Assembly (NCBI GenBank): GCA_001244265.2 | Contig: CDLV01000019.1 | Coordinates: 620,001 to 684,000, forward strand | DNA: 64,000 bases | Source: Microbotryum violaceum | Lineage: Eukaryota | Reading direction: 5' to 3' | Shown here: piece by piece, positions 1 to 64,000 of the stretch | Position numbering within the stretch: position 1 is the first letter of the stretch | How the letters are laid out: each line of letters starts with the position of its first letter | Notes under the pieces: generated by a model | Databases searched by the model: none | What the model was told of the DNA's origin: nothing | What the model saw: only the letters and a program-made list of their open reading frames with translations | Position numbers and translations under genes: made by a program

Positions 1-1828
1 GATCGGACGTTGAAAGTCAACACGGTGAGGGACTCAATCATGATTGAATCAGATCAGCGCCGCCCCCTTCGAATTCCGGCACCTCGGACCTGTAACCCCC
101 GGAACTGTTGCCCCTGAGTCGTCACCCCCTGATGCACCGTGGATCATGGCGGATCCCGCCCGGGTGACACGTCGGTTGCCGGGTGCCGAGCTCGAACGAA
201 GGCGTCGAGGACTCGTCGAGGCTATCGAGGTCGTCGAGGTTGCCGATGATTCCGACGTGCCACCGGACAAAGGCGATGCCGGAGCAGAAGTAGAAGGCGA
301 AGGAGAGGTCGGGGTCGAAACGGGCGCCGCTGTCGTCGTCTGCGTCTCCTTTGTTGGGCCCGTGGTCGCACGGGTCAACGTCTCTTTCCCAGTGTCGCCG
401 CCCTCCGGTTCGGTCGAAGCGACCGATTCGCCGTCGTCGTCGTCGTCGTCACTGTCGCCGTCGTTCGCATCGTCCTTGTTGCCGGTCGCTGCACCTGCGG
501 GGTTAGCACGAGGTCCCAGCTGGATCATGTTCGTGCCAGAGGCACGAGAGTTCAATGCGGCGGGCCCACCGTGCTTCCCATTCTTTCCAGCAACTCGGAA
601 GCCGGTGGTCGAAGTCGAAGTCGAAGTCGAGGCCCCCGGAACAGGGGCGGCGGTGGCCGGAGTCGAAACCGGCTTCCTGCAAGTCCCCCACTGGTGTCCA
701 GCGCGATCGCACACGGCGCAGTAGTGCGTCTCAAATTCGTGTCGCAAGCCGTACTTGGCGCCCAGGATCTCGATCTCTTGTGGCAAGGCGGCGTTGAGCG
801 CAGCCTTCTGCGTCTCGGTGGAGCCTTGGAAAAGATCAGCATGTAAGCGAAGGTACGCGCAGTGGAACCCGTCTTCGGTCATGGCCATCGGATCCCCATT
901 CGGATCGACCGCGAGGCCCCGCTGTAATTGCATCAGGGTATAGCCTTGCGTGCGACCTGCGCGGCCGAACGAAAGGGTGAGAGCATCATCGAGAGATTTT
1001 CGGAGCACGGAAGCGGGAATCGCGCTGGAAGAGGAGGGTAAGGTGAATCGCACCTGGACGATGTGGTTTAGGGGGAAACACTCGGGAGCTCGGTGACCAT
1101 CTCTTTTCCGTGATAGGGGAATGGACCCGCTGCAGCGGCTTCGAGACAGGCCTGGTCGGATTCGAACACGAGCTCGTACATATGACGAGCAATCGGGAAC
1201 CTCTTCGTTGCCTTCGTCACGATCGGGTTCAGCTTCACACATTTCGAGAAGAGCTTCTCGACCTCGGGGTCAAGCTCGGCGCCCTCGGGCCGCGCGAACA
1301 TGAATGGCGTCTCGGCCAGCCCAAAGTGCTCACGCAGCGCAATCTGTACAGGGCCTCTTGGGGACCCAGTACCATCCATGATGACTCGGATCACGTTGGA
1401 GGCCGGCATCGCGTCGTTTCGTACCGCCCTTTGAGCAGCTCGTGCGAGAGCCGGCGCCTGCGAAGGCGGGCTGGAAGGGTCATGCAACAGTACCATCAGC
1501 CGGCGGGTCGACTTGGAGGATGGTACGATGCCAAGGGCTTTGAAAGCCTTCTGCATCGACTTCTCATGGTCCAATCGAGCCTGAGAAGCCTGGGCAGACC
1601 AGGCTGGAGGATTAACGGTTCCTCCAGTGACCGTCTCACGGGTTTCCGTGTTGAGTGATTCATCTCTCAACACGTCACCAGCCCACGGGGCGTTGGGCGG
1701 GTGCGGGGGTGGGCCGGGCGGATCCGGCATCACTTCTTGTCGTCGTCCTGTAGCTCTTGAAGCGGTTGGTGGGCGACTGTACACACTACACGACGGTACA
1801 CACTTTGTGTGTGTGTGTGTGTGAATAG
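1..1828 (-). mobile_element. Non-LTR retrotransposon element A (5' part: 5' UTR, ORF1, start of ORF2); continues beyond window start
   Basis: ORF1 from ATG 1730 (MPDPPGPPPH..., frameshifted between track ORFs 1068..1859 and 49..1242) with zinc knuckle CAVCDRAGHQWGTC; ATG at 41 opens MIESLTVLTFNVR, an AP-endonuclease N-terminal motif like [11 protein letters not shown] and MIDFIIMTWNV of the neighbouring elements. Confidence 0.85.
38..1730 (-). pseudogene. LINE ORF1 (gag-like, CCHC zinc knuckle) of element A, frameshifted
   Basis: CX2CX4HX4C knuckle followed by a low-complexity acidic/Ser-Thr tail; an alternative frame ends DLIQS-stop overlapping the ORF2 ATG. Confidence 0.75.
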
Positions 1829-2485
1829 GATTTTTTTTTTTGTAGAAAACGTTCATCATATTGCCCCCAGTTCCTGTTCCCCCTGTTTTGGCCTACGGAA
1901 AAACTAGATGGAAGACTACGATGATAACACAAACCGCCCGCAAAAGTGCGAGAAACGAGCCAAGTCCACCAATCCGAGATTCGGATTCAAATGCCCTAGC
2001 CAAGCGGTTGCTCCCCCCAGGAGACTAATGAGAGAGAGAAAGAGAGATGAAGAGAAAAAAAAGAAAGAAAAGAAATGTACTAACGACAGAAGGCCCACCC
2101 CACAGCCACTTCCCACTCGGTCGAGACGAAGACAAGAGCACGACTGCGCAACCACCACGACCCTCGACGCTCCAAGTCTCTGCTCAGTCACAACAAGACG
2201 CGGTGAAGGTCCCTCAAAACCTCCCCATCGGCAGTCCCTGGCCCCTCAAAGCCGACTTTCTGCCTGTGTCCGCTGATCCCTCCCTTGACTCAGAACCCCG
2301 AAGCCGAAGAGCGCGAGCCACACCGAGTCGACGCCAAATCGCGAGATGGTCAATGATCCGCAACGATGAACCTGTAACAAATGAAAGACGAAAGCGATCT
2401 ATTTAGTGTACAGTAGGAGAAAATGATGTCACGAGAATTTGGTGTATGTGTGTGGTGGTGGTGGGGGGAAAGTCGAACCCAGCCT

Positions 2486-8796
<6,311 letters not shown>

Positions 8797-8877
8797 GGAT
8801 CTCTCTGTGTATCACTTGTTGGCGTAACCGAAGGTGTGGCGTGGGGCGATTTCGGCTTCGAAAGTGAAAGTGGGGGA

Positions 8878-10213
8878 TTTTTTTTTTTTGTATGAAACTC
8901 ATCGCTAATTTGCAAGACGAGAAACCCCCCTACGGAACTAAAGGTGATGTTGCCCAGTATGCACGTTGATGACCACAACCGCCGCTCGATGCGTTGTAAC
9001 TAGCAGAACAGACCAACCCGATACATCCGAGTTCAAGTCCCCCCACCCACGGTTGCTCCCTCCCAGAGACGAATGAAAGGAAGATTGAAGATAATACACG
9101 GGGAATCTGGAAACGATGGAAGAAATGTTGGTGGTGGTACATGTGTTGTACAGGTGAATCCGATCATAGTTGTACAGTTGAACCTTCTTCGATCTTTTGA
9201 CTTCAGACCCCCCTGAGACTGCCATACTCCTTGAGGCCCTTAATTCTTTGAGACGCGTCGAACAAGGCCTCCCATGGCACAAACATCCCGCTCAATCCGA
9301 ATGATTCACGTGGTCCAAAAGGGGGAATGTAACCCCCTGCGACCGCAGCAATCACATACCCCTTGTACCCGTCTGCGCTGGATCTCCACCGCGGAGTCCA
9401 ACCCCCTTTTCGGTTACCAAAGTCTGCCCCTCCTCGCGACCGCACGACCCCAGATCACCCCCATTTCAATGACTGCAACTGCGAAACAGGCCTACTTCGC
9501 ACAAAAACACACAATCCAGAGATTTCCGGGGAAAGTCATGGAGCATGTGACAGTCCATTGGACACGCCTCGGTCTGCAGCGCGGGCGGGTGGCCGTCAAC
9601 ACCGGCGCGCAGCTGGAGACAAGAGGCGGGGTATACCTTCCGCAGGGGCCTCGCTTCCCTGCGGCGTACTCCCAATCTCGGAACGCACACTCGAGTCCCG
9701 TTGTACGTGCAGGTGGTTCCCAATCACCGCAGATACTGGGGAAAGAAGGAGCATGAGGCCCACGACGGTGATGTCATTGGGTGGGACCTCGCTCGAGTGT
9801 GGATGTGTATGGCGGTTCGGTACCCGAGTCACCCGCCGCGCGGCCGCGACTCCGAGCGAGCAGCAAAGCAAGGAGAGGCGAGCCACGCAGGCAGTTTGTG
9901 CCGGCCTTGAACAGGAGATCACGGAGTCGCTCGACCGAAAGAGAAAACAGACCCGGCCCTTGAGAGGAGTGGAAAACTCACGGCGTAGTCCAGGAGAGGG
10001 CCGAGGGGATCCGCTTTCGCTGTGTGTCATCGTGATGTGGCAGAAGCTCGAACCAAGGGCGACGATGCTCGCCGGCGCAAAGAACCCGAGGCTCCTGGGG
10101 AGTACGGAAGCCTATGATGAGGAATGGCAAAAAGAGCGAGAGAAAACAGGTTCAGTATGCTGGCGTTTTTGGGAGACAGTGGAGAGATTGAGAAAGAGGG
10201 AAAGGGGACTTGT
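8878..10213 (-). mobile_element. 1.3-kb apparently non-coding polyadenylated unit D (long 3' UTR of element C, or a separate truncated/non-autonomous element)
   Basis: Bounded by GA(T)n junctions on both sides; 3' end shares TTCCGTAGG and GATGA..AC-poly(A) with the element B 3' end; no recognisable protein. Confidence 0.55.
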
Positions 10214-10222
10214 GATTTTTTT

Positions 10223-10225
<3 letters not shown>

Positions 10226-10270
<45 letters not shown>

Positions 10271-13200
10271 GTTTTGGTTTGGGTAGGGAGGGAGCGCCGT
10301 CTACTTCATCGTGCCAGTCTGAGCTCCAACCTCTCCTTCAGTCCGGCCATCTCCTTGTCCATGCTCGACATCGCTCTGGCGTGGCGATGGAGATCCCAGC
10401 GTCGGTTGCTGAGAGTGTCAAGCGCCAGCGCAATGAAGGCGCGGGTTGGGCGCTTTTTCGAAGCCGGAAGGCGAGCGCGCAGTCGAGGGAGGCCGTGCTC
10501 GATCTGAAGTGCCGTGTAGTCGAGGTCGAGGATCGACACGACCCCCAGCGCGTCGCAGAGAATGGACCTAGCTGCTTGCCAAAACTGAGAAGAGTCAGGG
10601 CAATCATGCCAAAAGTGAGTAAAGTCATCCTCCACCCCTGCCAGGCTGCATGCCTGCACAAGGCAGCAGGCTGAGTCGCCATGCCGCTGCACAAACTGGC
10701 GCTTCCGCGTTGGCGTGAAGTGGTACGCCAGCTTGAAGTGCACCTCGCGCTCGCGGGCCGTGGCGGGCCCGGTGTTGAACCACCCCAGAAGAGTCGCCTT
10801 TCTTTGGGTGTGGCGAGTGATCCAGGGCGTTGTGTGTCGTCGAAACGTCGATGGTTGATGACGCGTCGAAGTCGCGCAATGGTGTAAGGTCTGTCCAAGC
10901 TCAACATTCTCCACTGATCAGCACGCAAGGGGGCGGAGGGGAGGGAAAGTTTTTGATCAGGCATGCCGACCGGAGTCGCTCTGGGCAAGATATGCTCGAG
11001 GGGACCACCGGGCCGGACTCCAGGTGCTCCAACAACACGAATGACGGGTGGTCGACGTGCGAGGACGGGAACAGGAGGCGGAAGCGGCGGGATGAAGCGA
11101 TCGCCTGCGACCTGGATCCACGCCTGGACTTGATCGCGCTTCCATTGCCACAGGTTGGACAGCTCCGAGCCGTCGCCTTGGGGATGCTTCTCAGGGGTCC
11201 AGGGCACCGTTGGAGCTGCGGGGTATTGGGCTCGCGCATAGATGTCAGCGATGGTGCGTTCGAAACTGAAAAGCTTCGCCAAACGCTTATCCTGCTCCGA
11301 GAACACCCGCGAGTCATGCAGACCAGGTTGGAGGGGAGAAAGAGAGAGAAAATTGGAGACCGAAAGTTTGGCAGGATCGACGACGGCAGGGTAGCGTTCA
11401 GCGACCGAGAGCACCGCTCGCCAGCGGGGATGTAGCTCCCGGGGTGCGTCGGCGTTCCTCCACGTCCACAGATCCGTAGCAAAGTCAAAGGTTGGAAGCG
11501 CTCGCCGGATGGAACTCCGAGCCAGCTCGCCCCAAATCGCAGTTGACCCGCCGGCCAGCACGTCCCAAATCCGTACCGAGACTGAATCCACCACATCTTG
11601 GATGCTAACGACGCTGAGACCACCTCGCGCCCGTGTCGTGAAGACGACCGATTGCTTGTAGTCGCTGCGCCGCGGTCCTCCCTTCACAAAGTCGGCAAGC
11701 TTGCGCTCGATCGCCTTGATCACGTCGGATGGCGGTATGTCGGCGGAGAGAGAGTGCAACACCTTGGAGATGCCGTAGCGGTTGAGATAGAAAGCCCGGG
11801 TATGATGCGTCATCCATCGGTCGCGCACCGAGAGAATCACTCGATCAACCCTTTGCTCAAGATCATGGAATCCCAGCCTGTTGTTGCCGTCAGGCGCAAA
11901 CTGGAGACCGATCCAGGGAAGAGACTCGTCCGGTGCCACGAATGACAGTTTGGACAAGTCCGCGCGATCCCACAACGTCGCGCCCAATGGCATCACCACG
12001 GTTTTGTCGGTGTTTAGGCGTCCGTTCGTCGCGAGTCGCCAATCCCGAGCTAACGCCTCGAGCGAAGCAATAGCGTCCGGTCCAGCGACAGCGACGACGG
12101 CGTCATCCGCGAACGCCAAATTGGTGATGCATCGAGTCTGCGGACGAGGAGCCAGCTCTGGAAGGGTGATAGTCAGCGCAATGTTGCGTCGACTGAGAGA
12201 ATCAAGGAAGGGTTGGAATACCACATCCCAGATAGAAGAAGAGAGAGGATCGCCCTGGCCAAGACCGCACAGGAGTCGCACCGTCTCGGTAAGGAAACCG
12301 TTGACAATGTACCGCGCTGTGGACGTCTCGCCGTTGTAGAGCATCCGCAAGACGCGCTGGAAAGATTCCGGCGCGCCGAGAGCCTCAAACACCGCAAAGA
12401 CCCAGTCGTGCTCGACCCTGTCGTAAGCCGAGCTCTGATCCAGGGAGAGGAGCGCTGCTGTCGGGAACTCTGCCCCACGACCCCTAATCTCATCGATCAG
12501 GAGCCTCAGATGCAAAGCCGCGTCCGCTGGTCTTCGCCCTTGACGAACCCATGCTGTCCGGCCGGAAGAACATCGGGGAGGATCCGGTTCAGACGAGCCA
12601 CGTAGACCTTGGTGAAGATCTTGTAGTCGCATTCCCGCAAGGTGATCGGACGATACGATTTGAGGTCGCACCGCGCTGCACCAGGTTTGTTGTGTTTGAA
12701 CAAGAGGCGCACATTGGCCTGGCTCTGTTGTGGAGTAAGGGAGCCTCGAGTAATCAGCTCGTTGTAGGCTCGAGTCAAGAGAGGGGCCCAAAGCAGGGGG
12801 CAGGCTCGATACATCTCATAGGGGACCCCTGAAGGACCCGGAGATCGACCTTCGTGCGTGGTTCGAATCGCTGCGAGCACCTCGGCCTCGCTGATGGGCT
12901 CGGCCAGAATGTCGACGTGCGAATTCGAGAACCGCCGAAGGAAGCGAGCGTCGGAAAGCGGGTCGTCACAAGGTCTTGCTGATCTGATGGGTCCCAAGAG
13001 CTCATCCCGCATCGTCACGACCTGTTCCGGATCCTTCGCTTCGACAAGGTAGTGCTGCTGGAAATGAGAATGGGTGTGTTCGAGCGCGCGCTCAATGTCA
13101 GTGGTGAGCTCGCCATCAGCGAGCCGGATACTCTGAAACTTCACATCGCGGGACCGAGCAGCCAGTTTGGCATGTACCGGACGACTGAGACGTTCCTCGG

Positions 13201-14903
13201 ATGCAATCTCGGGAACGTGCGCCCTGATCCGGGACTGCCTTGCTCGCTCGTTCACAAGCTTGGAGAGAGCGTCGTGGGTGTTCGTCCAGTCGATAATATC
13301 GAAGGGGCTCAGCACCCGACGAGACTCAATGTCCTGCAGTCGAGATACCAGCATCATCTCGAGGGCGTTGCGCTCCCGAAACAGACGCCGAGACAGCTCG
13401 AGAGCTTGGACCCGAGACTCCGAGAGTACGCGCTGAAGGTCCGCGACCGGATCCCCAGACGGCTCCTGCTCAAGGAGAGGAGTGACGAACTCCTTAAACT
13501 CGGCGTGTTTGAAGGTCGACGAGTTGATGCGGGTCAGAAAATGCGCCGCCTGGGGAAGGCAGAGCTCCTCTTCGACCTCGGCACCACTTGCGCGCAGCCT
13601 AAATGTGACCATAACCGGTCGATGATCCGACATGGGTCGAGAGATATTGTACAGAGTAGAAGCAGAAACGATCCGTCGCTCGTGTCGCCGCTGCACCAGA
13701 ACAAAGTCGATGCGCGCGCGCGAAATGAGCTGGCCATCCTTGCTGAGATGCGGGCGCGTGGTCGCCGGCGACAGTGGGTGCATGAGCCGAATGGCATCCG
13801 TGTACGCCCCGTCAAGCCGAAACATAAGCACAGGCCAGTGGTGGGTGTTCGGGCGGTCCACCTGTTGCGCTCGATCCACCGCGGGAATAGGGCAGTCGTT
13901 CAGATCGCCCGCGATGAACCGAATGTGAGAGGAGACGGTCGCCCGAAAGCGAAGGGAGGTGAAGAAGAGGAGGCGCTCGGCGGGTTGAACCGGAGCGTAG
14001 ATATTGTTGAGTTCGACGACGTCCGTCGAACCCCGCACATCGAAGGTGGTCACGAGTAAGCGCCCGCCAAGAGACTGACGCGTGCGACGATGACCACCGA
14101 GAAGAGGAGAAGAGCTTGGAATCAAAGTGAGGCAGTGTTGAGAAAAGTAGGCCTCGCCCTGGTGGGACTGGGCGTACTCGTGGCGTATGTGAGGTTGCCG
14201 TGCTTTAGGAACATTATGTTCCTGGAGAAGGATAGCAGAAGGGGGAGGTGTGAGCGAAGTGATATACGAAAGAAGCCGACGACGTCGTTCAGGGGTATTG
14301 AAGCCCCTGTTGACGTTCCAGGTCATGATGATGAAGTCAATCATTACGATTGCGCCTTCGTTGCAGCAGCAGCTCCCTTGATGGACAACATAGGTCCGAA
14401 TGTGGGTGAGGGGAGCGGGTCCGCAGCAGTCGATTCGTTCCAGTCCGATGTGCGCGCAACGCTGGTGAGACGCTGGATACGCTCGGACCGGCGAAGACCC
14501 TGGGAACTTCCTTTGTCCACCTCCTGCTTGGGCTCGGGCTCGGGATCAAACACTGGACCTGGAGACGGCGAAGGCATCCAACCGGTTACAGACGGGGTGC
14601 GGTCCAACTCGGTGATCTCATCGTACAGACCAGCATCCTGTTTGCGCTCGCGGTCCGACACACGATTCATCCAGTCGTCGGGAAGGCCGTCCATATCAAG
14701 CTGATGGTGACTGGCCGATCGGGACCGCGTCAGCTCAGGGGTCGTCGAAACAACCACAGGCACAGTGCCCGTCTCGGCCGACTGCGATTCCCCTTCTTCC
14801 GCGTCACTCGTCTCCGTGTGTTCCTCCTGGCTCCCCTCCGCTCCGCGGTCCTGCAGATCCGACAGATCCGAAGGCTCCAACGGCGGCACCTCCTGCTGTT
14901 GTT
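10226..14903 (-). mobile_element. 5'-truncated L1/Tx1-type non-LTR retrotransposon, element C (family distinct from B)
   Basis: ORF1 C-terminus (14344..~14900), ORF2 alignable by eye to B but diverged, 43-nt A tract after the stop. Confidence 0.92.
10306..14344 (-). pseudogene. LINE ORF2 of element C (APE-RT-zinc finger), about 2 frameshifts
   Basis: [52 protein letters not shown]...HFWHDC. Track ORFs 12506..14344, 10338..12791, 10306..10914. Confidence 0.92.
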
Positions 14904-14904
14904 G

Positions 14905-14912
14905 TTTTTTTT

Positions 14913-14952
<40 letters not shown>

Positions 14953-15997
14953 TAGAAAACGTTCATCATATTGCCCCCAGTTCCTGTTCCCCTGTTTTGG
15001 CCTACGGAAAAACTAGATGGAAGACTACGATGATAACACAAACCGCCCGCAAAAGTGCGAGAAACGAGCCAAGTCCACCAATCCGAGATTCGGATTCAAA
15101 TGCCCTAGCCAAGCGGTTGCTCCCCCCAGGAGACTAATGAGAGAGAGAAAGAGAGATGAAGAGAAAAAAAAGAAAGAAAAGAAATGTACTAACGACAGAA
15201 GGCCCACCCCACAGCCACTTCCCACTCGGTCGAGACGAAGACAAGAGCACGACTGCGCAACCACCACGACCCTCGACGCTCCAAGTCTCTGCTCAGTCAC
15301 AACAAGACGCGGTGAAGGTCCCTCAAAACCTCCCCCATCGGCAGTCCCTGGCCCCTCAAAGCCGACTTTCTGCCTGTGTCCGCTGATCCCTCCCTTGACT
15401 CAGAACCCCGAAGCCGAAGAGCGCGAGCCACACCGAGTCGACGCCAAATCGCGAGATGGTCAATGATCCGCAACGATGAACCTGTAACAAATGAAAGACG
15501 AAAGCGATCTATTTAGTGTACAGTAGGAGAAAATGATGTCACGAGAATTTGGTGTGTGTGTGTGTGTAGTGGTGGTGGGGGGAAAGTCGAACCCAGCCTC
15601 TACTGCCCTCTCCTCCCCCAAGCTCCTCCCGCCCTCAGCTTCAACCTCTCCTCCAAGATGATCCTCCTCCTCCCAACACCCTCCATCCTCGTCCCCCACT
15701 TTTGCATCCCCACCTCCGCTGCTGATCATCTCCAAGACCAGCCCGGTGAATATTTCGATCGTCCTCCCCGCTCCTTCTTGATCGCGTAGACTGGCCTTGA
15801 GCTTCGGAAGTCCGAACATGCGTTGAACAGCCGTGTAATGCGTGTTGTCGATCGTGTCGAGCCCCAGTGCGTCGCAGAGCACGCTCCTTGCCGCTATCCA
15901 AACGTTCCCAGAGTCAACGCAGTCGAAAAAGTAGTGGTCGGTGTCGTCCATCGGCGCTTCGCAGACGAGGCACGCGGGAGAAGTGTCGTGATTCTAA
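14905..15997 (-). mobile_element. 5'-truncated second copy (B') of the element B 3' end, ~1.05 kb plus poly(A)
   Basis: 14952-15930 is near-identical to 1842-2820 and diverges in the zinc-finger codons (DDTDHYFFDC vs DDREHYFFDC). Confidence 0.95.
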
Positions 15998-16140
15998 GAT
16001 TTTTTTTTTTTTTGTATGATTGTTTTTTTTTTGTATGATTTTTTTTTATATGATTTTTTTTTGTATGATTTTTTTTTTGTAGAAAACGTTCATCATATTG
16101 TGTATGATTTTTTTTTTGGTATGATTTTTTTTTTTTGTAT
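15998..16140. repeat. Seven imperfect GAT(T)nGTAT units, one containing a 22-nt element B 3' terminus
   Basis: Read directly; 16079-16100 GTAGAAAACGTTCATCATATTG equals 1842-1863 and 14952-14973. Confidence 0.9.
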
Positions 16141-16207
16141 GTATTTACTACTAAAACAGAAGAGGCTGGGTAGGACAGTCTACATTTGTGTTACATTAAT
16201 GAAAATG

Positions 16208-16330
16208 GGGCGGATGGTCGAGTGGTCTAAGACGCCAGATTCAAGGATTACGAGTTTATTGTAACTGCATTGCGTCGCAATGATATTCCTGGTCTCGAAA
16301 GAGGCGTGGGTTCGAGTCCCACTCCGCTCA
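16208..16330 (+). tRNA. tRNA-Leu(CAA) with ~41-nt intron (about 16246-16286)
   Basis: Acceptor GGGCGGA/TCCGCTC-A, A box TGGTCGAGTGG, anticodon loop TTCAAG, long variable arm GTCTC-GAAA-GAGGC, T arm GTGGGTTCGAGTCCCAC, T5 terminator just downstream. Confidence 0.9.
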
Positions 16331-16385
16331 ATATCTTTTTCAACCTTGATCGTCATTTTTGCAGCACATAACTGGCCAGCCAGGC

Positions 16386-16429
16386 CCTGAGTTTTGAAAA
16401 AGGCGCGGGTTCGAGTCCCACTCTGATCA
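16386..16429 (+). pseudogene. Degenerate tRNA-Leu-like 3' half / extra B box
   Basis: CCTGAGTTTTGAAAAAGGCGCGGGTTCGAGTCCCACTCTGATCA mirrors the variable arm, T arm and acceptor of the upstream tRNA; no 5' half seen. Confidence 0.65.
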
Positions 16430-17972
16430 AAACTTTTAAACGACGTCACAAGTCCCTCGATGCTTTTATCTTGTTTATCCGTTTTAATCACAGCCAGGCA
16501 GGCCCAGAGATGGCAAAGGTATGGCGCGTTCGCGCCGGGCCCCTTTTAAGTTGTTGATTGCGCAGCCGCCGGATCGACGTTCGTCGTGCGAGTTCCCCGC
16601 GACCCGCCTGCCGGTTGAACCGCCGCGTATTTCTTTACTTTGTCTAAGATTTGGCTTGTGATGGAAGAGAGCACATGTACGGCTCGCTGCTACAATTCGT
16701 CATCTCGCACGACGTGCCGCGGGTCTGGTCTCGCCGATGGGGACCCGCAAATTTGGGACGGCCCTTATCGCGCAGAATTGGTAAATCCGGGGCCCCTGGG
16801 GGATATATGGTCGTAATCAAAGTAAAATATATGACATATTACCGGTCCACGCAGCACTCCCTGGTGTTTGTGTAAAGAGACCGCAGCCATGACAATGATG
16901 GCCGCTATCGTATGATCCCTACGCGTTCCAGATCAGGAAGTTTTGGGATTCGTGTAAAAATCTTCCCCCAAGGTAGTCGCTGGGGAATCTTGATTGTGCC
17001 ATCCCCCCTCCGAGTGGTACTTCGTGGTGAAGCAGGGCGTAGCTAGAGGGCGGGTTGTGACGGAGCGCGTGTTCCTGTTTACTAGATCTGTTCCTACAGG
17101 ACGATTTGGGAGTCATCCGGTGCATACAACGCCACAACTGACCATCATCGCGGGACAAAGCGCGTGTTTCTCTCGAGTCAGACCACAGCTTTCAATTCTC
17201 CGATTAATATTTTTTGCGTCGGCGGTCGAGGTCTCTCTTCGCGCTCGTTTCCGTCTCGGCGTCGGCGGATTTTTCCCACAAGCACTCCCGCATCCCCCTC
17301 GCCCGGGTTATCGCTCGAGCGCCCCCATTTCGCCCCCCCCCCCCCCTCACTTCCTCTCTGTGAGCTCTGCGAGCATTTGTACTTTACCATGCCCCCCACT
17401 AGTTGTGCGACTCCAAGCGTCCGGGGTGGAAAGCGCTCGGCGGCTAAAAGCTCCGCCTGAGGCAACCAAGCAAACGCCCGCTGATCTCAATACATCACAA
17501 GTCTTGCAGAGTGAGACGAACGTCACCGTTGTAGACGGTAGGCACGCCAAGACACGCCAGAGAGAGCCGAATGACCCTACAGCAAGAAAAAGAACCCTTA
17601 CAGTGGCACGACCCCTCCTTGCCCAGCCCAGCGCCCTTAATCGCCTCGTGCGCGACTCTGTCTCGTGGACGAGATCTTTGACCCCGTACCCACGTCGGGG
17701 GGCGGGGGGGGGGGAGAGGAAAAAAAAGAAAAAAAAAAAAAAGAAAAAGAAAAGGAAGAGGGAAAGAAAAAAAAGGAAAAGGGGAAAGGAGAAGAGGGAG
17801 GGGAAGAGAAAGAAGGAGAAGAAGAAGAGGGAGGAGGGGGAAACAGGAGGAAGAGAGGAAGTGGTACGGAACAAGTCATTTTGACAATATACATCATATT
17901 ACAGGTGTTATGAAGCCACAAAGTTGTAACATTTCTTTTGATGCCGAGCTCGGCCATTCATCTCAGCCCTTG

Positions 17973-19945
17973 TCAGTCCTCTACAGAACCTTGTGATTGT
18001 GGGTCGTTCGGATCCATCTCCGAGTCGTCTGTCAGCCCGAAAGGCTTTCCGCAGTCCAAGCACGCCCCTTCACACCCAGTCACCGATCCGTCATCGCTTA
18101 GTTTTGACCCCTTGAGTCGACAAGTAGTTTGACCACAGAATCGACAGTGCCTTGCCCCTTTTGTGGTACCCGCGCGCGTCAAAGCGCTGCTCGTGCCCAA
18201 GTCCGCGCTCGAACCAGCGTCGCTCGAGGCAGTTGCAACAAAGGGGCGGATGGATGACGTTGGCGGATCTGAGGCATCGATTTCTATATCCGTAAGCCTC
18301 CCCAAGACTGGCGGTTTGTGACCAAGTAATGGCTTAGCCGCTAGCATGCTAACATCACGACCACGGGAGGGGTCGGTAAGCAAAGCTTGAATCACTTTGA
18401 CGTCGTTCCCACCCATGTTCATTGTGGCTTGAGCATTTGCCAGCGACGACCATCTCGATGCCCATGTATTAATGTGCTCTTGCGACATACTTTGTAAAAG
18501 ATGTCTACTCCGTTGGCATACTTGTTCCAAAGCTCGGGAATCTCCAATATCCGAAGATTTTGAGGAGCTCCCAGTCGTATCTTGCTTGGGAGATATCTGT
18601 ATAGCGCTCGTTCGCTGGGTGTATGGACATGTAATACAGCGAATCGAGTACCCTGACGTTCCGCTAGCCAGTCGTGGCGAAGCTTGCGATCGGTTAGCAG
18701 CCGGCTTTGCATATGCTGTATCGCCGACGTATTGTTTTGCAGCAAGTTCCGTGGCGACCACTTGACGGGCTCCAAACGCAGAGTCCCGCGCTCGACGTGA
18801 TAGGGCTCGATCAAAAAGCGCATTTGCGCTGTTGGCGACTGAACAGGTACGATGCCGAATGTTTCGGTGGATCGGGTGTAGAGCAGCGGGTTGACTATAT
18901 CTGACACATGGTTGAGTGCCGTGGGAGAAATGCCGAGGTCTTGCGCCTTAGACGATGTAATTCCACAGTGAGCCAGAGGTTGTAGTGCCCCACAAATGGT
19001 TTTCCGGTACGATTGAACGTCCCAACCTGCAAATACAAGGGATAGTGGGTGAGAAAGGTTGCCGCTTCTTCGAATCGCGATGGTGAAGTTGGACTGACCG
19101 TGAGATTGTGCACTAGCACGTAGTCAGCCAAGCACGCATTGGCATGGCACGGAGAAACACCCGACTTTGGAAACCGCTGGCGGAGGTTCCGGTGGATGCC
19201 TCCTTCGAGACTGTTGGTGCCGCACTGGCAGGAATATAAACGGACACCGTCATCCGCCTTTCCATCTGGCCCTCCGCAAGGCCCAAGGTCGGTGTACAGC
19301 TCGATGCCAACTGGATCCGAGACTTGGCCTTTCCGAATCGCCTCAAGACATCTCTTCGCTGCCTCGTGCGCCGCTTTGTTGAAAAGTGGTTGCTTCGACT
19401 TCGCATCGATCAATGGTCCGAACTTCTCAAAGACCTCCCGGACCAAAGGCTCGAGAATGCTTGGCGGAGGGATTCATCGACGAACGCGTCTCCAAAGCTT
19501 CTTATTCCATACCGGCGAACGGAGGGCTTCTTCCCACGTCATTCCGAGTTTTGCTAGGCGAGCCTCCATCAGGAGTCGATCATCCGCATTCGGGATGAAA
19601 ATCGCATCGGAGAACGCGCGAGCAAAGGCTTTGGCAGCGCCATGTTTTTTGGACACATAGATCCGGTCAAAGAAATGCCAGAGATCGATTAGAATCCGCA
19701 CAGCGGTCTCGTCTGAGGAAGGGACTAGTGAAAGGGGATAGTTCGATATACGTACATCAGCTCCAGCCCCGGCGCCAGGACTGGGGCAAGTCCGTAGTAA
19801 CTGACCTTTGCTTGTTGCAGCCTTGCCCCAGATAGCTTTGCCAGCTGCTTCATTCTGTCGTCCGTGTTATCGGCGCTTCGTTTCCGAAAGAAGCGTGATA
19901 GCAGTTGCATCGTAAGATATGGCACGTTGCAGCATGAAGACAAGG
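17973..19945 (-). pseudogene. Decayed DDE transposase fragment, Dada-like
   Basis: IDLWHFFDR (DxxH), AFSDAIF, IPPP, DAKSKQPLF, SDPVGIELY, GTNSLEGGIH, WN..ANG..IFYK and a C-terminal Cys cluster; in-frame stop at ~19474 and frameshifts. Family assignment from recalled motifs only. Confidence 0.6.
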
Positions 19946-19970
19946 GATGGCCGCGTGCGGCGCGCCTGAT

Positions 19971-20866
19971 TGCGCCAACTCAAGTGCGCCAACTCAAGTG
20001 CGCCAACTCAAGTGCGCCAACTCAAGTGCGCCAACTCAAGTGCGCCAACTCAAGTGCGCCAACTCAAGTGCGCCAACTCAAGTGCGCCAACTCAAGTGCG
20101 CCAACTCAAGTGCGCCAACTCAACTCGGTGCGCCAACTCACGCGCGCGCGGTGCGCTAACTCAAGTGCGCTAACTCAAAGGCTTTGCGCAAGGTTCGCCG
20201 GGTTCACTCGGACGCCGAGGATACCGGCCACCTTCTCTCCCTGGGGTCCCTCCATCCGGGAAGCCAAGTCGCCTCCCCAACCAGCCCACATCCCAACAAT
20301 CGATCTACCTTCTGTGTGATGTGCCTCTCGGAAGCACCCGAGTGCCTGGTTCACCTCGCGGTCGGCTGCCCATTTGCCCGGCGCCTCTGGTCTGCTCTGT
20401 CCCCGACCCCCACCCAGTCTTTGTGAACTTTGTATGCCCGGTCGTGTCTCGCTCGGAACGTCGACTTGTCGAACTATGGGTCCTCTTCTTTCACTCGATC
20501 TTCTGGAAGCTCTGTCGCGGTCGTCGATTCTCGTCGGATCTTTTGGAACCGATCATCGAAACGGAGTTCGAGGGGCTTCGAGCCTCTATCCAGGAGTCCA
20601 AGGGTCGCCTAGTGTCTCTGTAAGACACCAAAGGGGGTTTTAGTGGGTATGGTTGATCCTGGTTCAGGGTCAATGAGTCCTACACTACTGGCTTCTGCCA
20701 GTGTGCGTAACAGCATTCCCTCCGACTTTTCCGAAGATTTCTAGGTATTAATATAATTATGCTGTTAATGAAGTCTATCAAATAAAAAACAAAAAAACTC
20801 AAGTGCGCCAACTCGGGCGCCCGACTGCGCCAACTCAAGTGCGCTATCTCAATTGCGCCAACTCAA
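19971..20866. repeat. 14-bp tandem repeat (TGCGCCAACTCAAG), ~10 perfect units then degenerate units, split by an insertion
   Basis: Perfect array 19971-~20120; degenerate units to 20178 and again 20796-20866. Confidence 0.95.
20179..20797 (+). mobile_element. 5'-truncated LINE 3' end (another family) inserted in the 14-bp repeat
   Basis: Zinc finger CVMCLSEAPECLVHLAVGCPFARRLW, 3' UTR, A-rich tail; AACTCAA on both flanks as candidate target-site duplication. Confidence 0.8.
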
Positions 20867-23800
20867 TTTGGCGCGCGCGAATTAGCGCAAGCGCACCCCC
20901 AGCACCGGTACCGCCCCAGATCTGTCTTCGGACCGATCCTGACACGACCCGCTGGCTCCTCGGCGCTCGTCGGTGCGGCTCGCCCCGGGGCCTCGACTGC
21001 GCGTGCGTCGACGGGTCCGTTGTAAACCATCTTGGTTGCCTATCCAGTACGCCAAAAGTGGAGGCACTGTTATACCCGGTAATTAGCCACGGCTGTACGC
21101 GCGTCTGGCCCGAGGCACAACAGGAAGTATGTCGTATGAGTGATGCAGGCGGAAGCTAGGCGCGCGGGTGCTTAGGCTGGAGTGTGGGCGCACAGCTGAG
21201 GGTTGGCTGAGGCCAGGTGGATGGCTGGATTAGGAAGGAGTTTCGCTTAGCGAAAGAGGCTTTTCTTAGTTGCATCTTGGGGCTACTCTCTTGTTCTTTT
21301 CCTCATCACTTGATCTTACAACTTCCTGGTCCTGACTTTGGCGTGTTATCACAACGCATCTCTGCGCCGCTTAGGAGCGCGAGACTATCAGATTCACAAC
21401 AAAGTAGACTCTACCTTATCCTTTGATTCGTTTTTTCTTTGGAATACCAGTGGAACCGTGGTACCCGGGATCCCGTCGGAGGCATTTCCGACATAGCGGG
21501 CCCCGTCAGGAGTCATTCCGGTTGTAGCGGGGTCGCGTTATTTTAGCGGGGTCTGTGGTACTTGGAATTCCGTCGGAAGCAGCGGTTGTAGCGGAGTTGT
21601 TTCGGTCGAAGCAGGATCGAGTTCCGAAGTCGTGTCGGTCGAAGCAGGGTCGAGTTCCGAAGTGGTTTCGAGGGCGGAGTCGGGAGTCGTTTCAATTTCC
21701 ACTAGTCCGAGCAGGGATCTGCCAAACGCCGGTTTTGGCAGATTTCTCAGTGGTTAAGCGGTCCCGGATAAACTCAGTACTTCGGTGACTCGGACTTGAC
21801 TGGCAGCGACGAATCATGTGGCGGGATTTGAGTGGAAGACCGGGCCGGATGCGCGGACGAAGGGATGAAGGGGAATGAAAGGAGCGCAGCGGTTTGAATG
21901 GTCGGAACGTTTGAGGGGAGTTTGCTTCTTGTTCTTAGCTAGACCACTTCTAGGATCCAATACAGCATCCTAGCTGGTTCTCACTTTCTGCGTGTGTCAG
22001 GTCTCGTCTCTCGTCTCCAGTCTCCAGTCTCAGCGTTTTGTTCTCGTACTCGGTCTCGATTCTCGGTTTGGGCCCCTTTCTCGTCTCTCGGCCGTTCCGG
22101 TAGCTCTCTCCTTTCTCGTCCCTCGTCTTCGGTCTCGGTTCCATCGTTTCCCCTTATCTTTCCATATCATCATTGATGGAGCGCTTTGCTATACCATAGA
22201 ACCTGTTAAATTAACAGGAGGATGAAGTTCAAATAGCGGTATAATTGAAGAGTACATATGGTTACAGCAGGACGGAAACAGGGAATTTGAGGGGGACACC
22301 CTTGTGCAACCCTATGCTCAAAATTCTGGTTCTGCCTGGACGTCCCGATCGACCAGCGAAAAACGTTTCGAGGTCAGCTGCGAGCGCCGAACTGGGCGTC
22401 GAGGGAGCGGATGGACCTCACCGATCGATCGCCTCTTGGACGTGCGGGATGCGCGCTCACGTTGTTCCGCCGTCGTAGGGGCACGAACAGCGGTAAAGCT
22501 TTTGTTTGTGAGCATCGCGTTGGCGACAAGAGGCCGCTGTCGCCGCAGCCGGTCGGCGAGACCCGATGCGACGGAACGTCGCTCGCACTCCATGCGTAGC
22601 CGGACCGCCGAAGCCTCGTCCAGGTTGCTCCCCCTCTCACTCTGAGAATACGCGAGCGCCCCGGGGGGTCGTCTACAACGAGCCGCCGATCGATCATGAC
22701 TGTCAGCGCATCGCTCGGCCTGGGGGGGCAGGCGGGGGCCAAGGACGCACCGGATTGAGGTGGGCACGGTTGCAGGTGGACGCGATGCGGGCGGGCTCAG
22801 CTGGCGTAGAACGTGGTGGAGGTCGGGGTGCTCGAAGGGGTGTGTGAGCGCAAGAGCGAACGTCGGCGCAAACGAGCTCAAAGCTGCCGGCGCGTACGCT
22901 CGGACCAGCTCGGGCCCCCGCGAGTCGGCTCCTGACGTCACGTCTACTTTGGCCAATTGTCGCCGACGCTCCGAGGAGTATGGGGGGCGGCTGTGCTTCT
23001 CCAGAAGATCGTGGGTCCTGCCATGGGAGTTCGCAGTGGTCGCTGGAAAATACGAAACGGACCGAGCAGGTGTCAGCTCCCCTTTGCGAACGACCGGACG
23101 TACGCTTGCCAAGATTGCCTACATCTGACCGCATGGAAGGACAGCAATTGATGCTAAGCTAGCTGTGCAATCGGAGCGGTAGCCCCCTTGGTGATGGTGC
23201 AAGCAGTGTACGTGGAGTCAGGGTATGTGTGCTACACTGATCAGCTTCGATCCTCCTCGAGCGGCGAGGGGACGGTGCTCACCAGGATAATGATCTGCAT
23301 GGAGGACTGAGGGGAGCACTAGGGCCTAAAAGTCAGTGCCGAGCTCGCCAGGGCGGGGACTCGGCTGTGGGGTGTCGCACAGTGACTCACCAGCGCGGCG
23401 CGTTGGAACGACGAAATGCGGTCAGACGATCAGACGACGTGGTCGATAGCGAATCTCACAGGTTACCCAGAGAGAGGTTGGCTGGGGGTGTATATGTGGG
23501 GCCAATACAAAAGACAGAGAGAAGGGGAGAGGTGATGCGACCGCGCGCTCGAGACCTCCCCGAGCCGGCGCGAGCGACGGCCCACCGCCGCTCTCAGGAG
23601 ACAGTAGTGCTCGGACCTCCTGGCCGACGTCGGGCGAGCTAGTAGCAGGTATATGCCGGGACTCGGCTCCCCTACCGCAAACGTTGACGACAGTATGAAG
23701 CGTGAGTGGAACCTTTATTTACTGTGCGACTATGAATGGCTGTGTGAGAATTCACGGTGGAGATTGCCCACCCGGCCACTAGGCGCTCCACCAGGAAGTC

Positions 23801-24786
23801 CCGTCGTACGACTTACTGTCCCGTGCCTCCCCGGTTGCGTCAGCACCCGCTGGATTTGCCGCAGAGTTCTAGCCCAGTATCGAGCTCCGAGCACCTTTCA
23901 ACAAGCTCCTCGACGTCCTTCGCGGTCCAGAGCCCCAAGAACCCCCGATCGACCTGGAAGCAAATCACTGTGCGTGGCCATGAACGCTCGGATGTGCTCG
24001 ACCCGCATCTCTTTACTCGCAAACAGGGTGAGCCCACTGACGGGACAAGTTGAAATAGCGACGTGGGGCAGCCTTTCAAGGATCGTCCCTCCCTGCAAGC
24101 TTCCGCATCGCCGCTGAACCTTGTCGCTTGCCACCCGACTGCCCAATCGAGTACTAGTTGAAGCGGCTTCTGCGCCCCATCCCGGCGGTGTCGATGTATT
24201 CGAGCGTCCTTCTTACTTCGACTCGGTCAAACGGAATCGTCAGGTAGCCCAGTGTTCTTGCTCGGAGCTTTCCTTGTCGTCGCTCTCACCGCTGGAGCAA
24301 GGATGCGAGCGATCATGGCGGATCCTTCGGCGATCGAGGCGAGACAGGTCGTGAGGATCGCGACAAAGGGTTCTGATGTGTCGACCATGCCGACAAAAAA
24401 AAACGAGTAGAAGAAGTACAGCCCAGAGGGATCTCTGCTATGAACACCGAATTCCTCGAGGGTATCAGAGCGAGACCAAGTGTAAAACCAGCCCCTTCAC
24501 AACTAGACTACACAGTCAAAAAGGCTAACAGTTTCAATCGATGCAGATTGAAATCAGAAGATTTAAGGCGCAAGGTAACTTTGGTCCTTGCACCAAGCTC
24601 GGTGGGCCCAGGCTCCGGCTTGATCGACGAACTCACCTTCCGAGCAATTTCGACGACGCGTGTCATGCCGACTAATTCCGTGAACGGAGTTGGGAGGGAG
24701 TTGCGGAGTCCTCATTCGTGACAGCGGTCTGTGTCAAAAGGACAAGCAGCACAACCAACTGGTAATTTTGACTCAAAAGCAGGACC

Positions 24787-24818
24787 TCTGGATCCTTAGA
24801 CCACTCGGACATCCGCCC
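24787..24818 (-). pseudogene. tRNA-Leu-like 5' half
   Basis: GGGCGGATGTCCGAGTGGTCTAAGGATCCAGA matches the first 32 nt of the tRNA at 16208 with few changes; no anticodon loop or T arm follows. Confidence 0.7.
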
Positions 24819-25303
24819 GTTTGTTATTTAATGTACAACGAAGGCGTACTGCGCTACGCACCCTCTTTTTTAACCGCGCGAGCTTGCGCAGTGGAAGGCT
24901 GCGCGTCTTCCCCCCGCCCTCCTCTTTACCCTAGGGCGGTTTCCCTGTTTGTCTGGAACGGCAGGTAGGGTAGACGCTTAAGAATGTTGGTATTCCCTGC
25001 TAAGTCTTTCCATTTCTCGTTTCCTCTCTCTCTTCCTCTCCGGTGGCTCAGACGTTGACAATAATTTGGGCCACACCCCCTTTCTCCTTTTCCTGCTTTT
25101 GGATCCGAGCTGGTTGCGTCGGATCGGCGAGAAGGATCGCTCGCTTGGGTCAAGATTCTCGCAACATGGCGAGGCTCGTTCGGATGATTTTTCTTTGGAT
25201 CGTTCGCTCGGCTTGAAGGCTCAATAGCCAGCGCTCGAGACGCAGCCAACCGAGGCCTTCAGGCGCTGTCGGGGTGACGAGTAGCTGGGGCTTGGCTGCG
25301 GCC

Positions 25304-25612
25304 TGTCAGTCCCTGGGGACCTCTATCTTGTCACAGTTATTGGTTAAGAGTCTGAAGAGTTTCTAATACGATTAGGTTTGATCTCATTATTCTAATTCTT
25401 ATTTGCTAAACGGAATATATTATCACCTCACAAATCTTGCCCTGACCTTACAATCTATTAGCTTGTTTAGATTGGTCTGCGCCTGAGTGACACTTTTCTC
25501 CTTAGTCTTACTCCGTTCGCTCTGGTAACGGTTCTGACATAAGTGTCCTCAGGTGAGTTGTCATTACATATATTGTTCGATCTCGCAACGGTTCTGACAT
25601 AAGTGTCCTCAG
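25304..25612 (+). mobile_element. Probable LTR (TGTCAG...CTGACA, 25304-25539) with a duplicated LTR-end/internal junction
   Basis: 6-bp inverted termini TG..CA; 26-bp direct repeat AACGGTTCTGACATAAGTGTCCTCAG at 25527 and 25587. Confidence 0.5.
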
Positions 25613-25989
25613 TGCGAGATACATAGCGTTCCACATTCCATCTTATATCTCTGGCTTTGACCCCTCCCTTGCCCCCCCCCCCCCTCCCCCCCTTTGTTGT
25701 AGTATTTCTACTTCTCCGTGTTTCTGGTCGTGGCTTTTTCTATATGTCCCCTTTCTTTCTAAGTGCTCCCTGCTTATCGCGCATCTTCGCTCCCGAACCT
25801 GGGATGTCACCGTCCGTTGAAGTCCGACTTATAGGTGCTCGGCGGGTTTTGATCTGCGCGGCGCTCTTGGCGCGCAGGGGTATGATTACCATCCATCTGC
25901 TTGTCGTCACTGCTTAGAACCTCTTTTAGCTCTTTTTGAAGCGGTTCCAGCTAACCCGAAGGCAAAAACAAACAGAAAGCATAAAAAAG

Positions 25990-26700
25990 AGGGCTTCGGG
26001 CGTCAGGGTGATTGCGCGCAGTCGTTGTCCTGTCTTTGTCTCGACCGAGTGGGAGTTGGGAAGTGGATGCGGAATGGGCCTCATGTCGTTGGTACATTCT
26101 TTGCTCTTCGGGTTCTGTTTTTTTTTTTTTCTTTCCCTCTCATTCGTCTTCTGGGGTGAGCAACCGCTTGGCTGGGGCATTTCAATCCCAAGTGTGGAAG
26201 GGGTCGACGCCATCCTGTTGCTCGCAACTTGTGGGCCGCTATCACGAAATAGAAGGCGTGAGCCGAACGAAGGGGCTCGAGACGAGGGGTGAGGGACGAG
26301 CCGAAAGATCTTCTAAGGGCTTCTCAACAGGGACGATGGCGTGACCCTTGACGAGATTCGAGTTGCAGGAACGGAACGGAAAAGAGAGGGTAATAGTACG
26401 GAGTTGAGCTTGAGTGTCGAGAGCACAGCGTAGGAGACGAAAAGAGGAAGAGGCATAGCGTGACGCGAGAAGGGCGGTGCGGGTTGCATGGGAAAGCTGC
26501 TCGGGGCCGAGTAATGCCCAGCAGTGCTTTCATCGTCAAATTCCACGAGGAATTGAGGACAATATGATGAGCAGTCTCCACGACCAACAAAAAATGACCG
26601 GGCGGGACAAATCAGGATATTCACGGAGAGGGTCTTGACAATGATCAGCAGTGGGATTTGGAGGATACAGGAGGACGGGGCGAGTATGATAAGCTTGGAG
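25990..26700 (+). mobile_element. Old degenerate relatives of the element B family (3' UTR, 3' end with A tail, then another ORF2 C-terminal fragment)
   Basis: GTCTCGACCGAGTGGGA and GAGCAACCGCTTGGCT shared with the B 3' UTR; CAATATGATGA..AAAAAA end at ~26560-26594; IRIFTERVLTMISSGIW resembles IEIFTGLVLEMISSGRW. Confidence 0.75.
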
Positions 26701-26802
26701 GACTCTGCACCCGTCCCCCACGCCGCCAGAGTGTCGGTTGAAAACAGGGCTATGATTTATATAACAACACAGGGGGGGTATTATGTTAAAGGTCTCCTAC
26801 AG

Positions 26803-29800
26803 CTAAGGATTCATATCTTCCCCTTCCATCTCGGACTCGTCAAGCGTGGTGATCGTCCCGTCCTCTTGGATCATGCGGATGTACTGCACAGACAGCAGGG
26901 AGCAAGGAAACCATGATCGGTTTCATCTTAATAATATGTGAACTCGCCCAATAGAGAGGCTCACCTCGTGTCGTTGCTGAATCAGCTCGGCTGGCGTCGA
27001 CATTGGTGTGAGGGCAAAGGGCATACGAGCATAATCGTCCGACCCGAGCGCGAGCGGCGCCTCCGCGCGACGATTGACGGCCTGCGCAAAAAAAAATGAG
27101 CACATTTTCCGATCCCACACGCAAAATATTAAGTCCCTTACCCGATCTCCCAGTGCGGACTTTTTGCCGGGCGCATACTTGGACAGCTTGGCGTCCCTGG
27201 TTGGGGTGCGAGGGCCAAGGGCCAAGTTCAGGGGATGCGCTGGACCCAATATACCAAGCCGGCCCACAAAACTCACGTGATAGAGTACAGCGTCTTGAGG
27301 TGATCGCGCAGCAGCAAGGCGATGCCACACCTGACGGATTGGCGAGCAAGATCCGGACTCGGGGCCGGTGCGATTCGATCTGGTTCGAGGGTATGCAGCG
27401 GTCAGTCAAGGAGGGCGTGTCAAGCTAAATACGACCATCCAGGACGGACCTCCTTTCGAGGTCGCGGGTAACTGCTGCCCGTCGGTCCCCTCCGGCGGCA
27501 TTGAAGAGGGTGCCTCGTCGTCGAGCCACTCGGCCCCCTCGTCCAGACCCGCTTCGAGCAAGTGGAGGACCTGGAGACCCGAGACGGCGAGTGCAGAGTT
27601 GAGGTGCGCGATGACCGACAGGGGTTCCTCGTAGCGCTTGTAGTCCAATGTCGAGAGTGCCTCGGCAATGTAACGCACGAACGCAACGTCGTCATCGGAA
27701 CAGCTCGCTCCCGGTTCGACCTCGAGCGCGCGCGTTAGTGTTTTGAGGAAATCGAGCTGTACGACGCGTTTCTCCTTCTGCAGGAGACCGTACCAACGAC
27801 CGAAATGCGAGACCGGTGGGTCGCCGAGGTATCCGGTGATGCGCTGCGATTGGTTCGCGCCACGCGCGTTCGAGCGCGAGAACGTGAAAGCGACCTTGGC
27901 AGGCTCGAGGAAGCGCGTGCTCAGCAGCGACGCGTGTTTCTGGTACATCAGCGAGAGTGTTGCGTGCGCCTGGCTCAAAGTCTGCGCGTCGGGACTCGTC
28001 GTCAGGGCGACGAGGTGGGGCGCGATCGTGAGCGGGTGGCTGAAGCCGGAGTGCGCGACCGCCGTCAAGAGTTCCACGCCGACGCGCTGGATCGCACCGT
28101 TCGTCGACAGCGTCGAGGCGAGGATCTGGTCGATGTAGCGTTGACTGATGGCGCTCGCGACGCCCGAGTCGGCGAATCCGTCGACGTTGCCGACGAGTTC
28201 CTCAAGCTTGACGGCACCATGGGCTTTGGCGGCGGCGGCGGCCCTTTTCGAGGCACCGACGAGGAGCGGCGCCGCGGCCGTCGTCGGACCACCGGCGCGC
28301 GCTTGGCTGCCCAAAAAGTCCTGCATGATCTTGAGCAGCTGCAATTGCGTCTGCTGCGCGGGCGAGGCAAAGATGGCGTCCATGATCGATGTCGACGGCG
28401 GCAGCAGCATCAGAGTCGGGTACGCGCGAAAGAGGAAGCCGAGACTCGACAGCGCCGCCGCCGAGACGACGGGGCTGATCTGGAGCTGGTGCAGCTTGAC
28501 GAGGATGCCGTAGACGTGCTCCGAAATGGACTTGGGCGTGATCTGGTTGATTTGCGCTTTGGTTTCTGCGGGCAATCAACGGGGTGACACAAAGAGCCAT
28601 CAGCAAGAGAAAACGGGCAGAGGGGGGGACGGGGGAGACCAGACTTGCGAGGGTACTGGATGCGCAGCTGGTCGAGGTTGGCGTGCTCGCAAAACAGCGA
28701 CGACAAAAAGCACAAGATCGGCAGCGCCTTGGTCGGATCCCCCTTGGTCGGTCCCACGACCGCGGCTGCTCCTCCCCCGGCGGCCATCGCCATGAGTATC
28801 TTGACGGTCGCAAGCAGCCGCTCGACGCTGACGCGAAAGACGTTGATCATGGCGCCGAAATCGTGGGTTTGCCCGCGCACGACGGCACAGTAGCACGCGA
28901 CAACCTCCTGCAGCGTCGTGGCGCTCGACGAGGGCTTGTTCAGCATCGGCATCAACGCGCTCTGCAGATCCTTGGCGAACTTGGTCGACGTCTTGGGCAT
29001 CGTCGTCACGGCCGAGCGGAAGATCTTGAGGAGGTAGTCGCTGACGATCTGCTCCTGCGGCGTCGTTGCGCTCTTGAGGAACGGCAGCAGGATCGTCGCC
29101 TTCGACGTCGACAGCAACGACGCGTCAACCGAGACGAGGACGTGGACGGTTTTGACGCACGCGACGATGTTGCGCGAGCCTTCTTCGTCCTCGAGCAGGC
29201 CGTCGATGAGAGACTCGGTGATGTCGCGCAGTCGTTCGAGGGGCGTCGTCGTGCTCGCGTTAGTCGCTGTTGAGGTCGCTGTCGCCGCCACCGCCGCTGT
29301 CGTCGTCGAGGTCTTGTCCCGGTGGCGGGCGAGGACTATGCGCAACACCTCGTCGACGGGAGGGGCCCGGTCGCGATTCTCGCCGCCGGTGATGGCCATG
29401 ACGAGGTGAGCCAGCTGGTCGATGCGCGGCTCGTGTGTCCCGACGTCGTAGCGTTCGTCCGTAGCGCCAACGGTGGCACCCAAGGTCTCCACCTGGCCGC
29501 CACCGCCAACTGGAGTCGCGGAACCCGAATGGCTAGCGCCGCCACCAGCATCACCGTGACGACCCCAGCGTGTGAACCAGAGCTCCTCGATGGCGTCGAC
29601 CGCGAGCTCCTTGACGCCGTCGTCCTCGTCCAGCGTGCGCCACACGAGCTTGCGACAAATGTCGATGCGTTGCTCCTCGGTAGCAACGACGCCGTAGAGC
29701 GTCTTGAGGAGCCGCACGACGCGCTTGCGCACGCTGAGGCCGGTGTCGGTGATGCGTTCGGCGATCTGCGGGAGGTAGCGCGTCGCGAGGGCGGGACGAT

Positions 29801-32800
29801 TGACGACGTACTTGCCGACGAGTTCGATCGCGGCGTCGCGCACGGCGGGCGAGCCGTCGAGCATGCGATGTTCGATGCCGGCACGGACCTCGGAGCGGTG
29901 GAAGAGCTCCGGGTCCTGCGCGACGAGCACGCCGATGCCGCGCAGGGCCTTGGTGCGCAGCGCGACGGCCGTCGACTCGGAGCTCTCGACGACGAGCGCG
30001 AGGATCGAGTCGTACAGGCCGGCAAGGGGTCGGCCCCGCGCAAGCTGGACGGCGAGATCGTCGACCACGGGCTGCTCGGCTTCGGGGGAGGGCCCAAAGA
30101 CGTCGTCGTCGCCGCTCGAAAAGATCCAGGCCGTCGTGGCGTGGTGGCGCAGTCGTGCGTGGAACAACTGCGCGAGCCGACCAACCTCGGTGTGTTCGAG
30201 TTCCTCGGGTGTGTAGTGCGCGAGCAACGACGTCGACTTGTGCAGCGCTGCGACGAGATCAGCTCCGAAAGTCGCGGCTGCAAAGTCGGCGACGCCGTCG
30301 TGCTGGTCGCGACGCACGAGGTGGCGTACGACGGCGCGTTGGGCCTTGACGTACGCGTCCAACGCGGCGACGTCCTCTTTGCCGACGATATCGCCGAGGT
30401 TCCCGAGTACAGTCGAGGTGGCTGATGACGTCGAGGAGGGGGGTTCGCTCGCAGCGTCCTGGCGCAACCTTGCTCCAATCGAGCAAAGGTGATCGAGCGC
30501 AATGTTCTTGAGCGCGTTCCCTTCGTGCGTGCTCTTGGTGTCGGCGAGGCTGTTGAGCATGGACTTGCAGCACACGTGGAGCACGATCTCGGCCGCGGGC
30601 CACTCGGGCAGATGGAGGGTGACGAGCAGGTCGGCGATGAGGTTGTCAAAGACGGCGCGGTACTCGGTCTCGATCGAGCCGCTCGACGCTTTGCCGGCCT
30701 TGGACGACTTGGTCAAGAGGTACGAGACGACGGTGTAGGCGCTCTTGGTCGCCGCATCGAGGGCCGGCTTGACGAGGTCGCGGTAGGCGACGTCGAGTGC
30801 ATCGTCGACACCTCCATTTGCTGCAGCATCGTCTTGGTGCGGGGCAGGCTCCCAGGAGAGTTCGTCGTTGTCCTCGTCGAGGGTGGGCGAGAAAACGGCC
30901 GAGGAGGAGAGGCCGAGTCCATTCTGGTCAGCTCCGGCGATGCGAGACGCGACCTGAGCACACAGACCGGTCTCGCATGTCTGCACGAGGTTGAGGATCA
31001 ATGCCGAGAGCGTGTGGATCGAAGAACCATTACGAAGCCTATCCCGGAATTTGTTAGGAATCAGGATCAGTTTAGCCGATTAACGAGCCAAGATGGGTGA
31101 AATTACTCACCGAATGGCACCGCGACCCTTCTTCGCGACGTCGAGCTTGGTCAAGTTACCGAGCACCTCTTCCATGATCCACGCTCGTTGGTCGGCGTAC
31201 CTTCCGTAAAGGCCACGGGTCAACCCTAGCGAGGCCATGCGCAAACCCTTCATCGCTAGCGCAGCGACGTTGGTGTCGACTCTTTTGCCCTTCCCGGTCG
31301 GAGCAGGAGCTGCCTCGTGGAAAAAGGGGCCCAGGGCAAAGTAGACGCTCGAGATGACAATCTCCTCCGACAACTCTTGCTGCTGCACGAGACGGGTGAC
31401 GAGCGGAGTCGTCGCGGCGAGCGATTCGCACAGTGCTTGGATCTCGGTGCGTCGCCCGGCGAGCAGATCGGTGAGGTGCGAATCCGTCTGGGCTTCGACG
31501 AGCGGGAAGATAAGCGTATCGAAAGCGTAGCGCAGACTCGTGAGGATCGAGAGGAGGTAGTCGACCGAGTAGAGCGATTTGGGGAGCAAGGTCATCGTCA
31601 GCACGAGCAGGGCGACGCGGATCGCGAGTACGGCGTCGGCGATGTGGCGAGCGCAGCGATCAAAGTCGTCAAGGGTGTCGTCGGTCCACACGCGCTCGTC
31701 CTTTGTCGCGACAGTGGGTTCGATGTCGGCGGCTTCGACTCCATCAACGTCCATCAGGGCGTTGGCGGCGCTTGGGGTGCGGGAACGAGAGCGGGACTTG
31801 GGGGAGTGTGGCCTTGTCGTCATCGTCGTTGCGTCTTCGTCGGGATCGTACTCGAGCTCTTCTTCGCTCTCGACGGCGCGTGGACTGCCCCTCGACCCGC
31901 GCCCCTTTTGTGGTGACTCGGACGAGCCGCGTCGCGCGAACTTGGCCCGCTTGCCGTTGGACGCAGAACGCGCCCTGGCACCGCCACCACCATTCGTTTC
32001 CTTGTTCGCGACGTGGGGCCACACCCTGAGCTCTTCGACCCCACTCCAGCTGCGTTCGACAATCTTGAGCAAACGTGCAACGCCGCCTTCTTCGACGTCC
32101 TCGAGCAACTCTTCGCCGGCGCGCTTGGCGTGCACGTTCGACAGCTGCTGGATCAAGGTGCGCAGCACGGCGCCGTCGAGTAGCGGCAACCCGTCGATCG
32201 TCGTCGCCGATTCGTTGAAAAACACCTTGTTCTCGCTGGTGAGGTTCGGAGCGGTGGATGCGGCGGCGTGGACGTGCGACGAGGACGTGTCATTGATGTA
32301 CGAGTCGTCGCTTGAAAACAGATCGGCGAGCAGATCCGAAAGACGATCGACGACGCCCTGCGCAGCGTTGGCTTTGATCGTGCCTTTGCCCGACTGGAGT
32401 ACGCGCGACGTCGAGGCCGAAGATGAATCGACCCCATCGACGTCGCTGCTTGTGCCCAACTTGAAACGCTTGACGGCGCTCTCCATCCCCGCGGCGGCGT
32501 GAGGGGTCTGAACCTCGTGATCGCTGTCGACGAGCATGTGCGCGCGCTGCGACTCGGTCGTACCGTAGGCCGCGAGGCGTCGTTTGGGGCTGCGGGAAGC
32601 ATCGACTTCGATCTCGAGCGTGAACGAAGGGTGTCGCGAGGGCGAAGCAGTGGGGCTGCTCGACTGATGCGGACGGGCGTAGCGGTGGCCGTTGAAGGAA
32701 TTTGACGCGCCGCCGGACATGAGCAGCGGGTCGGGCGAGCTCGTCGGTGGCAACATCCGCGGCGGCTTGCACCCGGACTTTTCGCGTGAGAAGAGGGTGT

Positions 32801-33751
32801 TGACCGGTCCCGCTCGGGGTGGGGTCTGCGCCATCATCAGCGAGCTCGTCGACGACTTGGACGGCGACGACAGCAGTGAAGGTGGGGGTGGGGCGCGCGC
32901 GAGGCGGCCTTGGGCCTCTGCGGCGAGGTACTCTTCAAAAAAGGTCGCACTTTGCGAGCGATCGATGTCCGTCGTCAAGGTACGGTCCGCATCGGGATTC
33001 TGTGCGACCCTGGTCATGGAAGGTAGAGGTGGGTAAGGGAAGCCGATCGTGTCGAGCAGTTGCGAGGTCAGAGTCTTCGCCGGCGGTGCGACGAGTCCCG
33101 TCGGGGAGGGGTTGACAGAGTAGGGCGGGATGGAGGTGGTTCTGTGGTAGTGGGCAGTAGCATTAACATTGCAGCTTCGCATAGTCTTTCGTCGGCGTGT
33201 GCGATTGCTGTGGGACTGACCCTTGAGGATAGCCCTGATGCGCGAACGCTTGTACCGGTTGCTGCAACGCCTCAGCGGCTCGAGCCATCTCCATCTGGCG
33301 CCATTGCTCGATGTACGGGTCGTTGCGAAGTGTCGGGTCGAGTAAGGTCCCGATCTCTTGCGCGAATTGCTCAAACAGGGGCTCTTGGGGGCCGGCGTGG
33401 AGGGAGAGCGAGGCTGGGTGCGCGAACAGCGTCAGCGTGCACGGTCGGGGTGGGGGCAGATGGTTGATGACTGTGAAAGCGGTGGTCGAGGTGGAGGGAA
33501 TAGACGACGGTGCGTAAAGTGGGTCAGCTCGAGGTTGGTCGACCGTTCGTGAAATCCTGTGCCGGTTTTTGACATTGGCCTTCCGCCGCGACGACAGCCA
33601 GTCGGGTGCAACGCGCGACGGGTGACGGTACAGGCCAGGAAAGTGACTCACCATCCGCGACCGAGGTCAGACCAGCTGCCAAGGGGTAACCTCGAATGAG
33701 GTCTCTTGCCGAGCGTTCAATGTTGGCTTGGGCATCGTCGGAGCCATTCAT
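26803..33751 (-). CDS. SCC2: Cohesin loader subunit Scc2/Nipped-B (multi-exon)
   Basis: HEAT-region motifs LRTKALRGIG, DGSPAVRDAAIELVGKY, DTGLSVRKRVVRLL, LHLPEWPAAE; C-terminal LLLRDHLKTLY; GT-AG introns join the long ORFs. Confidence 0.92.
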
Positions 33752-34760
33752 CGTCGTTCGCGCGGCTTCCCACAGCACGGCCGCGAGCTGGACGACGACA
33801 ACACGAGCAGCAGCTAGTCCAGACGAAGTTGAACGCGACGACCACTAACCAGCACCTCGTCTGTCCGCCGCTGGAGGGGAGAGTGAGACTAGACAGCCGC
33901 CGAGGTGCGTAGACGCGAATGCGAGTGGGTAGAGAGTGGGGGATGCGACCGGCGCTGCGGATGCGCTGCCGACTATAAGCGCGCACTCTCGCGCACTGCA
34001 CTGGCAGCTGGGTAGAGCTGGGTGGGGGGTTATATAATCCGACCGCGCAGAGTACGGGACACCAGGTCTGTCAGTCAGAGCCAGGAGTCAAGTCAATAGC
34101 ACCGGCTCAGTCAAAATATCTTTGCTGCATGAGTAGTCGTGGCACTTCGTTTTTCTGCAGATTGTCGCGCAAGCGGGTCATCCCGACCCAGTCCCGACAT
34201 CTTCAGGTGCGGTAGTACTAGCTTCTTTGAGATGAGCCAGAATTACTACCAGGTGATGCGCCAGACGATACGAAGATGAAAAGTCCATTCAAAAAAGTGG
34301 TGCTCCACCAAATCGAGTGCGCAAACATCGATGAGCCCCGAGCCACCGACCGCTTCTTTTTACCTACCAATTGATCGAGAATCTTGTCCCAATTGGGCCT
34401 CGGATTGGACGGCAAATTGCGAGTCGTGAGCTTCTTTTCACGAGCTTCAGGAGTAGTGCAGCGCAAAGAGTGGGAAAAGTGCATCACCACTTTCTTCCTC
34501 TTTACTCCTTCATTCGTCTTCCCTCTCTCGCGTTCGTTTCCCCGAAATCATGCCATGGGATTTCATCGTCGTCCCTCAATCGGGCGCAGGCAGGGAGGGG
34601 TCCGAGCGTCCGGGTGCATGATGAAGCGAGGCCCCCGAGGCACGAGGTCGTCGGGGCGATTATCAGCCGCCGCTACCGACACGTGCGCTCGGCTTCAAGC
34701 ATAGTAGACCGGTTATCACCACCGTCTCTGCCTCCGCCTTAGACAGCAAGCACTGCCATC

Positions 34761-37049
34761 ATGGAACACGAGATCATGCGCCATCGTCCCGATGCGATCG
34801 ACCTGTCGCACCACCTGTCGTTGCTCGCGAGGTCGAGAATGAGCTCGCCGCTCAAGGTAAGTTCATCGTCTCGGCCATTGTCGATCGGTGATTGCTAAGC
34901 GAGGGCAGCCTTCACTTGAAGTAGTATGGCCAGGCATGGGGCACAAGTGCTGACCAAAGTGCCCTTCTACGACATAGGGAATGTACAAGTACTTTGGAAG
35001 GTTCGTGTCGATCCCTCTGTATCCCAAACCCCTGCGAACGAATGCACGGTCCGGGTTCGATCCGCCACTACGTCACATTGGCCGCCGGACCGTCCGAATC
35101 TTCTTATCGAAGCCCTTCGGCGACCGCATGCTCGCGTGCCCGCGATGACCTCTAGCTCCCGGCAGCCAGTTAAATGTATATCAAACATCCAACTGACCTG
35201 GATCACCTGACTTGATAGACCTGGCATGCTTATGCTAGCCGGAGGATTGCCCCCACCGGACTACTTCCCCTTTGACTCGATCTCGGCCCACGCGCTCGTG
35301 CCCAACTCGTACAAGACGACCGAGGCGACCCTGTCCTCATGGCTATGGTCCTTCTTCAAACCGACGACGACGACGATCACGATCCCCAAGTACATTCCCA
35401 ACGCCACGCCGGACCAAATTCAACTTTCTTCGGCGTTGCAGTACGGTACCGCCGTCGGTATCCCTTCGTTGGCCAAGTTTATTAAGGATTTCACCGAACT
35501 CGTTTTCCGACCCGGGTACGCCAACTACGAGACCTTGGTCAACGCCGGCTCGACGGACGCGTGGAGCAAGATTTGTACGACCCTCTTGGAACGTGGCGAT
35601 GGCTTCTTGTGCGAACAAAACACTTACCCGAGTGCGCTGTCGACCGCTTGGCCGAGTGGATTTCGACCCATCCCTTTGCCCATGGATGGAGCTGGCTTCA
35701 CCCCCGAAGGACTCCAGGATCTGCTCGAAGATTGGGACGTCTTTGCTCGCGGCGGTATGCGTCGGTGAGTTGATTGAAACTGGCATAAGCCGAGTCCCCG
35801 TACTGACTTCGTTCACTTACCTCCCTCCATAGCCCTCGTGTGCTGTACACGGTTCCCGTGTGCCAGAACCCCACGGGCGCGACGATGACCGCCGCACGCA
35901 AGCAACAGATCTACGACATTTGCGTCAAGTACGACGTCATCATCGTCGAGGACGACCCTTACTACTTCCTTCAAGCCGGCGAATACGAACCCGTCCACCT
36001 GCGCGGCAGGAAGGCGTCCAAGTCTTTGACCGAGACGGACGAGGAATTCCTCCAATCGCTCGTCCCTTCGTTTTTGAGGTACGACTACCAAGGGCGCGTC
36101 ATTCGCATCGACACGTTCTCCAAGACGATTTGTCCCGGTGCGAGGATGGGTTGGACGACAGGTCATCCCTTATTGATGGAACGTATGCAGAGGGCGAATG
36201 AGAGTTCTTCGCAAGCGGCGAGCGGGTTTTCACAGGCCTTGATTACTAAGTTGTTGGTCGAGGAGTGGGGGATGAAGGGATTTTTGAGGTGGCTCAAGGG
36301 TGAGTGAAGCTTGCGCGTCACAGCATACGGAGTACTCGCTATTGACGCTTCTTGCGTAACTACGCAGGCTTAAAGGCGCAGTACCGCATCCGACGCGACA
36401 CCCTCGTCGACTCTTTGCTTGTCCAGGGTCACGCCTCGTTGGACATTCGATCGGTGGTGGGCCGCAGTGATCAGTTCCTCTGGGTCGTGAAGGACCAAAG
36501 GGACGAAAAGGGGTTCATCGCTTCGAGTGAAGATGAGAAGGTCCTCCGTCGAGGTTCGAACGAGTCGACAATCTTGTCGTTTGTCGCTCCTCAGGGTGGA
36601 ATGTTTGGTGAGCTGCGAAAATGGCTTAGGTCATCGAGCCAAATGCTAAAAACTTCTGGGTGCTTCAACCAGTCTGGTTACGCATTCACCTTTCGAATCA
36701 CCCGCTACACCCGTCCCAATCGACCTCCTCGCTCATCTTTAACCTCTGGGAACAACTAGCCGAGAACAACGTCCTCGTCGCCCCCGGAACCATGTTCGAC
36801 ACCGATCTGTTCGGCCAACCTTTATCCCAAAGCACCGATCCCGAATTTGCTTCTTCGGGACTGGGAGAAGAGCAGGAACGAATGCCGGTAACAGATCTGT
36901 TGGGACAAGGGATCAAGCTCATGCAGAATGGATCGGGGGATGGTTATTTCCGGTTGGCGTTCTCTTCCGCTTCAAAGGAAGAGATGGAGAAGGCTTGTAA
37001 GATTATTGGTAAGGTCGTGACCGACTTCTTTGAGGCGCCAGAAGTGTGA
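34761..37049 (+). CDS. ARO8: PLP-dependent aromatic amino acid / 2-aminoadipate aminotransferase (Aro8/Aro9-like)
   Basis: DLSHHLS, LAGGLP, ALQYG, QNPTG, EDDPYYFLQ, DTFSK (PLP lysine), YFRLAFS. Confidence 0.88.
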
Positions 37050-37079
37050 AGCGGCGTGGCGTGCGATTGGGTTTTCGGC

Positions 37080-37117
<38 letters not shown>

Positions 37118-37362
37118 TTTATTACGTGTAGCTTTGGAAATATGGGATGGAATTTTTTATGATTGCTGTAATGGTGCACTCATCTTCCACTGATCTTTTT
37201 CACCTACAAGATCTTTGGATCGAAACGGGAAATTTGAGAGTCATCGCGTGCCTCTATCGCTCTCGTCCTCTCGTCCTCTCGTCCGGTCTTTTGTCCCCTC
37301 CCAACGTACGTGGCACCACCAATCCTCGCGGGAAGCGGTCATAGGCAAGGTGCCCAGTCAAT

Positions 37363-38397
37363 ATGCCGCTCCCTGCTCACATGATCGAGTCGGCACTTGC
37401 AACATCAGTGTCGAATAGGAGGGATCAGATCGAGGATTGGGAGACGGTCAGTTCAACTCAGCTTCCGTTGGTGATTGAACCTACACGGCGGGTCGAGGGG
37501 GATACTGATCTTGCTATTGCATGAGGACTGTTTACAGGGCTATTCGGACGAGGATAGTTCGACTGCCGAAGTCGGGACAGGGTTAGATAACGTAGCGCTC
37601 TGGTAGGTCATCCTTTTTATGTCTGTCAAAAGCTTCCTTGATCCCATCTCGAGGTAACTGACTCATTGTTTCTTTCCCCGATCCTGGTGGGTTATAGGAA
37701 CGCCCCTCCTCAACAACAGTACACCCTTCTTCCCTCTCAAGCTACCCAGTCCGCATCCCATACCTCGTCCTCTCGTCTTCCCCCCACTCAAGCGGTGTTT
37801 GGTCCCCCACCACCCAAGATGATGATTCTCAAAAGACCGACCACGAATGGCGTACAGCGCAAAGGGGATGGAGGTGCAGGTGTAAACGGGGAAGGTACGG
37901 CATCACAGTTCAAGACTTTGAAGCAGAGGGAATTGGAGTACCTACAGGCGAGGAGGAAATTGTTCGGCGGTGAGGAAGAACAACTTGAAGTCGAACCTTA
38001 CACTTTGACAACCAACTCGAATAATCGTTCTTCGAAAACCGACTCGGAATACCTAGATATAACCTCGAATCAGCTTGGAATAGGTTTGGGAAGTCTTTCC
38101 CTTGTTCCGGATTCGGTTTCTAGAGCTCACGCGAGGAGAGGTTTGGTTGGTGGGGTAACAACATCATCGTCGAATTCGGGTTCGGTCGCTGGCTCTAGGG
38201 AGGCTTCTCCGAGGCGGACGAACGGAGGGAAGGAGACTCTACCGGGGAACAAGCCTCTTGTTGGAGTCTTGCGACACCCCAGAGGACCCAATGCGGAGAG
38301 TGGAGGATTTGGCTTTGTAGCATCGACCGCTTCGACGAAGGGTTCCGGACGAGGCAGAGGCAGGGGAAGAGGTCGAGGGAGAGGGACAAACCCATGA
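37363..38397 (+). CDS. SUZ-domain RNA-binding protein (SZRD1-like)
   Basis: N-terminal EDWE, MILKRP, KTLKQRELEYLQARRKLFG, C-terminal RHPRGP..GFGF. Confidence 0.75.
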
Positions 38398-38468
38398 GGT
38401 TGGATAGATGTAAGGTTATGTGATATTCACAAGGCAGCCCTGGTGCATCTATTAGAGCAACCTCGCTT

Positions 38469-40178
38469 CTAGGCGTATAAGAAATCGACAAAAGACCTAG
38501 TGGGTAAAGCCCAATCCTTCGCACGGGCGGCACCGAACGTCGCGACAGGGTTTACGATCGGTCGGGCCTGACGATCGGGGCTCCGAGATGGACTCGAGTC
38601 TGATAGGTTATGCGTACGCGCTCGTTGTTCAAAGCGGGAAAAACGGGCATCGCTAAACGATGGCCGCGCGGCACCGTTCAGTGGCGAGGAGCGATTAGGC
38701 AAGACAGTGGGCCGAAGAAGGACAGAGTCGGCCAGGGCAAGATCGGCGACACTCGAGGAGATGGATTCCGATTCGGTCAAAGCGCCATCATCGGTCGTCG
38801 ACGCTTCGTCATCGGTGACGAATTCTTCTTCGTGCTCTGCGGTCCAGGCTTGGGCTCGGATCGTTTCGAACGTCTCATCGCCCGCGTACTCGAATTCAGA
38901 GCCCGTGTCCGCTTCATCATCACCGTGAAAGGAAGACGCGGCGTCGGATTCTTCAGAGGCCGAGGTCGCTGAAAACTCGGACAGATCCGTCGCGGGTGGG
39001 GTTTCAAAATCAAATCCACCAACGGTGGGTCGAAGCATGGTCGTGCGTAGGACATGCGTCACTCGCACATGAGGGTCGAGGGGTGAAATGGCGCGGGAAA
39101 ACGATCGGAGGCGGTAATAGCGAGCGACGGCGTGGAGGAGGTACCGTGCGTGGGGCGAGGGCAACGACCAGACGAGCTGCGAAGGCGAACGAAGAGTCTC
39201 GGTGATCGACGCTGGCGGTTCCGGAGGAATGGTTTTGGAACCAGTACGACGAGACAAAGACGTTGGTAGGTCTGAAAGAAGGTCGTCGTCCATAGCGCCG
39301 ACGGCGGTGCTGGGAGGCGACCAGTCCTCGACGGGTGTCGCATCGATCACTCGCCCGCCGACGAGCCGTGATGACATGTCGACCGAGGCTGGTGAAACGT
39401 GGTAGTATCCAGCCGGGGTCCGAGTTGTCGACATGGACAACCAATCGTGAAGTTGCGCTTCGATCGTGTTGACGAGCTCCTCGGTGCGGTTGATGCCTTG
39501 CAGCGAAGAATTCGGTCGATGGCCCGACATGGCTCGGATCTCTCGTCGGAGACCCCTAAGCGACAAATAAAAGGCGCCATGATTCGTCGAGGAAGGGTCT
39601 TGCGGTAACGGTCCATCGACTGCGGTGGACCCGGGGACGTAGGCGGAACGAGAAAAGCTCTCCGACGGCGGGACGAACGTTGTCGAGGCCGGTGGGACGG
39701 GACCCGGAAAGAGATCGATCCGCGAGGGTCGTGTGATGTGGGGGTTCCCCGCCAGTTGGGCTGTAACATGGTGGTCGACGATGGTCAGGACAACGAAGCA
39801 TCTGCACTATAAACTCGCAATACGATCAAACTCGTACGGACCATTCTCATAGCGTCTCCGGCGTCGCTTGCCACTAATCTCTTCAGCCCTCTTCCCACTC
39901 GATGTACTCGCCTTCGGTGCTTTTTCCTCACTCCTCGTCGACCCCGAATTGACCTTGGTTTTGCTGTGTCGCAAGATAGCGGGCAGGGTCAAGGGTACGC
40001 TGCCTGCGATGCGGTTCGTGGCGTCCTCGTCGCTGGGTTGGAGACCGATCGACTTGCGTAACTGCCGGTTTGATGAGAGCGGAATGGTCTTGGGCAGATC
40101 ATCCAAATTGCGTGCGGGATCACGGGCGCAGATCGAGATCGACATGACTTTGTTCTGGGCGGGTGGGGGAGACGACAT
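38469..40178 (-). CDS. R3H-associated / R3H-domain protein
   Basis: GKRRRRRYEN in exon 1; ARYLLHAVARYYRLRSFS R3H motif in the last exon. Confidence 0.75.
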
Positions 40179-41284
40179 GATGTGGGCACGTCCCAAAGAC
40201 GAGCTTTCGGGTTGGCGACTGACTATCGGTCGGGAGCGAAAACGGAGGCGGCAAGGCTCGGCCAGGCGTCGTTGATCGCGGCTCGGGTGCATGACTCGAT
40301 CCGAGTTCGACAGTCCGGAAGTCTCGAGCCGATCGTTTACTTGTCAGACACGCAGCGAAAAGAAAGGGCCCAAACGACTAGACTGCATTTCACACGAGAG
40401 AAAAGGGAAATCGAACCTGCACATGCGTGTATGACCTGCTACAATCCAATTGAATACCTCCTTCCCAAAAAAGAGACGGGAAGGCCGGCCCGGATGGCTA
40501 GACAGATGGTCAAAGGGCATCGTGGACTGGTATCGGTGTTGCAGGATCGATGAATGAATGTGCTCCCCTCTGGGGGAGGGAGAGGACTAAGACTAACTGA
40601 AAAAAAAGGGGTAACCGGCTAATAAATGCCCCATATTCGGTCAGGCTGTGCGTGCGAGGCCGCTCAGGCCTCATAGAGGCGCCCCCTTGGCCAACTACGA
40701 CTAAATGATCTTGTCGGCCCGCGCCTTCTCCAACGTCGGCGCCGTGAACGAGGCGGTGAGTTGCTAGAGCTAGTGCTAAAAGCTGAGATCTTTCACTTCC
40801 GTGCTCCAAGCTCATGATCAACTAAAGTGTGCAGTGACTGGCCAATTTAATCGTGTAGTTGTCCCAGCGCCGGACCGGTTACTCCGACGAAGCTGAGAGT
40901 TTTTCGACCCGAACCTCAGAGACAACTCGACTCCATCGATCAGCGCATCGGCGTCATCACACCGGGTCTGACTCGGGGTTCACCGGTACCAGTGAGAGTG
41001 AGGCTGGAACCCGCGCGAGACCGGTTGTGAGTCTCAATTACTACATACCGTCACCGAAAGGAGCTAATTGCACCTCGGCGTGCTATGTGCGCCACCGTGC
41101 TGAGTTTCCGAAGCGGCGCGTCGGCGAATTGCACGTGCGCGCCGTGCGGGCCTTGTCGGTGGTTTACTACGCTAGTACTGGCTCTGACGCTTGTTTCTGT
41201 TGACGCTCGTGTCTCTTGTCGCTAGCCCGCGTCTCGTGGATCTTCCTCCGTCATCGCACTGCCTTGAGACGCTTTTCGGAAATC

Positions 41285-42884
41285 ATGAAGTGAGTTCACA
41301 CTCCTATTCGTGTGCTAATTAGTGCTGTACACCTTGTGCTACTCGATACACCGAACTGATGCGGTGTACTTGCCGTCCTCCCCTTCGACTCCGCTCCTCC
41401 CGTTTCCCCCCGCCTCACGGTTGACTCACCCATCCTGCTCCGCTCGTCGTTGCGCTCCTTGGCCATGCATTCACTCAGTTTCATGACGGGCAACGCGTCC
41501 GATCCGGAAACGAATCCACTCAATCTTGATAACGTACGTCGTTGGCTGCGTGGGCCGTGTGGTGCTGGAGTCTTTTGCGAATCGAGCGAGCGGGGAACCT
41601 TCCCGAACTGGATGGATCAGGGGCAAGGCTGAAGTAGAGCCGGAGCAAGGGAGCTAATACGGAGTTTTCGTTGGGCGGGTCGGGTCCGGTTTTACAGATT
41701 CGCAAGACGTTGATTCGCTTGGAGGATACCATCATCTTTCGTAAGTACGCTGACCGCGACCGCCCCGTAATTTCGACACGTCATTCCTAATCACGAATTG
41801 CCCTCCTCTCAGTCTTGATCGAGCGTGCACAGTTCGCTCACAACCCGCGCATGTACGACCGCAACGGCTTCGCGGATGTGCTCAAGCAGGACAATGGCTT
41901 CCAGGGCAGTTGGCTGATGTGGCTCTTCAAGGAGACCGAGTCGAGTCATGGTACGTAACGGGCGTTCGCGCGCAGGAAGAACTCGGGAGGGGGGGTCGGA
42001 CCAAGTTGATCTTATCTCCGCTCTTGATTCACCCACCCCGACGTCTTTTCCCTCCTCGTACGGTCCACTCTGGCCATGCGTCGACCACGTAGCCAAGGTT
42101 CGACGCTATGATAGGTAAGCTTCGAGCGACGAGGATGCCGTCTGTATCGACCTTATCGCTGATCTCAACCTCACTTATGCCCTCAGCCCGGACGAATACC
42201 CCTTCACCGAGCGCAAACTGCTCCCCTCCCCCATTCTGCCTCCTCTCGACTACCCACGCCTCCTCTACCCCAAAAGCATCTACAACGCCAATTCGCGCAT
42301 CCTCAAGTTCTACATCGAGGAAGTCGTCCCCGTCATTACGATGCGCGTGACGAAAAGTCTGGGAAAGGAGAATGATGATGGGAATTATGGCTCGGCGGGA
42401 ACGAGGGACGTCGAGTGCTTGCAAGCGATGAGCAAAAGGATTCATTGCGGTACGTTCTTTTTGTTTCGCTATCTGAGCAAATACGGCTTGGTAGAAGGAT
42501 TGGTGATCTTATATACAACTCTCCTCTGCGATTGGATCTTTAGGTATGTTCGTTTCGGAATCCAAGTTCCTCGAATCCCCTTCGTCCTTCATTCCTCATA
42601 TCCTCAACCCCAACCCCGTCGAACTTGAAAAACTTATCACCAAACCGGCCGTCGAAGCCGCTCTATTGAAACGGCTTGAAAAGAAAGCGGCCTGGTACGG
42701 CGCCGAACTAGGACCGGATGGAAATCCCATCCCGGCGATGACCAAGGTCGATGTGCAGGATGTGGTCAGGCTCTATAGAGATTTCGTGATCCCGTTGACG
42801 AGGGATGTTGAGGTTGAGTATTTGTTAAAGAGGTTGGATGGATTGAGTGAAGATGAAATTGAGGAGTTGAGGAAGAGAGGTTAA
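41285..42884 (+). CDS. ARO7: Chorismate mutase (multi-exon, largely missed by the ORF track)
   Basis: Spliced peptides LIRLEDTIIF, LIERAQF, PDEYPF, CLQAMSKRIHCG, FVSESKF, VIPLTRDVEVEYLLKRLD. Confidence 0.92.
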
Positions 42885-42984
42885 GAGAGAACTGACCGGG
42901 AGGGGAGGGGAGGGTTTTCTTGGATGCGGAGGGGTGGTATAAAGGTCTGGCGTTTTTTTATGGTATTCACGCCGGTTTTTTCTT

Positions 42985-43016
<32 letters not shown>

Positions 43017-43390
43017 CTCTCTTTTTCTTGATTTATATGATCGATCTAGTCGTACGTGCAGCCTCATTCGTGATGCGTTACAACTCAAGAGAGGTTTTTT
43101 GGGGTACTTCCTTTAGGCGAGAACGTTCTCGCGCTTGACGTCGCTCGGCTTCTTTACGACACTCCCTCTTTACAGATCGAAGGAATATCCTAAGGTGCAT
43201 GAAGAGACCAAGTGTTCCGAGGAGAGATATGGGATACGAACAGAGAGATTCCTTGGGTTGAATTACACAGCGAGCGCATGGGCCGAAGGTGATACAACTA
43301 CGAAAAGAGTCAGATGACCCGTGTATGTGTGTGTGAGTTGGTCTCCAGCGGAAGGGCAGGAGAAAGGTCATGAGTTGAGATGCGATGCTT

Positions 43391-43839
43391 TTAGCAGCAC
43401 ACTTCGAGGCAGCAGCAACATGCCATCGCTCCCAGGCTATGGAAAAAGAAAGGTTCGGGGGGTCAGGGTTCGGAAGCCGGATCGAGAACGAGAAAATTTG
43501 CCTCGCGCTCACAGTGCGGCACAACATCCTCCTCCACCACTGTTCTGTTGCGGCTGTTGCACGTATACCATCTGCGGTTGCGGCTGACCGTCTGTGTGAT
43601 TGATCCAAGGCCGAAAATCAGCTACCACCCTCTACGAAATATTACGATTGCCACTCATATGCCGTACAAGACATCCCCGGCCCCGATCCATACTGCTGCT
43701 GCTGCTGCTGCTGCTGGCCCTGTGGCGGATAGTACCCCTGTTGCGGCTGTTGGGGAGGGTGGTAGCCTTGCTGCTGTTGTTGGTGGTGGTGTTGCTGGTT
43801 CTGAGGCGGGTAGTATTGCTGCTGGCCTTTGTCGGACAT
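43391..43839 (-). CDS. Small Gln/Pro/Tyr-rich protein with C-terminal cysteine-rich tail (CYSTM-like)
   Basis: MSDKGQQQYYPPQ..., spliced QPQMVYVQQPQQNSGGGGCCAAL and LGAMACCCCLEVCC-stop. Confidence 0.78.
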
Positions 43840-45023
43840 GATCCCGCCGCCGCCACCGCCGTACGCGTTGGGGGGAGGCTGCGGTTGCTTGGAGCCGTCT
43901 GCGCCGGAGAAAGTAGAGTGTTTGAGTTGACATTGAGTACGATGGCGTGGGTGCGAGGGGTCGGTTTGTGGCGTGGCGAGGTGAAGCGCCGGAAGTGGTG
44001 GCGTGTGGAGTTTCGGGTGGCGTGTGGAGTTTCGGAGTGCGAATCAAGTCAGCTCAAAGGTGCTGCTACGTGTATGGCCTATGTGCCGATCCCCCATCAT
44101 TCACTCCTCGGCGGATCTGGACGCCCGTTACGCTGTGTGCTCATCACGAGCTCACTCGTCGTCCTGGCCACCTCGCAGCATGCTCGTCACTCGATTTTTT
44201 TCTCTCGTGTTCGTCGCGCGATGGCGTTGAAGGATTCGACTTGAGCTTGGGGTTCGGCTTGGCATTCCTTCTCCTTCACCGACCGACCGCGCGAACGTCA
44301 TCGAGCGAGATCAAGGGAGGAGAGACCCCATCGTCCTGGGACTAGAGCAGACGTAAGATGACTCACAGTATTGCTGACTTGCCATGACTGTAATCCGGAG
44401 TGGGATGGACGAGGGTGCTAGGTGTGAGTCAGGAAGAACTAACGAGATAGAGGCTGGCTTCGGAACGGCCGCTAGCCGCCGCTGCGCCGCGCCTCGGTCA
44501 GTCCTCGGTGGCTTCGGTTCCTTGAAGGCCGAATCGGCTTTGACCGCGGCACCAAATTGGGCGAATTATGCCGCGCCTGCTGGTGGCAGCGACGAGCTGA
44601 GGCAGTGCTACCGAGATTGAACGGAGGTCAAACAAATAGGAGGAGGTATGGAGAGGGGGGGTGGGGGGGTGGTACTTAGAGTATCAATTCGAGAAAAGAG
44701 CAGAGAGGTGTGCGAGGGCCACTGAGATGAAATTGTGCGACTCGGGGCGTATATCGCTTCGGCGCCCTCTCCTGTTTGGCTTTCCAAGTTGAAGCCCTCG
44801 GCTCGTTGCCGAACCTGCCTGTGGTCAAATTTCAGGTCTGCAGAAGGAATCCAAAAAGCGAGAAGACTTGAATCAAGTTCTAGAGTGTGATATCCGCAAG
44901 AGTTGGGTGTCAAAAAATTACCCGTTCCGACCTGAGACTCGGAAGCGCGCGCGCGACTGCAGTGTGTTCGGGGGGGGGTTGACGCGTCTGCTTCGACGAC
45001 GCTTTCAACAGTCGCACTTGCAC

Positions 45024-45495
45024 ATGACGCGGCGCACTTCGACCCCGTCTACATCGACAACCTCTCAGGTCGATGTCGATTCTACGAGCACGAGTGCTGG
45101 GGAAGCGACGGGACGGGGTCGACGTATTCGCAAGCCGACTCGACGCGACGACGAGCTGGTGCAGACTGGCACCACGAGGAGCGCGCTTACTGCCGCTGCG
45201 ATAGGCACCGCGGTACAACCTTTGGCGAGTAGGTCGACGGCTGGGACGACCAAGGTCAAGAGGGGGAGGTCGAGAAAGGTCGTTGTCCCACCTCAGGAGC
45301 AGCAGCAGCCGTTGATCGAACGGCCCGACGTTGAGGATGCGCACGACTCGCAGCCAATGGTCAAGTCCGCTTCGATCGTCGCCCAACAACCCGTCGAGAT
45401 ACCCAACCTCATCAAGCCCATCGTCGAGGTCGTACTCAAGCCTATGCACGACACTTCACCGTCGTCGCCTCCTCCTCCTCCTCCTCGATCTCCTC

Positions 45496-45534
<39 letters not shown>

Positions 45535-47552
45535 ACATCGCACCACAGCCCAAACAACCCGTTGCACCATCCTCACCACCACCCCTCATCAAACCAACAG
45601 AAGTCATCATACTACCCGCGACCTCGTCCTCCCAACCGGACCTCCAACTTACGGCTGTACCCCAGCCCAAGCCCAAGCCGATCGCAAGAGCTCATCTCCC
45701 TCCACCTCCCTCGCAGTCCCACCACCACCACCATGACTCGGATTCAGACGAGGTCGACGACTTTTTCATGAAGAGGAGAACCGCACCTATCGCTTCGAGG
45801 GCTCCACATAATTCGGCTGCGGCGGGAGCGAAGGATAGGAGAGCACCTATGAGGAGACCGGGTGGGGGGACGCTCAACCATTCGGCTGGTTTGGAACCCG
45901 AGGCGGCGAATGCGAAAGCTGGGCCTTCGACGAGTTAGTAGATCCCCGAATGTGTTTCATGTGATACAGGTGTGTCTCTCGTCTGACGAAAGTTTTTTGG
46001 TGTGTGTGGTTCAGGTAAATCACCAGTCAGGAAATACCTCTCCCCTCGACCGTCCTCAACTCCACCTCCTTTACCTTCCGATTACTCGGAGTCGTCGTCC
46101 TCTTCTTCTTCTTCCGACATTGAATTCATCCAGGATCCAGGAGACCCCGCTCTTGAATTTGGTCATCGTAAAATCAACTTACCTTCCTGGGCTAGGCAAT
46201 CTTCACCGGGTAAAATCCACGGTAACAAAAAGAGGGATCGCTCAATCTCGACTGTACCGCCGCCGCCGTTGGCCGAGGTGAAGGGGAAATGGAAAGGCAA
46301 GGCAAGGGCTGAGCAGAGGGATAGTAGTAGTGATGGGTTCTTTATCGCGAGGGACGAAGATGCGGACGATGTGGGAGCTAGAAAGAGGAAGAGGAAGGAG
46401 GGGGGGAGGGGGTATAGTCCTTCGAGTACGGGAAGGAGTAGGAGTTCAAGTCGTAGCTTGACGCCGCCGGAGGAAGTGTCGAGTGAGGTGTTGCAGCAGA
46501 TTATACGGGCGGCTCAGTGAGTGCTCGAAATACTAAAGGCACGGTAGGGGCTGGGCTCTCCCTGACGGAACTGATTTTTTTCTTTGCGTAGTGGCGAACT
46601 CGGCGCTTCGCTCGCTTTCAATTCCTCCCCTTCAAAAGACGACGAGCGCTCACGCCACTCCTCCGTCGATTCCACCGATGCGGACCTACCTTCCGAGATG
46701 CACGAGCTACGACCAAAACATTCCCTCCTCGCCCCGACGCAGGATCCCACGGACGCCATTGCCCACAGCGCACACGAACTCGATGTCGTCGCTTCTTCGG
46801 AAATGATCGTGTTGGTGATTAGGTTCGCGATCGAACTGGACGTCACTGCTTCGGCGAGCGCGACACTTTGGACTCAACCTTGGTTGATGAACCTTGGTTC
46901 GAACGCGCAGTTTGGAGAGGTTTTTAAGAGTATTTCGAGGAGGTATGGGGTTGCGGAGGACGATTTGGTTTTGACTTTTAGAGGGAGACGCGTTTATAGG
47001 TTTGGGACGCCGAGGAGCTTGAAGATGTGTGCTGGAGGGGAGGAGAATGAGCTACGGGTTTATCGGGTCGAGTTGTGGGAGGAAGTTGAGGAGTTGAGGA
47101 GGAGAAGGGTAGGGGTCGAAGCGGAGCGAGAGAAGGCGGTGCAGGATGGTCGGACTAGGTTAGGTGGGGAACAACTGCTGCTGAGTGAGGGAGATGATCA
47201 GGATGAGGCCGAACTCGTCGGAAGTAACGGTCAAGTGAGCATGCGATCTTCACCTCTCCCGGACCTTCCTTCATCGACAACGCCAGCTCGAGAACCCGAT
47301 TCGCCAGATCAGGATCAACTCATTCGTCTCACCGTTCGAGGAGGCCCTAAATCTTCTTTCGGTTTCGCCGTCAAGCCGACCTTTCCATTACGCAAGGTTT
47401 TGGCGTGGTATTGCAAGAAGGAAGGGATTGTAGATGCTAGAAGGATCGCGAAAATGTCGCTCCTATGGGATGGGGAAAAGTTGGATTTGGAGCAAACGGT
47501 CGCGGATATTGACGAGTTTGAGGATGAGGATACGTTGGACGTCAAGGGCTGA
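45024..47552 (+). CDS. Rad60/Esc2-like protein with two C-terminal SUMO-like domains
   Basis: Long disordered N-terminus; LVLTFRGRRVY..TPRSL and LLWDGEKLDLEQTVAD..EDEDTLDV. Confidence 0.75.
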
Positions 47553-47877
47553 ACTGGGGGGAAGGTTGAAGGCGTAATTTTTGTTGGTGTGGGCTATTGC
47601 CTGTGTGAATGTGAATGATAGGCATCTTTAATTCAGCTGTTCTGGTCTATGCGATCCTACGAGAGAGAGTTAGCTCGTTGTAATTTACGGCGAGAAAGAG
47701 CTAGCTCGGTCTACTTTACAGAGTACGCAATTTGATCTTGTTCCTCTTTGCATTATCTTGTCATTGCAGTCCCAATCCGAGAACCGCACCCGACGGTCGC
47801 TACGAGCAAGAAAAACCCAAGTGGCGTAAAAACGATAGACCTAGCCTAAAAAGTCAAAACTTCTCCCCCTTCCCATC

Positions 47878-50135
47878 CTAAGCCTCCTCAAGCGCATCCT
47901 CAACCTTCTCCGATGACTCGGTCAACTCCTCCGTCTGGTTCTTCTTCTCTTCTGTTGCGACACCGTTGGAGGAAGATTTGGCCTCGGCGGCTTTGATCTT
48001 CTTCTCAACTGCGGCGACGCGTTCTTTCGTTACGCGATCTTGGTTGTCAACGAGGTACTTTTTCTTCGTTTCCAAGGCTTCGATCGTCGATGGTACGTCG
48101 GAGAGGGTCAGAGGGGCGGGAATACCGAGGGTCAATAAAGCTGAGAGGGTACCGAAGGGTAGGTTGAGGGCTTGTGACGAAGACGAGGACGAGGAAGCGG
48201 GGGTGTCCCCTTCGGTCACGGCTCCGTTCGTCGCAGTGAATTTTTTAACGTTGTTACCTCCTCCCTTCTTCTTCGACTTGCCTCCAAAACCACCCCACGA
48301 TTCTTCCTCTTGATCACTCTTCTTCTTCAACGCGACCGCACCAGCGGGAGGACCCTCTTCGACCTTCCTCAATTCCAAAGCCTTGACACCGGCGATCGCC
48401 GAACGCTCGTACAAAGGCGTCGAGTTACCCAAAGTGCCATTCGAAGAAACGTTTCCAATCCGTTTATTGAACGAATTGATGAGGTTAAGACAATCCTCAA
48501 TCTCGCGTTCAAAAGCAGGAGCTTGCGCTTCTTCGAGAAGGCGAAGGTTGATCTCGTTGCGTTTGGCATCTTCGTTCGCTTTGCGTTCGGCTTGGAAACG
48601 TTCTTGGCGTTTTTGGCGATCGTCGTGCATTTTTTGGTCTGGAACGATTGTACCAAGGAGTCGAGGGCCGGGGGGTTAGGAAAAGGTGACGGGGGTGTTT
48701 GGAAGCGCGTCGGCCGACTCACAATACTTGTCATTGGCCTCCCTGTAAGCTAACGCCGAGGCCTTCTTCTTGTCATAGACCTCATCCAATTGTTTCGAAA
48801 TCGCATTCCGTTCCTCAAACAAGGCGTCCCTACCCTTGGAAACTTCATCATGCTGCTTATTAATCTCATCCAACTCGGCGCGAACCTCGTTAATCTTGTC
48901 CTGGTTTGCCTTAGTCTCGGGTGAATCCATCGTAGCGCGAATTTCTTCAATCTTCTTCCTCTCCTCATCGATAGCGACTTGTTGCGTAGAGAAGGATTCA
49001 ACGTTCTTGCGAGCTTTTTTAAGGTTAGAGATTTCTTGGAGTGCTTTTTTTTCGTCGACGAGTTTCATCGTTCCGGATTCGACTTGGCGTTCGAGAGATC
49101 TGCAAGGGGGGAGGGGAGCAGTGCGGGTTAGAGTCGTAGAAAGTATGGAGGGCAAGAAGGAGAGAGAGAGCTCACTTGATTTGGGCATCGAGTTCGGTGA
49201 CGGACTTGAAAGGTGCCTTGGACTTGGCGGCTTGCAACTCTTTGATCTACGATGGACCAAACGAGAAGGTCAATAGGTGAGAACCCCCCTTCCCCAGTAC
49301 CGGCGACGACCGTTTACCCCCGCCCCTCCTCACTCCTCAACATCGACGTACCTTGTTGGAAACGCCATCCTGCATCGCCTTGAGTTGCTCGAACGTGTTA
49401 CCGCGTCCACCCTTGAGTTTTTGCGATTCGGCACGCAGGGTATCGAGTTGGGCACGGAGGGCGACTTTACGATCTTGGTTCGGTCCTTTACCCGACGCGG
49501 CCGCGATTCGATTCCGCACGTCCGTCTAGCAGGGTGGGGATGTTCGAAAGGGGGGGGGGGGTCAGTTTAGTTTTGGTTTCGACGTGTTGGTAGAAAGGAG
49601 GAACGAGGATAGGATACGCACGGACTTGAGTTGGAGGGCTTCGATTTGGGCCCGGAGCGTCTCTTGCTCCTTGTCGTAGGCGCTCTTGTCAGGTCGACCT
49701 GAATGGTGGTCCGCCTGAGAGACAGAGACAGATGTAGGGATGAGTCAGTCACGGGTTAGATGAAAGGAACCGGGGACGGGCTAGCTACGGGCACGAGCAC
49801 GAGTACGAGCACGCGAGCAATCGATGCCCGATTCGGACCGATCTCTCTCCATTGTTCTCCATTGTCGGGTGCTCACGCGCGGATGGATGAACGCACCTTG
49901 TCATTCAAAGGCTTGTCCACGGTCGTGAGGGTCGGATCTTGGCCTTTGGGAACGGCGGAGAGGGCCGGTTGGGAAGCGAGCCTCTTTTGAGCGGCGAGCG
50001 CTTTCTTGGTCGGTTTAGTCTCTGCCGCGCCGACGACCCTGCAGAGGGAGAGGGAAAGGAGAGAAGGGGCCAGGGTCAGGGTCAGGGTGGAGGGGAGAGT
50101 AGGAAAAAAAAAAAAAAGAGAGGGGCAACTTGCAT
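47878..50135 (-). CDS. BFR1: Nuclear segregation protein Bfr1-like coiled-coil protein
   Basis: RPDKSAYDKEQ, VESGTMKLVDEKKALQEISNL, PAFEREIEDC, LVDNQDRVTKE; start inferred. Confidence 0.78.
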
Positions 50136-50715
50136 TTTTTTTGGAGGAGAGGGTGGAGGGGAGTGGGGGTTGAAAGAGAGGAAGCAAAAGAGTGAGGTAC
50201 CTGCGCGACGGCAAGACACGTCAACGACCCGCCCGGCCTGGCGAGCGCGACCGACCGCCTGGTGCAGTTCGGCCAGGCTCAGCCACAGCAGCTGCACAGC
50301 TAGCACAGCTCCTCATAGCGCGTACACTGCCAGTCCGGTGCCGGCACTGCCCGCTCGATCACGCGGCAAGGCCAGTGAGTCGTACATACTGAATAGTCGA
50401 GAGCGCTCGAGCGGATCAGGATTCTTGATCGAGTGGCAAAGGCATGCTTGCACTTGCAGTATATTTTGGATGAAACCAGACTTGCTTCAAAACTAGTGCC
50501 AGTTTATTACGTTGACCGAGCCATTACGAGTCGCCATTAAAATGTCCCATGTCGAGATCCGGGTGGCTGCCCGCCCGCTTGCCGCTTGCCGCTTACCGCT
50601 TGCCGCTTACCGCTCGCTGTTGTTGCTGCTGCTGCTGCTTCGTCGATACACCCACCCACCCACGCGCGCAAACCCACAACATCTTTCTTTCTCCCTCCCC
50701 CAAAAGCGACCCTCC

Positions 50716-52575
50716 ATGTTGGCCCGAACAGCTGCGCGCACCTTGTTGCGATCACGCAATGTGAGTTCCTTCTTCTCTTAAGCCTGCGCCTGTTGACCCG
50801 CCCGCGGAGCCAATCGGAGCCACGACGAATTCCCGCCCGTCGCACGTCGCCCGCCCCGCCCCGGCTCAGCACACACGCCCACCGTCTCCACGTCCCTCTG
50901 CACCCTCACCACATCCTTTTCGCATGCAGGGGACCCAAGCAAGCGATAGATGCAGAGTGGCCTGCGGTGTAGGGCGAGCGTGCCAGCGGTCCAGTGTGCA
51001 GTTACGCTCCTGACTACTCCCACACGATCACTCCCACAACACCCATAGCAAATCACCGTCACCCGACCCGTTCCTGCACTCACACGCCACCTTTGATTCG
51101 CCCAGGTGATCGGTGCCCGCTCGTTGGCCACGGCCGTGTCGTCGCCGCTGACGCAGATCTCGACCCTGCCCAACGGCCTCACCGTCGCGACCGAGGCTCA
51201 CCCTCACGCCTCCACCGCCACCGTAGGCGTTTGGATCGACGCCGGATCCCGTGCCGAGACCGACAAGACCTCCGGAACGGCCCACTTTCTCGAACACATG
51301 GCCTTCAAGGGTACTGCCAAGCGCTCCCAGCACCAACTCGAGCTCGAGGTAGAGAACTTGGGCGCCCACCTCAACGCCTACACCTCCCGCGAACAGACCG
51401 TCTACTACGCCAAGTCGTTCCGACACGACGTAGGCAAGTCCGTCGAGATCATCTCGGACATTCTACAGGCGTCCAAGCTCGAGTCCAATGCGATCGAGCG
51501 CGAGCGCGACGTCATCCTTCGCGAACAAGAGGAGGTCGACAAGCAGTTGGAGGAGGTCGTCTTTGACCATTTGCACGCCGTCGCTTTCCAGGGTGCGTGC
51601 AGCGGCAGAGCATAGAATATCTGCGGTAGTGCGAGTGCTGATGGGCTGGATTTCGGTGTGATTACTTCCTTCTGGGCAGGCCAACCACTCGGACGAACGA
51701 TCCTCGGCCCCAAGGAAAACATCCTCTCGATCCAACGCGACGACCTCGCGTCCTACATCAAGACCAACTACCTCGCCGACCGCATGGTCCTCGTCGGCAC
51801 CGGCGGCGTAGAGCACTCGGCGCTCGTCGACCTCGCTCAGCAGCACTTTGGCTCGCTGCCCGTCTCGGCGAACCCGCTACAGCTCGGCCGCGCCAACTCG
51901 TCGACGCAGACCCACGCCGGCAAGGCTCCGTCGCAGTTCATCGGATCCGAAGTGCGAGTGCGCGACGACACGATGGCGACGGCGAACTTTGCGATCGCCG
52001 TCGAGGGTGTCGGCTGGAACTCGCCCGACTATTACCCGATGCTGGTGATGCAGTCCATCTTTGGTAACTGGGACCGCTCGCTCGGCTCAGCGTCATTGCT
52101 CTCTTCCAAGCTGTCGCATATCATCGCCGAGAATAACCTCGCCAACTCGTTCATGTCGTTCTCCACCTCCTACTCGGATACCGGTCTTTGGGGGATTTAC
52201 TTTGTTTCCGAGAATCTGATGAACCTAGACGACTTGACGCACTTTACTTTGAAGGAATGGCAACGCATGTCAACCTCGCCTGCGGAAGGGGAGGTCGAAC
52301 GCGCCAAGTCGCAACTCAAGGCTTCGCTCTTGTTGGGTCTGGACGGCACGACCGCCGTCGCGGAGGACATTGGTCGTCAACTGATCACGAGCGGGAAGAG
52401 GTTGACGCCACAGGAGATCGAAGCTGCGATCGATAGCGTTGACGTGGGTGAGATTCAGAGGGTCGCGCAAAAGTATTTGTGGGATAAGGATTTCGCTTTG
52501 GCTGCTGTTGGAAGGGTCGAGGGTTTGGCGGATTACTCGAGGATGAGAGCGGGGATGAGCTCGTTGCTTTGGTAG
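50716..52575 (+). CDS. MAS1: Mitochondrial processing peptidase beta subunit
   Basis: Arg-rich presequence, [22 protein letters not shown] (HXXEH), [18 protein letters not shown]. Confidence 0.95.
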
Positions 52576-53332
52576 ATTTTATTCAGAGGGAGCGCGGGAT
52601 CGGCGTTCGAGTTGATGTGGTAGATGCATTGTGGGGAATTTGAAAATCGAAGGGCTATGATATATTTTGGGGGGGGGGGGATGGGGGGACGTCATCGAAT
52701 TGATCTTTGACTAAGAGAGTCTTTTGGGGCACCCTTTTAGTGACAGTGCTATTAAGCCACCCGAACTTGTTTCAATCGAGCGCTCTCTTTTTCGACGAGT
52801 CGAGCGCTCTGCATACCGAGTGGCTCGTTCGAGCAGCGGATGCGATGCAAAACTGATAGGTGAGTCCTCCCTCTTTTTTTTTTTGGATGCCATTCGGGCC
52901 CCTTCTTCCCGGAGAGTGAGACTGATGTGCAAATCCCGTCTTCGATTGCCGAAGTTCGGACCTTTGCCGAACGCACTCGTCATCTTCGCCCTCGCCAGTC
53001 CTCTCGCAAGACAGGCGCCTCATTCTCACTTGCGCTATCCGCCTTGAACTCAACCGGACCATCACCGCGACGAGGGCGACAAAAGACGACGGCGTGCTTT
53101 ATTGAGCTTTGTCTCGTGTATTGCCCTCCCCACTCGAGGGATCGTCACCTCGGCGAGGCGTTGGCGTGGAAGCCGTTAACCGTTCGAACCGTCATCACGG
53201 CTGGTTGTCGATCGTAGACGATCAAGTGAGCCTGTCACACGAGCATCTACGACACCCCACTACTTCAAAAGTACTACTTGCCTCGTGCACCCTTCGGCGC
53301 GGCTGTCACACCCCGTCGTGACTCTTTTTACC

Positions 53333-56107
53333 ATGTCGTTCAATTTCGAATGGCCCGAATTCAGTCCCGAGTTTTACGAATCAGCCAAGGAGATTCTAGC
53401 TCAGGTGTGTGGGGCGTCGTACCGACTTGGGGTGATCCATCGTGCGTGTTTAACTCACCTTCTTTCAATCGTGGTGACCAGGCACTCAACAAGGGTGAAA
53501 CACCGCCGATCATCGCTGATAGGATCGAGGTCAAGGAATTGAACATGGGCACCATCGTACGCTTTATAGACCCAAACTCGGGGTTCATCATCACGCAGCT
53601 GTGTATCTGACCAAAACGCTTTTGTTACACAGCCCCCCGAGTTGGAGATACTTGAAATTGGGGACCTCTCGACCGATCGCTTCAGAGGCATCTTTCGCTT
53701 GAGTTATTCGGGCAATGCGTACATCGTCTTGCAAACCAAGGTCCAGGTCAGTTTCAGTTCGGAGCGCAAAAAGGAAACGTAAACTCAGGAAAATAACTTT
53801 TGACGAATCTCGCACCTCGCACACTCCTCCGCTCGACGACGACAGGCGAACCCACTTAACGTGCCCCGACCGGCGCTAGACATCCTAGGCACCCCTCGCA
53901 TCCTCTTTGCCGCCGCTCCCCTAGTCGTTCCCATGACCTTGCGACTCTCCAACCTCTCCCTCCGAGCGATCGTCGTCCTCGTCGTCTCGAGACAAAAAGG
54001 TATCACCCTAGTCTTCAAGAACGATCCACTCGAAGCGGTGAACGTTTCTTCCTCTTTCGACGGCGTCGATTCCGTCGCCGGTTACATTCAACGTGAAATT
54101 GAAGCGCAACTTAGAGAAGCTTTTCGTTCGGATTTACCGAGCGTGATTCATAGGTTATCGCAAAAATGGTTGTCCGGGGAGGTTCAATCTGCTTCGGGGG
54201 GAATTGCGTTGTCTGGATTCAAGAGGAAGGGAAGGTCGAATGGGTTCAGCAAGGATGCTACGATACAAACTCGTACAACGGTTGGTACGGGGGAGAAGAT
54301 GAGGACTAGGGCGTTGACGACCAGGTTGGGAGATTTGAACTTGGACGTTGATAAGGCTGAGAGCGTCGAGTATCGTTCGGAGGCGGGCGCGACGAGTTAT
54401 ACGACGCTCGGAGGGAAAGAGACCCATTCGGAGACGAGCGGAGGTCTCGGGGGCAACCGCGATCGAACGGCGGCTACGTCGAGGAGGAGGCCGAAAGCAC
54501 ATGCCAGATCCAGCTCGTTCGCACCTTCTTCGACGTCGATCTTGGACGTGCTCGATTCGGTGCCCGAGTCGATCGAGAACTACGACCCGACTTACGGACC
54601 TCGACCCGAGTCGGCACCGCAAAACACCGGCTTTGCGAATTATAAACGCGTGGTTCGGACGGGCGCGAGTGGAAGAGGATTGGGGGACGTGTTGGACGAG
54701 CAAGGGGAAGAGGACTCGGACTCGTTCGACTATGAAATCGTGGGGATGCCCGATCTCGACGACGTCAGCGATCCCAAGTGGGGAAATGGGGGGTCGCATC
54801 TCGATCGACATCACGGCTACGACGATGAGCAAGACGACGATCTTGATTTTGACGATTTGGATCCCGAACACCCTCGACATCGGTACGAGACGATCCCTGC
54901 AGTCGGAGGTGGAACGATCACTCGACCTCGCGTGTTTCACACCCAGTCGCAGATGCGCACGCGAACGTTCAGTCAAGGCTCATTGACGGCGCACGGCAGC
55001 CCCTCGACGACGGCCGCGACCGCTCGAGCTCGATTGGGGCGCATTTCGACCGAATCGATCGCGAGCGATCCGTTCGGTTCGCCACCTGATCATCCGTCTC
55101 ATGGAGCTGGCGTGCTGGACACGTTGCGACTTTATGGAGCGGGGACGGCTTCAATCGCGGGCGCATCTTCGGCTCGGTTTCCGTTTCCGAAATTATCTTC
55201 GTCAACGTCGGCTGCGAACCGAGAGCGGACGCATCCTTCGTTGCCGAGGTCGTCGTCGGCTCCGAATGTGAGGAGGAGCGTGTTCGAGGCGCATCGATCA
55301 GCACTGTCGTCGCAGCTTTCGATGAGTGGGAGGGCGACGCGCGGTGCTTTGTCCATCGGTTCGGGATACTCGTCGTCATCTTCTTCCATCACGTCGCCGA
55401 TTATGATCGGGGAGGGACCCGATGAAGAGGAGGAGGAGGAAGAAGCGCTCGTGTACCCTCCTACTCGACCGACGCCGATCGATTTGTTGTCGTGTTCGCC
55501 TTCGTCGATCCTCAACGATTCGTACGACGATGATCTACCGATCACGCTCAACCCTGCCCACAATGAGCAGTGCGGTCATTTGACGACGCTGAATCATTCG
55601 AATTACACGCTCTCGCCGTTCACGAGGAACCACGAACACTTTACGGCACGTTCGAGGCCGTATGGGAATGTGAGAGTCAGGGCTGGAGTGGGGGGGGACG
55701 TTGCGAGCTTGGGTGAGGAGGGAGCCAAGTCGATGATCCCGATTGGGATTTCGAGGGAAGCGAATTCGGGTGCACCGATCAAGGCAAAACGGAAGAGGGT
55801 GCATCGGATCGGAGCTGCGGCAGCAGTTAGGCCTGAACGGTCCATCTCGAGTGGGATCTCGTCCGGTGCGGGATCGACTGAATCTTGGTCGAGGTCGAGG
55901 GTCTCGCCGCCGATGATGGGGGAGAGGGGGAACAGATCGTTGAATGGGTCTGTGAGTGGGAAGAGGTGGGGTGCGGATGGGATGATGACGCCTGGATTGG
56001 GCTGTGGTGGGGGGAGAATGAGGGTCGGCCGCGCACCGTCCGAATTGAGCGATTATTTCCCCAGCATGTCCGACTTGGGGAGGAGGAGTGGAGCGGTGAG
56101 GAGGTGA
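53333..56107 (+). CDS. MDM34: ERMES subunit Mdm34
   Basis: MSFNFEW..., [43 protein letters not shown]. Confidence 0.92.
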
Positions 56108-56297
56108 GGGAGCCGGATGATCTTTGAACGTTCTGTTGTTGTAATGATGATGACGCTTTCACCGAGGGCCTTGCACGCTGAGAAAGCGAATTTTTCGAAC
56201 TCGAGCGAGTCCGGCTGATGAGAGCTCATCGATCATGGTCGTCCTTCGCTCATGCCCACTCGCTCGCCTCGATCACCTACGATCTTCCGTCGCAGCC

Positions 56298-57810
56298 ATG
56301 TCAGCGCTCGCTCGTATTCCCACTCCCTCTGCTCTTCGGGCGATCCAACATGGGATTCGATACAGCCGTTGTGCTTGTACGTGTGCGGTGCGCCCCCTTG
56401 CCGCACCGCAGCCTCCTCATCATCGCCGCACGTTCATTGCTGCCCCACTTGGAGCGCGCGACTCGGCATCCGCATCGACGTCCAAGCTTGCCCCGGAGCC
56501 ACCCGCGCGCTCAGTATCGGCGAGGAGGGCGTTGCTGTATGTTCCCGGATCGAACGTCAAGATGTTGAGGAGTGCGTTGAGCAAGGGCACCAGCGACGCG
56601 TTGATCTTGGACCTCGAGGTCGGTGCCCATCCCAGTTCAGGTGCAGTCAATGTAAGCACTGCTTCGATCACTGATCCGCATCCGGTCCTTTCAAACAGGA
56701 CTCGGTTGCGACGGGCCAGAAAGGAGCGGCGAGGCAGAATGTGTTCGAGTAAGTTTTGGTCCGTGATCGGCTGCAAAAGTGGGGGCACAAAAAGTGGGGG
56801 CAATCCCGACCGGGTGCGAGCGACCGAGGACATGCGACGCAGCGATTCGGCATGTTACAGACGCTCAATTGGATCAATTATTTGTTTGTTTTCTGGTAGT
56901 GCACTCCAATCGGCCGACTCGACCCAATCGCAGCTGTTCGTGCGGATCAACTCCCCCACTCGCTCCTTTGGCTTCGATGACCTCCAAGTCGTGCTCAAAT
57001 CGTCCAACCTCCAAGGTATCGTCATCCCCAAGGTCGACACCGTCCAAGATGTCCAAGTCGTAGATCGTTGCATCTCGGAGCACGGCTTGGAAACGACAAA
57101 AGATCGGATCAAACTCATCGTCTCTGTCGAGTCGCCGCTCTCGTTGATAAACCTCAAAGAAATCGCAACCTCCTCCAACAGGATTGACGCCTTGCTCTTT
57201 GCCGCAGAAGACTATTGCGCTTCTTCCAACATCATTCGCACCGAATCGAGGCAGGAGATGCTCTTTGTTCGATCACAAATCGTCGCCGTCGCCAAGGCGT
57301 TCGGTCTCGGGGCAATCGATCTGGTTCGCACGGCGTACAAGGGGGAGACGGCAACGCAGGGGTTGAAGGAAGAGGCAACCGAGGGTCGAAGGTTGGGATT
57401 TGATGGCAAGCAGTGCATTCATCCGAACCAGGTCGAGACCGTGCAAAAGTGCTTCACCCCTTCCGAGAAAGGTGGGCACCCGCGCGAAAATTGAGCGGAG
57501 GAGGTGGGAGGCTTGTTGCTGAAACGTTTTACATGCGGGACAGACATCGAGCGAGCGACTAGAATCCTCGAACAGTACAATGTTGCGTCTTTAGGGGGAG
57601 CAGGTGCCTACGGGTTGATTGGGGAGGATGGAAACTCGGCCATGATTGATGCTCCAATGGTCAGTTCAATTGAGGATGTTTCGGGCTGATCAAGGTGGAC
57701 ACTCAGTAGTTCTTGTGCAGTGCTCTGATTTTGCTTTCAAGCTCTCATCATAGCTTCTTCAAGCAGAGAGAATACTAGCTCAGGCAAAGGCTGCTGGAGT
57801 GCTTCTATGA
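56298..57810 (+). CDS. Citrate lyase beta-like / HpcH-HpaI aldolase family protein
   Basis: RRALLYVPGS, ILDLED (spliced), VRIN, IPKV, FAAEDY, GFDGKQCIHPNQV, MIDAPM. Confidence 0.88.
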
Positions 57811-57833
57811 TGGGTGGAGGAGGAGGTTGAAGC

Positions 57834-58300
57834 TGTCAAGAATCCAATCATACCTGATTCTCGCTTGATAATATTTACTTCTTGTGCCACTACTTCACTT
57901 GCATATAGCCAAACTCCCTCACCTTTTTAGTCTTTATCCTTTGCCTGCCTGATCCCGGCGCCTGATTGAGCCTCGATTGACTCGTTGGCTTGGGTCCAAG
58001 TCGCGCGCCTCGCTGGCGCTCGTCTCTCTTCCTTCTCCAACAATCTTCCAGCCTCAATGTTGTGCTCGTACTCAACCCCTTGAGTCGGGATCCAGTCTTC
58101 CAACCTTCTAATAGGTTATGAGCCCCAAAGCCACTAGCAAAGCTTCTACAGCAGGCCCACGCGACCTCCCACCACCCTTGCCCGTCTCGCCGCCACCACT
58201 GCAGAACCCTTCAATCACTCCCCTCAGCACCGTTTCATCCTCTCTCTCCTCGCTCGGATCCTGCTTGCTTGCGTATCCTCGATTGTGCTTCCGCATTTAA
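57834..58300 (+). mobile_element. Possible Ty1/copia LTR and primer-binding-site remnant
   Basis: GGTTATGAGCCC at ~58114, a motif I recall directly following the 5' LTR in fungal copia elements; no coding remnant; limits uncertain. Confidence 0.4.
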
Positions 58301-59293
58301 GCTCCCCTGATCTTACACAGTAGTTGAGACCTGACGCTTGAGGATACAATCACCTCGTCGTCGCAGATTTTCAGTCAAGGCGAGCGAGATAGGCGGCGAA
58401 AGCGACAGCCTCTTGTTTTGAGCCGATATTTTGGTATGCATGACGACGTGTGTGTGGTGGAATTAACGGTGGAAATTTTAATTCCTGAGAGTACTTTTCC
58501 GTCCCACGGCTTTTCCGTGAGGCTGGTGAATTAATCCGATGGAAAATCACGAAGGCATGCTTTGCGCAGCGATATTCGACTTTTTTTCACGCGTGTCGGC
58601 CCCGAAAAACGCCTCAGGATTTCATTCTTGGATGGAAGTTCGACACTCTCGACTTTGGGGTTAGTACCCGTGCCCGTGCCGGGGGGGAGGGGGGGCTGGG
58701 AGGAAAAAGATGAAAAAGAAAAAGAAAAAGAAAAAGAAGGAAAGAAGGAAAGGAAGAAAAAAGAGAGAAGAAGGAAAGAAAGAAAAAATGAAAGGAAAGA
58801 AACAAGAACGGAAAGAAGGAAAGACGAACACACGATGTAGGTCATAGTACTTTCTTGTTGCATAACTTGCAAACCTAAGTCGGTATCTGGCGGTGTAGCC
58901 AGTACACCTATACCAGGTACACGTAGATATGGAATGCCTAAGCTTCAGAAACAGGCCGGCGGTCTTGCTCGCAGCGGCCTCACTTCAAAGCCTTTTCACG
59001 GCTCGGACGGCAGTGTTGAGAGCAATGAAGAAAGCAGGCTTTGAGAATGTGGATTGCAAGAAGTACTATTTGCATCGCAAGAAATGCTTTCCACAGAATT
59101 TATGCGAACATTCTCACCGTGATTGGAGCCAATGGCTAGAATAAGGCACCGTTCAGTCCGCGCCGCGCCTGCCGGGGAGAGGATACTAGGAATTGCCGTC
59201 TTCCTCGGCGAGTGCCGCAAAATTGTAGTCGTCAAAATACTTTTCCATCCCATGTTGCGTGTATGCAGTGGTTCGAGGCGAGTGCTCGGTGAC

Positions 59294-59744
59294 GTGGATG
59301 TTCGTTCAAGCCCGGGTTGGGGCGAGCTGGACTGGGTGGTGCGGTCGTTGAGAGGGCCGACGAAACCCAACAACATAAATTCTCACCGCGGATCAGGCGA
59401 CATCGTGCCTCCGGCTCTGGGGCCACTAGTACCTAACTCAAGACTGAGTGAACTCGCCTCTTGGGGGGGTGGTTCATTCCATATAGACTTTTCATTTCCT
59501 CCTTTGTTCTCTCTCTCCTTCCAGCCTCAACCTCCGCCCAGAAGCACGATTCTCGCCGAACCGGTCGGAGCTGAGGTCCATTCAGCTCGGAGTGCTCTCG
59601 AGTCCAACTACGACGCTGACGAGATGAACGAGATGACGAGCGTTGCGCATTGCAGAAGGACCTGAGGGAAAGTGCATACAAAATATGAAACAAGCATAGA
59701 AAAGAGAGAAAAACAGAAACCTCAGAAGGAGGAGGAGAGAAAAG
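59294..59744 (-). repeat. ~450-bp inverted repeat, left arm
   Basis: Reverse complement of 63460-63911 with scattered substitutions. Confidence 0.93.
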
Positions 59745-60814
59745 GAAAGGCATACGACCGATGAAGAAAGTACGGCACTGCGCACGGAAATTCATCATCA
59801 CACCCTCAGGACCTCGCCCAAGCGGACTGCGCCTTCCTGAAGAGTGCGATACTCGGGATGGTAGCTCATGAAAAGCGAGATAAAGATGCCAGAGATGCCA
59901 AAGAGAGGTTGTATCTTGGGTGCAGTCGGGCTCGGAGGGATGGCGGACACCGAACACACGTCGCTGATTGCAAGATGGGGTTTTTCCTCGAATTCAACTA
60001 GCGCAAGAGCCAGCGCCCCAGAACCCAAGTCAGGCCTCGCGTTCCCACTGCAACGATCCCACCACTACCACCACCCAACTTCGGACACGGCTCAGGTAGT
60101 TGTCACAATGCTTGGGAAGATCGTGTCGATTGATCCCTCAACAGGGATGTCTCCCGTGCAGTAAGTAACGCGAACAGCAAAACATTTAGGGAAGCAACCC
60201 GTTGATATACCTTCATGATGTCAACCAAACCCCCATCCTGCCTTAGAGACGCGGTCATCGAACGGGTGGGCCGACCCGAACTGTTTTCGAGACAAATCGG
60301 CCTCGAGCTCGCGACACCCGAAGGGGTCGTCGTGGAAGCTCTGCAACGAATACGGGCAAGTTTTCTCAAGAAATGGCTACCGCATGCAGCATAGCTACGG
60401 ATTCGAATCAGTAACTTCATGAACTGTGCTCTTGGTGTTGGATTGTTGAGGAGCTAATAGAAACCTACCAGGTGGCAGCACTTCCCTTCAACACGCCTTC
60501 TTTGAATGTCAACCCTCGAGCTCGAGGTGTTTACCATCAGCTGCCGCAGTGGTGACACTGCATGCGTGAGTTATCACTTGACATGGCTGTGCAGTATTAG
60601 GTATGACGGAACCTGATGTAAAAAACAGACTTTGGGGGTCAGTGACAGGAGGCGACCCTAGCAGTGTTGGAGAGAAAAAATCGGGGCGGTATAATACAGG
60701 GCGGTACTGGGCGGTACCGGTGCTGGGGGGTCGGGGTGCTCGCCGCGCCCGCCTAGGCCTCTTCACCTCCCGCCGTCCACTTGGGGCATCACTATCACCA
60801 GCGTCTCGCTCTGT

Positions 60815-63451
60815 ATGGCTTCTTCTAATGAAGCGACGCCAATTGTTTCCGCCGACTCTCGGCCACCAACGCTCACCCGACTCCTCGCTACTTGTGCTCC
60901 ATCCAGCTGGTTTCTCCCGCCACCGCACCACGATAGAGCGTGTCACTCAACTGCCTCGCGCGTTCCAGCCGATGCTGGGACGACCGCCTACGATTGCGTC
61001 GCGCGGCTGGGAGGATTGAAATGGGACTCACCCGCGTCACCTGGCGTCAGGGTTCTCAGCTCTTTCTTCGATATACTCGAGCAACACCCCTCATTGCTGG
61101 ACCTGTTCCGCGAGAAGGTGGACGCCATCAGCAATGCTCCTTACAGCGAGATGCCTCGGATGAGCGAGCACGAAGTCGAAATGTCGTTCCTTCGCCTGTT
61201 ATTTGGCGGTCTAGATTCTGCAACGGCGGCGCTGCTTAACCATTATGCCGCGATCACCGAGGCCGTCGGAACTTCTTCCGCTTCCGCATCGACCCGCTAT
61301 TCGGTTCAAATGCGCGAACCTCAACGTGCTCTCCGCACGCAGGGCGATGCTGTCGTCTACATTCAACGTGGGGCTGGCAACGTCGTTTCAGGTATCTCGA
61401 TCGAATACAAGCGGGACAACGTACACCATAGCTTGGCCAAGGTACGCCAGGAGGGCGCCCTCTCGCATATTCCCATATTCGACCACGGGGCCCCAGTGCC
61501 ACTTCAGAAACTAGAGGAAGAAAAGTCGAAGAGTGCAGATGCTGTGGCGACCAAGGTGAGGCATGCATCTTGCAGGCTTGGACATACGCTTTCTCGATCC
61601 GGCCTCGAAAATATCTGCGTTTACTCATTTCATATTTTTCATGCTCGTGAAGGCCATCATCCAATGCGTCTCTAGCGAGAGTCGATTCTTTTTGCTGCTG
61701 TCGGTTCCGTTCTTCCAAATTGGTGAACTGGGTACGTCGTAGATTTGAACTCACCGAAACCTGTCGAAACTTTCCGGGCCCCACTGACGCATGCGATCAT
61801 GCGGTCTTGCTTTGGCCATTCGCCCGCCCACAGTCCAGCACCAGTCGACGCATGCTGCAACGGCAAGCGATCCCGTAGCGTCGACCTCAGCGGCGTCTGC
61901 CTCAATCTCGGCTGCGACCGCGTACTCACCGGCACCGCCCCTCAAGGCCAGGTACAGCCTGGTTCTACAAGAACTGGCCCGATGGGTAGAGCCCTCTCCG
62001 ACGACCATGAACCCAGACGCGGCCGAAACACTTGGCGCTGATCTTCCACGACGGTCACTCATCGTGTCGTTTATCGCCCTGGCCTTCACAGCCGTTATCG
62101 AGGTCCCCAAGCCGGACCAAGCCGTCGTCGATGCACTGCTCGATGCCCGTTCCCAACCTCCGAATCGGCCACGAACTCGCTCCAAGCCGGACTCGGACTC
62201 GGACTCGGACCGTGACGATGATCCCTCCCCGCGGGTCCGAAAAGGCCAGAAGACTTCGGCCGAAGCCACCTGTGCTCAAGCCGAGGAATCAAATCGACCC
62301 ATCACCCCGCCCGTCTCCGTGGAGTTGCAATCCGATCTCTCATTCGACCCGTTGACGCCCGTGACTCGCATCTTCTCGTCTCCTCCTGCATCAACGGATT
62401 GGACTCCTACGATCTCGCCGCTTTCTGGTTCGTGCCACTCATCGGAACCGATCACCATCGTTGAAGATCGCGGGTTCGTGATCCAGGCCAGCTTGTCGAA
62501 CGCGCATTGGTCTATGATGGTGCGTCATGTGCTCTGCCCTGCTGCTCCCGTCCTAGCCCATGTAGCCCAGCTCACCAACCGGATCGTTTACTTGATGCTC
62601 TTGCGCAGTCGTACACGGGCACGAGCCGCATAGAACTGGTCGAGATCGGCTTTGATATCGTCTCTTCGGTTCCTTCCGACTCGCCCCTTGCGTCGCGTCT
62701 GTCGTCGAAACCTTCCCCAGCGAGCGATTTTATCCGAAGCCTCCATTTGTCCGATGTTGTTTTGCGGTGGCTGTCCGAAAACCCCCGGGAAGAACTCGAG
62801 GACGATCGAATTCCCCTCGAACTCTTGGATCGGTTCGAGCCCACTGCGGATTTTCGTCTGGAGAAGGAGGTCGGGACAGGAAGTACTGCCGGAGGCTGGC
62901 TTGCGAAGGTGGTACGAGTCAACCGACCTTTGTCCTCGTCCGCTAAAGCCGAGGTACCGCTTGTTGATCACCCTGCTCCGAACGCGAGGTACTTTCTCAA
63001 GCTCATGCCGTGTGTTTACGCCGGCTCGGTCATCCGCGAGACGCTGTTTTACCAGCACGTCTTCCCTCACCTCCCCGACCATCTTCGAAAACATCTGCCG
63101 CAATATCACGGCACGTACCGAAGGACCAATGGCAATGGATACGCCATGGCCCTTGAGAATGTGGGGACAACAATGAACCAGCTCGACTTCTACGGATCGC
63201 GCCAATTGTGGTAAGTTCCTGCAGGGCGGCGCACTGAATCCAGCCATGTGCGAGCCGGTCGAGAGGTTGGGCGGATTCCTGACCTCGTGGGTCTTCTTTG
63301 CGTTTTCTACTCGGGGTGCAGGGAGATCGAGGCGGCTTTCAGGGAACTTGGCATCATCCACAATGACGTCAGCGCCCGCAACGTACTGGTTCGACCCAAC
63401 AATGGTCCTTTTTGCTTCGTTGATTGGGGACGATCGTATCTCAAACTCTGA
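60815..63451 (+). CDS. Multi-exon protein with C-terminal atypical kinase domain and N-terminal PD-(D/E)xK-like motif
   Basis: VGTGSTA, YFLKL, HNDVSARNVL, VDWG; N-terminal GDAVVY...ISIEYKR. Confidence 0.72.
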
Positions 63452-63459
63452 GTGTGAAT

Positions 63460-63911
63460 CTTTTCTCTCCTCCTCCTTCTGAGGTTTCTGTTTTTTTCTC
63501 TCTTCTATGCTTGTTTCATATTTTGTACGCACTTTCCCTCAGGTCCATCTGCAATGCGCAACGCTCGTCATCTCATCCATCTCGTCAGCGTCGTAGTTGG
63601 ACTCGAGAGCACCCCGAGCTGAATGGACCTCAGCTCCGACCGGTTCGGCGAGAATCGTGCTTCTGGGCGGAGGTTGAGGCTGGAAGGAGAGAGAGAACAA
63701 AGGAGGAAATGAAAAGTCTATATGGAATGAACCACCCCCCCAAGAGGCGAGTTCACTCAGTCTTTGAGTTAGGTACTAGTGGCCCCAGAGCCGGAGGCAC
63801 GATGTCGCCTGATCCGCGGTGAGAATTTATGTTGTTGGGTTTCGTCGGCCCTCTCAACGACCGCACCACCCAGTCCAGTTCGCCCTAACCCGGGCTTGAA
63901 CAAACATCCAC
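63460..63911 (+). repeat. ~450-bp inverted repeat, right arm
   Basis: Starts 9 bp after the kinase stop; matches 59294-59744 inverted. Confidence 0.93.
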
Positions 63912-64000
63912 TCGTTATAGCCGCCAGAGAGCTGCGCTCAATCATGTGTCAAACTGGCGATCGTAACTGGGAGATGAGGAGTGCGTCGACCTTGCACACT

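Follow-up and report, generated by a model that had tools for sequence, protein, structure and literature searches.

The DNA analysed here (the window) is a 64,000-nucleotide stretch of contig CDLV01000019.1 of Microbotryum violaceum (assembly GCA_001244265.2, positions 620,001 to 684,000 of the forward strand), in which a short T-rich array lies between a stack of LINE sequences and a tRNA-Leu gene (Table 1). The DNA to the left of the array is made up entirely of minus-strand retroelement sequence, with poly(A) tails that read as T-runs on the plus strand. The full-length-size family B copy, the family C element and the truncated family B copy B' all have their 5' ends toward the plus-strand tRNA gene and their tails away from it. 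The tRNA gene scores 43.2 bits with Rfam, against a gathering score of 29, and intron-aware ARAGORN calls it as the sole tRNA gene of the window (with the default bacterial settings, no tRNA gene is called). The flank separating it from the array is covered by contigs of two public runs, X1 and X7. The remaining genes of the window are ordinary eukaryotic ones, including a Nipped-B/cohesin loader, an M16 peptidase and a citrate-lyase-type aldolase.

Table 1. Coordinates of the array, the neighbouring retroelements and the tRNA gene within the window.
Feature	Position	Strand	Remarks
Left GGA+T11 copy	1828-1841		right copy 8875-8888
Full-length-size family B LINE	1842-8874	-	ORF2 APE + RT; coding region split over frames
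Region D	8896-10213		1.3 kb, unique in window
Tail of C	10214-10269	-	plus strand GA T8 GA T44
LINE family C	10270-14904	-	APE + RT
Tail of B'	14905-14951	-	plus strand T9 C T37
B', 5'-truncated family B copy, ~1 kb	14952-15990	-	abuts first T-run of array
Seven-unit array	15998-16140		in element sense (minus strand) ATAC-A(n)-TC
Unit 1	15998-16017	+	GA T14 GTAT
Unit 2	16018-16036	+	GA TTG T10 GTAT
Unit 3	16037-16051	+	GA T9 ATAT
Unit 4	16052-16066	+	GA T9 GTAT
Left 17-nt TSD copy	16062-16078		TGTATGA+T10; its T10 doubles as tail
Unit 5	16067-16105	+	GA T10 + 22 nt + T GTAT
Right 17-nt TSD copy	16101-16117		
Unit 6	16106-16122	+	GA T10 G GTAT
Unit 7	16123-16140	+	GA T12 GTAT
Flank	16141-16207	+	67 nt, array to tRNA gene; starts GTATTTACT
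tRNA-Leu(CAA) gene, 46-nt intron	16208-16330	+	Rfam; ARAGORN with introns

Some other features of the region deserve mention in their own right. About 60 nt past the tRNA-Leu gene there is a tRNA 3'-half-like piece (16391-16437, with 16340-16432), 81% identical to 16292-16338 and made up of a variable arm, a T-arm with the B-box-like GGTTCGAGTCC and an acceptor end, followed by TTTT; no tRNA is called there by Rfam at E up to 10, and the piece looks like a decayed tRNA copy. A 14-nt minisatellite, TGCGCCAACTCAAG, occupies 19971-20178 with 10.9 perfect copies and degenerate copies nearby, and recurs 0.7 kb further on (20798-20895). Purine-rich low-complexity tracts of the GA/AAAG type are present on the plus strand at 17720-17843 and 58703-58824.

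In family B, the ORF at 3682-6564 matches the Pfam families Exo_endo_phos (2.5e-06) and RVT_1 (3.2e-19), and the same two families are matched in family C (8.5e-07 and 7.9e-13, respectively); in both families, ORF2 thus carries an RT and, N-terminally, an APE endonuclease. The five best of ten PDB matches of the family B ORF2 are to human L1 ORF2p (E 2.6e-21 to 2.3e-20), the remaining five being to R2-type proteins (E 1e-13 to 8e-11). A zf-RVT match reaches 26.3 bits, just below the cut-off of 27.5, and the nearest ESM-Atlas clusters consist of eukaryotic APE+RT proteins, Basidiomycota being the commonest phylum in the first. Judged from these matches, the family B ORF2 is an L1-like protein with APE and RT. 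LINEs of the APE-type, L1-like kind are marked by a 3' poly(A) tail, by variable 5' truncation and by target duplications (TSDs) of about 7-20 nt. At this locus, poly(A) tails appear as T-runs at 1831-1841, 10226-10269 and 14915-14951, 5' truncation has left pieces of 1 kb (B') and of 22 nt (a micro-insertion in the array), and duplications of 14 and 17 nt are found. The coding region of the full-length-size copy (2486-8811, minus strand) is broken into ORFs at 7231-8811, 6516-7463, 3682-6564, 2802-3908 and 2486-3262, and either this copy is not intact or the assembly carries indel errors.

B' is 97.2% identical to B (1842-2881) over 1045 nt, and family C shares 67% identity with B over 1272 nt. 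In run X1 the k-mer depth over B' is about 2,600-22,000 as against 69 for the flank, and these depths, which are not copy numbers, suggest that B' belongs to a multi-copy family. The homology of B' to B ends near 15990, leaving ATTCTAA (15991-15997) as unexplained junction filler; the junction sequence ATTCTAAGA (15991-15999) occurs in the window at 15991 only. The 7-mer TCTAAGA of this filler recurs in the D-loop region of the tRNA (16226; 16224-16232) and at 16643, and a link between filler and tRNA was judged to be probably chance in view of the third occurrence. Two ORFs of region D matched no Pfam family with E values of up to 1. The idea that D contains a tRNA relic acting as a second target was dropped, since Rfam, with E values of up to 10 allowed, returned five weak matches, none of them a tRNA; D is counted as matching no other RNA either. 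Its minus strand ends in ...TCATAC followed by A12, and it may therefore be a retro-inserted sequence; it is flanked by GA+T12 and GA+T8. A further, degenerate fragment at 25993-26688 shows about 75% identity with the 3' kb of family B and lies in the opposite orientation; no tRNA gene accompanies it, that at 16208-16330 being the only one of the window. Outside the assembly, a metagenome scan with the exact pattern of the family B 3' end plus A5 gave 0 loci, and one with the B ORF2 protein as query gave 117 pattern stretches, no relative being found among them by tblastn.

The array itself was resolved by direct reading and parsing of the plus strand into seven head-to-tail GA-T(n)-GTAT units with a unit length of 15-20 nt, and TRF assigns to these tandem units a period of 15. 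Three of them are irregular, with TTG in unit 2, ATAT in unit 3 and GGTAT in unit 6. The bases responsible (G at 16022, A at 16048 and G at 16118) each stand between perfect repeats of 14-18 nt. To take these one-nucleotide spacers as proof of non-templated filler was considered and dropped, since T-run arrays give such repeats around any substitution; on the sequence, the three bases are either junction filler or point mutations. No variant is common to two of the seven units, and the T-runs of neighbouring units are mostly of unequal length. Units 1-5 are known from the window assembly alone.

The arrangement goes far past what chance would give. With up to two mismatches, the 18-mer T6-GTATGA-T6 has six matches, all within 16008-16130, where 0.01 is expected, and a count of six was reached in none of 100 shuffles. 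The regular expression GA-T>=6-(G/A)(G)TAT, which misses the interrupted units 2 and 5, finds six matches on the plus strand (five array units and 8876) and none on the minus strand. The match at 8876 corresponds to an eighth unit-like motif, GA T12 GTATGA (8876-8895, listed on the minus strand), at the junction of the full-length-size B copy with region D. The seven T-rich units described in the first-pass annotation are thereby borne out, with the reservation that three are irregular, and its GTATGA at 8890 is correct, the T-run there being of 12. The GTAT it placed at 16137 as native flank does exist, as the last GTAT (16137-16140), but it forms part of unit 7, and the flank proper starts at 16141. 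The GTAT(GA) motif could derive from the native flank, which starts with GTAT, or from the 3' end of region D.

Between 1831 and 16136, GA directly precedes nine of the twelve T-runs of at least 9 nt, as compared with none of four elsewhere in the window. Most simply, the GA+T(n) pieces are then copies of one target that was repeatedly duplicated, and those at the junctions of B, D, C, B' and the array would represent one landing pad used many times. Two long intergenic T-runs, T34 (37082-37115) and T30 (42987-43016), have no GA before them, no GTAT or GTAG after them and no LINE attached; these two LINE-free runs are too few to count against T-tract targeting.

Unit 5 is the only unit that holds element sequence. 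Its 22 nt (16079-16100, minus strand) match the 3' terminus of family B (1842-1863 and 14952-14973) at 100% identity, in agreement with the earlier claim that exactly the terminal 22 nt are present, and they meet the T-run at the same boundary as the family B copies. On either side of the piece stands one copy of a perfect 17-nt direct repeat, TGTATGATTTTTTTTTT (TGTATGA+T10), a flanking duplication recognised here for the first time, which is a TSD of L1 size. The combination of an element 3' end, a T-run and a flanking target duplication is what target-primed reverse transcription (TPRT) classically leaves behind. Since the exact end of B, the T-run and the perfect duplication coincide here, unit 5 is a genuine, extremely 5'-truncated TPRT insertion.

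The full-length-size B copy presents an analogous situation, lying between 14-nt repeats of GGA+T11, the right one of which is followed by T and GTATGA; it thus went into a T12-GTATGA edge, duplicating 14 nt. The inferred nick for the 22-nt insert falls after T10 and before G, and that for the full-length-size copy inside the T12 at 8878-8889. These two inferred places differ; common to both is their position at a T-run's 3' edge. The lengths of the two duplications (14-17 nt) are close to that of the array unit (15-20 nt), so that wherever a hit falls on such an edge, approximately one unit is added.

Taking these observations together, the array is best interpreted as a small minisatellite of LINE poly(A)-tail copies and TSDs, built on a T-tract landing pad upstream of the tRNA-Leu gene, a reading to which we give a probability of roughly 0.65. 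It is proposed that elements of families B and C, through their APE endonuclease and RT, would place a nick in the plus strand where a T-run has its 3' edge or close by, and that the T-rich 3' end would prime on the poly(A) of the element RNA. The second strand would be cut 14-17 nt away, giving rise to the duplication, and each hit would add one unit plus whatever cDNA had been made. In the case of unit 5, cDNA synthesis would have halted after 22 nt, with the second cut 17 nt away, whereas a cDNA aborted inside the tail would leave one more bare GA-T(n)-GTAT unit. The six cargo-less units may have originated in this way, from TPRT aborted before any copying of the element, or by ordinary slippage of such units. 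The pad may be self-reinforcing, as every hit would create another T-run/GTAT edge.

The 22 nt of B inside 17-nt duplications, the full-length-size B inside 14-nt ones and the abutment of B' on the first T-run of the array support the landing pad. Other features fit it poorly: element sequence is limited to unit 5, six of the seven units carrying no mark of reverse transcription; the junctions of B' show no clear duplication (T9 on the left as against ATTCTAA GA T14 on the right); and the tail of C, GA T8 GA T44, falls outside the simple scheme. A cargo-less hit is identical in sequence to a tandem duplication by slippage, and the two origins are therefore inseparable for the six units.

It had been claimed in the first-pass annotation that each unit is a truncated TPRT event and that all the hits fell at one nucleotide position. 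The first part stands for unit 5, with its 22 nt of B and its 17-nt TSD, but not for the six cargo-less units, which in form cannot be told from tandem duplications; the second is not supported, given the different places of the inferred nicks for the 22-nt insert and the full-length-size B. That the array is made of LINE-tail and target-duplication material, beside minus-strand L1-like LINEs, holds good. It would accordingly be a record of repeated use of a T-tract pad rather than a chronological log at one nucleotide.

Strain comparison bears on how the array changes. The region 15700-17700 is present in 20 of the 22 listed public runs, which come from seven studies, with genomes of about 23 Mb. 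Four of these runs (X1, X7, X11 and X20) were compared over 14300-17300; none of their contigs crosses the whole array, and only one, from X1, enters it. This contig (1259 nt, depth 69) covers 16113-17300 and differs from the window by two other letters and by a 15-nt insertion, T10GTATG behind 16127, that is, one unit length more at the tRNA-proximal end; as the contig reaches this end of the array only, the position of the difference is an effect of what was visible. The contig of X7 ends at 16145, that of X11 fits from 16161 only, its preceding 54 letters being unlike the window, and X20 offers one low-complexity piece of 33 nt (16104-16136) set between flanks unlike the window, all three being uninformative on the array. 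A joint in X11 (15048>16213) was disregarded because it has only 22 letters on one side.

The 15-nt insertion of X1 contains no element-derived bases, and reverse transcription is thus not needed to account for it. The last two T-runs of X1 measure about 13 and 8-9, with no clean TSD-type duplication of the T12 of the window, and the difference is most simply read as a single 15-nt gain or loss by slippage. The array is dynamic in unit steps. Strain variation fitting simple slippage, with no element-derived termini, had been named in advance as evidence against a log of insertions, and the extra 15 nt of X1 go halfway toward it.

The alternative that comes closest, possible although we regard it as unlikely, is that one LINE tail with its TSD seeded a 15-nt repeat whose later growth came from nothing but replication slippage or unequal exchange, with unit 5 as a single later retrotransposition. 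The head-to-tail units, the TRF period of 15 and the unit-length polymorphism of X1 without element bases are all as expected under such a plain minisatellite. The three irregular bases could likewise be single substitutions, amounting to about 2% over 143 nt, to be compared with the 2.8% divergence between B and B'. Nevertheless, the sole datable event in the array is a TPRT hit that duplicated exactly one unit, in which foreign element sequence lies within its own TSD, and three further LINE insertions (B', C and the full-length-size B) sit on similar GA+T(n) edges. Slippage alone also has to contend with the unequal T-runs of most neighbours and with the lack of any variant common to two of the seven units, which argues against very recent slippage among them and would be expected of old units too.

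It is improbable, in our judgement, that the array comprises seven separate truncated TPRT events at one nucleotide set by the tRNA gene, in the manner of TRE5, forming a chronological log with the newest unit beside the tRNA. Such a log draws on the true micro-insertion of unit 5, on the additional unit of X1 at the tRNA-proximal end, and on the fact that the LINE 5' ends face the tRNA gene's 5' end, with the array ending 67 nt upstream of it, the orientation given for TRE5-A in the available part of PMC3159450. Against it, the cargo-less units bear no mark of reverse transcription, the proximal position in X1 is biased by the reach of the contig, and the nicks for the 22-nt insert and the full-length-size B are not at one nucleotide. 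In addition, the full-length-size B lies in a T-run that is now 7.3 kb from the tRNA, and the B-related sequence at 25993-26688 has no tRNA nearby in a window with one such gene. An origin in one step, from a D-type complex 3' tail (...TCATAC-A12) truncated within the tail or from RT stutter during one integration, would explain why GTATGA follows a T-run at the D boundary (8890-8895) as well as in the units, but it is very improbable given that D, itself unique in the window, has one unit only, and that the 17-nt duplication at the 22-nt insert and the X1 polymorphism indicate stepwise change.

With the T-tract landing pad as the preferred reading, the part played by the tRNA gene has to be considered separately. 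At this single locus B', C and B share a fixed orientation, with the 5' end turned toward the tRNA gene's 5' end, and the stack ends 67-72 nt upstream of it. Within the window, however, copies also lie away from Pol III genes, unlike what characterises TRE5-type elements: the full-length-size B was inserted at a point (8875-8889) that lies 7.3 kb away from the window's one tRNA gene. This copy could have been adjacent to the tRNA when it inserted and have been pushed away later, being degenerate enough to be old. Overall, the evidence from the window favours the edges of T-runs over a single nucleotide fixed by the tRNA, and the array by itself is not evidence for tRNA-directed targeting. It is doubtful that B and C are guided to about 60-70 nt upstream of tRNA genes, as a convergent, TRE5-like form of Pol III targeting with the cargo-less scars as a record of hits. 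In Table 1 of a 2018 review, as far as its accessible content goes, the tRNA-targeting non-LTR elements come from dictyostelids only (PMC5911963), and the listings of a literature search contained no paper tying fungal or Microbotryum LINEs to tRNA genes.

Among known systems, Zorro3, an L1-like LINE of Candida albicans, offers the closest behaviour. According to the available sections of PMC1965478, it inserts into short poly-A tracts, with a tract at both ends, through a proposed priming in which a nicked poly-T flap anneals to the poly(A) of the RNA, and 5'-truncated copies occur. The elements described here are similarly APE-type and L1-like, with insertions in A/T tracts, 5' truncation and the same priming proposed. 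A tract is found at both ends of the 22-nt insert (TGTATGA+T10), of the full-length-size B (GGA+T11) and of B' (T9 and T14), as in Zorro3. Zorro3 itself begins with poly-A, whereas B at its 5' end, next to 8874, reads CCCCACTTTC in the sense direction and is not A-rich; moreover, those sections of PMC1965478 describe neither an array of tail/TSD units nor adjacency to tRNA genes, in contrast to this locus.

The layout, on the other hand, recalls the TRE5 elements of social amoebae. TRE5-A (DRE) of Dictyostelium discoideum is placed about 44-54 bp upstream of tRNA genes, with its 5' end facing them, in the portions at hand of PMC3159450, PMC5911963 and PMC5006619. Like TRE5-A and NLTR-B of Polysphondylium pallidum, the present elements are non-LTR retrotransposons whose ORF2 has APE, RT and a zinc finger (here a putative one), located upstream of a tRNA gene in the opposite orientation and frequently 5'-truncated, as the same partial sources report for the amoebal elements (PMC3159450, PMC5911963, PMC5006619). 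The preference of TRE5 has nonetheless been established genome-wide and experimentally, whereas here there is one locus at 67-72 nt, together with a B copy 7.3 kb away. On the analysis presented, the elements may thus be said to resemble Zorro3 in behaviour and the Dictyostelium TRE5 elements in layout.

For the extreme truncation of unit 5, a parallel exists in the human 'short pseudogenes', L1-mediated retrocopies of up to 300 bp that carry poly-A and TSDs, derive from mRNA and are dispersed, as stated in the part of PMC2831318 available. In these, as in unit 5, 3'-terminal sequence with poly-A and TSDs marks extremely truncated TPRT products; the difference is that here the 22 nt belong to the LINE itself and lie inside a tandem array, not to dispersed copies of mRNAs (PMC2831318). 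Tandem arrays of transposable elements formed when one site receives two insertions (bioRxiv 10.1101/158386) and microsatellites born from poly(A) (PMC3812793) have also been described, both works being available in part. This locus agrees with both in that repeated insertion at one site, or LINE tails, seed tandem repeats, although in those cases the units are whole elements or repeats of one to a few nucleotides, whereas here they consist of a tail and a TSD, and the size of the unit corresponds to that of the TSD.

The locus would therefore represent a modest variant of known poly-A-tract targeting, extreme 5' truncation and tail-born repeats, in which a single mechanism links the first with the last. 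In the 22-nt insert and its 17-nt duplication there is a clean natural illustration of the extent that 5' truncation can reach, and a LINE landing pad can become a minisatellite when the length of the duplication matches that of the repeat. If the cargo-less hits are real, censuses of elements under-count the activity of LINE endonucleases at such pads. A larger question raised by this locus is whether the present LINEs of a fungus have an attraction to tRNA genes like that of TRE5 in slime moulds; if guidance by tRNA genes were true, scar arrays of tail and TSD would provide a readable hit frequency for each tRNA gene, including those hits that left no element behind.
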